Assembly (NCBI GenBank): GCA_963977015.1
Contig: CAXBMO010000019.1
Location: 50,083 to 114,082 of the forward strand
Source of the DNA: an uncultured bacterium
GTDB taxonomy: Bacteria; Verrucomicrobiota; Verrucomicrobiia; Verrucomicrobiales; DEV007
Reading direction: 5' to 3'
DNA length: 64,000 nucleotides
The position numbers and the translations under genes are program-made. The notes under the pieces are model-generated. The model saw only the letters and a list, made by a program, of their open reading frames with translations, had not been told where the DNA came from and did not search any database. Positions 1 through 64,000 of the stretch are shown here, in pieces. Each line of letters starts with the position of its first letter. Position 1 is the stretch's first letter.

Positions 1-492
1 AAGTTTGAACTCTACGATGGCGGCATTCGTTGTCCCATGATCGCGCGTTGGCCCGGCAAGATCGCCGAAGGAACCGAAACGGATCACCTTTCCGCCCACT
101 GGGACGTCCTTCCCACCGTTGCCGAGCTCGCCGCCACCGCAACGCCGGACAAGATCGATGGCATCAGCTTTCTCCCCACTTTGCTCGGTAAAGAGCAGGC
201 CCGGCAACACGACTACCTCTACTGGGAAACCAACGGGCGATCCGGCTGGCAAGCCCTCCGCAAAGGCAACTGGAAAGCGCACCTGCAATGGGTCGGCGCC
301 CCGGACAAAACCACCTTCGAACTCTACAACCTCACCAACGACCTCGCCGAAGAAAAGGACATCTCCGCCGCCCACCCTGAAGTCTCCGAGGAATTGAAGC
401 AACTCATGGCCGCCGCTCGTACCGTCCCCCAGGGCAATGCCGAAATCCTCGGATCTTCGCCCAAAAAGAAGAAGCCGAAAGCCGGCAAGTGA
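1..492 (+). CDS. Sulfatase/arylsulfatase, C-terminal part (5' truncated by window edge)
   Basis: Frame is open from base 1 (KFELYDGGIRCPMIARWPG). Typical sulfatase C-terminal motifs: DVLPTVAELA, IDGISFLPTL, YLYWE, ELYNL. Confidence 0.9.
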   Translation, partial: KFELYDGGIRCPMIARWPGKIAEGTETDHLSAHWDVLPTVAELAATATPDKIDGISFLPTLLGKEQARQHDYLYWETNGRSGWQALRKGNWKAHLQWVGAPDKTTFELYNLTNDLAEEKDISAAHPEVSEELKQLMAAARTVPQGNAEILGSSPKKKKPKAGK

Positions 493-592
493 CGCCAAAT
501 CAAGGAGGACCATCGACCGGCCATTTTGGCTCACCCACGTTTGGTCGATCCTCAATCACAGCAACGTTCGACAAAAACCCGAAGGCAGAAAA

Positions 593-1123
593 ATGAATCA
601 GAATCCACAGATATTATCGCTTGTTATAGCTCTTGGACTTATTGGATGCGCAGATGATTCCCCGGAGGGGGCGAGCGACCCGAAGTCCGGGCCTCCCGTG
701 GAAACGGTGACCCTGCAGTGCCGCCAGGGGGCGCTCACATCGTCATACTCCTTTGAGATGGGCAAGGCGACGTCCGGCCTGACCGATATCAACTTCTACT
801 TCGATGGGGACGACTGTTCTGAGGGCGCATTGTTCGGCCGCAATGATACCACGGGCTACATATTTCCGGTCGGTCAAGGAACGTGGGACGAGCTCTCGTT
901 GGACGATCTACCGCAGGAGAGTTCCGAATCGGTCATCGGCTTTCGACCCATGGCGAAGGACAAGGAAGGGCTTGCGTTCTGGGTGAAGACGAAGAGCGCC
1001 AGATTTGCGTTGGTTAGGATCAAGAGTGTGCAACCAGCTGCCTTCCCTGATTTCGAATCGGGCAAAACGGCGCAAGTGGTCTTGGAATGGGCATGGGGAC
1101 GTCCTGACAAAGGAACCGAATAG
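593..1123 (+). CDS. Hypothetical lipoprotein
   Basis: ATG at 593 gives a hydrophobic signal ending in lipobox LIGC. No recognised domain. Confidence 0.65.
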   Translation: MNQNPQILSLVIALGLIGCADDSPEGASDPKSGPPVETVTLQCRQGALTSSYSFEMGKATSGLTDINFYFDGDDCSEGALFGRNDTTGYIFPVGQGTWDELSLDDLPQESSESVIGFRPMAKDKEGLAFWVKTKSARFALVRIKSVQPAAFPDFESGKTAQVVLEWAWGRPDKGTE

Positions 1124-1214
1124 AATACGCGGAGGCGAATCCCAAAGACAGCTTGGAGCGATCGATTGTGGAACGGACTCGTGCCTTCCCTTGCGGTTTC
1201 CTTTTTGGCGCTGG

Positions 1215-1820
1215 TTAGGAGGCGGATGCCAACCAATCCTTCAGCTTCGCCAAGGCCCGTCCCCGGTGGCTCATGCTGTTCTTAATCTCCGACGAGAGTT
1301 GGCCGAAGGTTTCGCAGTGGCCTTCGGGAATGAAGAGCGGGTCGTAACCAAAGCAGCCTTCGCCTTTTTCCTGATTCGCGAGGATGCCCTCGACGGCACC
1401 ATCGAAGGTGGCGAGAACCTGATTCTGGCTGGCGAGGGTGAGGACGCAACGAAAGCGGCCACTGCGCGCTTTTCCTTTGGCCCCGGTTTTGTCGAGTTCG
1501 ACGAGGAGCTTTTTGCGGTTGGATTCGTTGGTCGCGTTTTCGCCGGAGTAGCGGGCGGAGTAGACGCCGGGCGCACCGTCCAGGGCATCGACTTCAAGCC
1601 CAGAGTCGTCGGCGATGACGGTTGCTTCGGGCATGGCCTGGCTGGCGGCGAGGGCTTTGATGGCGGAATTTTCGTGGAAGGTGGTTCCGGTTTCCTCCGC
1701 GGGCTCAAGCTCGGGGAAGGCGGTCAGGTCCACGATTTCGTCGTAGAAGTCCGCAAGGATCTCGCGGAATTCCTCCGTTTTGTGGGTGTTGTGCGTGGCA
1801 ACAATGAGCGTTTTGGACAT
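1215..1820 (-). CDS. rdgB: RdgB/HAM1 non-canonical purine NTP (dITP/XTP) pyrophosphatase
   Basis: Motifs ATHNTHK, ADDSGLEVDALDGAPGVYSARY, FGYDPLF and KNSMSHRGRAL. Confidence 0.97.
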   Translation of the reverse strand: MSKTLIVATHNTHKTEEFREILADFYDEIVDLTAFPELEPAEETGTTFHENSAIKALAASQAMPEATVIADDSGLEVDALDGAPGVYSARYSGENATNESNRKKLLVELDKTGAKGKARSGRFRCVLTLASQNQVLATFDGAVEGILANQEKGEGCFGYDPLFIPEGHCETFGQLSSEIKNSMSHRGRALAKLKDWLASAS

Positions 1821-1847
1821 CGGCAGACCATGCTACATTCCTCCGAA

Positions 1848-4292
1848 ATGTCACACGGTCATCCCTTCGAACTCCTCTCTCCTGCCGGTAACTGGGATTG
1901 TGCCCGCGCGGCGGTGGCCAATGGCGCGGATGCGATCTATTTCGGGTTGCCGGCGTTCAATGCGCGGATTCGGGCGGACAACTTTACGGAGACGGATCTT
2001 CCGGAGCTGATGACGTTTCTGCACGAACGCGGCGTTCGCGGGTTTGTTGCGTTCAATACCCTCATTTTTACGGGCGAGTTGGAGGCGGCGGAGCGTCAAT
2101 TGCGATTGATCCACGAGGCGGGCGTCGATGCGATCATTGTCCAGGATATCGGGTTGGCGAAGATGGCTCGGGCGATTTGTCCGGGCTTGGAGCTTCACGC
2201 CTCGACCCAGATGACAATCACGTCGCCGGAGGCGTTGGAGTTTGTGAACGCGGCGTTCGAGTTGGATTGCGCGGTGATCGCGCGGGAGAATTCGCTGCGC
2301 GAGATGAAGTTGTTTCGCGCGGATGAAGCCGGGGCGGTGAAGCTGGAGACGTTCGTGCACGGGGCGCTGTGTGTGGCCTATTCCGGTCAATGCCTGACGA
2401 GCGAATCGCTCGGTCAACGCAGCGCCAATCGTGGCGAATGCGCCCAGGCGTGCCGGATGCCGTATGACCTGATCGTCGATGGCGAGCAACGCGATCTGGG
2501 CGACAAGCGGTATTTGCTTTCGCCCCAGGATCTGGCGGGGATCGATGAGATTCCAGCTTTGATTGAGGCGGGGATCTCCAGTTTCAAAATCGAGGGGCGT
2601 CTCAAGACTCCCGAATACGTGGCGGCGGTGACCCGCGTGTATCGGAAGGCGATTGATGCCGCCTTGAATGGGGAAGGGGAGCGGGCCAGTGAAGCTGATC
2701 GCTATGAATTGGAGATGGCGTTTTCGCGCGGGCTTCACAGCGGCTGGCTCAACGGGATCGACAACAAGAAGCTGGTTCATGCCCGGTTCGGGAAGAAGCG
2801 GGGCGCCTTTGTCGGGACGATTTCGCAGGTGGGGCCGGATTGGGTCGAAGTGGAGCCTCAGGTTCCGGTGAAGAACGGCGATGGCGTGGTGTTTGATACC
2901 GGAGGCAACACGGACAAGGAGCAGGGTGGCCGAATTTATGGCGTCCATGGCAAGCGGCTCAGTTTCCAGCGGGAGAAGATTCGGTTTCAGGATCTGAAAG
3001 AGGGTGACCGGATTTGGAAAACGGATGATCCGGCCCTGAACGCGGAACTGCAGAAGTCGTGGAACGAATCGCGGCTCAAGCCTCAAAAGCAGATGTTGAC
3101 CTGGGCGGTGGCTGGGCGGGCCGGGGATCCCTTGATCCTCACCGACTCAGGAACGGGAGCGAAGGTTGCTTCCTCGATTCCGCTGCAGGTCGCGGAACAA
3201 CGGCCGCTGGCGGCCGAGTTTCTCCAGAAGCAGTTTGGCCGGCTCGGCAACACGGCTTACCAATTGGAGTCGCTGGATGTCGATCTGGAAGGCGAGGTGA
3301 TGCTCCCGGTGAGCGAGCTGAACCGGATGCGGCGGGCGATGGTCGAGAAACTGGAGCAGGAGCCTGACGCGGCCAAACCGGCTCGTGTTTCGACGAACGT
3401 TTCCGTTGCGGAGTTGCTTCCCAAGCTTCCTGAGAACGACCGGGGTGCCGAACCGGTTCTTTATGTGTTGTGCCGCAATCAGGAGCAGGTTGATGCGGCG
3501 CTTTCCGCCAAGGTGGAACGCATCTACGCCGACTTCGAGGATGTTCGGCGTTATCGCGACGTCGTGCGATCGGTTCGCGAGAGCGGTGTGAACTCGCGCA
3601 TTTATCTGGCGACACCGCGCATCCAAAAAGCGGGCGAATCCGGCTTGTTCCGAGTCGTTGAAAAAGCGAAGCCGGACGGCGTTCTGGTTCGCAACCTGGG
3701 CGGAGTGCAGCACTTTCGCGAGCACGGCGAACTCGAGATGATCGGTGATTTTTCGCTCAACGTGGCCAACCCGATCAGCGCGGAATTTTTCCGGGGCCAG
3801 GGCTGTCGGAACCTGACGATTTCCTACGATCTCAACATTGGCCAGGTGCTTGATCTCCTGGCGAAAGCGCCACCGGCCTGGTTCGAGATCACGCTGCATC
3901 AACACATGCCGATGTTTCACATGGAGCACTGCGTGTTTTGCTCGTTCATCTCCGAAGGGACGGACGTCACCAATTGCGGGCGTCCCTGCGATACCCACGA
4001 AGTCGAGTTACGCGATCGCGTTGGTCAGCGCCATATTCTGAGCGCGGACGTGGGTTGCCGCAATACGCTCTACAATGGCCGGGCGCAAAGCGGCGCCCGA
4101 TTCTTTGGGAACCTGCTCGATTCCGGGTTGAGACAGTATCGCGTGGAGTTGCTCAAGGAGAATCGCGAGGAGGCGGCCGCGACGATCACGGCCTATCAGG
4201 ATCTCCTGAGAGGGAGTGAGGGCGGGACCCAACTCTGGGAACGCCTCCAAGTGGAGTCGAAGCTGGGAGTGGTCGAGGGAACGTTGGCCTGA
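1848..4292 (+). CDS. U32-family Fe-S protein with DUF3656, RlhA-like (23S rRNA hydroxylation)
   Basis: Motifs ELLSPAG, GADAIYFG, HGALCVAYSGQC, NRGECAQACR and FKIEGRLK, followed by a long C-terminal region with a second degenerate U32 module. Start trimmed to 1848 (1830 is possible) because the upstream frame is antisense to rdgB. Confidence 0.88.
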   Translation: MSHGHPFELLSPAGNWDCARAAVANGADAIYFGLPAFNARIRADNFTETDLPELMTFLHERGVRGFVAFNTLIFTGELEAAERQLRLIHEAGVDAIIVQDIGLAKMARAICPGLELHASTQMTITSPEALEFVNAAFELDCAVIARENSLREMKLFRADEAGAVKLETFVHGALCVAYSGQCLTSESLGQRSANRGECAQACRMPYDLIVDGEQRDLGDKRYLLSPQDLAGIDEIPALIEAGISSFKIEGRLKTPEYVAAVTRVYRKAIDAALNGEGERASEADRYELEMAFSRGLHSGWLNGIDNKKLVHARFGKKRGAFVGTISQVGPDWVEVEPQVPVKNGDGVVFDTGGNTDKEQGGRIYGVHGKRLSFQREKIRFQDLKEGDRIWKTDDPALNAELQKSWNESRLKPQKQMLTWAVAGRAGDPLILTDSGTGAKVASSIPLQVAEQRPLAAEFLQKQFGRLGNTAYQLESLDVDLEGEVMLPVSELNRMRRAMVEKLEQEPDAAKPARVSTNVSVAELLPKLPENDRGAEPVLYVLCRNQEQVDAALSAKVERIYADFEDVRRYRDVVRSVRESGVNSRIYLATPRIQKAGESGLFRVVEKAKPDGVLVRNLGGVQHFREHGELEMIGDFSLNVANPISAEFFRGQGCRNLTISYDLNIGQVLDLLAKAPPAWFEITLHQHMPMFHMEHCVFCSFISEGTDVTNCGRPCDTHEVELRDRVGQRHILSADVGCRNTLYNGRAQSGARFFGNLLDSGLRQYRVELLKENREEAAATITAYQDLLRGSEGGTQLWERLQVESKLGVVEGTLA

Positions 4293-4303
4293 GCTGGTTG
4301 CGG

Positions 4304-4840
4304 TTAGGCGGCGCCACCGCGTTTCTTCTTTTTCGGAGCGTCCGTCACCCTTGCCTCCAGCAGTCCGCGATGAGCCTCGCCACCGATTTGATCCAGCACC
4401 CGCTGGTAGATTTTGCCCATTTGCTCGGCTTCTTCTTCCGTGAGGTATTGAACGAAATTTTGTTCGATCAAGGGGCGGTAGGTTTTCCAGGCTTGATTGA
4501 GGGCCCGGCGGCCGGCTGCGCTCAGGCTGACCTGGAAGACTCTTCCATCGCTGCGGCTCTGCTTGCGCAATAGCAGGCCGCGTTCGGCCAGGCGGGCGGC
4601 GCGGCGGGACATTCCGCTTTTGCTGAGAAGCACCGCATCCGCCAGTTCCCCCATGGTCATGGTCTCATTCGTGGCCTCGTTGACGGTGAGAAGCACGTCG
4701 TAATCGCCGAAGGAGATGCAGCCCTCGGCCTGTAATCCTTCGTCAATCTTTTGGCAGGTCAAAGCATGGACGGTGAGGAACAGTCGCCATGCCACTTGCT
4801 GCGGCAGTTTGTCCGGAAAATTGGATGCTGGAGGATTCAT
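4304..4840 (-). CDS. MarR-family transcriptional regulator
   Basis: Winged-helix pattern DYDVLLTV...MGELADAVLLSKSGMSRRAARLAERGLL...DGR...LSAAG. Confidence 0.92.
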   Translation of the reverse strand: MNPPASNFPDKLPQQVAWRLFLTVHALTCQKIDEGLQAEGCISFGDYDVLLTVNEATNETMTMGELADAVLLSKSGMSRRAARLAERGLLLRKQSRSDGRVFQVSLSAAGRRALNQAWKTYRPLIEQNFVQYLTEEEAEQMGKIYQRVLDQIGGEAHRGLLEARVTDAPKKKKRGGAA

Positions 4841-4890
4841 GAAGATGGGACAAGAACCCCGATCGGGGCTGTCTGCAAGTGCTGAGCAAA

Positions 4891-4908
4891 TAGTTGCACA
4901 TGCAAATA
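4891..4908. promoter_or_regulatory. Palindromic operator, probable MarR binding site
   Basis: TAGTTGCACATGCAAATA contains the dyad TTGCA-CA-TGCAA and lies in the divergent intergenic region between marR and the operon. Confidence 0.6.
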
Positions 4909-4918
4909 AATGTCTGGG

Positions 4919-4934
4919 TTGGCATTGAAGATGC
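4919..4934 (+). promoter_or_regulatory. Putative sigma54 (-24/-12) promoter of the ABC-Rieske-glnT operon
   Basis: TTGGCATTGAAGATGC has GG-N10-GC spacing with TGGCA and TGC cores, about 90 nt upstream of the permease. Confidence 0.65.
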
Positions 4935-5023
4935 TCGATGGTTGAGGCGACTAGCAAGTCTTTTCCAATGTCCACGCCTTTTGCCAACTCTTCACCACTC
5001 ACGCGTCATCGTGTGATTCTGTA

Positions 5024-5797
5024 ATGATTGATTTCGGAAGTTCCATCAACAGCGGATCTCGTCTCGGGTTAGGCGTAGCTGCGTGGGTCTGCTTTCTGGG
5101 AGGTTGGTACCTCCTGGCCACGTCCGGTTTGGCCAATGCCGCTCTCCTTCCGGATCCGCTTCAAGTGGGACGAGCGTGGTGCGAACTCTTTGCGGAGCGG
5201 GGGTTCCTTCATGACGTTGCACAGAGTGTAAAGCGGATCTTCCTGAGTTTTGGAATCGCGCTGTTGATCGCTCTTCCCCTTGGAATGTTGATGGGGGCGT
5301 TTGTCCCGGTGGAAGCATTCTTGAATGCTCTCGTTTCTCCTTTTCGATATCTTCCGGCTCCGTCTTTTGTTCCGCTTCTACTGATGTGGTTGGGAACAGG
5401 GGATGGTCAAAAAGTGGCACTTCTGGTGATTGGGGTGGTCTTTTTTTTGACAACGATGTTCATGGATAACACCCGGGCGGTGCGTCCGGAACTGATTGAT
5501 TGTTCGCGAACGCTTGGTGCGAATCGATTGCGTGTTCTTACCCATGTAATACTTCCAGCCGCCCTACCCAGCTATGTAGATACGGCCAGGCAAATGCTGG
5601 CGGTGAGCTGGACCTATCTGGTGATCGCGGAAATCGTCGCCGCCAGCAACGGGATCGGAGCGATGATGATGCGGGCCAAACGCTTTGTTCAGGTAGACGA
5701 CATCATGGCGGGCATCCTGACCATTGGAATTCTTGGGCTGCTGACCGATGCCGCGATTCGCTATCTCCATCGCCTGTTCTTTCGCTATCTCCACTAA
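5024..5797 (+). CDS. ABC transporter permease (NitT/TauT/SsuC type)
   Basis: Multi-TM protein with LLPDP, RYLPAPSFVPLL, an EAA-like loop (ELIDCSRTLGA), LPAALP and W.YLVIAE. Confidence 0.92.
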   Translation: MIDFGSSINSGSRLGLGVAAWVCFLGGWYLLATSGLANAALLPDPLQVGRAWCELFAERGFLHDVAQSVKRIFLSFGIALLIALPLGMLMGAFVPVEAFLNALVSPFRYLPAPSFVPLLLMWLGTGDGQKVALLVIGVVFFLTTMFMDNTRAVRPELIDCSRTLGANRLRVLTHVILPAALPSYVDTARQMLAVSWTYLVIAEIVAASNGIGAMMMRAKRFVQVDDIMAGILTIGILGLLTDAAIRYLHRLFFRYLH

Positions 5798-5824
5798 CTA
5801 AACATCAATACCACCACCAAACCT

Positions 5825-6901
5825 ATGACTACAATACATCGAAACCTGAGCGTCATTGCCGGCTGCTGCCTGCTCTTCTCTGGTTGCAGCAAACCTGAGG
5901 GCGGGGAGGCGGCTTCCACGGAAGCCTCCGTGACGCCGCAAACCGTGAAAATCTCTCTCTTCTCCTGGCCGGGATACGCCTTCTGGTTCGTTGCGAAAGA
6001 GAAGAACCTCGTTCCGGAGTTGGATCTGGATCTTGTGATTATTGAGGATCCCTACGAGAGCTTTGCCCAGATGGCGGCCGGCCAGTTGGACGTGACCTCT
6101 TCCACCGTGGAATACGGCCCGATCGCAGCTGATCAGGATGTGCCCGTAAAGTTGGTGACCTACACCAACCCTTCTTATGGAACGGATAAGATCATCCTCG
6201 GCCCGGGAGTGACCAGTGCGGCAGATCTCAAGGGAAAGGAAGTTGCCGTTCTCGAAGGAGGCCTGACCCAGATCTATATGGGAATCTGGCTCGAGGAAAA
6301 TGGCGTCAAATTTGACGAGGTAAAGTATAGCAACCTGATCATGGACGATGCGGTTGCAGCCATGGTCAGTGGCAAAGTGGCCGCTGGTGAGTTCTGGGAG
6401 CCTTTCGGCAGTAATGTATTATCCAGTCTTCCCGGTTGCACGGTCGCGGCGACCTCAAAAGATCCGTATTATAAGAAAACCGCGCTCCTCGGAGACGGGA
6501 TGTACATGAGTGGCTCTTTTTTGTCCGAGAAGCCGGAGCTCGCAAAGTTGACCTTGAAGGCTTACTTCAAAGCGGTTGAATTCTGGGAGGCCAACCCGGC
6601 CGAGGCCAATGCGATCATGGCAAAAGGCCTGAACTTTCCGTTGGAAGACGTCGAAACCGTGATTGGAGCCTCCGGGGAGTCGAGCGACGGCGGAGTCTAC
6701 GCATTCAACTATGAAGAAGCCGGCCAGTTCATGGGTGTCCTGGAAGGGGTGCCTCCCTTTGGCGGGAATGGCGAGATCAAGAATCATTGGAAGCTCACCA
6801 ACGACTGGTGGGTGAAGTTCGGAGCGGTCGGGAAAGACTATCCGATGGAATCCGGCGTCGATCTGGCACCCTTCACGGCGCTTGCTGAAGAAGGCCTCTA
6901 A
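5825..6901 (+). CDS. ABC transporter substrate-binding lipoprotein (SsuA/NMT1-like)
   Basis: Lipobox (FSGC) and motifs SWPGY, DLKGKEVA and WEPF. Confidence 0.9.
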   Translation: MTTIHRNLSVIAGCCLLFSGCSKPEGGEAASTEASVTPQTVKISLFSWPGYAFWFVAKEKNLVPELDLDLVIIEDPYESFAQMAAGQLDVTSSTVEYGPIAADQDVPVKLVTYTNPSYGTDKIILGPGVTSAADLKGKEVAVLEGGLTQIYMGIWLEENGVKFDEVKYSNLIMDDAVAAMVSGKVAAGEFWEPFGSNVLSSLPGCTVAATSKDPYYKKTALLGDGMYMSGSFLSEKPELAKLTLKAYFKAVEFWEANPAEANAIMAKGLNFPLEDVETVIGASGESSDGGVYAFNYEEAGQFMGVLEGVPPFGGNGEIKNHWKLTNDWWVKFGAVGKDYPMESGVDLAPFTALAEEGL

Positions 6902-6947
6902 GGAAGACCCGCTCACCCCTTTTATAGTGCTTGTTTCATCCTTGCCC

Positions 6948-7679
6948 ATGCCCAAGCCCGCGGGCCCTGGCTGTCTCCGGTTTCCGGAGATGGTCAGGGT
7001 TCCGCAAGGGGAAGGCATCATGGGCGCCGTTACGGAAGACAAGTTTGCAACCTCGGTGGAGCTTCCGCCGACACGAACCCATTTTTCGCGGGAGTTTGCG
7101 CTCAGCCGAACGCCGGTGACCCAGGCGCAATGGAGCGAGGTGATGGGGGAGCTTCCGCGGGAGTGTCCTACTGGGGTTGATGCGACCTGCCCGGTTGTGG
7201 GAGTGTCCTTTGCCGATGTCATGATCTATCTGGAGAAACTTTCCCAGTTGCGTGGGGAGACCTACCGTCTTCCGAGCGAGGCTGAGTGGGAGTATGCCTG
7301 CCGCGCGGGTTCGGTCTCCATTTTTCCCTTTGGATCCAACATCAGCCTGGGTGATGCCAATTATCTGTATGATGAGCGGGGGACGGCCATCGGCTGCGGC
7401 GCCCTCACTCCAGTGATGACGTATCCCGCGAACGCGTTTGGGTTCTGCGACCTGTTGGGAAACGTCTGTGAGTGGACCGCCGATCTGTGGCATCCGAGTC
7501 ACGACGGCGCTTCTCCCAACGGCGCGGCGCGGACCGGCGGAGCGAAAACGAATTGCCGGACCATCCGCGGCGGTGCGTGGGATCATCTTCCCCGGGTTCT
7601 GCGCGCTTCCTGGCGCGATTGGGCTCCGGAAGAGGCCCGCTGGGACAATCTGGGCTTTCGCGTAGCCCATAACCTTTGA
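6948..7679 (+). CDS. Formylglycine-generating-enzyme (FGE/SUMF1)-fold protein
   Basis: Motifs PVTQAQW, YRLPSEAEWEYACRAG, NAFG..DLLGNV.EW, RGGAW and GFRV. Start is uncertain. Confidence 0.88.
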   Translation: MPKPAGPGCLRFPEMVRVPQGEGIMGAVTEDKFATSVELPPTRTHFSREFALSRTPVTQAQWSEVMGELPRECPTGVDATCPVVGVSFADVMIYLEKLSQLRGETYRLPSEAEWEYACRAGSVSIFPFGSNISLGDANYLYDERGTAIGCGALTPVMTYPANAFGFCDLLGNVCEWTADLWHPSHDGASPNGAARTGGAKTNCRTIRGGAWDHLPRVLRASWRDWAPEEARWDNLGFRVAHNL

Positions 7680-7686
7680 AGAACCA

Positions 7687-8559
7687 ATGAAACTCTCTCT
7701 TTTTAAAACACTCTGGGGACATGAGTCCTCGCTTTCGGATGCGATCCAATGCTGCCACGATGCCGGCTTTCAAGGCATTGAAAGTCCCGCCCCGCGCGAT
7801 GGGTCCGAGCGGAAGGCCTTCTTTGAGGCGCTGGAGGCTGCCGACCTGAAATGGATTGCGGAAGTCAGCACCTGCACCCTGGACGGGACCTACGTTCCGC
7901 AGCCTGGTCGCAGCGTTACCGATCACCTGGATTCGCTTCGCGAGGGGGTGGAGCGGAGCCTCACTGGAACCCCACTTTTTATCAATACCATGGCTGGGTA
8001 CGATGCGTGGAGCATTGCCGATGCCATTGCGTTTTATCAGGGGGTTGTGAAGCTGGAGGAGGAACTGGGAATCCCGATCTCTGCGGAGACGCATCGAGGT
8101 CGGTCCACTTACAGCCCGTGGATTACGCGGGACATTTTATTGGAGACACCGGACTTGCGACTCACCTGTGATTTCAGTCACTGGTGCGTGGTGAGCGAGC
8201 GCCTGATTCTCGACGAAGAACCAGAGATTCTCCAGCTTGCCGCGAAGCACGCGTATCACATTCAGCCGCGGATTGGGTATGGCCAGGGGCCCCAGGTTCC
8301 CGACCCCCGTGCTCCGGAATATCAGGAAGCGCTCCAGGCTCACGAACGTTGGTGGACGGTGCTTTGGGAGGCGATGGCGGCTCGCGGGAGGCGGGAAATG
8401 ACCATGACGCCTGAGTTTGGGCCGGATGGTTACCTTCAATGTGCACCGTTCACCAGGGTGCCTGTCGCCGACCTTTGGGACATCAACACCTGGGTCGGGC
8501 ATCGCCAGTTGGAACGCTTTCAGAACCACTTTCAAAATCAAACCATCGTATCCTCATGA
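7687..8559 (+). CDS. Sugar phosphate isomerase/epimerase-like TIM-barrel metalloprotein
   Basis: Motifs GFQGIE, ETHRGR, DFSHW and TPEFGP, typical of the xylose-isomerase-like/AP-endonuclease-2 family. Confidence 0.8.
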   Translation: MKLSLFKTLWGHESSLSDAIQCCHDAGFQGIESPAPRDGSERKAFFEALEAADLKWIAEVSTCTLDGTYVPQPGRSVTDHLDSLREGVERSLTGTPLFINTMAGYDAWSIADAIAFYQGVVKLEEELGIPISAETHRGRSTYSPWITRDILLETPDLRLTCDFSHWCVVSERLILDEEPEILQLAAKHAYHIQPRIGYGQGPQVPDPRAPEYQEALQAHERWWTVLWEAMAARGRREMTMTPEFGPDGYLQCAPFTRVPVADLWDINTWVGHRQLERFQNHFQNQTIVSS

Positions 8560-9791
8560 CAACACTAACCGAACCATTACCTCCCGTCCAATCCACCAAG
8601 GACGAGTCCCTTTTCGCGGCGATTCTCGCTTCGGCGGAGAAACCGCGCGAAAAATCAACCAGCCTTCCCTCTGCGGCTTACCACGATCCTGAGTTCCTCA
8701 AGTTCGAGGAAGCTGAGATATTCAGGAAAGAATGGATCTCACTCTGCCATGTTTCACAGGTGGCCAAGGCAGGCGATTTCGTTCGTGTCGATGTCGCCGG
8801 CGAACCGATGTTGGTCGTTCGCGGAAAAGACATGGAGATCAAGGTCCTGTCCCGCACCTGTCGTCACCGGGGCATGGAAATCATGCCTTCCGGGTTTGGG
8901 CATCCGAATGAAGGGAACCAACGCGTCATCCTTTGCCCTTATCATCTCTGGAGTTATGATCTCAACGGCAAATTGGTTGGAGCTCCGGAAATGCAGGAGG
9001 CCGCGGAGTTCGACCGCAGCGAGGTCTGTCTCCACCAATATAGAAGCGAGGTTTGGGAAGGGTTTGTCTTTGTGACACTCTCCGACGACATTCCTCCCGT
9101 CGCCGAAAAGTATGCTCAATTGAAGGACGACTTTGTCGGGAGATGGGACATGGGGGATGGAGAGTTGGTTTGGTCAGCTCATTGGGAATGCAATTTCAAC
9201 TGGAAGATTCTTCTGGAGAACTTCATGGAGGCCTACCATCACCTCGGTGCCCACATGAAGACGCTGGAGCCGTTCCTGCCGGCCAAGGGATGCTGGACGG
9301 AGCCTTACGATCCGGAATTCTCCTGCATGCATCTTCCGCTCAAGGACAGCATGATCGAGGAAATTCAAAAAACGAAAGACGCCGGCACTCCGTTTCCGGT
9401 CTTTCCGACCCTGGAACTGGATGACTACTGCAAGTGGTGGGTCTTCCTGGGGAACCCGAACTTCCTGCTCTTCTCCGCACCGGACCGGGTTTACTGGTAT
9501 CGCCTGCTTCCCACCGGGCCGGAGACCTGCACGCTCATGACCACCATGATTGTGCCGAAGGCGGCCTTGGAAATGCCGGACTACGAAGCCGTGCTCGAGA
9601 AGGAAATCGCCGCGGGAATCGAGTTTCACATGGAAGACATGGAAGTCTGCGCCGCCACCCAGCGCGGTGTCAAATCAACGGGCTTCACCCCGGGACGTCT
9701 CAGTCATTTGGAGCAACCCATCTGGCACTTTCAAAAATACCTGGCTGAGGTGATTCGGAAATCCTCAGTTGGTCAATCCCTTGCCCAGTAA
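8556..9791 (+). CDS. Rieske non-heme iron oxygenase alpha subunit (choline/carnitine monooxygenase-like)
   Basis: Rieske ligands CRH...CPYH, mononuclear Fe motif NWK...[13 protein letters not shown] and a C-terminal ED. ATGA overlap with the upstream gene. Confidence 0.92.
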
Positions 9792-9798
9792 CATCAAG

Positions 9799-11160
9799 AT
9801 GATATCCAATTCAAAAATTCAGGCTCTCCAGGAGTCGCTCAAGGCGCAGGGCGTCAAGTACTGTGTCGGCGCCTATGTCGATATCCACGGAGTGCCGAAG
9901 GGGAAGTTCGTTCCGATCGATCACTTCCAGCATTTTGCCCACGGGTCCGAGCTTTACACCGGCTATGCGCTGGATGGCCTGGGACAGCGACCGAATGATG
10001 ACGAGATTGCCTCCGTTCCTGACGTTGATTCAATCACGATCCTGCCGTGGAACAAGGAAGTCGCCTGGATGCCGGCGGACAACACGTTCAAAGGGGAGCC
10101 TTATCCCATCAATACGCGGGTTGCCTTGAAGAAGCAGTTGCAAGCCGCCGCCGACATGGGGTTTGGATTCAATCTGGGGATTGAGTGTGAAGTCTTTGTC
10201 GTCAAACAAAGGGAGGATGGAAGTCTGGAGATCCCGAACGACGACGATGATCTGGAGAAGTCGTGTTATGATGTGAAACGCTTCCTCGACCGCTACACGT
10301 GGTTGGATAAGGTCTCGACCACGATCAACGATCTGGGTTGGGGACTCTATTCCCTCGATCATGAAGATGCGAACTCGCAGTTCGAGTTCGACTTCAATTA
10401 TGCAGATGCGTTGACGATGTGTGATCGCTACATCTTCTTCCGTCTCATGGCCAAGCAGTATGCTGCCGAGGAAGGATTGCTCGCCACCTTCATGCCGAAG
10501 CCGTTCGCCGATAAAACGGGTTCGGGCGCGCATTTTAACATGTCCCTGTTCGACAAGGATACCGGGGAGAACCTTTTCAAGTGTGCCCCTGAAGCCGATC
10601 CGCGTGGATTGGGTTTGACCGAGCTGGGCTACCAATTTATTGGCGGAATTCTCAAGCACGGCCGGGCGCTGTGCTGTGCTTATGCACCAACGGTAAATAG
10701 TTACAAACGACTGGTTCGTCGGGGCTTGATGTCCTACTACACATGGGCACCCGTGTTCAATAGTTACGGCAAGAACAACCGGACGAATGCGATGAGGGTG
10801 CCAATGGGTGGCGGTCGCGTTGAGTCCCGCAATGCCGACGCCTCCTGCAATCCCTACCTCGCGGCGACCCTTGCCCTCGCGGCGGGTCTGGAAGGAATTC
10901 GCGAAAACCTGGATCCCGGCGAGGCGATCGAGGACAACCTTTACGAACTCACTCCGGAGCAATTCGCAGAACGGGGAATCGAAGAATTACCAACCACGCT
11001 GAAGGAGGCGGTGGAAGCATTCTCGGCTTCGCCCTTTGTGGAGGATGTGTTGGGTTCGGAACTCCGACAGGAATTCATCACTTATAAATCCGAGGAATGG
11101 CGTCAATACCACCAGCGAATCAGTCAGTGGGAATATGAGCAGTATGCAAGGTTGTTTTGA
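9799..11160 (+). CDS. glnT: Type III glutamate-ammonia ligase / gamma-glutamyl-amide synthetase (GlnT/GmaS family)
   Basis: Motifs [48 protein letters not shown] and NPYLA. The DHED..QFE pattern is of the GlnT/GmaS type. Confidence 0.88.
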
Positions 11161-11215
11161 TGCAGCAGAGCGTGGATGCCAATGAACTCGATTTCTTTTA
11201 CGTAGGTAAGGTTTC

Positions 11216-12205
11216 TTAGTCCGTGAGCACCGGCGCCAGATAGAGGTTGCGATAGGAAACCGCAGTGTGGTCACCCTGAATATAGATGGGGCCGGGCGCC
11301 GAGGGATCGGTATGGATGGCCCCGGCCGTCGGTCCCGGCACGGGCTGATTGTCGATCACGGTGACGCCGTTCAAAACGACGGTGACATGGCGATCCACCA
11401 GGGTAAGATCATAGGTTTGCCATTCACCTCCGGGTTTTCCGGCATTCGTCGATGGGGGAATCCTCCCAAAGATTGCCCCAACGCCCTGGAGGCCCTGCAT
11501 CCGGCTGTCGCGATCCACGACCTGAGCCTCATACATCCCCCGAAGATAGATGCCGCTGTTGCGCTGCGCGCCGACCAGGAATTCGACATGTAGCCAGAAA
11601 TCCTCAAAAACCGCTTCGGTCTTCAGGTTCGCATGATCGCCTGTGGCGCTGAAGTCGGTTTTCGGGGTGCTGTTGACGAGCATGCCATCCTTGACGCTCC
11701 ATCCGTTGATTTTGTCAGGCTCATGAGGGATCCAGCCGGTCAGGTCCCTGCCATTGAAGAGCGCAATGGGATGCCCAAATCGAACCTTGGAGAGGTCCGG
11801 TGCTTTGGTTGGCATGGGCGGAATCTTCGTGCCTGTAAACGCGACGTTCTCCGCGGTGCCATCAGGAAAGGTCTGCAAAATTGTCCCGTCGAGTTTTCCA
11901 TCGACGATCCCAACGTCGACCGTTTGCGTTGGCACGCCCTCCTTCTTCCGTTTCTTGAGCGCAAATTTGATCCGGCCATCAACGACTTCGACGTTTTCAA
12001 ACGGACCGGCAGATCCAACATACAATCGGAAGAACACGACCGGATTTCCTTCCTTTTCCTGAATGCTCATCCAACCGGGAACACCGGATTCAACCTCGAG
12101 CGACCAGTCCCCCCAAAGGCTCTCGGGAATCGATTGAGCATGCACCGAAGAGATGAAGAGCAGGAACAGGCAGGGCAGGAGTTTGCGATGGAGAGTCATG
12201 AACAT
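11216..12205 (-). CDS. DUF1080 (3-keto-disaccharide hydrolase-like) secreted protein
   Basis: Signal peptide plus LFNGRDLTGW, NSGIYLRG.YEAQV and GPIYIQGDH..V.YRN. Confidence 0.9.
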   Translation of the reverse strand: MFMTLHRKLLPCLFLLFISSVHAQSIPESLWGDWSLEVESGVPGWMSIQEKEGNPVVFFRLYVGSAGPFENVEVVDGRIKFALKKRKKEGVPTQTVDVGIVDGKLDGTILQTFPDGTAENVAFTGTKIPPMPTKAPDLSKVRFGHPIALFNGRDLTGWIPHEPDKINGWSVKDGMLVNSTPKTDFSATGDHANLKTEAVFEDFWLHVEFLVGAQRNSGIYLRGMYEAQVVDRDSRMQGLQGVGAIFGRIPPSTNAGKPGGEWQTYDLTLVDRHVTVVLNGVTVIDNQPVPGPTAGAIHTDPSAPGPIYIQGDHTAVSYRNLYLAPVLTD

Positions 12206-12252
12206 GGGGTTGGGAAGTGAGCGTTAAAGGGGCCATCAAGGAGATGCCCGCC

Positions 12253-12268
12253 GCGTTTGAAATGCCAA
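12253..12268 (-). promoter_or_regulatory. Possible sigma54 promoter for the DUF1080 gene
   Basis: Minus strand reads TTGGCATTTCAAACGC (GG-N10-GC), about 50 nt upstream of the start. Confidence 0.4.
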
Positions 12269-12372
12269 CGTTTTTCTGAGTGGGGATTCGAAAAATGACG
12301 GGGCGGTAATGAAAATAGAATCGATTTGAAGGAAACTGGGGTTTCATCTTTTTGACCAGCCGCAAATTCCCC

Positions 12373-13761
12373 ATGAAATGGTTCCCCCAACTCTTCCTCG
12401 CTCTGACCGTGTTCTCCAGTAGTGCACTCGGTCAGGATCAGCCCAACTTCCTGTTTCTGCTTTCCGACGACCAGGCCTGGAACGAACTCTCCTGCCAGAT
12501 GCATCCGGAAATGCCGGAGTCGAAGAGCCAAATCGTGCAGACTCCAAACATCGCGAAACTGGCGAGCCAGGGGATGCGATTCAGCGCGGCATATTCACCG
12601 ACATCCGTGTGTTCGCCCTCGCGCATCAGCCTGCAAACGGGGAAGAGTCCGGCCCAATGTGGTTGGACCAAGGCGGGGCCGGTGATGAGAGCTGGAGCCG
12701 GGTTCAAGCTCATTCCGCCGCCGAGCCGGAGCCACATCGAAGCTGGCGAAGTGACGATTGGCGAGCTGCTGCAATCCGCCGGCTATCGCACGGCACATTA
12801 TGGCAAGTGGCATCTTGGGGGCGGCGGTCCCGGGAATCATGGTTACGACGAGAGCGATGGAGATACTGGAAACCGGGACGCAGCTCCACACGTCGAGCCC
12901 AATCCGGTCGATATCTTTGGGATGAGCAGTCGCGCTCAGGCGTTCATGGAGACGAGCCGGAACGCTGGCAAACCCTTCTTCATCCAGATGTCGTTTTACG
13001 CCCTGCATTATCCGCAGAATGCGAGCAGGTCGCTGGTCGAGAAATATCAGGCCTTGAATCCGCGCGGTAGGGAAAGGGAGATTGGGCGTGCTGCGATTTC
13101 CGAAGATCTGGATCGTGGGGTGGGGGAGTTGATGGCCAAAATCGAGGAATTGGGGATCGGGGACCGCACCTACGTGATTTACATGTCGGACAATGGCAGC
13201 TCGACCGGCAACACGCTGAATGGCGGGAAAGGCGACGTTTGGGAAGGAGGGATCCGGGTGCCGCTGATGGTTCGGGGGCCCGGGATTGCGGCGAACTCAT
13301 GGAATCATCAACGCGTCGTCGGTTACGACTTTTATCCCACGTTCTGCAAATTGGCCGGTGTGAAGCAAAAGCTGCCTTCGACGACCGAAGGAGGACTGAT
13401 CGATCATCTCTTCCACGGAAGTTCCGAGCCTGTGAAACGTCCGCGCGAGGAACTGGTTTTCCATTTTCCGCACTACCAGGGCGATGCGCCTCACACCGCG
13501 TTGTTTCTTGGCGACTACAAGTTGATCCGGTTCTACGAGGATCATTCGCTCCAACTCTACAACGTCAGTGAGGATATCGGAGAACGGAACAATTTGTTGA
13601 GCGAGAAGCCGGATTTGGCGGACCAGATGTTGGCACGGATGGATGCTTATCTGGAGGCGGTGAACGCGGGATTGCCAACGCCAAATCCGAACTATGATCC
13701 GGAGAATCCGCCCAATCTTCGAGAGGTGAACCGGGGCAAGAAGGGCGGAAAGAGAAAGTGA
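12373..13761 (+). CDS. Sulfatase (Cys-type)
   Basis: Signal peptide plus PNFLFLLSDD, CSPSR, GKWHLG, SDNG and EGGIRVP. Confidence 0.95.
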   Translation: MKWFPQLFLALTVFSSSALGQDQPNFLFLLSDDQAWNELSCQMHPEMPESKSQIVQTPNIAKLASQGMRFSAAYSPTSVCSPSRISLQTGKSPAQCGWTKAGPVMRAGAGFKLIPPPSRSHIEAGEVTIGELLQSAGYRTAHYGKWHLGGGGPGNHGYDESDGDTGNRDAAPHVEPNPVDIFGMSSRAQAFMETSRNAGKPFFIQMSFYALHYPQNASRSLVEKYQALNPRGREREIGRAAISEDLDRGVGELMAKIEELGIGDRTYVIYMSDNGSSTGNTLNGGKGDVWEGGIRVPLMVRGPGIAANSWNHQRVVGYDFYPTFCKLAGVKQKLPSTTEGGLIDHLFHGSSEPVKRPREELVFHFPHYQGDAPHTALFLGDYKLIRFYEDHSLQLYNVSEDIGERNNLLSEKPDLADQMLARMDAYLEAVNAGLPTPNPNYDPENPPNLREVNRGKKGGKRK

Positions 13762-13912
13762 AACGGACCGGAAGATTCCCGGTCTCACAGGTTATCCGAT
13801 CCTCGAGGCGGAAGGCTATCGCAGGACTCGCCAAACGGAGGTTTGTCAGGGGCGATCAAGGCAAGAAATCGCGCTTGCCATGGTCTGGAGCAGTCTGCAA
13901 GAGTTGCGGCCT

Positions 13913-15727
13913 ATGAGCAACCCGCGCCTGGCTTACCTTTTCAGCCGTTATCCCATTGTTTCCCAAACCTTTTGCGATAACGAGATTCTCGGGCTGGAGG
14001 AAGCTGGGTGGGACGTCGTGGTGGCCTCCCTGAATCCGCCGCTGGACGACTTTCGTCACGCCCGGTTGGATGCGTTGAAGGCGCCGGTCCTCTATCCACC
14101 GCCTCCCAATGTGTTGAAGCTGCTGGAGGAAGAGGCGCGTGCCGAGGGAACCTGGCCGCAGGAATTGATCGACCAACACGAACAGGCGTTTGGCGCGGAT
14201 ACCAAGCCGGATCAGCGCTGCCGAAACGCACTTCCGTTGGTTAGCCAGTTGCGGAGGGAGGGAATCGATCACGTCCACCTGCACTTCGCCAATCGAGCCA
14301 CCCATTCCGCGTTGTTCTTGAAGGCCATGTCGGGCATTCCCTATTCGTTTACTCCCCAGGCCAAGGACTTCCTCGTCGATATCGAACCGAAGCTCCTGGA
14401 AGAACTCTGCCGTGAGGCGGAGTTCGTGGTTGCGCCCTGTGATTACGCCCAAAAGAAGCTGGCGGAGATGTGTCCGGATAGCGCGGACAAGATCGTGCGG
14501 ATCTACAACGGGATCGATCCGTCCGGCTATCGCCAAGCCCAACCGAAGGCGGGGCCGGACGTGGTGCGGATTGCGAGTTGCGGCCGGCTCATCGAGTTCA
14601 AGGGGTTTCATCACCTGATTGCCGCAGTTGGCGAGGCGCGTTCCAATGGCGTTCGCGTGGAATTCGAGTTGCTCGGAGATGGCCCCTGGCGCGAACGGTT
14701 GGAGAACCAAACGGATGAGTTGGGTCTTCGCGACCGGGTCACCTTTCGCGGAACGGTAGGGCTCGACGAGATGAAGTCCACGTTCGAACGGATTGACGCC
14801 TTCGTCCTGGCCTGCATTTTCGACCAGGAAGGAGCGTCGGACATGTTTCCCACCGTCATCACCGAGGCGATGCTTTCCGGGCTCGCCGTGGTCAGCACTC
14901 CCATTGCCGGCGTGCCGGAGATGGTGATGGAAGGCAAAACCGGGATGTTGGTGGAACCCGGAGACGAAAAGGCGCTGGCCGACGCGCTGTGCCGATTCGC
15001 GAACGAGCCGGATCTGGCCATCAACATGGGCAAGGCCGGGCGCGAGCGGGCCGTCGAGGTCTTTTCACGGCAGACCACCCTGGCGCAGCTTCAGGATCGC
15101 CTGAAGGAAGCGAAAGCCCGGAGTTCGGCTCCATCGCCTCCTGCTGTTGCTGCCTTTTTTGAGCTGAAGGACGGAGACGGCGATCGCTTCAACGTCGAGC
15201 GGGCCGCGATGGCGGAAATGTCGGGATCCCTCTGGGTGGCGGCGGGGCTGGCTTCCCCGAACGAGCTGAAAGCGATCGGAGATCTGGAAGCGCTGAATTG
15301 GTTGCCGGACGGAATGGTGCTGGAGATGGAGTGGCGGAGTCACAATGCCGAACGAACGCGGCTGGTTGAACTCCGCAGCGAACTCGGAACTTCGGTCGAT
15401 GGGGAAACGTTTTTTTCAGCGGCGCGCCGGGCCTTGTGGTGGGCGGAGGATTTGCGTCGCCGTGGCGGAGCGAAATTGCTGTTTGCGGGGGACACCACGG
15501 AGTGTCTCGTCGTCTGGTTGACGAGCAGGATCACCGGAATTCCCTTCGTCGCCGCGCTGGAACGTGAATCCGCGTTCTCCAAAAACCTGAGAACCCGGAT
15601 TTTCGAGGCGGCCAACGCGATTGCGCTTCAAAACCAGGAAGACCCCCTTTTGCGCTCCGCCCGCCGGGCGAAACCCGATGCTCGAATCAGCGCGTTGCGG
15701 AACTGGCTGCAATCCGTATCAGGCTGA
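13913..15727 (+). CDS. Glycosyltransferase family 4 (WcaL-like) with C-terminal extension
   Basis: Motifs YP.VSQTF..NEI, HVHLHFA, GRLIEFKG and P.VITEAM..GLAVVST..AGVPE. Confidence 0.9.
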   Translation: MSNPRLAYLFSRYPIVSQTFCDNEILGLEEAGWDVVVASLNPPLDDFRHARLDALKAPVLYPPPPNVLKLLEEEARAEGTWPQELIDQHEQAFGADTKPDQRCRNALPLVSQLRREGIDHVHLHFANRATHSALFLKAMSGIPYSFTPQAKDFLVDIEPKLLEELCREAEFVVAPCDYAQKKLAEMCPDSADKIVRIYNGIDPSGYRQAQPKAGPDVVRIASCGRLIEFKGFHHLIAAVGEARSNGVRVEFELLGDGPWRERLENQTDELGLRDRVTFRGTVGLDEMKSTFERIDAFVLACIFDQEGASDMFPTVITEAMLSGLAVVSTPIAGVPEMVMEGKTGMLVEPGDEKALADALCRFANEPDLAINMGKAGRERAVEVFSRQTTLAQLQDRLKEAKARSSAPSPPAVAAFFELKDGDGDRFNVERAAMAEMSGSLWVAAGLASPNELKAIGDLEALNWLPDGMVLEMEWRSHNAERTRLVELRSELGTSVDGETFFSAARRALWWAEDLRRRGGAKLLFAGDTTECLVVWLTSRITGIPFVAALERESAFSKNLRTRIFEAANAIALQNQEDPLLRSARRAKPDARISALRNWLQSVSG

Positions 15728-16594
15728 CGCACCAATTTCCTGAACCAAGCGGCTCACGCCGTCCTCCAGCTCAACCTCGGGCTTCCAACCAGACGCCGCG
15801 GTGAATTTCGACGGGTCAAGGCGGTTCCTCGTCACATCCCAGGAAAGTTCCCCTTCCTTGGCGCGGACCTCGATCCGCCGGTTCGTGAGGTTTTCCACCA
15901 GGGCGATCATCTCGCTGAGACGGAGCGTCCGCCCGGAACAAACGTTGTAGATCCCGGAAATGCGTTGGTCGATCGTTGCCAACAAGGCGCGGGAAAGGTC
16001 GTCGATGTGGATGTAATCCTTCTCTGAATCCACGCCCCATTGCTCGAAAACGGTTCCCTCCAAGGCGGCCTGAATGATCCGGGGAATCACGCCCTGAGGC
16101 GGGCCTGCCGTGCCGGGAACGCCGTAGACATTGGCCACCCGCAGAATCGCGGCCTGCTCATTGCGTTCCTGAATCAGGGTTTCCGCAGCGGCTTTTCCCC
16201 GGGCATACTCGCCGACCGGGTTGAGTTCGTCCGTTTCGATGCTGCCCGTTTCCCGCTCGGAATTGCCATAAACAGCGCCGGTGGAAACAAACAACAGGTG
16301 CGTCTGGGCTTCGGTTGCGCTCTTCGAGAGGCGATCGAGCAAGGGCAACTCGATCTCATGAACCTGGCGCGGATTTGCTTCGGCCGTGGTCGGGACAACG
16401 CCCCATGCAAGGTGCAGCACCGCATCGAATCGGCCCATCACGCCCGGATCCGCCAGCGATTCCACCGAAATGGCGCCCAGCTCAGCGTCTGCAGTTCGGA
16501 GGCAGGGCTGAAGCGCGTTGTCGCGCCAACGCGGGTCCGCGCGAAGGGCGCGTCCGAGTCGGCCGTTGGCTCCAGTGATTGCGATCGATGCCAT
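15719..16594 (-). CDS. NAD-dependent epimerase/dehydratase (extended SDR)
   Basis: Rossmann motif ITGANGRLG, STGAVYG, catalytic YARGK (YxxxK), R.ANVYG and DYIHIDD. Confidence 0.92.
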   Translation of the reverse strand: MASIAITGANGRLGRALRADPRWRDNALQPCLRTADAELGAISVESLADPGVMGRFDAVLHLAWGVVPTTAEANPRQVHEIELPLLDRLSKSATEAQTHLLFVSTGAVYGNSERETGSIETDELNPVGEYARGKAAAETLIQERNEQAAILRVANVYGVPGTAGPPQGVIPRIIQAALEGTVFEQWGVDSEKDYIHIDDLSRALLATIDQRISGIYNVCSGRTLRLSEMIALVENLTNRRIEVRAKEGELSWDVTRNRLDPSKFTAASGWKPEVELEDGVSRLVQEIGASA

Positions 16595-16796
16595 TCCGGC
16601 CACGCTTAGGCGAAGGCGAATCGCGATTCAATGGAAATTCGCGTCTTGAGAAACCGCCAGGTCCATGCCGAACCCGAAACCGGCTCGAGGAAGCCACATC
16701 GATTAATGGATTGCGGCCGTATTCCGTGCGAATAATGGCGACAAACCCGCATTTCTTTCCAGAATGCATCGCCCCTCCGCCGGGCACTTCCCCCTG

Positions 16797-19139
16797 ATGA
16801 AGACGACACCGAGTTCAGAACCGACTGAGACCAATCCCGGAACGAGCCAACCAGAGATTCAAGTCGAGCCTCCCGAAACCCATACCGGCATCAAAGTCAA
16901 AGAGCCAAAAACCTACGCTGCTGGGGTTGAGGCAGTTACGTCGTCCTTCAAGCACGTTTTCGGCTTGGCGGGACTGACCCGGGGCGCTTCGGGCATGGCG
17001 AAACTCAACCAAAAAGGCGGGTTCGACTGCCCGTCCTGTGCGTGGCCGGATCCCGACGACGAGCGAGCCGGGACCGAATTTTGTGAGAATGGGGCGAAAG
17101 CGATGGCCTCGGAGATCACGCGTCGAAAGGTTGATCCCAAATTTTTCGCGAAGCACTCCGTTCAGGAGCTCTCCGAGCAGTCCGACTACTGGATGGAGCA
17201 GCAGGGACGCATCACTGATCCCGTGATTTTGCGGCCCGGAGCGACGCATTACGAGCCGATTGAATGGGACGAAGCGTTCCAGCTCGTTGCGGACGAATTG
17301 AATGCGTTGCCCGATCCGGACCGGGCGATTTTCTACACCTCGGGCCGAACCGTGAACGAGAGCGCCTTTCTCTACGGGCTCTTCGTGCGGATGTTCGGCA
17401 CCAACAATCTTCCCGACTGCTCCAACATGTGTCACGAATCGAGTGGGGCAGCCCTGGGAGAGGCGATCGGAATCGGGAAAGGAACGGTCTCGCTCAAGGA
17501 TATCGAGGAAGCGGATTGCCTCCTCGTGGTGGGGCAGAATCCGGGAACCAATCATCCGCGCATGCTTTCGGCTTTGCAGGCCACGGTGCGAAACGGCGGA
17601 GAAATCATCGCGGTGAACCCGATGAAAGAGGCGGGGCTGGTTGGCTTTGCTCATCCTCAGGAAATCGCGGGGATGATGGGAGCGGCGACGCCCCTCAGTT
17701 CGACCTATCTGCGGGTCAAGGTGAACGGTGACCAGGCGCTGTTTCAGGGGCTCAGCAAAGCCTTGTTGGAATTGGAACGGAAACGCCCCGGCGAGATCGT
17801 CGATCACGAGTTCGTGGAAAACCATACCCAGGGGTTCGAGTCCTTCGTCAGCGGGATCGACGCGGTGGGTTGGGACGAGATCGTCGACATCTCCGGCATT
17901 CCGGAAGCCGAGATTCGTGACGCGGCAATGACGATTTTGCGCAAGGACCGCAAGTTCATCACCTGTTGGGCGATGGGGCTGACTCAGCATCGCAACGCGG
18001 TTTCCACAATCCGCGATGTCGTCAATCTGCACCTTCTGCTCGGTGCCGTCGGGCGTCCGGGAGCCGGGCTTTGTCCCGTGCGCGGACACAGCAACGTGCA
18101 GGGGGACCGCACCATGGGAATTTTCGAGAAAATGCCGGCTGAGTTTCACGATTCGATCGATCGCGTGTTCAACTTCCAATCGCCGCGCAAAGTCGGTTTC
18201 GACGTCGTCAACTCGATCCTCGCGATGCACCGTGAAGACGCTTCCGTCTTTTTCGCGATGGGCGGGAACTTCCTTCAAGCGACCCCGGACACCCAGTTCA
18301 CGGCCGAGGCGCTGCAGAAGTGTTCCCTCACCGTTCAGGTTTCGACCAAGCTGAATCGCAGCCATGTCGTGACCGGTCGCACCGGGCTGATTCTGCCTTG
18401 CCTCGGGCGGAGCGAGTTGGATCTGGATGAATCCGGCGAACCCCAGTTCTCGACCGTCGAAAACTCGATGGGCGTGGTTCATCAAAGCCGGGGAACGCTG
18501 GAGCCGGTCTCCGAAAATCTCCTCAGCGAGATTCGGATTGCGGCCCACCTCGCCGCCGCCACCCTGGGCGAACGCGCCACGATCGATTTCGTTTCGCTCT
18601 CGAAGGATTACAACCAAGTGCGTGACCTCATCGAGAAGACCATTCCCGAATTCGAGAACTTCAACCAACGCGTCAGCGAGCCCGGCGGTTTCTATCTCGA
18701 CAACCCGGTGAAATCACGCGTCTTCAAAACCGCCTCCGGCAAAGCCGAATTCTCCACCGAGCCACTGACCACCGCCACGCTCGGCGAAGGGGAGTTGATG
18801 CTGATGACGGTCCGCAGTCACGACCAGTTCAACACCACGGTTTACGGACTTCATGATCGCTATCGCGGGATCAGCAATGAGCGACGCATCCTCTTCATGA
18901 ATCCCGAAGACATGAAGGAGCGCAACATTCGTCCCCTCGCGGAAGTCAGCATTCGGAACGTTTCGGGCGGCCGCACCCGCGAAGTGCATCGCTTCCTCGC
19001 GATTCCCTACGAACTGCCAAAGCTGGCGGTCGCCGGCTATTTCCCCGAGCTCAATCCGCTAGTTCCCATCGATTCGACCGCCGATATCTCGAACACGCCG
19101 ACATCCAAATCGATCCCGGTGACGGTTGAGCTTGGTTGA
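16797..19139 (+). CDS. FdhF/YdeP-family molybdopterin oxidoreductase
   Basis: Motifs GFDCPSCAWPDP, FCENGAKA, NNLPDCSNMCHESSG, VRGHSNVQGDRTMG and RSHDQFNTTVYG. Confidence 0.95.
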   Translation: MKTTPSSEPTETNPGTSQPEIQVEPPETHTGIKVKEPKTYAAGVEAVTSSFKHVFGLAGLTRGASGMAKLNQKGGFDCPSCAWPDPDDERAGTEFCENGAKAMASEITRRKVDPKFFAKHSVQELSEQSDYWMEQQGRITDPVILRPGATHYEPIEWDEAFQLVADELNALPDPDRAIFYTSGRTVNESAFLYGLFVRMFGTNNLPDCSNMCHESSGAALGEAIGIGKGTVSLKDIEEADCLLVVGQNPGTNHPRMLSALQATVRNGGEIIAVNPMKEAGLVGFAHPQEIAGMMGAATPLSSTYLRVKVNGDQALFQGLSKALLELERKRPGEIVDHEFVENHTQGFESFVSGIDAVGWDEIVDISGIPEAEIRDAAMTILRKDRKFITCWAMGLTQHRNAVSTIRDVVNLHLLLGAVGRPGAGLCPVRGHSNVQGDRTMGIFEKMPAEFHDSIDRVFNFQSPRKVGFDVVNSILAMHREDASVFFAMGGNFLQATPDTQFTAEALQKCSLTVQVSTKLNRSHVVTGRTGLILPCLGRSELDLDESGEPQFSTVENSMGVVHQSRGTLEPVSENLLSEIRIAAHLAAATLGERATIDFVSLSKDYNQVRDLIEKTIPEFENFNQRVSEPGGFYLDNPVKSRVFKTASGKAEFSTEPLTTATLGEGELMLMTVRSHDQFNTTVYGLHDRYRGISNERRILFMNPEDMKERNIRPLAEVSIRNVSGGRTREVHRFLAIPYELPKLAVAGYFPELNPLVPIDSTADISNTPTSKSIPVTVELG

Positions 19140-19276
19140 TGCGTTAGACCAGGGTGCATTCGAAAAAGGGTGCTCCAGAACCTGTGGAGGCTTTCAAATC
19201 TGCTCTTAGTTAGAGCAGTTCGGAAAGTGAACCCGTCACCCATGAAAGAGGAATGGGCTCAGGATCGAGTAAGGAT

Positions 19277-19592
19277 CCCCGCCAGTCCAACGGGCTGAGA
19301 CATGCCAGCCCAGGGCAAGCGAGCCAGAGCGCCGCCCTGGGATCACCGAAGGGAAGAAACGGACCCTGAAAGGGGCCGACAACCGATATCCCGGCCCTCC
19401 AGGCTTCATGATATTTATCGAACTCCACCCCGGCCGCCGGGCGTGCCGCCCTCTGGCCGGGGCTGACATATCTCAGCCCTTCAGGCTGGGCTCGGGCGGA
19501 CCGCTCATGTCTCGGACGAACCCGGTTACGCAATCCCCAATCACCCCAGCCGCCTCAACCCTCGGCGTCGCGCTCGTAGCGCCGTTGCGAGA
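19277..19592. repeat. REPIN-like composite element, copy 1
   Basis: Unit of about 315 bp repeated directly at 19781-20100. It has ~30-bp inverted arms (19282-19311 / 19460-19489) and internal hairpins (CCCAGGGC...GCCCTGGG, CCCTGAAAGGG, CCCCGGCC...GGCCGGGG). Confidence 0.85.
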
Positions 19593-19671
19593 CCATCACC
19601 CAAACCCCTCGCTCCATCGCCACCGCCCTTGATTCGTAATCGAATACGTCTCCCCCATTCCTCCCCTCTCC

Positions 19672-19719
19672 CCTCAACCCCCGCCGTCGCGCTCGTCGCG
19701 CTGTTGCGAGACCATCACC
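19672..19719. repeat. Extra copy of the ~45-bp hairpin motif found at the 3' end of both long repeats
   Basis: CCTCAACCC...GTCGCGCTCGT.GCGC.GTTGCGAGA also occurs at about 19553-19600 and 20061-20100. Confidence 0.75.
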
Positions 19720-19780
19720 ACCCAAGCTCGAAGCGCCGTAGCGAGCTCCCCACAGAATCATGGAACCGGAAGCGTGCCAC

Positions 19781-20100
19781 CCCCGCCAGCCCAACGGGCT
19801 GAGACATGCCAGCCCAGGGCAAGCGAGCAACGAGCGCCGCCCTGGGATCACCGAAGGGAAGAAACGGACCCTGAAAGGGCCCGACAACCGATGTCCCGGC
19901 CCTCCAGGCCTCATGATATTTATCGAACTCCACCCCGGCCGCCGGGCGTGCCGCCCTCTGGCCGGGGCTGACATATCTCAGCCCTTCAGGCTGGGCCCGG
20001 GCGGACTGCTCACGCCTCAGACGCAAACCGGTTCGGCAATCCCCAATCACCCCAGCGCCCCCTCAACCCTCGCCGTCGCGCTCGTAGCGCCGTTGCGAGA
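19781..20100. repeat. REPIN-like composite element, copy 2
   Basis: Near-identical direct copy of 19277-19592 with a few substitutions and small indels. Confidence 0.85.
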
Positions 20101-20353
20101 GCAACTAGAAATCCCGCGCCAAGAAAAACTCCTCATCATATCAGAACCTCCTTGTCGAAGGCGGCAAAAACCCGTATTGCTAGTCCATTTGCGATCTCAG
20201 GGCGGCAGCCAAGTCTTGACAATTCCCACAATCATCGTGAATCACCATGAACACCAAAGACAAGCGATCAATATTCCTTAATCATTTAAGTCCAATTTCA
20301 TGATTTGGATATGAGCCCTTCAAGTGGAATAATATACTGTTCGCTCAGAAAAA

Positions 20354-20782
20354 ATGGATCCGCTCGTCTACCCGATCATCTTCCGATACGATGACATGAC
20401 AGTGCCATCGGGGAACGACTTTCCAAAGATTTGGCAGGTGAGATTTCGGGGGGAGCGAGAGTTTGACGCTATCGAGTCAATTCATCCCGCAGCTAGATTT
20501 CACTGGATCATCGACGGGAACGCCAACCTTTTGGAAATCTCTCTGGAATCGAAGTCGAGAGAATGGCTTCGACCATTTCGACATGTTTGGAGATGCGTGA
20601 GGGAACATTATTCCATCGAGGACGGGCGTGAGCTCACCATCGGCGAACTAAGGGGACTCATCGAAGGCACTCGACTCGATGAAGAGAAATCCCTGACACC
20701 GGCTTTGCAAGAGTTTCTCGATGGGCGGGATCTTGGCACCACTTTCACCAAGTCGATGTTCCGTGAGTTCATGCGTGAATAG
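20354..20782 (+). CDS. Hypothetical protein (142 aa)
   Basis: Stand-alone ORF preceded by an AT-rich promoter-like stretch. No recognised motif. Confidence 0.55.
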   Translation: MDPLVYPIIFRYDDMTVPSGNDFPKIWQVRFRGEREFDAIESIHPAARFHWIIDGNANLLEISLESKSREWLRPFRHVWRCVREHYSIEDGRELTIGELRGLIEGTRLDEEKSLTPALQEFLDGRDLGTTFTKSMFREFMRE

Positions 20783-20983
20783 GCAAGAGCGAACAAGATT
20801 AGATGAGAAGGCAGAGCGCCTCGTCGCGGGACGAGGTTGATAGACTCTCTGCTGATGAAAACGACACGGCCTACCATCTATCGGAAAGCGACCTTGGGGA
20901 TTGACCTGGGCGATCGCAAACATGCCGTCTGTGCCCTCAACGCGAAGGGCGGTCAGCCGTCAGCGCTCGAAGCTGATATCTGA
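20783..20983 (+). pseudogene. IS110-family transposase 5' remnant with structured upstream leader
   Basis: 20855-20983 translates MKTTRPTIYRKATLGIDLGDRKHAVCALNAKG..., which carries the GID motif of the IS110 DEDD N-terminus, and then stops after 42 codons. Confidence 0.75.
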
Positions 20984-21037
20984 CGGCTGTTACCTGACGG
21001 CTGTTACCTGACGGCTGTTACCTGACGGCTGTTACCT
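20980..21037. repeat. Tandem repeat, 4 x 14 bp (CTGACGGCTGTTAC)
   Basis: Four exact copies at 20980, 20994, 21008 and 21022. An inverted partner, CAGCCGTCAG, lies at 20954-20963. Confidence 0.95.
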
Positions 21038-21251
21038 CCCCAATAGCCACGATTTGCACCAGGATGTTCACCTTTTCTCAACCTGCCGGAACTTTTTGAA
21101 CGAACAGCCTTCTTCGGAAGATTTTGCATCTTCCGCTACGGGCCTGAACGCTGTTGTCATGATGACGCGCCGGATCCATCCGAGGAACATCATCCTCGTC
21201 CCGGACAACCTCGTCACCCGATCAGGTGTGCGCTTAGTTTCGAGTGGTGCG

Positions 21252-22529
21252 CTACTCTCCGGATTCAATGCACCAGAGCGCTTCGTGGGTGCGGATGAAA
21301 AAGGCTCCCTGGGAGGGGGCGAGCGACGAGTTGGTTTGCTCTCCCAGCGTGTTTTCGGCGAGCACTTCCATGCCCTCGGGAGTGGCGTTGAGGACGATGG
21401 TGTCACCGGCCTGGCTCAGCGTGTAAATCTTGTCTCCGGCAAGAAGCAGTGAACCCCAGGACTTTCCGGAGAGCGGAAGTCGATCTTTCCAGACGGTTTC
21501 GCCGGTTTGAATGTTGTCACAAAAGACGACTCCGCCGGAATTGTGATAGTAGTAGTGCCCTTCGTGAATCACGCCGGTGCCGATTCCTCCATTGTGGCGA
21601 ACTTCCTGCCAAAGGCGATGGCTTGCGGTGACATCGCCATCGCCGCCTACCCGGACACCGACCGAGTTTCCGTAGTATCCCCCCATCGCAACGACGACCC
21701 CGTCACTGTACATCGGCGACGTGTAGACCAGCGGGTTCAACCCGGAGGCGGTCCAAAGCACTTCGCCGGTCTTGGGATTGAACCCCTTCATTTCCATGGG
21801 AAAACTCATCACGAGTTCATCCCGCTTCGCGCCTTCGATCAAAATGGGGGTGCTGAAGGCTCCGATCACGCCTTCATCCGAGTTCCCCCGGAAGCCGTCC
21901 GTGCGTTCGCCCGGTTTCCAAGCCGGCTCCTTCCATTGCCAGACCGTTTCGCCGGACTTCTTGTCGAGGCCGTAGAGCACCGCGTTCTTCGCGGGACCGT
22001 GATAGTGGAGGACCAGGCCGCCGTAAATGAGGGGAGAACTGGAGTTTCCCCACGTGTGATCCAGGGCGCCGAGATCGCGATGCCAGAGCTGGTTTCCTTC
22101 CAGGTCATAGGCGACGAGCCCGGCTGAGCCATAGGAGGCGACCACCATTTCGCCATCCGTGGTGGGCGAGGCCGAGCAAAAGAGATTCGATCGGTGGGTC
22201 CGCTCCTGCTTTTCGTAAACGAGCCCGTTCTTCCAGAGCAACTTCCCGGTTTCGCGATCGAAACAGTAAAGACCGCGCCATTTTTCCGCCGTGACGGGTT
22301 GGGTGACAAAAACGCGATCTCCCAGAATGATCGGGGTCGAGTTCCCGCCTTCCGGAAGCTCGACACGCCATTTCACGTTCTTGTCGTTGCCCCATTCCAA
22401 GGGCAAATCGGTTTCCTGAGTAACGCCGGAACCGAGAAGATCACCGCGCCAACTGGGCCAGGCATCTGCGTGGCAAAGCGGGGAAACGGCGAAGAGGAGG
22501 GCGGGAAGGAGGACGTGACAGGGGTTCAT
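21252..22529 (-). CDS. PQQ-binding-like beta-propeller repeat protein (PVC type)
   Basis: Signal peptide, WPSWRG, W.VELP.GGNSTPI, repeated 'D..TG..LW' blades and a C-terminal FIRT..ALWCI. Confidence 0.9.
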   Translation of the reverse strand: MNPCHVLLPALLFAVSPLCHADAWPSWRGDLLGSGVTQETDLPLEWGNDKNVKWRVELPEGGNSTPIILGDRVFVTQPVTAEKWRGLYCFDRETGKLLWKNGLVYEKQERTHRSNLFCSASPTTDGEMVVASYGSAGLVAYDLEGNQLWHRDLGALDHTWGNSSSPLIYGGLVLHYHGPAKNAVLYGLDKKSGETVWQWKEPAWKPGERTDGFRGNSDEGVIGAFSTPILIEGAKRDELVMSFPMEMKGFNPKTGEVLWTASGLNPLVYTSPMYSDGVVVAMGGYYGNSVGVRVGGDGDVTASHRLWQEVRHNGGIGTGVIHEGHYYYHNSGGVVFCDNIQTGETVWKDRLPLSGKSWGSLLLAGDKIYTLSQAGDTIVLNATPEGMEVLAENTLGEQTNSSLAPSQGAFFIRTHEALWCIESGE

Positions 22530-22626
22530 GCTCCAATGGACAAACGAAGGGGTGAACTTGCTCAAATCGCACGTGATGATTCCTGGTTTTCATGGCTGAA
22601 ACCCGGTTGGACGGCGCGTCTGCCGC

Positions 22627-23556
22627 GTGGTAGAGACGCCGGTGCCCTTTTACCTGCTCCTGCCCCTTGGAAGCGCCATGATGTATGCCCTGAGCACGCT
22701 CTTCCTGAAGCGTGGCTTGAAGGAGGGAGCGCGGCTGCGCCAGGCCGTCCACGTCACCAACATCGCGGTCGGGATCGTGGTATGCCCGCTCTACTTTTTT
22801 CAGAAGGATCCGGTCGCCTGGCATCTCCTGTGGCAGCCGGTCAGCATGTCGCTGGTTTTCTATGCGGCGGGATGGATGACGGTTTGGGCGATGCGTCAGG
22901 GGGATGTTTCGCTCGTCACTCCGGTCATGGGGACGAAGGTTGTGTTTGTGGCTTTGGGGGCAGCGCTCTTGCTGGATGAGCAACTGCCCATGCTCCTTAT
23001 CGTTGCGGTGGTGCTGACGGCGGCTGGCATCTTCGTGCTCGGCATCCCCGATCTCGCGAAAAGCCATGCCAAATTCGGCCCCGCGACCCTGCTCGCCATG
23101 CTTAGTGTGTCGATGTTCGCAGCCTGCGACCTGATGGTGAAGCAGTGGGCCATTCCATTCGGCAAACACGCCTTCATCGCGATCGCCTCGAATGGAGTCG
23201 GGATCATTTCGATCCTGGACATCGCCCTGAGCCGCCTGCCGTTCCGGGAGACCTATCCCCCGACGACGAAAGAGACGCGGTTCTGGATCTGGAGCAGCGC
23301 AGTGCTCATTGCCTTGCAGGCCATGGTCGTTGGCGTCGTCCTGGCAGCCACCGGGGACGCCACAGGGGTGAACGTCGTCTATGCGTCGCGCGGATTGTGG
23401 GCGATTCTGCTCGTTTGGATCGTTGGCCATCATTTTGCGAATCACGAACGCCACGACGCGGGCAAGTTCTACATCTGGCGGGTCGTCGGAGCCGCGATGT
23501 TGACGCTGGCAGTCATTCTCGCGGTGGTCGCGCGCTCGTCGGGGAGTCCGCAATGA
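22627..23556 (+). CDS. DMT/EamA-family transporter
   Basis: About 10 TM helices and the motif GDVSLVTPVMGTKVVFV. GTG start. Confidence 0.8.
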   Translation: MVETPVPFYLLLPLGSAMMYALSTLFLKRGLKEGARLRQAVHVTNIAVGIVVCPLYFFQKDPVAWHLLWQPVSMSLVFYAAGWMTVWAMRQGDVSLVTPVMGTKVVFVALGAALLLDEQLPMLLIVAVVLTAAGIFVLGIPDLAKSHAKFGPATLLAMLSVSMFAACDLMVKQWAIPFGKHAFIAIASNGVGIISILDIALSRLPFRETYPPTTKETRFWIWSSAVLIALQAMVVGVVLAATGDATGVNVVYASRGLWAILLVWIVGHHFANHERHDAGKFYIWRVVGAAMLTLAVILAVVARSSGSPQ

Positions 23557-23661
23557 GCGTCCCGGCATCGGTGCCCACGCTGGAGATGGTGGTCGGGTGA
23601 ACGCGCCACCGTCGAGGAGATGATCGCGAAGTGGGCGAGGCGTAGCACAGCCTTCACTCCC

Positions 23662-23721
23662 GTATTCCGGAGATTTCTCCGGAATTTGGTCGGTCGGTTT
23701 CCGGAGAAATCTCTGGAATAC
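23662..23721. repeat. REP doublet (nested inverted repeat) between convergent genes
   Basis: GTATTCCGGAGATTTCTCCGGAA, a 14-nt spacer, then TTCCGGAGAAATCTCTGGAATAC. The arms are 22/23 complementary and each arm is itself a hairpin. Confidence 0.85.
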
Positions 23722-23760
23722 CATCAAGCGATCAGATTTGTGCCCTTTTTCAACATTCTG

Positions 23761-24177
23761 CTAGGAAGTGTTCCTCGCGGCCGGCAACTCCTCGACGGTT
23801 AACTCAGCGCATCCGGTTTCCGGATCGAGCTTTCTCGTGAATTCCCATTCCGGAAGGATGCCGAGAACAATCTCCGCAGTGGTGTTGATGATGGCTCCCT
23901 CCTTCAGGTGTCCTCCCTTCGCCATTCCGTGGTGGTCGCTGACCAAAATATGGAGATGCGACCCGTCCCGGGAAAGGGTCCCCCCAAGCGAGATGATTTC
24001 GAAGGGGCCTTCCAAAATCTCCGCCGTCTCCGCCTCGGCAAACCGGATCGCCGCCGTCCTGAGGCTCCCAATTCCGGTGACGACGCACGCCGCCGGCCAC
24101 TTTCGGTTCTCTATCAGGCCATCCAGCTCCCGCTTCAAATCCTGTCCCGGGGTGAGTCTCAGGCAATGGGTTTGCAT
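23761..24177 (-). CDS. PPC/DUF296 domain protein
   Basis: Motifs LRLTPGQDL, GIGSL, FEIISLGGT, HLHI and GGHL. Confidence 0.92.
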   Translation of the reverse strand: MQTHCLRLTPGQDLKRELDGLIENRKWPAACVVTGIGSLRTAAIRFAEAETAEILEGPFEIISLGGTLSRDGSHLHILVSDHHGMAKGGHLKEGAIINTTAEIVLGILPEWEFTRKLDPETGCAELTVEELPAARNTS

Positions 24178-24211
24178 CGTTGGTGTTGGGTTTCCAGGGT
24201 TGTGCCTGCGT

Positions 24212-25183
24212 TCAATGGGAAAAGTGTTCGCAGGCAAGTTGGGCCACCTCGTCGGCGCAACCCCACGCGACGGTATATCCGCCGCCGCCATGGCCGTAGT
24301 TGTGGATCACCGGCTGATCGGTGGAGGGCAGCTCCAGTTCCAAACGAACCTCCGGACGGCCCGGACGAAGCCCCACCGCCACGCCGAGTTGCTCACTCTG
24401 CGCAAGTTGGGGAACGAGCTTGCGGCAACGCTCAAGAATCGCCTGTGTGTCGCTTTCGGAAGGTTCCCGGCTCCAGTCTCCCTCCTGCGCGGTCCCTCCC
24501 AGAACCACGTCATTCTTCCGGGGAAGAATCAACGTGAACTCATCCTCTTTCTGGTAGAGCCGCGTCGATTCCCTCAGGTCTTTGGGGAGGGAAACCCGCA
24601 CCACCTGGCCGCGAATGGGAAACACCTCGGGGTCCTTCGCAAAATGGCGCGCCCAGACTCCCGTGCAATTCACCACCAGGTCGAACTCAGGAAACAAATC
24701 CGTTGGGTTGTCGATCTCCTGAACCTGAATTTGCGCCCCGTTGCGAACCACCTCGTCCCGGAGATAGGGCATGAACACCGGCACATCAATGACCGGAAGC
24801 GTCACCAGAAACGCCTCGTGACAAGGAACTCCGTAGTCGGCCCCGTTCACTTCCTCCCATTCATCAACGAGGGTTCGCGCGTACGCGCTGTCATCGGGAT
24901 CGAGGCAAAACCGGAAATGCCTCTCAAAATGAATCCCGGATTCCGGAAGTGTCTGGAGACGCGCATACTCGTCGTAGGTGGTCTTGGCCCACTTCGCCAC
25001 GCGCTCCTCGGGGTAGGCCTTGTGCGGCCACCAATAGGCTCCGGCGGAGAGCGATGTGGTTTCGGTAAACTCCTCCTTCGAAAAAATCTTCACGGAGAAG
25101 CCGCGCTTCAGCAATCGATGCGCACAAGTCAGTCCCATGACCCCTTGTCCAACGATGGCAACGTTCTTTCGGTCGGTGATCAT
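24212..25183 (-). CDS. D-amino-acid oxidase (FAD-dependent, DAO family)
   Basis: Motifs VAIVGQGVMGL, VVNCTG, PIRGQ, GLRPGR and the DAAO signature HNYGHGGGGYT..WGCA. Confidence 0.88.
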   Translation of the reverse strand: MITDRKNVAIVGQGVMGLTCAHRLLKRGFSVKIFSKEEFTETTSLSAGAYWWPHKAYPEERVAKWAKTTYDEYARLQTLPESGIHFERHFRFCLDPDDSAYARTLVDEWEEVNGADYGVPCHEAFLVTLPVIDVPVFMPYLRDEVVRNGAQIQVQEIDNPTDLFPEFDLVVNCTGVWARHFAKDPEVFPIRGQVVRVSLPKDLRESTRLYQKEDEFTLILPRKNDVVLGGTAQEGDWSREPSESDTQAILERCRKLVPQLAQSEQLGVAVGLRPGRPEVRLELELPSTDQPVIHNYGHGGGGYTVAWGCADEVAQLACEHFSH

Positions 25184-25286
25184 TGAAATACTCTGGCGTG
25201 ATGCCTCAAACTAAACTCGTCGTCGGCGCAGGGTTAGGCGATCGGAGGCGATGTTCCTTACGTTCATTCGGAGAGCCAATCCGAGT

Positions 25287-25850
25287 TTAATCCTTCGCCC
25301 CACCCGGATCTCCATTCCAGTAGGTTTTCACCATTCGTGCCACGCGAAGCGGATCCGCTCCAGCAAGTGGAATCTCATTGTGCTCAACCGTGTTGTAGCC
25401 GAAACGTCGGTAAAGTGGCTCACCAACCAGGGTGGCTGAAATCTCCCCGCGCCGGAAGCCCGCGGCAAGGATCGCATCCTCGCATGCCTTCATGATACGG
25501 CTGCCAATTCTTTGCCTCGCGAAATCAGGATCCACAAAAAAGGCCCTGATCCGCGCCGCTTCAGTTTCAGGGTCCAGACGCCGGGGAGCAGTTCCGGTAA
25601 CCTGACGCCCTCCGAAAAGAGCCTTGCGGAAGCTCCAACCGCCACATCCGACGATGTTGCCCATTTCTTCGACCACGAAATAGGTCGCATCCTGAATCAT
25701 CTGTTCATCGACTCCGAAGACGGGACCAATCGCCGCCCGGATCTGTGATTCGGAATAGCAACCCTTGTGCAGGGTCGTCACCGATCTCACCAGCAACTCG
25801 TGAAGGGATTCCTGGTCGGCGGGAGTCGCGATTCGTATCGTCCAGTTCAT
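25287..25850 (-). CDS. GNAT-family N-acetyltransferase
   Basis: Motifs IVGCGGWS, IRAFFVDPDFARQRIGS and ATL.GEPLY..FGY. Confidence 0.92.
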   Translation of the reverse strand: MNWTIRIATPADQESLHELLVRSVTTLHKGCYSESQIRAAIGPVFGVDEQMIQDATYFVVEEMGNIVGCGGWSFRKALFGGRQVTGTAPRRLDPETEAARIRAFFVDPDFARQRIGSRIMKACEDAILAAGFRRGEISATLVGEPLYRRFGYNTVEHNEIPLAGADPLRVARMVKTYWNGDPGGAKD

Positions 25851-25925
25851 GACAGGAGAGTGTCCGTTAGGCAATGGTAGCCGAACCCAAAGTGGCGGAG
25901 TCCATCGACAAAGGCAAATGTGGAG

Positions 25926-26261
25926 TCAGCTCTCCATCGAGATGGCCTCCACCGCACCGTCTTCATCAAAGGAAACGCAGAGAACGTAGTTCGTCACCTC
26001 TCCCGGAAGGGTGAAATCAAGACTGTCCAGGTCCTCCTCTTCGTCAAAGTCAGACTGCAGGACCAGCGCATCAAGAATCTGCTCCGGTGCCGGCTTTGCC
26101 GTTTGAAGATGCTTCTCCCAATACGGCGCCGCGAGTTCCTCAAGATGATGAGAGACGAAAAGCGTGGCGCCAAACTCATCGTCCGCAGTTCCGTATGCGG
26201 CTTTGATGGCTTTTAGCGCTGCGTTCGTTCGGGTCTGGATTTCGGCGTTGTCAGGGGGCAT
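25926..26261 (-). CDS. DUF2004-like acidic protein
   Basis: C-terminal LDFTLPGEVTNYVLCVSFDEDG..ISMES pattern. Confidence 0.65.
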   Translation of the reverse strand: MPPDNAEIQTRTNAALKAIKAAYGTADDEFGATLFVSHHLEELAAPYWEKHLQTAKPAPEQILDALVLQSDFDEEEDLDSLDFTLPGEVTNYVLCVSFDEDGAVEAISMES

Positions 26262-26283
26262 TGGGCCGGAAATTTTTCCCACC

Positions 26284-26907
26284 TTATCGCTTCCCGCCTT
26301 TTACGAGAAGCCAAATTGCGAGTGACATCTCTCCGAAAATGCTCGGGACAGCAACGAGCGCCAGGAAGACAGAGGCGTAGTTGTCGTAGTTGGGCAGCGC
26401 AAAATGTGCCGCGGTGTCCGCCATATACATCACCCCAGCCAATGCCAGAAAGACGGTGATGAACTTGGGTCTACCAATGATGTTCCCCAATAGAAGAAGA
26501 TGAATCCCAAAAAAGAAGAGGCCGATCAGCCAGATGTTATTGAACGTCGCAACGTGATTCAGGACCTCCTCACCAGTCTCCGAAGTCAACACGGGCGGGA
26601 GTGAGAAAACCGCCACCCCCATGATCGCCGCATGCATCATTCGAAACAGCATGCTTAGAAGCGAGAGAGAATCGTCCTTGTACAATTCGTAAAGAGCCCA
26701 CGCCACCACCACATCAAAAACCACCGTGATCAGGAAGGCCAGGATGCCGGCTCGCACCTGGAGGTGATCTTGCTGGATCGTCGCCAGAGGGGCGTTGAGC
26801 AGGGATTCCAGCACGAAAAAGTTGGCGAAAATCGCCGCAAAGAAAATGATGAGATAGCTCACTCCCGCGATCACGGAAAGCGTTCTCGGTTCGAAGGTCC
26901 TACTCAT
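26284..26907 (-). CDS. DUF4386-family membrane protein
   Basis: Hydrophobic protein with IAGVSYL, DVVVAWALY, GLFFFGIHL and GEMSLAIWLLVKG. Confidence 0.8.
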   Translation of the reverse strand: MSRTFEPRTLSVIAGVSYLIIFFAAIFANFFVLESLLNAPLATIQQDHLQVRAGILAFLITVVFDVVVAWALYELYKDDSLSLLSMLFRMMHAAIMGVAVFSLPPVLTSETGEEVLNHVATFNNIWLIGLFFFGIHLLLLGNIIGRPKFITVFLALAGVMYMADTAAHFALPNYDNYASVFLALVAVPSIFGEMSLAIWLLVKGGKR

Positions 26908-27395
26908 GATCGGGGTCGTTGATTGGTTGTATGGATCGTCTTTTTCCCATCGTAATCAGCAAACAACTGCTCATGCGATGCCTGGGAAAACGTGTCCTTC
27001 CGGTGAGGATATTGCGCGATCCAGTCGATCAACATCGCCAGATTCGCATCCTGTTCCTCCCTGGATGGATATTTGTGGGGTTCCCAGGGACGATTTCTCG
27101 CATTGTCGATGCAATCTTCAACTGGCAAATTCAGGAAGATGATCTCGGTGGAACAGGGAATCACCACGGCCAAGAGATCGGAATAGCATCCCTCAATCAC
27201 CCAACCATCAGAAGACTCCATGAAGGATTCAATCGCCCGCGTTGACTCTTCGATCGACCGTCGCACCGGAGGCGAAACGGGTTGCCAGGCAATCGTATCC
27301 AGATCGAAGTGCGCCAACCCTTCGGAGTCAGAAAGCTGCTTTGCCAAGGTGGATTTGCCCGACCCGGAATTCCCGAAAATAACTACTTTTTTCAC
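26904..27395 (-). CDS. P-loop nucleotide kinase-like protein (adenylate/shikimate kinase fold, FlaR-like)
   Basis: Walker A motif GNSGSGKST, plus DLD.IAW, WVIEGCY and RPWEPHKY. GTG start assumed. Confidence 0.85.
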   Translation of the reverse strand: MKKVVIFGNSGSGKSTLAKQLSDSEGLAHFDLDTIAWQPVSPPVRRSIEESTRAIESFMESSDGWVIEGCYSDLLAVVIPCSTEIIFLNLPVEDCIDNARNRPWEPHKYPSREEQDANLAMLIDWIAQYPHRKDTFSQASHEQLFADYDGKKTIHTTNQRPRS

Positions 27396-27535
27396 GCGTG
27401 CGCCCAGCATGGGGGCGAGGTGGAAGCGGTTCAAGTGCCCGGTGTGAAAAAGGAATGCGTCCAGAGTTGGAGGCTGCCAGACAGCCTAAGCCATCTCCTT
27501 GCTGTACAAGCCTGCAACGCCTTGCAAATGCCCAT

Positions 27536-28207
27536 TCAACTCTCCATTCCCGTCCCATCCGGACCGTAAAGATATTCCATGTCGGGCTTCTCCGTCGCAA
27601 AGAAATGGACCCAGATGTAGGCGTGACTGAATGCGGCAACGGTCAGCCCGGTAGCGGAGTTGAGACCCACCGCGATCGCCCAGAACAGAAGAAACACAGC
27701 GACGTACATCCCATGGCTGGTGAAACGAAAAATCCCCTTCCTCACCAGCGGCATCCTGCGGTAGCGAGCCTCGAAATGATCGGCCCCGCTCGCGCGAACC
27801 ATGCCGAAGTCGCGTAGGACGCTGTGCATCGCGTAGAACCCCACCGCGACGAGCAACAGTGTGATGAGGATTCGCGGAGGAGCCGGTAGGCCGAGGCTGC
27901 CCCGGTCCAACCACGCCAACATGAACAAGGAAACAAATCGACCGGCAAAGAGAACGAAAAACAGCCCGACATAAACTCGAAACCCGATGGAGTGACTGAT
28001 CGCTGAATCCCGGAGCTCCAGGCGCCACGTCAACCACACATACACCTGGTGCACGACGGGGAACGCAATGGCAATCCAGAAAGCTGCGGGAAAGGGGGCG
28101 CCGAGAGATCGCCAAGCGATCCCAACCAAGCCGAGCAGGATCACCAAACCAGCAAGGTGGAGCAACTGGCCAACCCAGATTCCTGGAACTGTTTTTGTTT
28201 TCGGCAT
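27536..28207 (-). CDS. Phospholipid methyltransferase (PEMT)-family membrane protein
   Basis: Multi-TM protein with FG..RA.G.DHF, LVRKGIFRFTSHGMY and TEKPDM..LY. Confidence 0.8.
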   Translation of the reverse strand: MPKTKTVPGIWVGQLLHLAGLVILLGLVGIAWRSLGAPFPAAFWIAIAFPVVHQVYVWLTWRLELRDSAISHSIGFRVYVGLFFVLFAGRFVSLFMLAWLDRGSLGLPAPPRILITLLLVAVGFYAMHSVLRDFGMVRASGADHFEARYRRMPLVRKGIFRFTSHGMYVAVFLLFWAIAVGLNSATGLTVAAFSHAYIWVHFFATEKPDMEYLYGPDGTGMES

Positions 28208-28372
28208 TGCGCTTGCAGCAAACGAGCTTGTTCTCCCTTGGTTCCTCCAAGAACTTTCCATCGAGCGACCAATTTAGGACTTCGAAGGTTGGCTCGATGC
28301 CGCAACAAGCCACGCTGATTGGGTGGAGCTTTCGTCGGGTTGATTATTCTGAGGTTTGATGTCCCTTGCGGC

Positions 28373-30013
28373 ATGAAATCCCTTACTCTTGCCATTTGGA
28401 CGTTCGTCCTGGCCCTGTCGTCCGCGGTTGCCGATCGCCCGAACATCGTTTTTATCTTTTCCGACGATCACGCGACCCAGGCGATCAGTGCTTACGGGGG
28501 AAGGCTTGCGGAAGTCGTGCCGACGCCGAATCTGGACCGGATCGCCGAAGAGGGGATGCGTTTTACCCGGTGCATGGTGACCAACTCGATTTGCGGGCCA
28601 AGCCGCGCCACGATCCTAACCGGAAAATACAGCCACAAAAACGGCTTCTTCATGAATGAGGCGACCCGGTTCGACGGGAGCCAGCAAACCTTTCCCAAAC
28701 TGCTCCAAAAGGCGGGTTACGAGACGGCGATCATCGGCAAGTGGCATCTTGCGAGCGATCCAACCGGGTTCGATCACTGGGAGATTCTTCCGGGGCAGGG
28801 GAGTTACTACAATCCGGATTTCCTGACCGAGAAGGGAAAGCATCGGGAAACGGGATATTGCAGTGAGATCCTGACCGAGAAAGCCAAGCGGTGGCTCTCC
28901 GAGCAACGGGATTCGCAGAAGCCGTTCATGTTGATGTTGCAGCACAAGGCTCCACATCGCGCATGGGATCCGGCGCCCAAGTATCTAACGCTGTTCGATG
29001 ATGTGACGATGCCGGAGCCGGACACGTTGTTTGATGATTATGAAGGTCGTGGAACGGCGGCGTTGAATCAGGATATGTCGATCGAGAAGACGATGACGTT
29101 GGGGCGTGACTTGAAGGTGAAGGAAAAGGATCCGACGGGCGACTTCGTCAGGCGCGGCTACGGTCGGCTCAACGAAGCGCAGGCAGCGCTTTGGGACGCG
29201 GCTTATCAGCCAAAAAATGATGCGTTTCTCGCCGCCAACCTCAGTGGCAGGGAGTTGGTCCGTTGGAAGTATCAGCGTTATCTCAAGGATTACCTGCGGT
29301 GCGTGAAGTCGGTGGATGACAGCGTGGGAGAGATTCAGGCTTACCTCAAAGAGAATGGCTTGTCCGATAATACAGTGTTCATTTATTCAAGTGATCAGGG
29401 CTTCTATCTGGGGGAGCACGGATGGTTTGATAAGCGGTTTATGTATGATGAGTCTTATCGCACTCCGCTGCTCGTGAGTTGGCCCGGGAAGATCCGGCCG
29501 GGAAGCGTGAATGGCGATTTGGTGTCCAATCTCGATTTCGCGGAGACCTTCCTGGAAATCGCAGGGGCGGAGATTCCCGCTGATATGCAGGGAGCCAGTC
29601 TCGTTCCGATCCTGAAGGGGACGACGCCATCTGATTGGCGCAAGTCCCACTACTATCATTACTACGAATATCCCGGCTGGCACATGGTACAGCGGCACGA
29701 AGGCGTCTACGATGGTCGTTACAAGTTGATGAACTTTTACGATGTCAAGGAGATGGAGCTCTACGACCTGGAGTCCGATCCGAAAGAGATGACCAATCAA
29801 TTCAACAACCCGGAGTATGCCGCGATCGTAAAGCGGCTGGAAGGAGAGTTGGCTGAGCTTCGGCGTCAGTATGAAGTTCCGGAGAATCAGCTCAAGGATC
29901 TTACGAATGTGGACATGCATTACCATTCCAAATCGATTCTCGAACGAGGGCTGGCCCGGAAGAAAGCGGCGGAAGAAGCCGCCGCAAAGCGAAAAGGCGA
30001 AAGCCCGAAGTAG
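28373..30013 (+). CDS. Sulfatase (GlcNAc-6-sulfatase-like, DUF4976 C-terminus)
   Basis: Motifs [38 protein letters not shown] and YYHYYEYP. Confidence 0.95.
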
Positions 30014-30100
30014 AGGCCAACGTGTTTCGGACGAATGAGAGGTGTTCTGATCTTCGCCAGTTGCTAGCATAGCGTTGCGTTGTCTGCGTCGAAAGGCTTG

Positions 30101-30110
30101 GAAACGTTTC
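30101..30110. promoter_or_regulatory. Possible LacI-family operator
   Basis: Perfect palindrome GAAACGTTTC upstream of the methyltransferase-sulfatase-sulfatase run. Confidence 0.35.
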
Positions 30111-30152
30111 ACAAGAACCTGCGATGGGGCCGGGAATGTGCTTTGATGAGGC

Positions 30153-30866
30153 ATGAAGTTCTTTCTTCCTTTCACGTTTGTTCTTGGTGTCACGGCTGTG
30201 CTTCTGGCGCAGGTCCCTGTTCAACCTCCCGTTGAGGAGAGTGTTAGGCCCGGGATCAATGAGAAGTTTCTCGATCCCGATTTGAAGGTGGCGGAGTGGC
30301 TCAAGCGCTTTGAGGTGGAAAGCCGGGAAGTGTTTCATGCCCGGGACAAGATTCTCGAAGCCTGCCGGTTGGAGAAAGGGATGGTGGTCGCGGATGTGGG
30401 GGCTGGGACCGGGCTTTACACTCGCCTGTTTTCCGAAACCGTTGGCGAAACTGGCTGGGTTTATGCGGTGGAGATCAACCCGCGTTGGCTCGAACACATT
30501 CGGGAGCGGGCCAGGCAGGAAGGCCACATGAACATCACGACCGCCCTGGCGCCGCAGGATTCCGTGATGTTGCCGCCCAACTCGGTCGATCGTGTCTTCA
30601 TCTGCGACACCTATCACCACTTCGAATTTCCCCGTCGAACCATGGCTTCGATTGCAAAGGCGTTGAGGCCGGGGGGCGAGATGGTGGTCATCGATTTTGA
30701 GCGGATTGAAGGCGTCTCGAGCGAGTGGGTCATGGGGCATGTGCGGGCCGGCAAGGAGGTCTTTCGTCAGGAGATTGAGGAGTCTGGGTTGGAGTTTCTG
30801 GAGGAGGTCATAATCGAAGAACTGAAAGAGAATTACTTTCTTCGATTTCAGAAACCCAACGCGTAA
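30153..30866 (+). CDS. Class I SAM-dependent methyltransferase with signal peptide
   Basis: SAM motif VADVGAGTG, plus YAVEI, DTYHHF and LRPGG. Hydrophobic N-terminus. Confidence 0.9.
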   Translation: MKFFLPFTFVLGVTAVLLAQVPVQPPVEESVRPGINEKFLDPDLKVAEWLKRFEVESREVFHARDKILEACRLEKGMVVADVGAGTGLYTRLFSETVGETGWVYAVEINPRWLEHIRERARQEGHMNITTALAPQDSVMLPPNSVDRVFICDTYHHFEFPRRTMASIAKALRPGGEMVVIDFERIEGVSSEWVMGHVRAGKEVFRQEIEESGLEFLEEVIIEELKENYFLRFQKPNA

Positions 30867-30908
30867 AACGGGCTGCCCTTCAGGTCACATTCGAGTTAGG
30901 ATAGAACG

Positions 30909-32282
30909 ATGCTGATGAAACCCCTCTTCGTTCGTTCCGCCGTCCCATTCCTTTTGCTGTCGGCCATCGTTCACGCGGACGAATCCCCGCCGAACATCGT
31001 TCTGATTGTTGCCGATGATCTGGGTTATGCCGATCTGGGATGTTACGGCAGTGAGATCAATCGCACGCCTCATATCGATGCCTTGGCGAAGACCGGTGTG
31101 CGCTTTACCGATTTCCATTCCTCGGGTCCGATGTGTACGCCGACGCGGGTCTCGATTCTGACGGGTCTCTATCAGCAGCGATTTGGTCCGCAATTCGATG
31201 CCGCGCTCTCCGGCCAGCGCCATCGCGATCAGGGATTGCCGGTCGATGCGAGAACGATGGCTGAGGTTTTGCAGGAGCGGAACTATGCCACGGCATGTTT
31301 CGGCAAGTGGCATCTTGGCTATCAACCGCCTTTTCTGCCATTGAATCAGGGGTTCGAGGAGTTTCGCGGGTTGGTCTCAGGGGATGGCGATTTCCACACT
31401 CGCATTGACCGCGGGGGGCGGGAGGATTGGTGGAACGGCGAGGAGATTGCGATGGAGCCCGGCTACACCACCGAACTGCTGACGCGATACAGCATCGATT
31501 TCATCGAGCGAAACAAGAGCGGTGAACGACCGTTCTTTCTCTACCTGCCTCATCTGGCGATTCACTTTCCCTGGCAAGGCCCGCAAGACCCACCGCATCG
31601 CCGGAAGGGAACCGAATACTTCGATGACAAGTGGGGCCTGATTCCGGATCGCGCGAACGTCGCTCCGCATGTCAAAGCCATGGTGGAAGCGCTTGATCAA
31701 AGCGTGGGCGAGATCGTCGCGGCCCTCGAAGCGAATGGCCTTCGTGAAAGCACGTTGCTCGTGTTCACCTCGGACAACGGCGGCTACACCCGTTACGGGA
31801 AAGACTTTCGCAACATCTCCAGCAACGCCCCATTTCGCGGGCAGAAAGGTCAACTTTACGAAGGTGGTCACCGGGTTCCGCTCATTGTTTCCTGGCCGGG
31901 TAAGATTGCGGAAGCCGAGTCGGATGCGTTGACGTTTTCGGCCGACTTCTTTCCGACCTTCGCCAGCCTGTCCGGAGCGGGCGCGGGCGAGATTGCGGGT
32001 CTCGACGGAGTGAGTTTGCTCCCCTTGCTGATTGATGGGGCGCCCTTGCCTGAGCGCACGTTGTTTTGGCGGATGGGCCGGAACGGTGCCGTTCGCGAAG
32101 GTCCGTGGAAGTTGTGCCTCAATGGGAATTCCAGCCCGGAGTTGTATCGGCTCGACCGGGATCCGGGCGAAGGTGTGAATCTGGCGGAGGCTCAATCAGC
32201 GAAGGTCGATGCCCTGCATTCGGCCTGGAAAACCTGGAACCAGGATGTCAATCGTTCCGCGGAAACGTGGGAGAAAAAGTAG
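30909..32282 (+). CDS. Sulfatase (arylsulfatase-like)
   Basis: Motifs PNIVLIVADDLGY.D, CTPTR, GKWHLG and SDNGG. Confidence 0.95.
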   Translation: MLMKPLFVRSAVPFLLLSAIVHADESPPNIVLIVADDLGYADLGCYGSEINRTPHIDALAKTGVRFTDFHSSGPMCTPTRVSILTGLYQQRFGPQFDAALSGQRHRDQGLPVDARTMAEVLQERNYATACFGKWHLGYQPPFLPLNQGFEEFRGLVSGDGDFHTRIDRGGREDWWNGEEIAMEPGYTTELLTRYSIDFIERNKSGERPFFLYLPHLAIHFPWQGPQDPPHRRKGTEYFDDKWGLIPDRANVAPHVKAMVEALDQSVGEIVAALEANGLRESTLLVFTSDNGGYTRYGKDFRNISSNAPFRGQKGQLYEGGHRVPLIVSWPGKIAEAESDALTFSADFFPTFASLSGAGAGEIAGLDGVSLLPLLIDGAPLPERTLFWRMGRNGAVREGPWKLCLNGNSSPELYRLDRDPGEGVNLAEAQSAKVDALHSAWKTWNQDVNRSAETWEKK

Positions 32283-32298
32283 AGTTAGCGCAATCATC

Positions 32299-33684
32299 AT
32301 GAACAACGTCACCAGTCTTTTTCGCATCGGGTTAGTAACCTTGATGCTGGGTTTTTCTGCGCAAGCAACGGATGGGAGGCCGCCCAATATCATTCTGATT
32401 CTTGCCGATGATCTCGGTTATGGCGACCTCGGTTGCTACGGGCAGGAGTTGATCGCGACGCCCGGGATCGACCGGCTCGCCCAACAAGGGGTGCGGTTTA
32501 CCCAGGCGTATGCGGGCGGACCGGTTTGTGCCTCATCACGCAGTGCGTTGATGAGTGGACTTCACAATGGCCACGCCGCCGCTCGGGATAACGTTCCGCA
32601 TTATTCCACCTATCTGGAGGATGACGACATCACGGTTGCGGAGATTCTCCGCGAGGCTGGATACCGGACGGGTGGGGTGGGGAAATGGTCGCTCGGAGAT
32701 GCCGGAACTGTCGGGCGTGCGACGAATCAGGGATTCGATTCCTGGTTCGGCTATTTGAATCAGGATCATGCCCATTACTATTATCCGGAGTATCTCGACG
32801 ATGACGAAGGTCGCCTCGCACTGACCGGGAACACGGAGTCGCGCGAGCATTACAGCCACGATCTACTTACCGAGCGCGCCTTGGCGTTCATCGAATCTGA
32901 AACCGAGCAGCCCTTCTTTTTCTACGCCGCCTACACCGTTCCCCACTTCGCGGCGAAGGCCGAAGATCCGGATGGATTCACGGTTCCTTCGTTGGATCCG
33001 TATGCCGACCGGGACTGGGAGCAACGCTCGAAAAAATATGCAGCCATGGTGCATCGGTTGGACCGCGACGTGGGACGAATCGTGGACCTGGTCGACGAGC
33101 TTGGCCTTGGCGAGAACACGCTCATCATCTTCACAAGCGACAACGGAGGCCACAAGGTCAACGGGAAGCGGTTTCGGTCCAGTGGTCCGTTGCGGGGATT
33201 CAAACGCGACCTCACCGAAGGCGGAATTCGGGTCCCATTCATTGCGCGCTGGCCGGGAAAAATTCCGGCAAACCGGACCAGTTCGGAAATCATTGCCTTT
33301 CAAGACATGTTACCAACCTTCGCCGAGCTTGCGGGAGTGCCGGTGGAGCAAAAAATCGACGGAATCTCAGTGGTGGAGGCGCTCTACGGCGAAACGCTGA
33401 CCAATCCACACGACTGGCTCTATTGGGATTACGGCCACAACCGGGCCCGCTATGATCAGGCGGTTCGGCTCGGAAGCTGGAAGGGAATTCGCCATGGCCA
33501 GAATGGTCCGATTCAACTCTACAACCTGGATCGCGATCTCGGCGAAACGTTTGATCTCTCGTCGGATCATCCTGACATCATCGCCAAAATGGCAACCATC
33601 ATGAAGAACGCCGTGACGCCGGATCCGCGCTACGAGATTGGAACGCGGTATCGCGGCCAGGCGATCTGGAAGCCAGGTTTTTAG
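32299..33684 (+). CDS. Sulfatase (arylsulfatase-like)
   Basis: Motifs PNIILILADDLGYGD, CASSR, GKWSLG and EGGIRVP. Confidence 0.93.
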   Translation: MNNVTSLFRIGLVTLMLGFSAQATDGRPPNIILILADDLGYGDLGCYGQELIATPGIDRLAQQGVRFTQAYAGGPVCASSRSALMSGLHNGHAAARDNVPHYSTYLEDDDITVAEILREAGYRTGGVGKWSLGDAGTVGRATNQGFDSWFGYLNQDHAHYYYPEYLDDDEGRLALTGNTESREHYSHDLLTERALAFIESETEQPFFFYAAYTVPHFAAKAEDPDGFTVPSLDPYADRDWEQRSKKYAAMVHRLDRDVGRIVDLVDELGLGENTLIIFTSDNGGHKVNGKRFRSSGPLRGFKRDLTEGGIRVPFIARWPGKIPANRTSSEIIAFQDMLPTFAELAGVPVEQKIDGISVVEALYGETLTNPHDWLYWDYGHNRARYDQAVRLGSWKGIRHGQNGPIQLYNLDRDLGETFDLSSDHPDIIAKMATIMKNAVTPDPRYEIGTRYRGQAIWKPGF

Positions 33685-33686
33685 AT

Positions 33687-34493
33687 TTATTCCAACGGCG
33701 CCACCGTCGTTTCCTCATTGGCCAACCCGGGGGGCAGCTCCATGATGCGGACTTTCCGAAAATGGATCTCCGCGCCCTCGGATTCGAGGCAAAGATAGCC
33801 TTTGCGAAACGACGACTCGCGAATCCCGTTCACAAACTTGCCGTTCACCGAAAGCTTCACCGTTCCATCGACCGCGACCACCACGTAGCGATTCCATTTG
33901 CCCTTGGGCAGGCAACGATTCTCCCAGGATTTGCTGCGACTTCCGCGGGGGTTGTCCGGGATCGCCTTCATCCCGCCCGCTCCGAACAACTCGCCATGAA
34001 CGTAGGCGATCGGCCGTGGAACTCCCTTCACGGCATGGATGAAGGGCCACTCCAGCTCCAGCATTTGCACTTCCATGCCAAGCGGAAGGCGATTTCCTTC
34101 CGGGCGAGCGTCGCTCCATAGAAACACGCCGGAATTTCCGCCGGCTTCCATGTGGCGCCATTCCACGATGAGGATGAAATTCTCATACATCCGGTCCGAG
34201 CGCATCACGCCGATGGGATGCCCCGTGCAGACGAGCAGTCCCTCATCGTTGACCGACCATGTCTCGGGAGACGTGTTGACATCAATCCAGCCGCTGAGGT
34301 CTTTGCCGTTGAAGAGATCGACAAATCCCGGGTCGGGCCGTGTTTCCTCGAAGCTTGGAATCTCAACGGTTGGCAGCGCGTTCGTCGGCGGTTCCTCCGG
34401 ACGAGGTGCGGCTTCTTGAGCGAGCAGCGGCGCGTTCGACAACGCGACGAAGAGAAGGGTGAGGGTGGTTGAAAGGGTGGAGGTTGGGATCAT
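33687..34493 (-). CDS. DUF1080 secreted protein
   Basis: Signal peptide plus [23 protein letters not shown] and [13 protein letters not shown]. Confidence 0.9.
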
Positions 34494-34708
34494 GGTGAGA
34501 GATGCGGAATGGGACAGGATCAACCGGCATTGGCGCGAACACAATGACGTTTCGGCGTTCACCTACCCCGTTGAGTTTCTAGGAAATGCGTATTATTAAG
34601 ATTTGCTAAATAAATGTTGCATCCCGCGAAATTCCATGGCTCAATGGGCGTTCTGTCAGTCCGCTCTTCATCTCGATTGAGCGGGGTCAAATTCAATTGG
34701 ATTGCGAC

Positions 34709-35242
34709 ATGGCCTTCCTGATTCTCGAAAGTCCCAGCGGTGAAAGGAACTACTTCACGATTCGTGAAGAGAAGACTTCGTTGGGTCGTGACGCACGCAA
34801 CCACATTGTCATCGAGAGCGAATACGTCTCGGCGTTTCATGCGGAGTTCCGATCGTTGCCGGACGGAACCATGGAGATTGTGGATCTCGATTCCCACAAC
34901 GGAACCGAGGTGAACGATGAGCGGATAGAGGAGCAGGTTGTGTTGAGGAACGGCGACGCATTGGGGTTTGGGCTGGTTCAGGGCTGTTTTTACGAAGCGC
35001 TGGAAACGCCTGAAGCCGGGGATGGTGATGACGGTGATTCCCGCCTCGACGAAGCGTTTCTCCCCCGTGCGAATCGCGCCGATTGGGAGGCGAGCGAGAC
35101 TCCGGTCGTGATGCGCGGTCGAGAGTCGATGGAGGAATTGTCAGGAGTCGTCCTGGCCTTCGAGGAATTTGACTATGCCACCGGGAATTTGCAGGAACGA
35201 TCCCCCGGTCTCCTCAAACCCGACGAAACGACGTCCAATTAG
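34709..35242 (+). CDS. FHA-domain protein
   Basis: FHA signature LGR...VSAFHA...DLDSHNGTEVN, followed by an acidic tail. Confidence 0.88.
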   Translation: MAFLILESPSGERNYFTIREEKTSLGRDARNHIVIESEYVSAFHAEFRSLPDGTMEIVDLDSHNGTEVNDERIEEQVVLRNGDALGFGLVQGCFYEALETPEAGDGDDGDSRLDEAFLPRANRADWEASETPVVMRGRESMEELSGVVLAFEEFDYATGNLQERSPGLLKPDETTSN

Positions 35243-36243
35243 GCCTCCTTGGCCGGTGAGGGCTCCGGTTTCGCGTCCATCTTGTGAATTCGGAGATGTC
35301 CATCAAAGTGTGCCGTCGCGAGGTGCAGCCCATCGGGCGACAGGGCCAGATCCCGGGCGTCGCTGGGAAGTTTGACGCGGTGAAAATCCTCCAACTCGCC
35401 CGGCTTCCAAAACAGCAACCAGCCTCCGTTGCCGCCAACGCATCCGATGGTGGTGCCGTCGGGATGCAGGGCCACACCCCATCCCACGCCGCGAAGTTTT
35501 CCCTTGGAAAGGTGCTCGACGAGTGCTTCGCCCTTTTCCCAATCGAAAACGACGACCGACGGATTGCCGATCCCGGCAAAGGCGTTGCTCACTGCGGTGA
35601 TCCCACTGGCGGCCAGCTTCCTGCCGTCCGGGCTGAACGTCATCCCGCGAAATCCGCCGATAAAGGCGAGGAAGGTCTTGTCGAACTTGATGAGCGACTC
35701 TGCCTGCCAGGTTCGAACCTGCGTTCCGGTTTCGATTTCCCAATCAAAGAGGTTGGCCTTCAGGTCGCCGCTGATGATTCGTTTGCCGTCCGGATGAAAC
35801 GCCAGGTTGTAGATGTGGGATTCGTGTCCTGACAGTTCGCGAATCAACTTGCCGTCGGCGACGTTCCAGAGCTTCACCTTGAGATCATTTCCGGCTGAAG
35901 CGACGATGGTGCCGTCCGGGTTGGCAGCGACGGCTCGAATCCAGCCATCGTGAGCCTCGATCGTCCGCGTTGGCGTCAGCGCGTTCGCATCGACCGGAGC
36001 GAAAACGAGTCGTCCATCGTAACCGCCCGTGACCACGATTTTGCCGCCATCGGCAAAGGCGATTCCCCGCACCCACGCATTGACGTCCAATGCCGTTTTC
36101 GAGCCGTCGGCAAGGTTCCATCGCCACACTTTGTAATCCTGGGCTCCGGCAAAGACCTGCTTTCCCGAGGGATCAAAGCGACAGCTGATGAGCGGACTCT
36201 CATGCTTGAAGTCGTGCGCGAGGTGAGTTTGGGAGACGTCCAT
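35239..36243 (-). CDS. WD40-repeat protein
   Basis: Repeated AH/GH...W blades such as AHDGWIRAV, GHESHIYNL and VKLWNV. Confidence 0.9.
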   Translation of the reverse strand: MDVSQTHLAHDFKHESPLISCRFDPSGKQVFAGAQDYKVWRWNLADGSKTALDVNAWVRGIAFADGGKIVVTGGYDGRLVFAPVDANALTPTRTIEAHDGWIRAVAANPDGTIVASAGNDLKVKLWNVADGKLIRELSGHESHIYNLAFHPDGKRIISGDLKANLFDWEIETGTQVRTWQAESLIKFDKTFLAFIGGFRGMTFSPDGRKLAASGITAVSNAFAGIGNPSVVVFDWEKGEALVEHLSKGKLRGVGWGVALHPDGTTIGCVGGNGGWLLFWKPGELEDFHRVKLPSDARDLALSPDGLHLATAHFDGHLRIHKMDAKPEPSPAKEA

Positions 36244-36437
36244 GGACAAAGATCGATGAGGGGTTTGAGGCTTCAGCAAACGTGAGACCCATCCCTATTC
36301 ACCGTGGTTTGCCCTCGCGTCCTTCACCTTAATTTGCGCTCGTTGGCCCCGAGGAACCCCGCGCTTGTCGTGGATGGCGAAAGGAAATGCGGACGGTGCC
36401 CGTGTTGAGAGAGGCTCCAAACCCCCAAGCCACCCTC

Positions 36438-39116
36438 ATGTTCATTCGTTTTTGCCGGAGAAGGAATTGTCAAGTTTGGCGATGGCCAGTCCTCGCGCTG
36501 ATGTTGGCGACGTCGCAAGCCGCCGAACCTCTCCACGTTCAGATCGATCGCGCGGTCGCTGCCGGAAACGTGACGCCGGTCGCGGAGTTGGCGGGTGACA
36601 CCGAGTTCCTGCGCCGCATTTATCTCGATCTCACCGGTTGCATTCCGACCGCGGAAAAGGTGCGGACTTTCGCCAAGGATCCCGATCCTGACAAGCGTGC
36701 CAAACTGGCTGACGAACTCCTCCAAAGTCGCGAGTTCGCCCGTCACATGGCGTTGACGTTCGATATCTGGCTGATGGAACGTCGCCGGGACGCCCACGTC
36801 AAGACCCCGGAATGGCGCGCCTATCTCACCGAGGCCTTTGCCGGGAACAAGCCCTACAACCGGCTCGTCGCCGAGATTCTCGCAGCCGATGGAACGGATG
36901 GAAAGAACCGCGCCGCATCCCGGTTTTACCTCGATCGATTGGGCGAGCCAAACCAGATCACGCGCGACGTTGGCCGGATTCTGTTTGGTCAGGACCTGCA
37001 GTGCGCCCAGTGTCACGATCACCCCACCATCACCGATTATCTGCAGCGCGATTACTACGGCCTGTTCGCGTTTTTCAATCGGACCTACCTCTTTCAGCCT
37101 GACAGAAAGCAGCCCGCGGTGTTGGCGGAAAAGGCAGAGGGCGCGGCGGATTACAAATCGGTGTTCACCAGTGCGCCGGGCGAAATGCGGCCCCGTTTGC
37201 TGGGAAGCGTTGAGATCGAGGAACCGAGTTTCGCGCCGGGCGAGGAGTATCTCGTCAAGCCCGACAAGAAGGATAAGAAGCTCAAACCCGTTCCCAAATA
37301 CAGCCGCCGCGAGCGCATTGCGAAACTGGCGACGGACGGGAACAATGCCGCGTTCAATCGGAATATCGTGAACCGGCTCTGGGCGCACATGATGGGACGC
37401 GGGATGGTCGAGCCCTTTGATTTTCATCACGCGGCCAACCCGCCCGCGCATCCGGAACTGCTGGATCTACTCGCCGCTGAGTTTGCCGGGATGAAGTTCG
37501 ATATCCCGGCGTTTCTTGCCGAACTGGCGAAAACGCGAACCTATCAACGCACCTTCGAACTACCGCAAACGTTGGCGGAGCAAGGCCGACAGCTCGAGCC
37601 GAAGCTCGCCGAATTCCAGGCTGAAGCAGACCTTCAACAGAAAGCCATGGCCAGGGCAATCGCGGATCTCGATTCCGCGAAGGAAGCCTGGGAGTTTGCC
37701 AAGATCGATCTCGAACCGCTCCGGGCGGAACTCAAAAAGGCGGAAGCCGCTCGCAACGCGGCGGTCGAGCCGATGAAGAAGGCGCAGTCGGAATTTGAGC
37801 CGCTCAAACCTGGCTACGAAGCGGTCCAGAAAGTGATTCAACTGCTCGAAGGCGTGGAGCTCGGCTCGGCGGGCGTGGAAACGCTGGCCGGCAATCTGAA
37901 GAAGCGGATCGCCGAGGCGCAGGCGATGGAGAAGAAGCTGCGTCCACCCTATGAGGCAAAGCAGAAGGCTTTCCTCACGGCGAGCGATAAACTGACCAAG
38001 CTCTCGGCGACCGTTGCCGAGAAGCAGAAGTTGGTGGATGTCGAACAGCCGAAAGTTGAGGAAACCAAGCGCGTCATGGAAGCGGCGCTGGCCCAATACC
38101 AAACCGCAAAATCCGCGTCCCGTCTTGCCAGCAGCCGCCTGGAAACCGCCAACGAGTTGGTCGAACTGGCGCAAACCGCGATCGCCGCGAAAGAGGCTCG
38201 CCAAGCCGCCGACGCTCTTGCAACCCAACTTGGCCAGCTGCAGGCGACCTCGGAATCCGCTCAACGTCTCTCCCTGAACCTGACGGAGTCCGCCAGCCAC
38301 GCCGCGTCCGCCCACGAGCAACTCGGCGAGGATTCGGAACTGGGTCAAGCGGTCGCGACCCTCCAATCGCGGAGCGAGACCGCGCGTTCGCAGGCCGATG
38401 CAGCGGTCGCGCGACTCAACAGTCATCTCGCGAAAAGCAAGGCGGCCACGGCCAAGGCCAACGAGTTGGAGGAGCAGTTGGCGGTGTCTCTCGATACGCT
38501 GACCGAACGCCAAACCAGCACCTTTGCCATCGGTGCGTTCGCCCCGCTTTCGCCGGAGCAACTTTGCATGAGCACGCTTCGTGCCACCGGTTATCTGGAT
38601 CGGCTGATCAGTGGCGGGAATGCCGCGTTCGACAAGAAGCTCGCCGCGCAAACGGCCGCGAAAGACAAAAAGCCCGATCCCAAGGCCAAGAAGGAAGAGA
38701 AACCGGCCAAGCCGTTGGCTGAAGCCGATCGCCAGACAGAGGTCGAGGCGTATCTGGATACCCAACTCGCCGGATCCTTCAACAAGTTCGTCGCCCTCTT
38801 CGGTGGACAGGCCGGGCAGCCGCAGGGGGATTTCTACGCGACGGCCGACCAGGCACTGTTTTTCGAAAACGACGGGTTGGTTCGTTCGTGGCTCAGCCCC
38901 AACTCGACAAGTCTGACCGCTCGGCTCATCAAGCTCGAAACCCCTGCCGAAATCGCTGAGGAACTCTACCTCAGCGTTCTCACGCGGTTCCCGGCCAAGG
39001 AAGAAGTCGTCGCCGTCGAACAGTACCTCGCGGGTCGCGGAGAAGACAAAACCAACGCCGTTCAGGAACTCGCCTGGGCCCTACTTTCCTCCACTGAATT
39101 CCGGTTCAAACACTGA
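36438..39116 (+). CDS. DUF1549/DUF1553 (PSD1/PSCyt2) protein with long coiled-coil insert
   Basis: Motifs FLRRIYLDLTG, CAQCHDHP, VNRLWAHMMGRG.V.P, NPPAHPELLD and WALLSSTEF.F.H. The middle is Ala/Glu/Lys-rich. Confidence 0.9.
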   Translation: MFIRFCRRRNCQVWRWPVLALMLATSQAAEPLHVQIDRAVAAGNVTPVAELAGDTEFLRRIYLDLTGCIPTAEKVRTFAKDPDPDKRAKLADELLQSREFARHMALTFDIWLMERRRDAHVKTPEWRAYLTEAFAGNKPYNRLVAEILAADGTDGKNRAASRFYLDRLGEPNQITRDVGRILFGQDLQCAQCHDHPTITDYLQRDYYGLFAFFNRTYLFQPDRKQPAVLAEKAEGAADYKSVFTSAPGEMRPRLLGSVEIEEPSFAPGEEYLVKPDKKDKKLKPVPKYSRRERIAKLATDGNNAAFNRNIVNRLWAHMMGRGMVEPFDFHHAANPPAHPELLDLLAAEFAGMKFDIPAFLAELAKTRTYQRTFELPQTLAEQGRQLEPKLAEFQAEADLQQKAMARAIADLDSAKEAWEFAKIDLEPLRAELKKAEAARNAAVEPMKKAQSEFEPLKPGYEAVQKVIQLLEGVELGSAGVETLAGNLKKRIAEAQAMEKKLRPPYEAKQKAFLTASDKLTKLSATVAEKQKLVDVEQPKVEETKRVMEAALAQYQTAKSASRLASSRLETANELVELAQTAIAAKEARQAADALATQLGQLQATSESAQRLSLNLTESASHAASAHEQLGEDSELGQAVATLQSRSETARSQADAAVARLNSHLAKSKAATAKANELEEQLAVSLDTLTERQTSTFAIGAFAPLSPEQLCMSTLRATGYLDRLISGGNAAFDKKLAAQTAAKDKKPDPKAKKEEKPAKPLAEADRQTEVEAYLDTQLAGSFNKFVALFGGQAGQPQGDFYATADQALFFENDGLVRSWLSPNSTSLTARLIKLETPAEIAEELYLSVLTRFPAKEEVVAVEQYLAGRGEDKTNAVQELAWALLSSTEFRFKH

Positions 39117-39131
39117 AACCAAACGCCTGAT

Positions 39132-40379
39132 ATGCTCACCAACCTCACTCCGCGCCGCAGTGTCCTTCGCGCCACCACCCTTGGCAGCCTCGGCGCGCTC
39201 GTCCAACCAGGAATCGCGGCGGATCTCGCCAGCCAGCAGAAACGCATGCTCGTCATCCGGATGAAGGGCGGCCTCAGCCAATTGGAAAGCTGGGACCCGA
39301 AACCCGGCACCGTGAATGGTGGTCCCTTTCGTGCCATCCCCACCTCCGTCCCGGGAACCCACATCTGTGAATTGCTTCCGCATACCGCAAAACAGATGCA
39401 TCACCTCACGTTGGTTCGCGGGATCAATTCCCACAACAGCTCCCACAGCAAAGGCACCTACATGATGCTCACGGGGCGTCATGAGATGCCGGGTGCCTCC
39501 TATCCTGAGATCGGTGCGGTCGTCGCCAAATCGTTGGACAGTGAAAGCGTTACCCTGCCCGGTCATATCAAGATCGCCGCCAATGGCAGTGGTGCCCGCA
39601 GTGCGGACTCCGCCTATCTCGGTCCGAAATATGCCAGCATGGCAGTCGGAGGCGACAAGCCGCTTGCGAACGGCGCCCCCCATGAAAGCCTCAAGCCTGA
39701 AGTCGCCGAGCTTCGTGCAGACTTCCGCAACATGGCGAATTCGCGCTTTGCCCTTCGCCGTCGTACGGCGGAGACCGACGCCTACGTGCAAAGCTTCGAG
39801 CAAGCCCAGGAACTGATGCGGCAAAGGGATGTCTTCGATCTCTCCAAGGAATCCGAGAAGGATCGCGAACGTTACGGCGAACACGACTTTGGCCGCCACT
39901 GCCTCCTCGCCCGCCGCATGTTGGAGGGCGGCGTCACGTCGGTTCAGGTGAGCCATTCCAACTACGACACCCACAACGAGAACTTCAACTTCCACATCGA
40001 GCAGCTTGGCGAATTTGACAACACCTTCGCCACGCTTGTCTCGGATCTTTACGATCGCGGCATGCTCGACAGCACCCTGATCGTCGTCTTATCGGAGTTT
40101 GGACGCACCCCAAAGATCAACGCCCGCTACGGTCGCGATCATTGGGGAACCGCCTGGTCCATCGCGCTCGGCGGATGCGGGATCGCGCCTGGCGGAGTGT
40201 TTGGCGCGACCAACAAGGAAGGCACGGAGGTCGTCGATGGAGAAGTCGACGCCGGTCACCTGTTTCACACCTATTTGCGTGCGCTCGGAATTCGCTCCAC
40301 TTCCAGCTTCCAGATTGGTGGCCGCAAATTCCCGATCGCCGATCCCGCCTTTGAGCCGATTCGCGAGATTCTGGCGTAG
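39132..40379 (+). CDS. DUF1501-family protein (twin-arginine-like leader)
   Basis: RRSVL leader and motifs GGLSQLESWDPKP, CLLARR..E.GV, YDTH and EFGRTPKIN..GRDHW. Confidence 0.93.
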   Translation: MLTNLTPRRSVLRATTLGSLGALVQPGIAADLASQQKRMLVIRMKGGLSQLESWDPKPGTVNGGPFRAIPTSVPGTHICELLPHTAKQMHHLTLVRGINSHNSSHSKGTYMMLTGRHEMPGASYPEIGAVVAKSLDSESVTLPGHIKIAANGSGARSADSAYLGPKYASMAVGGDKPLANGAPHESLKPEVAELRADFRNMANSRFALRRRTAETDAYVQSFEQAQELMRQRDVFDLSKESEKDRERYGEHDFGRHCLLARRMLEGGVTSVQVSHSNYDTHNENFNFHIEQLGEFDNTFATLVSDLYDRGMLDSTLIVVLSEFGRTPKINARYGRDHWGTAWSIALGGCGIAPGGVFGATNKEGTEVVDGEVDAGHLFHTYLRALGIRSTSSFQIGGRKFPIADPAFEPIREILA

Positions 40380-40399
40380 CGGTTGCAAACAAACCCTCT

Positions 40400-42586
40400 T
40401 CAATTCGCGGCACCGGCCAATTCCGGAAACTTCGGCCAGGTTCCTGGAACGGCGAACGGCTGCCCGGTTTCGACCGCGCCCATGTCCGGGGCCTCCCCGT
40501 GAAATCCGTCGTTGAAATTCGGCAATCTCGCGCCGGCGTCGTGACCGGGCGTTCCCGCTTTCAACCCGGGCGGCCTACCTTCGGCGGCATCCTCGTAGAC
40601 CGGAACTGCCTCAATGCCGTGAGCCTCATTTCCCTCGCGATAAGTGAGTTTCCCGAAAATCAGGTCGAAGTCGAAATCGTTCGTTTCATAGCCGAGCGGA
40701 TCGCGAATCGCGGAATCCTTCATGCTGCGGCAGTGGAGAATATTGTTGCGCGTCACCAGGTTCTGTTGGCGCTTTTTGCTTCCGGTGCAGATGATTCCGG
40801 AACGGCACCCGGCCAGCTCCTTTCGTCCCGGCCAGGGCGTGGGTTGGTAGATCGTGTTGTGGTAGATGTACATGCGCCCCTTCGTCATTTCGCGGGATTC
40901 GTTGCCTAACTTGAGAAGTCCGCCACCCTTCGTGCCGGCCCAGTCGTTTGTCGGGCCCGTCCGCGAACGCAGCGCGATGTTGCGCCACATGTAAACCGGT
41001 CCCAGCGAGGTCGTCGCGCCAGCCAGCGACATCATGCAGACGTCCGTGCAATTGTTCCAAATCCGAACATTCATGTTCGCCCCCTCGCACTCGAATCCAT
41101 CGTCGCGACAATGGGAGACGAAGTTTCCGTAGATGTCGCTGTCCCGGTTCGGAAACCCGGCAAAGCTGAAGTTCGCGAACTCGCCCATGCCGTCGTTGAA
41201 CATGTGCTCCATGTCGGAGCGGATCCGGTTGTGGCGAATGACGTAGCGTCCCTTGCCTTTGCGCAGGGTGATTCCTTGGGCGCCCATGGGATGTGAAGTC
41301 TTGCGGCCGTCGGGCAAGGTGCGTTCCTCGTTCCACGAATTGCTGTGACTGCGGGGATGATGAAGGTCGCAGTGCTGAACCACGATGTGCTCGAGCGCTG
41401 GATTGTTGCCGTAAACGGCCGAATGCCCATTCGCACCAAACCCGTCCTTGTCGATCCCGCCCCAACCGCTGATGTCGCAGTGCTCGATCACAACGTGATG
41501 GACGCTGCGCAACTCGATTCCGTGGTTCGCCGCGTTCTTCAATTCCAGTCCTCGAATCATCACGTAAGGAGCATTCACCCGCACGTTTGCATCGTGCTTA
41601 CCTTGCGCGTCACCAATCGACGACTTCCCCTCTGCCGGTGCATAGACCACGTAGCCTTCTTCCGCCGAACCACCTTCGTCGATCTCCAGGGTCTCTTCCC
41701 ACTGTTCCGGAAGCGTAACCACCTTCTTGACCTTGAATGCCTCGTCCCAGGTTCGCGCGGTCAGCGTTTTCTCCGTGTTCGTCTTCTCCACCACCAACCG
41801 GATTTCGTAGTCCGTTCCCGGCTCGAGATGCACCAGGCTGCCGCGGTATTCCTGGCTGTTTTGCGGCCGCCCCTTGTGAGCGTTGGGGTCGAACCAAAGA
41901 GCATGCCCTTCCTTCCAATCCGCTGCACCTGCGGGACGATAAAAAACCTGGCAGGGATGATCCTTGCTGCCGTCATTCGGTTTCCAGTAGAGCCCGATCG
42001 ACTCAAACGTGGCCACCGCGAACGGCTCGTGCAGGGCTTCGCGCGGCAAACCGGTTGCGTCCACCAACTCCATTCCGGAGAACCAGAGTTTCTGCCCGAG
42101 CTGTTTTTCACCCTGACTCCAACGGCACAGGATGATGACATTGTCCGCCTCACCACTGTCGAAAAACGTCTCCACCCGCTTCCACTCCGGGCCACTTCGC
42201 GGGGTATCAATGCGCTCCAACTCCTCGCGCCCCTTGCGGCGCTTCACTTGAACGAAAGCCGTTCCTTTCCCCGTGCTCCGCAGCCAGGTGCTGATCCGGT
42301 ATCGCGTGTGCGGCTTCACTTTCACGGTCTGCCCGATCTCGCCGGAGCGACCCTTCATATCGGTCGTATTCTCAACGCGGAGGCTCCCCTGCGCGTCAGC
42401 TGGCTTTTCTACCGTGTCGATCGCGACCGTCTGTTTTTTCTGCCCATCGTTCCAGCCAACCGGCTTCCCATTTTCCGCCGACGTAAAATCCGGGTTTTTA
42501 AGAAGGTTTGGCAGGGATTCAGCAGCCCGGGATGAGGCGATGGCGAGGATGAAGACAACTGGGAGGAGAAGGGGGCGAAGGGTCAT
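40400..42586 (-). CDS. Secreted CBM-like + Fn3 + right-handed beta-helix protein (putative polysaccharide lyase/hydrolase)
   Basis: Signal peptide, CBM4/9-like NLLKNPDF..W start, Fn3-like LEPGTDYEI, beta-helix repeats (IRHN, IYGN, IWNN, IYHNT) and a C-terminal APDMGAVE. Confidence 0.75.
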   Translation of the reverse strand: MTLRPLLLPVVFILAIASSRAAESLPNLLKNPDFTSAENGKPVGWNDGQKKQTVAIDTVEKPADAQGSLRVENTTDMKGRSGEIGQTVKVKPHTRYRISTWLRSTGKGTAFVQVKRRKGREELERIDTPRSGPEWKRVETFFDSGEADNVIILCRWSQGEKQLGQKLWFSGMELVDATGLPREALHEPFAVATFESIGLYWKPNDGSKDHPCQVFYRPAGAADWKEGHALWFDPNAHKGRPQNSQEYRGSLVHLEPGTDYEIRLVVEKTNTEKTLTARTWDEAFKVKKVVTLPEQWEETLEIDEGGSAEEGYVVYAPAEGKSSIGDAQGKHDANVRVNAPYVMIRGLELKNAANHGIELRSVHHVVIEHCDISGWGGIDKDGFGANGHSAVYGNNPALEHIVVQHCDLHHPRSHSNSWNEERTLPDGRKTSHPMGAQGITLRKGKGRYVIRHNRIRSDMEHMFNDGMGEFANFSFAGFPNRDSDIYGNFVSHCRDDGFECEGANMNVRIWNNCTDVCMMSLAGATTSLGPVYMWRNIALRSRTGPTNDWAGTKGGGLLKLGNESREMTKGRMYIYHNTIYQPTPWPGRKELAGCRSGIICTGSKKRQQNLVTRNNILHCRSMKDSAIRDPLGYETNDFDFDLIFGKLTYREGNEAHGIEAVPVYEDAAEGRPPGLKAGTPGHDAGARLPNFNDGFHGEAPDMGAVETGQPFAVPGTWPKFPELAGAAN

Positions 42587-42678
42587 GGAGTTTGGTGGAA
42601 CCAACACGGGTTTGGGAAGTTTACAATCCTGCAGGATCCAAAATCAAAATGGAAGCACTTCCCGCGACTTGGCGCGCT

Positions 42679-45111
42679 TTAGCGCAGGGTCAGATTCCGG
42701 CTGCCCTGCTTGAAGGTCACGCGGAACCCATGGAGGCGCGGTAAGGCCCAGGCCGGAGGTTCCTTCAACTTTCGGGCCTTTTGATTGAGCGGCTCCAACT
42801 GCACGGTCCGGGACTCGGGCAACACGGTGCACGAATAGGTCCCGCCCTCATGGCTCCACACTCGCGGGAACGCCTCCAAAATTGGATCCGCGACCCATTT
42901 CGGGATTCCAGTTTCGGCTTCCAGGTTCGGGAGAAGATCGCTCGTATCGACAAGCGCCAGATCCGCGGCCGTTTCGACCCCGAGCGTCGCGAGCCGTTGA
43001 GCGAGCCAGGCCGTTTCGTCATCTGGGATCGTCCCTCCCGGAGTTTGGTAGTCGGAGAGCTCCTTGCCTCGCCAATTTGCCAACAGTCGCCAGGCGTGCA
43101 GCGCCTCGCGGACGGCGTCACCAGCTCCTTTGAAGAGTCGATTCTCAAGGACAAAGCCCGCAACCGCTTGATGGAGATCGCTCCCGTTCAGTTCAACTTC
43201 GCCACTCGAAAGCGTCACGCCAGCGAGTTGAGCATTCCGAGACGCCAGAATCTTGATTCGACCTCGCGACTTCTTTTCGAGAGAGAAGTCCGCGAGTTTC
43301 GATTCTCCGAGCCCGGCCGCTGCCAGGGTTTCAAGTTCGGTCGGCAGCACCATTCGGCCGATCCCAAAGACGCCGTTCGACACGGAGAGCCATTCGGTTT
43401 CGAGAATGACGGCGGCGTTCGATTTCCAGGCTTCGGTCGCGCGATCGACCGGTTCGAACGGATACACCTTCACTTCGATGCTGCCATTCGCCCACGGCAC
43501 GGATCGCCCGGTTTGCTTGCTCGCCCTCGGTCGTTTGACGAACCCCGCCGCAGGGAGCCGCGTCAGAATGTACTCGGCGAGCCCTTTGCTCGACTCACCC
43601 TTCGCGCCAATGAGCTCACGCAGTTGACGGCTGATGGATCGCGCTTCCTCGAGACGTCGGCGGCTGAGTTGATGAACAGTCGCGTCTCCCTTTTGAAGCA
43701 ACGTCAGGTTCGTCGCGACTTCATCCTTCACGCCCTGCAGCAGCTCTGCCCTCGCGTCCTCGGCGGCTTCTCTCGCGGCGGGGCGCAGCTCGTTGAGGTT
43801 GCGCAGAAATGAACCCCGACTCTGGAGGATCGCGACGAGGTCGCAGAGGGTTGCGTCAATCGCCGGCGGCGCGCCGACGAGCAACGCCGCCTCATCAGCG
43901 GATACGGGAAGTTGGACCAGCTTCCTACCTCGGTCGGTCAGGCCGCCTCCATCGATCGCGGAGAGCGATTGGAGGCGTTGAAGCGCGCGTTCCACGGCGA
44001 AGTCAGGCGGCGGGGTGATCCAGGTGGCATCCTTCAAGGCGGCGCCCGCGAGGCCGAGTTCAGCCGCCTGAAGCAGCAAGTCATCGAGCTCGACGCGTTC
44101 GATCTCCGGCCGCGGATGGGGCTCCGGGCGATAGCTTGCCGACCAGAGCCGAATGCACACTCCAGCGGCAACGCGGCCCGCCCGCCCGGCCCGTTGTTGC
44201 ATGGACGCATCGGAGATCGGCACCGTCGCGAGCATCGTTCGCCCGGCGCGATGGAGCCGGGTTTTCGCCAAGCCGCTGTCGATCACCACCCGGACTCCGG
44301 GCAGGGTGATCGAGGTCTCCGCGACATTGGTGGAAAGGTAGACCCGGCGACGTTTGGAACTCTGGAAGACCCGGCGCATCGCCTCCGGAGACTGCGACCC
44401 ATGCACGATGAGAATTTCTTCCTCGCGGCGCCCGAGCGCTGACTCGACGGCTCGAATCTCCTTCAGGCCCGGGAGGAACACGAGAACGTCTCCAGCGTGG
44501 TCCTGCAACGCTTGAACGACGGCGCTGGCGACACGCCCTCCGATCTCGTGAGTGCTCGGTTCGCTCGAGCCCGGATCGTAGGCAAGGTCGACGGGAAACG
44601 TCCGCCCGGTCGCGTGCAGAGTCGATGCGCCAAGCGTGGCCGCGGCCGACTCGGCATCGATGGTTGCTGAAGTCAGAATGAGCGGAACGTCCTGAAGTCG
44701 TGACAGGCTGGCCGCCGCCGCGACCACCAGATCCATCTGCCAGGAGCGCTCGTGAAACTCATCGACGACGATCGCGCCCGGGGTTGACGATCCAGCGAGC
44801 ATGCGGAGCGCGACGCCGGGCGTGCAAAACAGCACCCGGGTGTCCTGACTGGAACGATCGGAGAACCGCACCCGGCTTCCGAAGTAACCTCCGACCTGCT
44901 CGCCGCGTTGGGAGGCGAGGAACTCTGCGAGCGCGTTGCAGGCGACGCGTCGAGGCTCGACCACGAGGATCAGGCCCTCGAATCGTTCGGCGAGCCAAAC
45001 GGGAACCCGCGTCGATTTCCCGGCACCGGTTTCAGCGGTGAGCACGAGCCGTCTCGATCCGTCCAAAGCCCGTTCGAACGCTTCCCGGATTTGATCGATG
45101 GGCAGGGTCAT
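42679..45111 (-). CDS. DEAH/RHA-family ATP-dependent helicase (HrpB-like, atypical C-terminus)
   Basis: Motifs AETGAGKST, EPRR, DEFHER, SAT, LVFLPG, STNVAETSIT and QRAGRAGR. Confidence 0.9.
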   Translation of the reverse strand: MTLPIDQIREAFERALDGSRRLVLTAETGAGKSTRVPVWLAERFEGLILVVEPRRVACNALAEFLASQRGEQVGGYFGSRVRFSDRSSQDTRVLFCTPGVALRMLAGSSTPGAIVVDEFHERSWQMDLVVAAAASLSRLQDVPLILTSATIDAESAAATLGASTLHATGRTFPVDLAYDPGSSEPSTHEIGGRVASAVVQALQDHAGDVLVFLPGLKEIRAVESALGRREEEILIVHGSQSPEAMRRVFQSSKRRRVYLSTNVAETSITLPGVRVVIDSGLAKTRLHRAGRTMLATVPISDASMQQRAGRAGRVAAGVCIRLWSASYRPEPHPRPEIERVELDDLLLQAAELGLAGAALKDATWITPPPDFAVERALQRLQSLSAIDGGGLTDRGRKLVQLPVSADEAALLVGAPPAIDATLCDLVAILQSRGSFLRNLNELRPAAREAAEDARAELLQGVKDEVATNLTLLQKGDATVHQLSRRRLEEARSISRQLRELIGAKGESSKGLAEYILTRLPAAGFVKRPRASKQTGRSVPWANGSIEVKVYPFEPVDRATEAWKSNAAVILETEWLSVSNGVFGIGRMVLPTELETLAAAGLGESKLADFSLEKKSRGRIKILASRNAQLAGVTLSSGEVELNGSDLHQAVAGFVLENRLFKGAGDAVREALHAWRLLANWRGKELSDYQTPGGTIPDDETAWLAQRLATLGVETAADLALVDTSDLLPNLEAETGIPKWVADPILEAFPRVWSHEGGTYSCTVLPESRTVQLEPLNQKARKLKEPPAWALPRLHGFRVTFKQGSRNLTLR

Positions 45112-45355
45112 CGGTCGCCCCGGTTGAACGATCGCCGATGGATTGATGCCGTCGTGCCGACGCTGTTCCAGGTTTTTCGGGCCATGGCCGAAGTATATCG
45201 AAGATCCGCCATTGCGCCACGCCCGAGATTGCGAATGCCACGAGCTCTCGCGCTTGTGGTCTCAACGCATCAATCGGGCATTCAGCCCGCAGTCCGCAAG
45301 TTCCGCGAGCCTCTTCCCGATGAAAGATCGGTGTCGTTGATTCCAGAACAGCGTC

Positions 45356-45553
45356 CTAGCCCAACGCCGTGTCAGACACGAGGCTGGACGCGCCAATCAG
45401 CGAGTTGGGCATGAAATCGTCAATGGGGATGGGCTGTTGGCCACGAGCGAGCATGGCGTAAAGATAGATGACGAAAGCCAATGCCAGCAACACGATGAGG
45501 AACAGTCTGAAAGTGCGTTCGTTGAGATGATAGGATGGAAGGGTAAAGTTCAT
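45356..45553 (-). CDS. Small single-TM hypothetical protein
   Basis: 65-aa ORF with one strong TM segment and an AT-rich upstream region. Confidence 0.5.
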   Translation of the reverse strand: MNFTLPSYHLNERTFRLFLIVLLALAFVIYLYAMLARGQQPIPIDDFMPNSLIGASSLVSDTALG

Positions 45554-45665
45554 GAGGAACGTTAGGTTAATGCTACGGAAAATATAAGGCAGCTATCCTC
45601 CTTTTTCCACCCAAACACGTCTGTTTTCGGAGCAAATTTCGGGGCCGAGGGCACGCGACGCCCAG

Positions 45666-45980
45666 CTACTCGGCCAACGCCACCTGCACTTCACCATCCT
45701 GCACCCGGGTTTTGTAACATTGCACGTCTTCCACTGCGGGTGGGCTGAGCACGCCTCCGGTTTTGATCGAGAAACAGGCCCCGTGCCAGGGACATTCCAC
45801 TTCGTCGCCTTCGATCAGTCCTTCGCTCAAGGGGCCCCCGGAATGCGGGCAGGTGTCGTCGATGGCAAAGAACTCGCCGTCGACGTTGAAAATTGCGATG
45901 GTTCGACCTTCGAGTTCGACGCACTTGGCGTTTCCCGGCTGAATCTCGCTGGCGAGGGCTACGTTGTGGAAGTTGGCCAT
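45666..45980 (-). CDS. Rieske-type ferredoxin (oxygenase ferredoxin subunit)
   Basis: Rieske motif CPH...ECPWHG..F in a 104-aa protein. Confidence 0.93.
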   Translation of the reverse strand: MANFHNVALASEIQPGNAKCVELEGRTIAIFNVDGEFFAIDDTCPHSGGPLSEGLIEGDEVECPWHGACFSIKTGGVLSPPAVEDVQCYKTRVQDGEVQVALAE

Positions 45981-45999
45981 GATGACGGAAGTTCCACGG

Positions 46000-46569
46000 T
46001 TAATTTGCCCGGAGGCCGGTCATCCGCAATAGGGGTTGACGCGCATTTGGGATTGGCGATTTGGCGTAGGGGATGGGTACAAAACCTTCTCGATAGTGGA
46101 GGGGAATCGTGGTGGAGGGCTGCGGCAGCCCTTCTTCCTCTTCCTGGGCGGCGAAGAAACGAAGGTCCGTTTCAACTTCAGCGGCCCCGGCGTCATCGCT
46201 GGCGATGAGGAAGCGGCAACGCTTCAATTCCTGGCCGGCCCAGAACCAGAAGCGTTCGTGAACCGCGTCTTCGAAATCGCGTTCGACCGGACCGTAGCGG
46301 CTGCGGAATTGCGTCCAGCGTGTTTCGGCAACCTTCAAGGTGGTGGAGGCGGCTGCGGCGTAGAAATCCCGAAACATGAGGCTGAGTTGTTCCGGTTTTT
46401 CGGGACGAAGCGTTTCGGGATAGAGCTTGGCCCAAACCGAACGGTAGGCCGTTTCGGAACTGGTCGTCGTGTCGTCGGAAAGTACGGCCTCAACGCCGAA
46501 GAAAAGAAAAATCACCGCGGCAGGCAAGAGCCACCGAGGTAGTGGGACGAATGGGTGGGGAGTTTTCAT
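46000..46569 (-). CDS. Hypothetical secreted protein
   Basis: N-terminal hydrophobic signal-like segment. No recognised domain. Confidence 0.55.
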   Translation of the reverse strand: MKTPHPFVPLPRWLLPAAVIFLFFGVEAVLSDDTTTSSETAYRSVWAKLYPETLRPEKPEQLSLMFRDFYAAAASTTLKVAETRWTQFRSRYGPVERDFEDAVHERFWFWAGQELKRCRFLIASDDAGAAEVETDLRFFAAQEEEEGLPQPSTTIPLHYREGFVPIPYAKSPIPNARQPLLRMTGLRAN

Positions 46570-46654
46570 GTCGGGAGGTATTCGAATTTGAGTTGCCGTG
46601 CGTGCTGGCCCCGGCCTTCCTCAGGCCGGGGATTCTCTGGCGTCGTGCAAGGGT

Positions 46655-46795
46655 TCAGAAGTTCGGGAGGGAGCTTTCCATTTCCGACGACGAAGGAGAT
46701 TCTCCCGTGTCGGATTTCTCGCCACTGCATCCTGAGATCAGCAGGGAGCCCAGGAAGGCGGCCACGAGAAGGGCGGCAAGTTTGATGAGGTTCAT
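46655..46795 (-). CDS. Small lipoprotein (46 aa)
   Basis: MNLIKLAALLVAAFLGSLLISGC ends in a lipobox and is followed by a short Ser-rich mature part. Confidence 0.6.
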   Translation of the reverse strand: MNLIKLAALLVAAFLGSLLISGCSGEKSDTGESPSSSEMESSLPNF

Positions 46796-46871
46796 TGTTA
46801 GGTAGTTTTTGACGTGTTGGGTTGGTTCGTCGCCCGCCACGCGGCGGAGTCATTCGACGGTTCTTGAGTCC

Positions 46872-46886
46872 GCAGGGATCGCGCCA
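46872..46886 (-). promoter_or_regulatory. Putative sigma54 promoter for the small lipoprotein unit
   Basis: Minus strand reads TGGCGCGATCCCTGC (GG-N10-GC). Confidence 0.45.
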
Positions 46887-47211
46887 TCATGGGTTCATCA
46901 TGTAACTTCCTCATTCTGAGCCGTTGCCAGCGTCAGCTCCCCACGCCGGAGCGGTCCGGAGTGTCCAGTGGGCTTACAAGTTGGCAATCGGGGATGCATT
47001 CTGCGCCTTTCAAGAGTCTGTCGGAGGGGCGCAACTGACTGACCATCAGTAATTTGAATTCGTCCCGAGAGCCGGGCATGGAAGCCGCGCTGCCGGAGTT
47101 GATGAAGTCCGATCGGCCTGCAACGGCTACTCCGGCACCGTCAACTCTGGTCAAAGCTCAGAATGTCGAAAAACCGGTCAAGGCATTCCGTCCCTGGACG
47201 TCTAACCGGGC

Positions 47212-48747
47212 ATGAAATGGATTCGCTGCTGGTTTCTCGCGTTCCTTTTCGGGTTGCCGTCTCCGGGTTGGGCGGAATCGCGGCCGAACATCCTGTTCAT
47301 TTATACGGACGACCAGTCGCACCGAACCTTGGGCTGTTACCGCGACGACGGAGCCTACCCGTGGGTCAAGACTCCGCACATCGATGCGCTGGCCTCCCGC
47401 GGGGTGCGGTTTACCCATGCCTACATTGGCACCTGGTGCATGCCATCCCGTGCGACGATGCTGACCGGCCACCATCCCTACGGCATCAAGTCGATGCGGG
47501 GCGAATTCCTCTATCCGCGCAGCACTTACGATCCCGAAGAATGTCCTTTTTGGCCGAAGGTGTTCCGTTCCAGCGGCTATTTCACCGCCCAAATCGGCAA
47601 GTGGCACACCGGCACGGATTCTGGATTCGGGCGCGATTGGGACTACCAGGTCGTCTGGAACCGTCCGCGCTACATCGCCAATGCCGGTGCCTATTACAAG
47701 GCGCAGCAACTGGAGTTCGATGGCGGGCGCGCCAAGAAAGTGAGTGCCTACCCGGCGGACTACTACACGGATCTGGCGGTGGAGTTCATCCGCGGCGATA
47801 CCCGCAGCAGATCCAAGCCCTGGTTTCTCTGGCTCTGTTATGGTTCCACGCACGGGCCGTTCACGCCCGCCAAGCGGCATCTTGACGCGTACCCTGGCGT
47901 GACCGTGCCGATACCGGCGGACATCTACGCGCCGCGATCCGGGAAACCCGCTTATGTTCGGGAACTGAACACCTGGTTGCCCGGAAAAACCGGCCAGCCG
48001 GAAATGAAAAACTATCATTCGCCCACCGTTCGCGGCAAGCCGATCCACGGGCCGACCCTGAGCGGCTGGGTTCGCCAATACCAGCAGTGCGTATCGGCTC
48101 TGGATGAAGCGGTCGGGCGAATCACCACCGAGCTGCAAAACACCGGCCAGCTCGACAATACCCTCGTTGTCTTCACCTCCGATCAAGGGTTTGCCTGGGG
48201 CCAGCACGGGTTCTGCCACAAGCTCGCGCCTTACGATGCCAACCTGCGTGCGCCGCTCATTTTCAGTCAGCCTGGCAGCCTGCCACAGGGCAGGGTGTGT
48301 CGCACCCCGGTTGGCGGCGTGGATCTCATTCCCACGTTCTTTGCCAAGGCCGGGATTCCTCTGCCATGGGCCATGCACGGTCACGACCTCTCGCCCCTCC
48401 TCGCCAACCCATCGTCGCAGTCCTGGAAGCATCCGGTTCTGCTCGCCATGACCGGCCGGCGTTTCGGCTCGGAAACCGCGGTGATCCCCAACGACCGGAA
48501 GCTGCGGATCAAAGGCGTGCCCTGGTGGGTAAGCCTGACGCAGGGGAGCCACAAATACATCCGCACCCTGGAAACGGGCGAGATCGAGGAACTCTACAAC
48601 CTGTCTGACGACCCTGAGGAACTCGAGAATCTGGCGCTGAAGCCGGAGTTCGCCGCGCGCGTCCAAACCATGCGCGCCGCCACTCTTGCCGAACTGCGCC
48701 GCACGGGCGCTCCGTTTGTGGATCAGTTGCCCCCGGTCGCGAAGTAA
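47212..48747 (+). CDS. Sulfatase
   Basis: Signal peptide plus PNILFIYTDDQ, CMPSR, GKWH and SDQGFAWGQHG. Confidence 0.93.
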   Translation: MKWIRCWFLAFLFGLPSPGWAESRPNILFIYTDDQSHRTLGCYRDDGAYPWVKTPHIDALASRGVRFTHAYIGTWCMPSRATMLTGHHPYGIKSMRGEFLYPRSTYDPEECPFWPKVFRSSGYFTAQIGKWHTGTDSGFGRDWDYQVVWNRPRYIANAGAYYKAQQLEFDGGRAKKVSAYPADYYTDLAVEFIRGDTRSRSKPWFLWLCYGSTHGPFTPAKRHLDAYPGVTVPIPADIYAPRSGKPAYVRELNTWLPGKTGQPEMKNYHSPTVRGKPIHGPTLSGWVRQYQQCVSALDEAVGRITTELQNTGQLDNTLVVFTSDQGFAWGQHGFCHKLAPYDANLRAPLIFSQPGSLPQGRVCRTPVGGVDLIPTFFAKAGIPLPWAMHGHDLSPLLANPSSQSWKHPVLLAMTGRRFGSETAVIPNDRKLRIKGVPWWVSLTQGSHKYIRTLETGEIEELYNLSDDPEELENLALKPEFAARVQTMRAATLAELRRTGAPFVDQLPPVAK

Positions 48748-48794
48748 CCGGTGAAGAAGCGATCGCCTTTCATCGTCGTTAAAGAGGAAGTTCC

Positions 48795-49400
48795 ATGAAA
48801 CTCGCTGCCTGTTCGTCCCTTTTGCTGACCTTCCTGGTAGCCTGCACCTCGACCGTTCCGCGCGCTCCGCTGGCGAAGGCCGTCGAGGCCGGGCAACCTG
48901 GCATTCGCACCTTTCCGATCAACGAAGTGCAGGGCAGCGCCTATGTTGACGACGCGGTTTACGCGGAAACCACCCCGGAATCGGCCCGGATCGTCATCTC
49001 GCTCCATCAGCAGCGCGCGTGGCTTTTTCACGGCGACAAAGCCGCGGTGAGCACTCCGATTTCGACCGGTGTTCCCGCTTATCCGACGCCGTCCGGGAAT
49101 TTTAAAATCCTGGAGAAGAAGGAGTATCACGAATCCTCGCTCTACGGCAATTACGTCGATGCGCAGGGCAATGTCGTGCTGCGCGATGTCAATTCCCGCG
49201 TCAACAAGGCGCCGCCGGGAACGACCTGGAAGGGCACGCCGGTTCCGCTGTGGCAGCGGCTGACCTGGGACGGGGTCGGGATGCACATCGGCAAGTTGCC
49301 GGGCCAACCCGCCTCGCACGGTTGCCTTCGCTTTCCGTCCACGGTCATGCCGTTGATCTACGCGAAGACCCGGCTCGGAACGCCGGTGACGATCGAATGA
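48795..49400 (+). CDS. L,D-transpeptidase (YkuD) lipoprotein
   Basis: Lipobox LVAC, ISTG..TPSG.F and catalytic H...ASHGCLR. Confidence 0.92.
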   Translation: MKLAACSSLLLTFLVACTSTVPRAPLAKAVEAGQPGIRTFPINEVQGSAYVDDAVYAETTPESARIVISLHQQRAWLFHGDKAAVSTPISTGVPAYPTPSGNFKILEKKEYHESSLYGNYVDAQGNVVLRDVNSRVNKAPPGTTWKGTPVPLWQRLTWDGVGMHIGKLPGQPASHGCLRFPSTVMPLIYAKTRLGTPVTIE

Positions 49401-49777
49401 CCCGGCTCATGAAAACGATCTATGTTATCGACGACATGCCGGAGATGCTCGAGACGCTCAAAACCGCCCTCGAGTTGTCGAACTACGAGGTGCGCGCGTT
49501 TTCCAGCGGCCGGGAAGCGATCCAGGCATTGGGGGAGAAGGTTCCGGACGTTGTGGTTACCGACCTCGACCTCCAGGCGAGCATCAGCGGGTTCGATTTG
49601 ATCGGCCAGGTCCGGCATCGGTTCCCGAAGCTGCCGGTGATTGTGACGAGTGGCTGTGCGGTGTTGCCGGAGTCGATTCTCCAGCTGGGCGTTGCGGCGT
49701 TTTGCCCGAAGCCGCTCGACATGAATCTGTTGCTGAGTGCGGTGCGCGAAGCCGTTACGCAGTGTAAACCGGGTTAG
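49397..49777 (+). CDS. Stand-alone response regulator receiver
   Basis: Motifs IYVIDD, phospho-acceptor VVTDL, VIVTSG and KP. ATGA overlap with the L,D-transpeptidase gene. Confidence 0.9.
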   Translation: MTRLMKTIYVIDDMPEMLETLKTALELSNYEVRAFSSGREAIQALGEKVPDVVVTDLDLQASISGFDLIGQVRHRFPKLPVIVTSGCAVLPESILQLGVAAFCPKPLDMNLLLSAVREAVTQCKPG

Positions 49778-49873
49778 CAACCTGTCACCTCATCAACCAC
49801 TTTTGCGAAGGTTCCGACTTCTTTGGGTTTTTGCAAAAGGCTTAAGATAAGCGTGTTGCGGATGAATTCGGTC

Positions 49874-49889
49874 TTGGTACGGATCCAGC
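49874..49889 (+). promoter_or_regulatory. Possible sigma54 promoter for the EF-hand/glycine-zipper unit
   Basis: TTGGTACGGATCCAGC (GG-N10-GC), 17 nt before the ATG. Confidence 0.4.
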
Positions 49890-49906
49890 GAGTTAGTGAG
49901 GTCCAG

Positions 49907-50296
49907 ATGAAATTCAATTCTCTATCAATAGCCGTTGCGGGTGGGTGCCTTTTGTCACTTTCAGCCTGCCAGAACAAGGATCTTGTTGCCAAACTCGACG
50001 CGGACAATGACGACAAAGTCTCCCGCGCCGAATTTCGCCAAGTCGTTCAGGAAGAAGCGTTCGACCTCTTGGACGCGAACAAGGACGGTGCGGTGACTCT
50101 GGAGGAATGGAAAGCGGTCGAAGACGTCCGCCAGCCGCTGCGCCGGTTCAACAGTCTGGACAGTAACGGCGACTCCAAACTGTCGTTCGACGAATTTGCC
50201 AAGACTTCACGCAAGCGTTCCACCTTGGACAACATGTTCGGCACCCTGGACCGCAATGAAGACGGTTTTCTGACCGACCAAGACTTTACCGACTAA
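49907..50296 (+). CDS. EF-hand calcium-binding lipoprotein
   Basis: Lipobox LSAC and four EF-loop-like motifs: DADNDDKVSRAE, DANKDGAVTLEE, DSNGDSKLSFDE and DRNEDGFLTDQD. Confidence 0.88.
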   Translation: MKFNSLSIAVAGGCLLSLSACQNKDLVAKLDADNDDKVSRAEFRQVVQEEAFDLLDANKDGAVTLEEWKAVEDVRQPLRRFNSLDSNGDSKLSFDEFAKTSRKRSTLDNMFGTLDRNEDGFLTDQDFTD

Positions 50297-50348
50297 CACT
50301 TCCATCCCCTCAACCAACTCTCATTCTAATTACATCCCACTTTTTTTC

Positions 50349-50750
50349 ATGAAGAAATCCTTATTTTTGACCGCCATCATTGCCATCCTCGGAATCGTAG
50401 GATGCGAAAGTCCGCAATCCGGAACCGCTGTCGGAGCCGGCACAGGCGCGTTGGTTGGCGCCATCGCAGGGAACAACATTGACGGCCTCTCCAAAGCCGA
50501 AGGCGCGATCGCTGGTGCTGTTGTCGGTGGCGTGATCGGCAATGTTCAGGGGCGCCAGCAAGGCCAGATCAAGGCGATGCAGGGGGAAATTGCGGCCCAG
50601 AATCAGACCGTGATCAACGTGCGTAACAGCAACGGCAGCACGACGCCGGTGGTGTTGCAGCGCTCTGGAAACGGCTGGCAAGGCCCACGCGGTGAAATCT
50701 ACGAAACCGTGCCTTCGGAGTCGCAACTCAAATCCGTTTACGGCTTCTAA
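50349..50750 (+). CDS. Glycine-zipper lipoprotein
   Basis: Lipobox IVGC and glycine zippers GTAVGAGTGALVGAIAG / GAIAGAVVGGVIG. Confidence 0.88.
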   Translation: MKKSLFLTAIIAILGIVGCESPQSGTAVGAGTGALVGAIAGNNIDGLSKAEGAIAGAVVGGVIGNVQGRQQGQIKAMQGEIAAQNQTVINVRNSNGSTTPVVLQRSGNGWQGPRGEIYETVPSESQLKSVYGF

Positions 50751-50927
50751 GCAGCCTGGGTTCCTCAATTCCCTCCGTCGCTGGGTGCCTGTTCATTGAC
50801 TCGAGACGTTTCAGTGAACCTCCAGCCGACGAACCTGACGTGGATCACGAAAGAGTGCGGCTGCGCCGGAGGAAGAGGAACCGCGGTAGCTTTGGCCGGT
50901 GGCAGCACCCTGGGAAATTTGAAGGAC

Positions 50928-51110
50928 ATGACTGAAATGATGCGTCAAACCAACGAAGTGCAGAACTACTTCGGAGACTTGCGGGCTTCGCTGATGGTCG
51001 CGGCCAGTTTCCTGAGCGTGCTGACGCTGATCGCCATTCTCCATGCTTTGTCGTCCATGAAATTCGGCCAAAGCCCGGAAGCTGAATCAGATCAATCGGC
51101 AGCCCGTTAA
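50928..51110 (+). CDS. Small single-TM hypothetical protein
   Basis: GAAGGA precedes the ATG. One TM helix; the ORF ends 2 nt before the next gene. Confidence 0.45.
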   Translation: MTEMMRQTNEVQNYFGDLRASLMVAASFLSVLTLIAILHALSSMKFGQSPEAESDQSAAR

Positions 51111-51112
51111 TC

Positions 51113-51391
51113 ATGAAACCGCTCACCAAAATCAAAGTTGGGATCGCCGTATTGGTCTTCGCCTTACTGGGCACCTTTGTGGCCCTGAACACCCAGACCG
51201 TCGAGCTGAACCTGATCGTGGCCAAGCTGAACATGAGCCGCTCGCTCTTGATCATCGCCGTGTTTCTGGCGGGAGCTCTCGTGGGCTGGATCGGACGTTC
51301 CTTCGGTTCGCTGCGCAGCCATCTGAAACTTCAGGAGAATGAGTCCGACAAACGGTCTCAAGCTCAAACCACTCCCAGCTCCAATTCGTGA
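51113..51391 (+). CDS. LapA/DUF1049-family small membrane protein
   Basis: TM - F..LNTQTVELNL - TM pattern. Confidence 0.8.
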   Translation: MKPLTKIKVGIAVLVFALLGTFVALNTQTVELNLIVAKLNMSRSLLIIAVFLAGALVGWIGRSFGSLRSHLKLQENESDKRSQAQTTPSSNS

Positions 51392-51608
51392 GCGTTGCCG
51401 CCAGGAACGTCGATCAAGTCAGCAATCTGGTCGACACCAAGGGAATCCACCCGTCTGGTGAAAAACTGGGCACCCTGGACGCGGGAATGACGGATTGGCT
51501 GGTGAACCATGTTGTTTTGTAGTGTCATTGTTTGTTAGGCCGAAGGATTGGCCGAATGTTCTAGGAAAAACCCACCATCAAATTATCCAATAGAAAGGAA
51601 TCATCCTC

Positions 51609-52577
51609 ATGAGTACGGAATCACCAACTGAAGCAAGCCCCGCTACCGAAGCCTCTGGCGCGACCGGGAAAACACCCCTCAAGATCGCCATTTTGTCGCG
51701 GAATCGAAAACTCTATTCGACTCAAAGTCTGGTCGATGCCTGCAAGAATCGGGGCCATGAGGTACGCGTCGTCGACTACCTGAAATGCCACATGAACATT
51801 ACCTCTCATCGCCCCCGAATCTTTCTCGGCGACGAGGATCTGCAGTTCGATGCCGTGATTCCCCGAATTGGAGCTTCGCGCACCTTTTTTGGCACCGCAG
51901 TGGTGCGACAGTTCGAGATGATGGGCACCTACAGCGTGAACGAGTCCGTAGCAATCAGCCGAAGCCGGGACAAGTTGCGAAGTCTGCAACTGCTGGCGCG
52001 CAAAGGATTGGGATTGCCGGTTACCGCCTTTGCTCACGATACCCAGGCTACAGGCAATGTCGTAAAGATCTGCGGTGGGGCACCGGTCGTCATCAAACTT
52101 CTGGAAGGAACCCAGGGGGTTGGCGTGGTGTTGGCCGAAACGCCCAAAGCGGCCGAAAGCGTGATCGAGGCCTTCCGCGGTCTGGATGCGAACATCCTGG
52201 TCCAGGAATTCATCAAGGAAGCGGGCGGGGCGGACATTCGATGCCTTGTGGTTGGCGATCGCGTCGTCGCTGCGATGAAACGGCAGGGCAAGGAAGGCGA
52301 GTTTCGCAGCAACCTGCATCGGGGTGGTTCAGCCAACGTGGAAAAGATCACGCCGGAAGAGCGGTCGACCGCCGTCCGCGCGGCCAAAGTGATGGGGCTG
52401 AATGTCGCCGGGGTGGACCTGTTGCGTTCGAATCATGGGCCGGTTATTATGGAGGTTAACTCCTCGCCCGGGTTGGAGGGGATCGAGGCCGCTACCGGCA
52501 AAGACGTCGCGGGAGCCATCATCGGCTTCATCGAGCGGCACACCAAGGACGGCACCAAAACGAGAGGACGAGGATGA
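51609..52577 (+). CDS. rimK: RimK ATP-grasp alpha-L-glutamate ligase
   Basis: Motifs [52 protein letters not shown] and [12 protein letters not shown]. Confidence 0.95.
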
Positions 52578-53632
52578 CTGCAGAGGAATTTGCCAAACCA
52601 CTCGTCCTCGGCGGGCACAGTCTGGAACCGGGCGATCGCGAAACGATCGCGCTGCCGGTAGGCCACCTGATCACGCACGAGATTCTCGACATGACCGTGC
52701 ATGTGCGCCGGGGAACCCAACCTGGACCGCGACTCCTGATCACGGCCGCCCTGCATGGCGACGAGATCAACGGGGTGGAAGTCGTCCGCCGCTTGTTGGC
52801 GCTGAAAATGCGCCATCTGGCCGGGGATCTGCTCCTGATCCCGATCGTCAACCTACCCGCTTTCGTGAGCCGCAGCCGCTATCTGCCGGATCGCCGGGAC
52901 TTGAACCGGCTTTTTCCGGGTTCGTCCACCGGCTCGTTCGGCGCGCGCCTCGCCCGGATTTTGACGAATGAGGTCGCCAGAAAATGCACCCATGGAATCG
53001 ACCTCCACACCGGCGCCGTCAACCGGCCCAACCTGCCACAAATCCGTTTTAGTGAGGAAGTGGAAGGCGCTCGCCAAATGGCGGAAGCGTTCGGTGCTCC
53101 GGTCATGATTCCCTCCTCGGTGCGCAGCGGTTCGTTCCGCGAGGTATTCAGCCGGCGGGGCAAACCGCAACTCATGTTTGAAGGCGGCGAGGCCGAAATC
53201 CTGGAACCCGCCCCCGTTAGCCTGGCCATCAATGGCGTTATCTCCGTGATGCGCGATCTCGAGATGCTGCCGACCTCGCGAAAGGCCAATTCCCGGCCGA
53301 GGCCGGTTCTATGCGTCGATACCTATTGGGAGCGGGCGCCGCGGGGAGGGCTCTTTCTGCCATCCGTCCATCTGGGGGCCATTGTGAAAAAGGGCTCGAT
53401 CCTTGGCAAAATCGGCGATCCGTTCGGTAGCCGCAAAACCACGATCCGGGCGGACGACGACGGCGTCGTAATCGGTCGGGCGCGCAATGCGGTGATCGAC
53501 GAAGGCGACGGCATCTTTCACATCGGGCTGACCCATCGCCTCAAAGCCGTGGCGCAGCGCATCGAAGCCGCGGAAGCGGAGCTGGACCACAGCCTGGATC
53601 ACCCGGTTTTTGACGAAGCACTGGAGGATTGA
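52574..53632 (+). CDS. Succinylglutamate desuccinylase/aspartoacylase-family (M14) protein
   Basis: Zn-site motifs HGDEING, RDLNR.FPG and DLHTG, plus a C-terminal biotinyl-like domain. ATGA overlap with rimK. Confidence 0.92.
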
Positions 53633-53777
53633 TCGATGACCTGGCTGGTAGGGCTACGTCGCTGCTGGCCACGCGGGCGGCGCCGTTGTGCCAAGCCGTG
53701 CGTGCGAATCCGCGCGGTGCCTGGTTTTATATTGGCCCGAAAGCTGATAGGATAAGACCCGATCGTTCATTGACGCG

Positions 53778-55502
53778 ATGTCCCCTCTCATGGTCACAGC
53801 TTCGCTCGAATATGGCCCGTTGATTACAGGCCTGGGAGGTGGCCTTGCGTTGTTCCTTTACGGGATGCGCAAGATGACCGAATCGCTCAAGGTCGTGGCC
53901 GGGGCGCGGTTGAAATCGATGCTCGCCCGGTTGACGACCAATCGCTTCACGGGCGCACTGGCGGGGGCCGGCGTTACGGCGGTCATCCAGTCCTCCTCCG
54001 TCACCACCGTGCTGGTCGTGGGCTTCATCACCTCGGGCCTGTTGACGCTCTCGCAATCGGTCGGCATCATCATCGGGGCGAACATCGGCACGACGATTAC
54101 CGCCCAAATTATTGCCTTCAAAGTCACCAAATACGCGCTGATTTTGATCGCCGGAGGGTTCGCCTGTGAAATGCTGGCCCGGCGCGAAAGGATCCAATTC
54201 TATGGATCGGCGATCATGGGACTGGGGCTGCTCTTTTTTGGGATGAACCTGATGAGCGACGCCGCCAACCCTCTCCGCAGCTATGAACCTTTCATGGCCG
54301 TGATGCGGCAGATGAGCACACCGGTTCTCGGCATCTTGATTGGAGCCGTCTTTACGGCGCTGGTGCAGAGTTCGTCCGCCACCACGGGGATCGTCATCGT
54401 GATGGCCAGCCAGGGAATCCTCTCGCTCGAAGCGGGGATCGCACTCCTTTTCGGAGCAAACGTCGGGACCTGCGTCACGGCCATCATTGCGGGAATCGGC
54501 CAACCGCGTGAGGCGTTGCAAGCCGCGGTCTTACACGTGATTTTTAACGTGATCGGAGTGGCCCTCTGGTGCGCGTTTATCCCGCAATTTGCTGATTTTG
54601 TGAGGCTGTTTTCGCCCACCGCCACCGGAGCACAGGGAGCCGCCCGGCTTGCCTTCGAGACGCCCCGCCAGATCGCCAACGCGCACACGTTGTTCAACAT
54701 CGGCAACGCCTTGATCTTTATTGGATTCACCAAGCCATTGGCGCGCCTGGTCCAGAAAATCGTTCCACCGAAGAAGAATGTTTCGGAAGCCGCCGGCGAG
54801 CCGGTTTACCTGGATGACTACTACCTGGGAGATCCGGCCACGGCTCTGGACCGGGTCCGCCTCGAGATCGGCCGGTTGGGCGGAATCGTCATCGAATCGG
54901 TGGAGGGTTCGTTTGATGCGGTGACCAAAGGCTTGCCTGGCGAAGTCACCAGCCTGCATGATGACGAGCGAACGGTCGATTCCCTTCACGCTTCCATCGT
55001 CACCTACCTGGGGAGGCTATCGCAGAGCAAATTGGTCGAAACGCAGATCCGGCACATCTATCTGGACATCGCGGCTGCCAACCATTGGGAGAACGCTTCG
55101 GACATCGTGGGAATCAGTCTCGCGAGAAGCGGAAGAAAGCGCCTTAGCACCCAACTTCAAATCAGTGTCGAAACCCTGGAAACCTTGCGACCGATCCACG
55201 CCGCGGTTCTGGAGGTTGGCAAGATGGCCCTGGAATCGTTTGTCCGATCCGATGGTGACTTGGCCAAGAAGGTGATTAAGTCCAAACGCGAAATCATCAA
55301 GCTGGGGGAAACTGCCCAGACTCATTTGGTCACGCGCCTGGCTGCCAAAGAGCCGGAACGCTCCCGCGCCTTCAGGATCGAGAACGACATCATCGAAGAC
55401 TACAAGCGCCTCCATACCCTGTTTCGACGAATCGCGAGGAACGTGGTGGAGCGGGCATCGCTCGAATCCGAGATGGCGAACGTCTCGCGGACGGCGTCCT
55501 AA
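53778..55502 (+). CDS. Na/Pi cotransporter-family protein with PhoU domains
   Basis: Motifs GGLALFLYGM, duplicated QSSS, GANIGTT/GANVGT and ANAHTLFN, with a helical C-terminus. Confidence 0.93.
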   Translation: MSPLMVTASLEYGPLITGLGGGLALFLYGMRKMTESLKVVAGARLKSMLARLTTNRFTGALAGAGVTAVIQSSSVTTVLVVGFITSGLLTLSQSVGIIIGANIGTTITAQIIAFKVTKYALILIAGGFACEMLARRERIQFYGSAIMGLGLLFFGMNLMSDAANPLRSYEPFMAVMRQMSTPVLGILIGAVFTALVQSSSATTGIVIVMASQGILSLEAGIALLFGANVGTCVTAIIAGIGQPREALQAAVLHVIFNVIGVALWCAFIPQFADFVRLFSPTATGAQGAARLAFETPRQIANAHTLFNIGNALIFIGFTKPLARLVQKIVPPKKNVSEAAGEPVYLDDYYLGDPATALDRVRLEIGRLGGIVIESVEGSFDAVTKGLPGEVTSLHDDERTVDSLHASIVTYLGRLSQSKLVETQIRHIYLDIAAANHWENASDIVGISLARSGRKRLSTQLQISVETLETLRPIHAAVLEVGKMALESFVRSDGDLAKKVIKSKREIIKLGETAQTHLVTRLAAKEPERSRAFRIENDIIEDYKRLHTLFRRIARNVVERASLESEMANVSRTAS

Positions 55503-55634
55503 CCAATGAAGATGACGCAGTGACCGCGACCGTCCAACGCGTGCGGCGTATCTTTGTCGAACACGGACAGGAACGATAAGAAGTCTTTCTTGCTTAGTGT
55601 TTAGGTTAGGTTTCGGGTGGCCAGGGCAGGAAGA

Positions 55635-57077
55635 TCATTCGTCTTCCTGCGAAGGATGGGAAGTGGCCTGGAACAGGGGCCGGAGCTTGGCGGCGTGCCC
55701 CAGGCTGCGGACTCCAATGCCCTTTTTTCTTCCATCCCCCAAATCAAGACGCACCGGCCCGGCGATGTCCAGCAACTGGCGAACCACCGCAGGATAGTCG
55801 GCCGCGAGATCGGTGGTTTCGGCAACGTCGGCCTGGAGGTCGAAGAGAACGTTTTCGCGACCATCGGGCGCCTTGAGGTGGAGTTTCCAGCGGCCATGGC
55901 GCACCGCCATGAGCTTGGTTCGCTGATAGTAGGCAAAGGTCTGACGAGGAGGAGCGTCCAGCTGCGTGCCCAGGAGGAGGGGAGCCACGTTCACGCCGTC
56001 GATCGTCCCGGGCACCGAGGACAAGGATCCACCGGAAATCGCGGCCAGGGTTGGCAAAAGGTCCATGCAGGCGACAATCTCACGACGAACCTGCCCCGGC
56101 GGAATCGTTCCCGGCCAACGGGCGACAAATGGAACGCGAACCCCGCCTTCCCAAGTCGTGTGCTTGGTTCCCCGCAGCGGCGCGGCCGTGCCGTTGTTCT
56201 TCTTGGCCGGACCGTTGTCGGAGGTGAGCAAGACCAGGGTTTGGCGGTCGAGCCCGGATTCTTCCAGCGCCGCCAGAATGCGGCCCACGCTGTCGTCCAG
56301 TTCGTGAAGCCAGTCGCCGTAGTCGCCATTTTGGGAAATGCCACGGTAAGATTTGCTCGGCTCGTTGGGCAGATGAACGGCGTGTTGGGCCAGCATCGCG
56401 AAGAAGGGCTGTTCTCCACTGGCGCCGATGAATTCGATCAGTTCCTGCTCGTAGACGCTCATCAACGGCCCCACGTCCTTGACCAGTTCCTCCACCTTCT
56501 CATCGCGCAGAACCGGGACGACGCGCATATGCAGAGGATTGAGGCGGCCGCTTTCCTTCTTAACCCGCACCATGCTGCCCATATCGTGGGAGTACGGGAT
56601 GCCGAGGTTGTGATCGAAACCCTGCCGTGTCGGCAGAAAAACCTTCTGATCGCCCAGATGCCATTTGCCGAAATAGCGGGTGGCGTAGCCGCGGGCCCGC
56701 AGAATCTCGGCGATGGTCACTTCATTCGGGTTGAGGCCGGTCTTCGATACCGGCCAGAAGACGTGGTTGACCCCAATGCGCTTGTGATAGCACCCGGTCA
56801 GGAAAGCGGCCCGCGATGGCGAACACACCGGCGCGCTGACGTAGAAATCGGTCAATCGTGCGCCTTCTGCCGCGAGCCGGTCGATATTGGGCGTGGCCTG
56901 TTTGGAGGCTCCGTAACACCCCAGATCGCCGTAACCCAGGTCATCGACAAGGATGAGGATAATGTTGGGGGGACGGAGTGCCGGGGCGTTTCCGGTCTCC
57001 TGACCTCGGGCATTCTGGAGTGACAAAAGGAAGCCCACGGCAAGGGCGAAAAGGAAAGGCGAATGGGGTAGCACCAT
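55635..57077 (-). CDS. Sulfatase (arylsulfatase-like)
   Basis: Motifs PNIILILVDDLGYGD, CSPSR, GKWHLG, SDNGP and EGGVRVP. Confidence 0.95.
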   Translation of the reverse strand: MVLPHSPFLFALAVGFLLSLQNARGQETGNAPALRPPNIILILVDDLGYGDLGCYGASKQATPNIDRLAAEGARLTDFYVSAPVCSPSRAAFLTGCYHKRIGVNHVFWPVSKTGLNPNEVTIAEILRARGYATRYFGKWHLGDQKVFLPTRQGFDHNLGIPYSHDMGSMVRVKKESGRLNPLHMRVVPVLRDEKVEELVKDVGPLMSVYEQELIEFIGASGEQPFFAMLAQHAVHLPNEPSKSYRGISQNGDYGDWLHELDDSVGRILAALEESGLDRQTLVLLTSDNGPAKKNNGTAAPLRGTKHTTWEGGVRVPFVARWPGTIPPGQVRREIVACMDLLPTLAAISGGSLSSVPGTIDGVNVAPLLLGTQLDAPPRQTFAYYQRTKLMAVRHGRWKLHLKAPDGRENVLFDLQADVAETTDLAADYPAVVRQLLDIAGPVRLDLGDGRKKGIGVRSLGHAAKLRPLFQATSHPSQEDE

Positions 57078-57221
57078 AAATGACGAGAATACTCTGAATT
57101 GAATGTTTGCGCAGTATTTTTGACCGGTTCGTCAGGTTTTTTCTCGTGAGCACAGAGCGGAAGCGAACCGTGTTGCAAGAAATGCGAAGCGCGAGGCGTT
57201 TGGGAGCATCCTCGACCCGAT

Positions 57222-57905
57222 TCAGAAGCTTTTTGGCCGGATCTGCGGGGCCACCAAACCGGCGGAAACGATCAGCTTGGAAGCCTCCTCCACGCTGAGG
57301 GAGCTGTTCACGACCTTGTCCGAGTCAACGGCAAGGAGGAAGCCGGTGATGGGGTTTGGCGAGGTGGGCAGGAAGACGGTGGTCATCTTCTTGCCCGTTT
57401 TGGTATCCTGAAAATGGCCGGTGACGAAGCCGAGTAGCCGGGCTCCGGGCGCTGGGTAGTCAAGATAAACCACGTATTGAAAGTTTGGCGTGCCCTCGAA
57501 GGTGCGGAGCGTTTCCACGACCTGTTTGGCGGCAGAGTAAATGGTCGAGATCAAGGGAATGCGCAGCACCAGCCCATCGATCCATTGCAGAACGCGGCTT
57601 CCGAGGGAATGCGTCGCGACCATGCCGACGGCGAAGATGATGACGGTTAGAATCACGAGCGGGACGACTTTGACGCCGAGGATCTCGGCCTGGGGAATGA
57701 ACCTGCGCAGCCCGAGAAGCTTAAAGGTGTGACCCGTGACGTAGTCGATGATCTGTAGCCCGGCATTGAGCAGAAACAGCGTGGCTAGAGCCGGAATCAT
57801 CACGGCAAGGCCGGTGAGAAAGACGTTCCGGGTCCGGACGAGAGGACGACCTGGGGCGGGGAGAACGTCCGGCGCGGGTTCGGCTGGAATTGGATCGGTG
57901 GACAT
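57222..57905 (-). CDS. DUF502-family membrane protein
   Basis: Motifs FLTGL...P, RIPLI..IY...KQ, VFLPTSPNPITGFL and SVEEA.KLIVSAG. Confidence 0.92.
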   Translation of the reverse strand: MSTDPIPAEPAPDVLPAPGRPLVRTRNVFLTGLAVMIPALATLFLLNAGLQIIDYVTGHTFKLLGLRRFIPQAEILGVKVVPLVILTVIIFAVGMVATHSLGSRVLQWIDGLVLRIPLISTIYSAAKQVVETLRTFEGTPNFQYVVYLDYPAPGARLLGFVTGHFQDTKTGKKMTTVFLPTSPNPITGFLLAVDSDKVVNSSLSVEEASKLIVSAGLVAPQIRPKSF

Positions 57906-57956
57906 TGCGCGTTTCGATGCGGATGACGTCAGGGGAGCAACGTGCCGAATTGCTTC

Positions 57957-58169
57957 TCAACCCTCCAGTTTCGCTCGCAGCGTCGCCAGCGAGCGGGAAA
58001 TCCAGCCCAGGACGAAACCCGCGGCCAGGACGAGCAGAAGAATGACGGAGCGGCTCATGTTGACCTTGGCGAAGAGCAGGTTCAGCTCGACGGTTTGGGT
58101 GTTGAGGACAATAAACGTGCCCAGGCAAAGGATGATGAGGGTGAGGAGGATCAGTTTGAGTCGGGTCAT
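57957..58169 (-). CDS. LapA/DUF1049-family small membrane protein (paralog of 51113-51391)
   Basis: Shares LGTF..LNTQTVELNL..AK.NMSRS with the 51113 gene. Confidence 0.8.
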   Translation of the reverse strand: MTRLKLILLTLIILCLGTFIVLNTQTVELNLLFAKVNMSRSVILLLVLAAGFVLGWISRSLATLRAKLEG

Positions 58170-58225
58170 GGCAAAGGGAAGGTGGGGAAGGGGATTCAGC
58201 GGCGGAACGACGATCGGTTTCCAAG

Positions 58226-59683
58226 CTACTGGTCAGCTGGTGGCTGTCGGGGCCCGGGAGGGTAGAGCCCGGGGGCGGAAACCGGGTTGTCTGCGTCGTC
58301 CGGATGCATGGGCCCATTCTTTGGATTCAGCCGGTAGCGCCAAGGTTGCTGGGCGGCGTAGCTCAAGAGGTAACGCGGCTGATTGCTGGGCGCGGTTGAG
58401 CGTTCGGCACCGTCAGCTCCCCAGCGCAACTCCGGAGGATGATTTGGGTCGAACGAAAGCCGCCACAGTCGGTCGCGAATCTGGCCGAGGCTGAGTTTCA
58501 CAGGTTCGCCGGCAGAATTGGTGTAGGTGAGGGTCAACTCATTGAAGAGGGTTTCCCGGTGCTGCCCGAGGGCGCGGCGCAGATCCTTGGCATTCCAGAA
58601 TGAATCCAGCCGCTGCGGCTCATTCGTGGCGTAGTTCACGAGCCGGTCTTCCTCGCCCTGAAGGAGGAGAAAGGCGCGCCGGATTCGCAGATCCCAAGCC
58701 GCGGTGGAGTAGGTGTTCCAATCGCCGGTTGCAGAGTAGATGTTTTGCGGAACTGGGATTGGATTGGTGCGGCCGACGTTCCAGCCGCGATCGACCAATC
58801 TGACGCGTTGCAGAAGTTCAGCGTAAACGCCTTCCTGGATGGCCTGGGTGTAGTTGGCCACGGGCTCGATCTTCTTGGTCATGAGCAGTTCGCGGACCCG
58901 GTCATAAAACGCCTCGCCAAATTCGTATTGCTCCAGGCTGTAACCGGGCACCCCGGCGTTATCCAACACCAAACCAACTCGTTCGGCCGATGACGTCAAC
59001 GGCCGGAAGTCGCGAAACCCGCCGGTGTTGGGTGCCCGGTGATATCCCAGCTTCGCGGAAAACCGGATGCGGGTTAGGGAGCCGTCCGGGTGGGCGTCGA
59101 GCAAAAAGATCGTGCCGTCCGGTTCCACTTCCGCGACCAGGGCCACGTGGCCTTCGGGGCTGAAAAGGATCACCCCGGGCCGCAAGTGCCGGGCCGAGAT
59201 GGCGATGGGATAAGTCAGCGAATCAACGGCATCCGGCGCGGTGCGATACGTTTCGAACGTGACGGTCCTCGCAATGAGATCGAAGAACTCCTGGAGGGTG
59301 CCGGGATAGCTGATGTTGTCGAAAATGCGGGCGCTCCGGTTGCCTGATTCCTCATCCGTGCCGCTCTCGACCGCAGTCAGCACAAAGGGCAGCTTCCGTT
59401 TGTAGGCAAAATAGGCGCGCAGGAAAACGGGAAGGTTGGCCGCGTTGGCGTTGAATCTCATTTTCGGGCTGTCGAGCCTCCGATAAGGGTTGTGTTCGCT
59501 GACCAGGGCTTCCTGGACGTTGGACCAGGAACGTTCGCCCAAACTGGCGACCCACTCGGAATAGTTCGCTTCTTCTTCCGGTGACCATTGGCGTTGAACC
59601 GGCCAGACTTCGGCGACGGAAAGTCCGATGCCGAAAAGCCAGCAAGCGAGGATTCTACAGGGGGTTGAGGTTATCGATTTCAT
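58226..59683 (-). CDS. Secreted hypothetical protein, possibly papain/NlpC-P60-like fold lacking the catalytic Cys
   Basis: Signal peptide plus NAANLPVFLRAYFAYK..LPF and LRPG...GHV.LV...DAHPD. Confidence 0.7.
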   Translation of the reverse strand: MKSITSTPCRILACWLFGIGLSVAEVWPVQRQWSPEEEANYSEWVASLGERSWSNVQEALVSEHNPYRRLDSPKMRFNANAANLPVFLRAYFAYKRKLPFVLTAVESGTDEESGNRSARIFDNISYPGTLQEFFDLIARTVTFETYRTAPDAVDSLTYPIAISARHLRPGVILFSPEGHVALVAEVEPDGTIFLLDAHPDGSLTRIRFSAKLGYHRAPNTGGFRDFRPLTSSAERVGLVLDNAGVPGYSLEQYEFGEAFYDRVRELLMTKKIEPVANYTQAIQEGVYAELLQRVRLVDRGWNVGRTNPIPVPQNIYSATGDWNTYSTAAWDLRIRRAFLLLQGEEDRLVNYATNEPQRLDSFWNAKDLRRALGQHRETLFNELTLTYTNSAGEPVKLSLGQIRDRLWRLSFDPNHPPELRWGADGAERSTAPSNQPRYLLSYAAQQPWRYRLNPKNGPMHPDDADNPVSAPGLYPPGPRQPPADQ

Positions 59684-59798
59684 CACTTGGTTTTCTGAAC
59701 CCCTGTTGACCCGGCCCCGGCCGAAGCCAAGGGCAGGGTCAAGTTGGGGGGGGGGTTGGGCAGGGGCAGGAGGGTTTCACCCGGACAAGACCTGAATC

Positions 59799-59814
59799 GC
59801 AGGGGTTATGCCAA
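59799..59814 (-). promoter_or_regulatory. Putative sigma54 promoter
   Basis: Minus strand reads TTGGCATAACCCCTGC (TGGCA...TGC, GG-N10-GC). Confidence 0.6.
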
Positions 59815-59900
59815 GGTTGGGATAAGTTGTAAGGCGTTCATGGCCAAATTGTTGAGGGAATTCTGAGATGCTCGGATGACGGGGCGACTGTCCACTGAAC

Positions 59901-60356
59901 TTACAACCTGCTACCGAGGTTCCCATTTACGCCGGGCTCATTTTCGCCTCTCCAGGTGGTTTGGCGCGAGGATTGGAGCGCTTCAAGAAGCTGGGCAGGC
60001 TCAATCGGCTTGGGCACGAATCGCGCGGCCCCCGCCGCCAGGGCCAGGGCTTCGTTGTCCACATCCGCGCTCATGGCCACGATCCGCAGATTCGGAAAAC
60101 GGGCCCTGATCTCAAAAATGACGTCGATCCCGTTGGTTTCGGCCAAGGCGCAATCCAGCAATACAAGGTCGAATGGGTTGGCGGCGATGGCCTCCAGGGC
60201 TTCGGTGGAGTTGCTTACCGGCAGGGTATCAAAAGCGCTGAACACCAGCATCAACTCCAGCGACTCTCGCACCGCATCGTCGCTTTCGAGCAACAGAAGG
60301 GAAGGGCACGTTTGAGGAGGGTCGGTGGAGGTTTTCAGCTGGGGCGCGGGTTGCAT
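59901..60356 (-). CDS. Stand-alone response regulator receiver
   Basis: Motifs LLLLESDD, LVLLDC, NGIDV, IVAMSA and FVPKP. Confidence 0.85.
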   Translation of the reverse strand: MQPAPQLKTSTDPPQTCPSLLLLESDDAVRESLELMLVFSAFDTLPVSNSTEALEAIAANPFDLVLLDCALAETNGIDVIFEIRARFPNLRIVAMSADVDNEALALAAGAARFVPKPIEPAQLLEALQSSRQTTWRGENEPGVNGNLGSRL

Positions 60357-60379
60357 TTCTCGGAACGACCTCACCGATA

Positions 60380-60394
60380 GCCGGATTGATGCCA
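60380..60394 (-). promoter_or_regulatory. Possible sigma54 promoter
   Basis: Minus strand reads TGGCATCAATCCGGC (GG-N10-GC), about 24 nt before the ATG. Confidence 0.4.
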
Positions 60395-60540
60395 TTCAAT
60401 CAATGAGTCGCAAAAAGCTGACAATGAAAGAGTTGAGGGTGTTTGTAATCCCGGATCGCCTTCCCGGTTTGGCCAGTTGGAAAACAGTTTGTCTTCCAAC
60501 CTTGCAGTCCCATCGCAATTGGCCAAGGCTTCGAGGACCG

Positions 60541-61830
60541 ATGAGTGCCGGCAAAAAGCCACCCCCAGCCAACCGGAGCCGCTCCGAGATCATGGCTGAT
60601 GCGATCACCCGGCTGTCGCTGGCGAGCGATTTGGAAGAGGTATCCGAGATTATCCCGCGAGCGGCCCGGAAGTTGATCGGATCGGATGGCGCGACCTTTG
60701 TGCTGAAGGAAACCGGGCAGTGCAGCTATGTGGGAGAGGAAGTCATCGGCCCCAAGTGGCAGGGGAAGCACTTTCCGGATTCATCCGATCCCGGTTGGTG
60801 GCCGCGGCAGAAGAAGCAGCTCAAGATCTCCGATGTGGACGCCGACGAACGGATTCCGCACGAAGCCTACAAGGAAACCTTGATCCGCAGCCTGGTGATG
60901 GTGCCGATTCGTCGCGAGAACCCGATTGGCAGCATCGGAGTGTGCTGGGCCGAAGAACACATCGCGACCGATGAGGAAATGCGCATTTTGCAGAGCCTGG
61001 CCGACGCCACCGCGGTGATGGTGGAAGATTTGACGCTGCGCCACACCATGGAGCATCTCGTGGCCGAGCGAACCGCCGCGCTGCAAGCCGTGAACGCGGA
61101 ACTGGAGACGTTTGCTTCCACCGTTTCCCACGATCTGAAGAACCCGCTCTCGGTGGTGACCACCAATGTGTGGACGCTGCGAGAAATGTTCGGCGCCGAG
61201 CTTTCCGAGAGCGCCCTGAAGTGCGTCGGCCGCATTGAGCAAGCCGGCAACCGGATGCGCGAGCAGATCGATGGGATGCTGGCGCTTTACCGGGTTTCCA
61301 AGGCGGACATCGAGCCGGAATCGATCAATTTAAGCCTCATGGGCCGGGAAATCCTGGATGAGTTGTCGGAGAACGAGCCGGGCCGCAACGTGAAGACCCA
61401 AGTCGTCGAGAACCTAATCGCATTCGGCGATCAGCGAATGCTGCGCGTGGTCCTGGAGAACCTGCTGGGCAATGCTTGGAAATACACCTCCAAGCGCAAA
61501 AAAGGAGCGAGGATCACGCTCGATGTCATGCAGACCGAGCAAGATGGTGACGTGTTCTTCGTTCGCGACAACGGGGCGGGATTTGACATGGCCCGGGCGG
61601 GTAAGCTCTTCGGCGTGTTTCAACGCCTCCATCAGGATAGCGATTTTGCCGGAACGGGTGTCGGGTTGGCCTCCGTCCAGCGGATCATCAACAAGCATGG
61701 CGGCCGGATTTGGGCCGAGGCGGAGGAGGGCAAAGGCGCCACCTTTTACTTCACGCTGCCGACCGTGCCCGTGCTGGTGAAACTTGAGAAAACCCTGCAG
61801 GAGATGGAAGTGGCCCGGGAAGCGGATTAG
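60541..61830 (+). CDS. Cytoplasmic GAF-domain sensor histidine kinase
   Basis: GAF region, H-box VSHDLKNPL, N-box NLLGNAWKY, DNGAGF, FQRLH and GTGVGL. No TM segments. Confidence 0.93.
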   Translation: MSAGKKPPPANRSRSEIMADAITRLSLASDLEEVSEIIPRAARKLIGSDGATFVLKETGQCSYVGEEVIGPKWQGKHFPDSSDPGWWPRQKKQLKISDVDADERIPHEAYKETLIRSLVMVPIRRENPIGSIGVCWAEEHIATDEEMRILQSLADATAVMVEDLTLRHTMEHLVAERTAALQAVNAELETFASTVSHDLKNPLSVVTTNVWTLREMFGAELSESALKCVGRIEQAGNRMREQIDGMLALYRVSKADIEPESINLSLMGREILDELSENEPGRNVKTQVVENLIAFGDQRMLRVVLENLLGNAWKYTSKRKKGARITLDVMQTEQDGDVFFVRDNGAGFDMARAGKLFGVFQRLHQDSDFAGTGVGLASVQRIINKHGGRIWAEAEEGKGATFYFTLPTVPVLVKLEKTLQEMEVAREAD

Positions 61831-61841
61831 TTAGGGGGTGT

Positions 61842-61883
61842 TTGAAAATGAGGAACAACTTGCGCGTCCGTCATCATTTTCAA
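61842..61883. terminator. Inverted repeat between convergent genes (possible bidirectional terminator)
   Basis: TTGAAAATGA ... TCATTTTCAA between the kinase and receiver stop codons. Confidence 0.45.
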
Positions 61884-61893
61884 CGCTCCACAC

Positions 61894-62256
61894 CTAGGGC
61901 TTCAGCCACTTTTCGACCAATTTCACAAACAGCCCGACGTCGAAGGGCTTGCGCATGAATTCCGTCGCTCCTGCCTGCAGCATCTCGTCGCTCCGGTCCT
62001 CCGCGCTGATCGCCAGGATGGGGCCTCGAAATTGTGTCTGACGCATGATGCGGATGGCTTCCGCGCCATCCATTCCCGGCAGGTTGCCGTCCATCACCAC
62101 ACAATCAGGAACCCTGGCTAGGTTCAGCTCATTCACCCCTTTTTCGCCCGACTCGGCTCGCGTCACCGTGTAGCCCCGCATCTCCAAAATGTCCGCCAGG
62201 GAGGTCGCCAGCGCGAAATCGTCTTCGACAAGGAGAATGGCGGGAGGAATCGGCAT
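61894..62256 (-). CDS. Stand-alone response regulator receiver
   Basis: Motifs ILLVEDD, VVMDGNLPGMDG, ILAISA and RKPF. Confidence 0.92.
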   Translation of the reverse strand: MPIPPAILLVEDDFALATSLADILEMRGYTVTRAESGEKGVNELNLARVPDCVVMDGNLPGMDGAEAIRIMRQTQFRGPILAISAEDRSDEMLQAGATEFMRKPFDVGLFVKLVEKWLKP

Positions 62257-62269
62257 GAGAAAATCAGGG

Positions 62270-62285
62270 GCAGTTTTCGTGCCAA
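62270..62285 (-). promoter_or_regulatory. sigma54 (-24/-12) promoter, near consensus
   Basis: Minus strand reads TTGGCACGAAAACTGC, against the consensus TGGCACG-N4-TTGC. Confidence 0.75.
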
Positions 62286-62383
62286 AACCAGGCGACCCAA
62301 AGAACCCGGGAGATCAACAGGTCGAATGGCCGCGAACAGGGTCCTTTTCGTCCTTTCGGTCCCTTTTCCCCCGCCTCCCAAAC

Positions 62384-62400
62384 TGCAAGCTGAGCTTGCA
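62384..62400. promoter_or_regulatory. Perfect palindrome, candidate enhancer (UAS) for the sigma54 activator
   Basis: TGCAAGCT-G-AGCTTGCA (TGCA-N9-TGCA), about 100 bp upstream of the 62270-62285 promoter. Confidence 0.55.
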
Positions 62401-62430
62401 AACCGTCACCCCGGTGCGCAGTTTCAATTC

Positions 62431-63906
62431 ATGACCAAAACCAGCCGCGGCAAACTCCTCCTCGTCGATGACGACCAGACTCTCGGCGAAAGCTTTCGGG
62501 ACATTCTGCTGGGCAAGGGCTACGAAGTCACCCTGGTCGAAGACGGCGACTACGGTCTCGACCTCATCGAGGAGCAGGCCTTCGACGCCGTGGTGACCGA
62601 CTTCGAGATGCCCACCATCGGCGGGATGGAACTGCTGGAACGCGCCCATCGGAAGAAGCCCCGCCTGCCCATCATTATCATGACCGCCTACAGCTCAACC
62701 CAGCGCGCCATCGATGCGATTAAGGAAGGAGCCTTCGACTACCTGATCAAACCCGTCGACGTGCCTGAGTTGCTCGACGTCGTCGCCAAGGCGGTCGCGT
62801 CCAGTCGGCTTTCGGCGCGCCCGGTCGAAATGGGGGAGGACGTCGATTCCGCCAAAGACACCATCATCGGCAGCAGCAAGGCGATGCTCAAGGTCTTTAA
62901 AGACATCGGCCGCATCGCCGCCAAACCCATTCCCGTGCTGATCCAGGGCGAAACCGGCACCGGCAAGGAACTCGTCGCCCGCGCCATCTTTCAAAACAGC
63001 GACCGTTCCTCGAAACCCTTCGTCGCCGTCAACTGCGCTGCGATTCCGGAAACGCTGATCGAGAGCGAACTCTTTGGCCACGAAAAAGGCGCCTTCACCA
63101 ACGCGATCGCCCAACGCATCGGCCGCTTCGAGCAGGCCAGCGGCGGGACGCTCTTTCTGGATGAAATCGGCGATTTGCCGGGCGAAACCCAGGTGAAACT
63201 ACTCCGTGTGCTCCAGGAAAAAGTCATCACCCGCGTTGGCGGCAAGGGCGAGATTCCCATCGATGTCCGCGTCATCAGCGCCACCCACCAGAACCTCCCG
63301 GACATGATCGCCGACGGCAAATTCCGCGAAGACCTGTATTACCGGCTCAACGCAGCCATGATCGATCTCCCGCCCTTGCACGAACGGGTCGAAGACATTC
63401 CGCCGCTGGTTCAATATTTTCTCCGCCGGTTTGCGACGGACTTTGAATTCGAAGCGCCCTCGATTCATTCTGCTGCGCTGAAACTGCTCGAAGCCGAGCT
63501 CTGGCCGGGCAACGTGCGCGAGTTGGAAAACGTCGTCCGCCGCGCCTTGTTGGAATCGCGTGGCATGACGATCGGCGCTCCTCTATTGAAGGAGATTCTC
63601 TCCAGCGGAGCTCCGTCCGGCGGTGCCGCCACGGCGAAGAATGCCGAAGACGCGGGCGGCTTCGCAGCGCACGTTCACAATCGTCTTCTCGCTTCGAGTC
63701 GCGATGAATTGGACGGGAAAGGCGCCTTTGAAGCCTTGATGGAAGACGTGGAGCGCGAACTCTACGCCCAAGCCGTAAAGCTAAGCCACGGCAACCAATC
63801 GAACATCGCCCGATGGCTCGGGGTATCCCGGCTCACCGTACGTGAGAAGCTGGACAAGTTTGACCTGTTTCCCAAGCGGAAGGCCGCGAAGGGGAAAAAA
63901 CGGTAG
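62431..63906 (+). CDS. NtrC/AtoC-family sigma54-dependent response regulator
   Basis: Receiver (LVDDD, VTDFEMP), Walker A GETGTGKE, ESELFGHEKGAFTNA, FLDEIG, WPGNVREL and a Fis-type HTH (GNQSNIARWLGVSR). Confidence 0.96.
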   Translation: MTKTSRGKLLLVDDDQTLGESFRDILLGKGYEVTLVEDGDYGLDLIEEQAFDAVVTDFEMPTIGGMELLERAHRKKPRLPIIIMTAYSSTQRAIDAIKEGAFDYLIKPVDVPELLDVVAKAVASSRLSARPVEMGEDVDSAKDTIIGSSKAMLKVFKDIGRIAAKPIPVLIQGETGTGKELVARAIFQNSDRSSKPFVAVNCAAIPETLIESELFGHEKGAFTNAIAQRIGRFEQASGGTLFLDEIGDLPGETQVKLLRVLQEKVITRVGGKGEIPIDVRVISATHQNLPDMIADGKFREDLYYRLNAAMIDLPPLHERVEDIPPLVQYFLRRFATDFEFEAPSIHSAALKLLEAELWPGNVRELENVVRRALLESRGMTIGAPLLKEILSSGAPSGGAATAKNAEDAGGFAAHVHNRLLASSRDELDGKGAFEALMEDVERELYAQAVKLSHGNQSNIARWLGVSRLTVREKLDKFDLFPKRKAAKGKKR

Positions 63907-63942
63907 GCTGGGCGGATGGCCCTGGATTCATGAAATTTCAGA

Positions 63943-63997
63943 AGTCGAAGGCTTTCCAGCCATTAGCTCCGGGTCGAGCGCAAGCGAACACCCGGAG
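63943..63997. repeat. REP-like hairpin element (possibly cut by window edge)
   Basis: AGTCGAAGGCT followed by CTCCGGG...CCCGGAG, the same layout as the 5' arm of the 19.3/19.8 kb elements. Confidence 0.5.
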
Positions 63998-64000
63998 ATG

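Follow-up and report, generated by a model that had tools for sequence, protein, structure and literature searches.

What does a compact operon combining a transporter, a Rieske oxygenase, a TIM barrel, and a glutamine-synthetase-like ligase do in an uncultured Verrucomicrobial bacterium? An earlier note on the window, that is, the whole 64,000-nt stretch of DNA analysed, had described six close-set, co-oriented genes with gaps below 50 nt and one ATGA overlap, a divergent MarR gene, and a −24/−12 motif ahead of the operon. Our ORF calls confirmed this layout, with intergenic gaps of 27, 46, 7, and 7 nt, a TIM/Rieske ATGA overlap at 8556-8559, and matches of the divergent gene to PF12802 and PF01047. 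The FGE-fold, TIM-barrel, Rieske, and GlnT identities were likewise borne out by Pfam/NCBIfam searches and a structure model. The features were as follows.

4304-4840, minus strand: MarR-family regulator (PF12802 and PF01047); the ORF extends to 5002, probable start ATG at 4840
4894-4905, no strand: candidate MarR operator, imperfect palindrome TTGCAC/ATGCAA, read from the sequence
4920-4934, plus strand: −24/−12 (sigma-54 type) promoter element TGGCAT-N5-ATGC, TGGCATtgaagATGC, from motif match and conservation
5024-5797, plus strand: ABC permease, NitT/TauT type (BPD_transp_1; PF00528)
5825-6901, plus strand: lipoprotein substrate-binding protein, NMT1/SsuA-like (Pfam/NCBIfam; lipobox visible)
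6948-7679, plus strand: FGE-sulfatase-domain (FGE-fold) protein (PF03781, 156 bits); the ORF opens at 6882, likely start ATG 6948
7687-8559, plus strand: divergent xylose-isomerase-like TIM barrel, 290 aa (AlphaFold model; no Pfam match)
8556-9791, plus strand: Rieske non-haem-iron oxygenase alpha subunit (PF00355 and PF00848, Ring_hydroxyl_A)
9799-11160, plus strand: GlnT/GmaS-type glutamine-synthetase-like ligase (TIGR03105); the ORF opens at TTG 9769, likely start ATG 9799

Of the ABC transporter proposed earlier, the permease and the binding protein were present, but the cluster lacked an ATPase gene; the closest cluster-type ATPase homologues are encoded on another contig of this genome, C1, and some 17 kb upstream of the window. 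A sulfatase gene is located downstream of the cluster at 12352-13761.

A conserved control region

In related loci, MarR orthologues of 40-68% identity likewise face away from this operon. The palindrome TTGC-N4-GCAA was kept in 10/10 related MarR/permease intergenic regions, and TGGCA[CT]-N5-[TA]TGC followed directly past it in all 10. The −24/−12 motif, not significant alone (2 matches in the window vs. 0.62 expected), is thus conserved at this position. Because the conserved operator and promoter fall inside the longer MarR ORF, translation probably starts at ATG 4840. We infer that transcription of the operon may start from a sigma-54 promoter and be repressed by MarR bound to the adjacent palindrome. 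Neither a guanidine riboswitch nor any other Rfam match was found in the window, and no guanidine riboswitch was found in 3/3 Verrucomicrobial loci scanned.

The gene set recurs beside guanidine carboxylase genes

A neighbourhood search across genomes revealed that the combination recurs: homologues of the Rieske protein were found in 10 of 41 related genomes, and the TIM protein in the same 10. All of these carried a guanidine carboxylase (nine above the TIGR02712 cut-off, one a fragment at a contig end), which also occurred without Rieske/TIM in eight further genomes of the 41 (seven above the cut-off, one fragment). Across 10 related loci compared, the FGE gene was present in nine, TIM in seven, and GlnT in six. 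In 10 related-genome loci and in this genome's second cluster, the same families adjoin urea/guanidine carboxylase, UAAP1/UAAP2 (TIGR03425, TIGR03424), and allophanate hydrolase genes. Luteolibacter algae KCTC 22040 has the order MarR // permease-binding protein-FGE-TIM-Rieske-esterase-NikR-cgdA-(cgdB)-carboxylase-allophanate hydrolase. Of 19 Rieske-type loci flanked by 8 kb or more on each side, 11 had genes of this pathway (carboxylase, CgdAB-type deiminase, and allophanate hydrolase), and the other eight showed none within 10 kb. In Proteobacteria, TIM homologues adjoined guanidine-I riboswitch operons in 3/4 loci scanned.

No guanidine carboxylase gene lies within the window, so the window alone could not reveal this link. 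In this genome, the carboxylase pathway is encoded on contig C1, beside a larger cluster paralogous to that of the window. The two Rieske/FGE/TIM/GlnT sets are only 44-51% identical, which implies two substrates.

Taking this linkage together with the findings below, we consider it somewhat better than an even bet (roughly 0.55) that the conserved Verrucomicrobial operon feeds guanidine assimilation: a substituted guanidine would be imported and oxidatively stripped to free guanidine as a nitrogen source.

The TIM barrel alternates with MgdL

According to PMC12508155 (2025), MgdH is a 2-oxoglutarate (2OG) dioxygenase that hydroxylates methylguanidine, MgdL is a hemiaminal lyase with catalytic D49 and R51, and both are encoded inside a guanidine carboxylase operon. 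This methylguanidine demethylation is the closest described pathway, and the only such one published so far; the enzymes here differ from it. As in that system, an oxygenase and a small second enzyme accompany an ABC importer and are tied to guanidine breakdown by the carboxylase route. In contrast, the oxygenase here is of the Rieske type with a predicted FGE-fold partner rather than a 2OG dioxygenase, the second enzyme is an unrelated TIM barrel, control would be by MarR and sigma-54 rather than by riboswitches, and the carboxylase genes of this genome are on a different contig. Searches of this genome yielded no homologue of MgdH or of MgdL.

Of 80 TIM loci, 70 had an oxygenase gene no more than 3 kb away: a Rieske gene in 47, an FA_desaturase-like (membrane di-iron) gene in 16, and a 2OG gene in seven. 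For loci with 3 kb on both sides, the proportion was 47/50. When 20 loci with MgdH-like oxygenases were compared, 13 had an MgdL-family ORF downstream and seven had the TIM gene upstream, in the place of mgdL; none had both and none had neither. Recognition of the MgdL family relied on one locus whose gene order and residue numbering agree with those published, rather than on the published sequence, and D49-L-R51 was invariant in 13/13 ORFs of the family. In a tree of the oxygenases, one clade (support 100/99) contained every one of the 13 MgdL-linked rows, interleaved with 12/13 TIM-linked rows; the remaining TIM-linked row, L071, sat in the other clade. This alternation points to a common task on hydroxylated guanidine. 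Comparison of the TIM protein with the MgdL family by hhalign gave a probability of 0.1%, so that at the sequence level the two are not detectably homologous. The TIM barrel is a candidate hemiaminal lyase, a non-homologous analogue of MgdL. Haliea salexigens has a TIM/FA_desaturase cluster plus a separate MgdH-like/MgdL-like pair; since it carries both systems, the substrate of TIM-type modules may be a guanidine different from methylguanidine.

The AlphaFold model of the TIM protein (pLDDT 96) resembled endonuclease IV, ketose 3-epimerases, and Art22 in Foldseek (TM about 0.6). Such sugar epimerase and isomerase neighbours would suit an isomerase or epimerase rather than a lyase, in a module that degrades some other nitrogen-rich compound (creatinine/creatine, a cyclic ureide, or a guanidino-cyclitol, for example) with urea or guanidine as the end point. 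The larger paralogous cluster fits this idea with its creatininase-family hydrolase, PuuE-like deacetylase, SDR, Ahr-like aldehyde reductase, and AhpD-like protein, as do weak IolN and IolM hits in NCBIfam. However, these matches were all far under their cut-offs, neither the window cluster nor the TIM/2OG loci have the extra genes, and the alternation with MgdL suggests a joint role on hydroxylated guanidine instead. We regard this explanation as quite unlikely and retain the lyase as the candidate function within a guanidine feeder module.

A Rieske oxygenase with a predicted FGE-fold partner

The best solved relatives of the Rieske protein were Stc2 (3vca/4qup) and CntA, with 3vca, 4qup, 3n0q, and 6y9c as the named structures. 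With these enzymes and GbcA it shares the domain pair, the Rieske ligands, and Fe ligands in an E-x3-E-x2-H-x4-H type motif; C103, H105, C128, H131, H229, H234, and D362 were invariant across 35 relatives. These similarities support its placement, by sequence, in the C-N-cleaving N-demethylase group Stc2/GbcA/CntA. It differs from them in its low identity, a conserved insertion between the halves of the Rieske motif, the predicted FGE-fold partner, and the lack of an adjacent reductase gene; neither a beta subunit nor a reductase gene was found in the cluster.

Since the nearest characterised Rieske relatives are betaine and carnitine oxygenases and those of GlnT are glutamate-methylamine ligases, and the window holds no guanidine gene, the operon could instead import a methylated amine or betaine of the choline, carnitine, or stachydrine type and N-dealkylate it, with GlnT trapping the amine as a gamma-glutamyl amide in place of mgs/mgd and guanidine unconnected. 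No mgs or mgd match was found among the cluster families in Pfam/NCBIfam. We hold this to be very unlikely: the best NCBIfam match of the Rieske protein, GbcA, scored 151 on the equivalog model vs. a cut-off of 670, Rieske and TIM were confined to carboxylase-carrying genomes among the related ones, carboxylase genes of the guanidine pathway recur beside the module, as do guanidine riboswitches in Proteobacteria, and TIM alternates with MgdL beside MgdH-clade oxygenases. A guanidine substrate thus remains our preferred reading.

The FGE-fold protein had PvdO as its best solved relative (5hha, E 1.3e-27) and shares the PF03781 fold with PvdO and other non-FGE members (the EgtB C-terminal domain, ToxD, and CalU17). 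Both SUMF1 catalytic cysteine positions were unmatched; PvdO also lacks the FGE catalytic cysteines. Unlike PvdO, the window protein has no signal peptide, is cytoplasmic, and is almost always encoded with a Rieske oxygenase, and its PvdO equivalog score was 130 vs. a cut-off of 500. An FGE gene accompanied Rieske in 41/47 loci; L070 and L083, two Rieske-TIM loci with 10 kb flanks, had none. A listing of 120 longer FGE-domain proteins contained no Rieske-FGE fusion. The modelled Rieske/FGE complex scored 0.65, and the best of three controls 0.00. The mark used for this score was attained by 58/80 solved complexes and 2/110 mismatched pairs, counts that apply only roughly because our model used its own alignments. 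Contact agreement between runs was at least 90%, the partner pLDDT was at least 90, and the modelled interface sits on the Rieske-cluster domain. The cysteine-less FGE-fold protein is thus probably, according to this model, a partner of the Rieske oxygenase.

An FGE-like gene, a sulfatase gene nearby, and transporter parts weakly matching SsuA, TauC, and SsuC might also suggest a sulfonate or sulfate-ester system, in which a formylglycine-generating enzyme matures the adjoining sulfatase. This reading is disfavoured and extremely improbable: the FGE cysteines are unmatched, the best permease matches (SaoP, TauC, and SsuC) and the other transporter matches were all under their cut-offs, and a sulfatase match occurred in just 2/80 related loci, at 25-30% identity. 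Permease copies of ~60% identity adjoin TIM and oxygenase genes in Halieaceae. The binding protein scored 41 bits on TIGR03427, vs. 165 bits for SBP2 of the guanidine operon at locus L034, and by these scores is of a different type.

A ligase of the GlnT/GmaS type

GlnT is a GmaS-like ligase. It scored 624 bits on TIGR03105 (cut-off 470), and its closest structures were the glutamate-methylamine ligases 9qur (379 bits) and 7cql (309 bits), vs. about 240 bits for ordinary GS. In contrast to the usual GmaS/GlnT setting, relatives encode GlnT together with a creatininase-family hydrolase among their guanidine genes, and the two normally share a separate transporter operon. The earlier proposal that GlnT captures a released amine found no support, as GlnT was present in 0/7 TIM/2OG loci and is usually paired with this hydrolase; the guanidine pathway proposed below gives it no defined step.

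GlnT directly follows the Rieske gene in the window, and GlnT and the creatininase-family gene each occurred in 17/19 well-flanked Rieske loci. GlnT might therefore join glutamate to (methyl)guanidine or an amine, with Rieske/FGE and TIM acting on the conjugate and the creatininase-family hydrolase, encoded elsewhere, deglutamylating it. Similar gamma-glutamyl logic operates in the aniline dioxygenase, isopropylamine, and putrescine (Puu) pathways. The substrates of Stc2, GbcA, and CntA are amino-acid-like and carboxylate-bearing, GlnT of the proteobacterial locus L074 adjoins a gene of the class-I glutamine-amidotransferase/peptidase-C26 type, and three loci each contain two different GS-like genes. 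A 750-aa GS-type ORF elsewhere in this genome further means that GlnT need not be the housekeeping enzyme. However, the creatininase gene is, like GlnT, missing from all seven TIM/2OG loci, so TIM needs no glutamyl conjugate; GlnT/creatininase pairs are also found in proteobacterial guanidine operons without a Rieske gene, and the window cluster has no deglutamylating hydrolase. We consider a glutamyl conjugate unlikely and propose direct action on the guanidine.

A proposed route to free guanidine

In the proposed pathway, the binding lipoprotein and permease would import a substituted guanidine, using an ATPase encoded elsewhere. To judge from gene neighbours only, the substrate is most likely an N-alkylguanidine, e.g., methylguanidine. 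We infer that the Rieske oxygenase, probably complexed with the FGE-fold protein, would hydroxylate the carbon on a guanidino nitrogen, although its closest relatives act on carboxylate-bearing betaines, not bare guanidines. The N-(hydroxymethyl)guanidine hemiaminal is unusually stable. The TIM barrel, presumably a metal-type enzyme, would then cleave the N-(hydroxyalkyl)guanidine hemiaminal to guanidine and an aldehyde (formaldehyde if the group is methyl).

Oxidative C-N cleavage, as suggested earlier, agrees with the grouping of the Rieske protein with Stc2/CntA/GbcA, but the closest pathway is MgdH/MgdL methylguanidine demethylation and not choline, carnitine, or betaine catabolism. The earlier view that this gene combination matches no described pathway held in our literature searches, which found no paper describing the enzyme set, and the reading as a conserved nitrogen-scavenging operon is supported. 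The guanidine released would pass to the carboxylase, carboxyguanidine deiminase, and allophanate hydrolase encoded on contig C1 and yield ammonia, so that the operon may supply these Verrucomicrobia with nitrogen from substituted guanidines.

Gene layout and promoter of the cluster

The ORF listing and family scans returned the gene set proposed in the earlier note, namely a minus-strand MarR gene followed by six co-oriented genes on the plus strand, at these window positions:

4304-5002, minus strand: MarR regulator, likely start 4840
5024-5797, plus strand: ABC permease of the NitT/TauT type
5825-6901, plus strand: lipoprotein binding protein, NMT1/SsuA-like
likely 6948-7679, plus strand: FGE-sulfatase-domain protein (FGE-fold protein)
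7687-8559, plus strand: 290-aa TIM-barrel protein (TIM), from the ORF listing, without a Pfam or NCBIfam match
8556-9791, plus strand: Rieske/Ring_hydroxyl_A oxygenase
likely 9799-11160, plus strand: GlnT-type ligase, assigned by its TIGR03105 score

The tight packing described there was also confirmed, with gaps of 27, 46, 7, and 7 nt and an ATGA overlap of the TIM and Rieske genes at 8556-8559. The proposed -24/-12 motif, TGGCATtgaagATGC, lies upstream of the operon at 4920-4934 and has the GG-N10-GC spacing of sigma-54 promoters. Taken alone, this motif was weak (2 matches in 64 kb vs 0.62 expected). It was retained in 10/10 related MarR/permease intergenic regions, where a TTGC-N4-GCAA palindrome is followed by TGGCA[CT]-N5-[TA]TGC. 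The window copy of the palindrome, at 4894-4905, is a candidate MarR operator, and we infer that the two elements function as a predicted sigma-54 promoter with an adjoining operator. Sigma-70 and terminator scans of 4200-11400 gave no excess over shuffled sequences, and the Rfam scan of the whole 64-kb window gave no family at gathering score. An inverted-repeat scan with a seed of 6 gave no match, because the arms of the palindrome are 5-6 nt long.

Upstream of the cluster, a 1095-aa plus-strand ORF (1005-4292) carries peptidase U32 and DUF3656 domains with weak TrhP/UbiU-like matches, and is uncommonly long among family members. Downstream, 11216-13761 encodes a secreted 3-keto-disaccharide-hydrolase (DUF1080) protein and a sulfatase, the latter matched in only 2 of 80 related loci at 25-30% identity.

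The TIM-barrel protein and its oxygenase neighbors

The 290-aa protein has the fold of a xylose-isomerase-like TIM barrel (AP_endonuc_2). Its model (pLDDT 96) was placed by Foldseek among these barrels with a probability of 1.0, TM of 0.55-0.64, and 11-18% identity, and its structural neighbors were endonuclease IV, ketose 3-epimerases, Art22, and xylose isomerase. At the sequence level, neither PF01261 nor any other Pfam or NCBIfam family matched at E 0.001, and a sequence search of solved structures returned no match; in the Atlas clusters neighboring TIM, 43-58% of members carry PF01261. The conserved residues E134, D162, H191, and E243 are located at the ends of strands 5-8, where barrels of this type usually bind metal. 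Several tryptophans and further acidic residues are also conserved.

A representative search gave 1205 TIM relatives, and an alignment of 16 of them was used to fetch 80 loci from named genomes, which were scored by tblastn with the cluster proteins. In 70 of the 80 loci, TIM had an oxygenase gene no more than 3 kb away: 47 were Rieske enzymes, 16 were FA_desaturase-like membrane di-iron enzymes, and 7 were 2OG-Fe(II) enzymes. When 3 kb was available on both sides, the proportion was 47/50, and the remaining three loci had an oxygenase farther off. Of the 47 Rieske loci, 41 also had the FGE-fold gene; contig ends cut four of the six others, and two (L070 and L083) truly had none. Across the 80 loci, the FGE-fold gene never occurred alongside the FA_desaturase-like or 2OG oxygenases. 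Named homologues of the Rieske protein itself were all Verrucomicrobial (Luteolibacter, Haloferula, and Akkermansiaceae).

In Gammaproteobacteria, the gene after TIM encodes a membrane di-iron oxygenase of the FA_desaturase family in Haliea salexigens DSM 19537 (L096:10866-11879) and at 15 other loci, and the neighboring permease and binding protein are ~60% identical to those of the window. This enzyme would be a third oxygenase type of the same module.

Linkage to guanidine carboxylase genes

When TIM loci were limited to those flanked by 8 kb or more on each side, genes of the carboxylase pathway were found in 11 of 19 with a Rieske enzyme, 3 of 9 with an FA_desaturase, and 4 of 5 with a 2OG enzyme. 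Among proteobacterial clusters, L063, L084 (two copies), and L096 have flanking guanidine-I riboswitches, and L063 has a guanidine-II riboswitch as well; the scan detected no riboswitch in L074 or in any of three Verrucomicrobial loci.

A search for the neighborhood across genomes, suggested earlier, showed that the Rieske and TIM genes recur in the same 10 of 41 related genomes. In the 10 fetched loci, the FGE-fold gene was found in nine, TIM in seven, and GlnT in six. The carboxylase is present in 18 of the 41 genomes (16 above the TIGR02712 cut-off and two contig-end fragments). Rieske/TIM were confined to genomes with the carboxylase (10 of 18, against 0 of 23 without it), which is a pattern rather than a statistic, as the genomes are not independent. 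Orthologues of the window set directly adjoin the carboxylase genes in other genera, as in Luteolibacter algae KCTC 22040 (L034).

The genome under study encodes the complete guanidine carboxylase pathway on another contig, C1, with none of its genes in the window. The carboxylase scored 1806 bits against TIGR02712 (cut-off 1304), UAAP1 and UAAP2 (CgdA/B; TIGR03425 and TIGR03424) are present, and allophanate hydrolase is encoded just beyond a second, larger paralogous cluster. This cluster (L019; C1, 98500-118000) is 44-51% identical to that of the window, is kept across genera, and has the following gene order on C1:

Genes 1-4: binding protein, 475-aa permease, creatininase-family hydrolase, GlnT2
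Genes 5-7: AhpD-like protein, flavodoxin-like reductase, divergent Ahr-like aldehyde reductase
Genes 8-12: Rieske2, SDR, FGE2, PuuE-like deacetylase, TIM2
Genes 13-17: divergent ABC ATPase, NikR-like protein, UAAP1, UAAP2, urea/guanidine carboxylase

The NikR-like gene (RHH and NikR_C domains; L019:4624-5199, minus strand), also found in L034, L063, L069, L074, and L080, separates the GlnT/Rieske genes from cgdA in Verrucomicrobia as well as Gammaproteobacteria. In guanidine operons, it may serve as a regulator or as a component linked to nickel. In L. algae, an alpha/beta-hydrolase (BD-FAE/esterase) gene at L034:12130-12945 lies between the Rieske and NikR-like genes and was not seen in the other loci.

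Comparison with the MgdH/MgdL pathway

The only relevant literature found was Sinn et al. 2025 (PMC12508155). In that paper, mgdH and mgdL of Vreelandella boliviensis are described within a guanidine carboxylase operon. MgdH, a 2OG dioxygenase, hydroxylates methylguanidine, and the N-(hydroxymethyl)guanidine so formed is unexpectedly stable; MgdL, a "hypothetical protein" in which D49 and R51 are essential, cleaves this product to guanidine and formaldehyde (PMC12508155). Neither enzyme was found in the present genome: an MgdH-like protein queried by tblastn against the entire genome had no match at 1e-10, and the genome and all TIM-containing loci had no MgdL-family match.

An MgdH-like search was carried out in 401 genomes from the order of Haliea, using a Paraburkholderia 2OG gene next to TIM as the query. 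Together with the query's own locus (L103), the results comprised 20 loci. One of them, L107, has the published order carboxylase-2OG-ORF (gca-mgdH-mgdL), and its 225-aa ORF carries D49-L-R51. The MgdL family was thus matched by position and residue numbers rather than by the published sequence, and it has no Pfam match. A profile built from the L107 ORF detected the family in 13 of the 20 loci, each time immediately downstream of the oxygenase, and D-L-R was invariant in all 13 ORFs. In the remaining seven, TIM was directly upstream of the MgdH-like gene. No locus had both partners, and none had neither.

In a maximum-likelihood tree of the oxygenases, one clade (support 100/99) contained all 13 MgdL-linked rows, 12 of 13 TIM-linked rows, and one partnerless row, with at least two switches of partner type. 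A second clade comprised the remaining TIM-linked row (L071) and 11 further partnerless rows. Aligned with hhalign, the TIM and MgdL profiles were unrelated (probability 0.1%). TIM is therefore not MgdL itself, whose 225-aa ORF type (D49-L-R51) is a separate family without profile similarity to TIM. Because the two alternate, their profiles are unrelated, and MgdH and MgdL were not found in this genome, we read TIM, from gene order, as a non-homologous stand-in for MgdL. Compared with the methylguanidine-to-guanidine feeder published in 2025, the window system would be of the same type but built from unrelated enzymes.

H. salexigens (G041) has both a TIM/FA_desaturase cluster (L096) and a separate MgdH-like/MgdL-like pair (L104), which hints that the two systems act on different guanidine substrates. 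Two ORFs (161 and 125 aa) beside the Paraburkholderia 2OG gene were rejected as arginine-rich non-coding translations, one of which overlaps a riboswitch leader. The mgdL forward primer printed in PMC12508155 had no match among 135 loci.

The FGE-fold protein as a predicted partner of the Rieske oxygenase

The Rieske protein has both alpha-subunit domains (PF00355 and PF00848), and the cluster and iron ligands C103, H105, C128, H131, H229, H234, and D362 were invariant in 35 relatives. Its best solved relatives were Stc2 (3vca and 4qup), 3n0q, and CntA. The best NCBIfam match, the GbcA equivalog NF058607, reached 151 bits, below the cut-off of 670.

The FGE-fold protein scored 156 bits against PF03781, the FGE-sulfatase fold (cut-off 23). 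Its closest solved relative was PvdO (5hha, E 1.3e-27), and its score against the PvdO equivalog NF051459 was 130.5 bits with a cut-off of 500. Alignments to the SUMF1 chains 2aft and 2afy revealed no cysteine in the GGxxxCxxxxC stretch, and no cysteine was conserved there among 35 relatives; in human SUMF1, the catalytic pair is C336 and C341. With both catalytic cysteine positions missing and no signal peptide, the protein is therefore not a formylglycine-generating enzyme.

Since the FGE-fold gene is tied to the Rieske version only, binding of the two proteins was modeled with our own alignments of 35 sequences each. The complex scored 0.65, and the best of three controls scored 0.00. Of 80 solved complexes, 58 attain the mark for such scores, as do 2 of 110 mismatched pairs; these counts are only rough with our own alignments. 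Runs agreed in at least 90% of contacts, with a partner pLDDT of at least 90, and the contacts involved the Rieske-cluster domain (residues 92-94, 124-134, and 140-157) and conserved partner residues. The model thus supports the FGE-fold protein as a predicted binding partner of the oxygenase. We know of no solved Rieske/FGE-fold complex. The absence of the FGE-fold gene from L070 and L083 argues against an obligate complex. As weak evidence, no fusion was seen: none of the 120 longer FGE-domain proteins listed had a Rieske domain. Apparent FGE-containing "fusion" ORFs of 600-737 aa were frame coincidences, with Rieske and FGE in different frames.

GlnT and the importer

GlnT scored 623.9 bits against the TIGR03105 equivalog (cut-off 469.6). 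Its nearest solved relatives are glutamate-methylamine ligases (9qur, 379 bits; 7cql, 309 bits), whereas ordinary glutamine synthetases (GS) scored ~240 bits. The earlier note had GlnT capturing the released amine by glutamylation. This role was not borne out, as GlnT usually occurs with a creatininase-family hydrolase in an adjoining importer operon. One proteobacterial locus adds a class-I amidotransferase-like gene. The main rival to our reading is a mechanism in which GlnT would place a gamma-glutamyl handle. GlnT may also serve plain ammonia assimilation. This genome additionally encodes a second GlnT paralogue and GS-type ORFs of 750 and 355 aa. Three loci (L068, L077, and L091) carry two different GS-like genes, of the GlnT and GlnT2 types, in one cluster; therefore, at least one of them has a specialized role.

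The "ABC" component of the earlier description held for a permease and a binding protein of a NitT/TauT-type importer, but the cluster has no ATPase gene. Homologues of the ATPase of related clusters are encoded on C1 and ~17 kb upstream of the window. In the sequence search of solved structures, the window binding protein matched SsuA and TauA only weakly. It scored 41 bits against TIGR03427, compared with 165 bits for the L. algae (L034) orthologue of the second cluster's binding protein; the two clusters of this genome rely on different binding proteins.

Proposed mechanism and its meaning

In the proposed mechanism, which we favor, the operon's importer would take up a substituted guanidine, and the Rieske/FGE enzyme would hydroxylate it at the carbon adjoining nitrogen. 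The TIM barrel would split the resulting hemiaminal, and the freed guanidine would enter the carboxylase pathway encoded on C1. Several substituted guanidines are likely substrates, because H. salexigens has both systems, this genome has two diverged sets, and the binding proteins differ; methylguanidine is the one with the best precedent. Of the interpretation offered earlier, nitrogen scavenging by oxidative dealkylation agrees with the results, but the class of substrate does not, as the module is linked to guanidine carboxylase genes.

A bolder reading has three parts, and we give about one chance in four that all hold together. The cysteine-less FGE-fold protein would be a physical Rieske subunit docked on the [2Fe-2S] domain; the metal-type xylose-isomerase-like TIM would act as a hemiaminal (carbinolamine) lyase with an evolutionary origin separate from that of MgdL; and the GlnT/creatininase-family pair would use a gamma-glutamyl handle on guanidines. 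For three function-less families (TIM, the FGE-fold protein, and the GlnT/creatininase pair), the cluster offers testable roles.

Recognition that bacteria use free guanidine and methylguanidine as sources of nitrogen is recent. One route of demethylation, MgdH/MgdL, dates from 2025 (PMC12508155). The present results suggest that a shared two-step scheme, in which the substrate is hydroxylated and an enzyme then cleaves the stable hemiaminal, arose three or more times with unrelated oxygenases and twice with unrelated lyases, and that the Rieske version with its FGE-fold partner is widely used by freshwater and soil Verrucomicrobia. If the three-part reading is true, Verrucomicrobia would strip nitrogen from varied substituted guanidines by undescribed chemistry. 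The cluster also suggests that substituted guanidines are a pool of organic nitrogen that has been overlooked.
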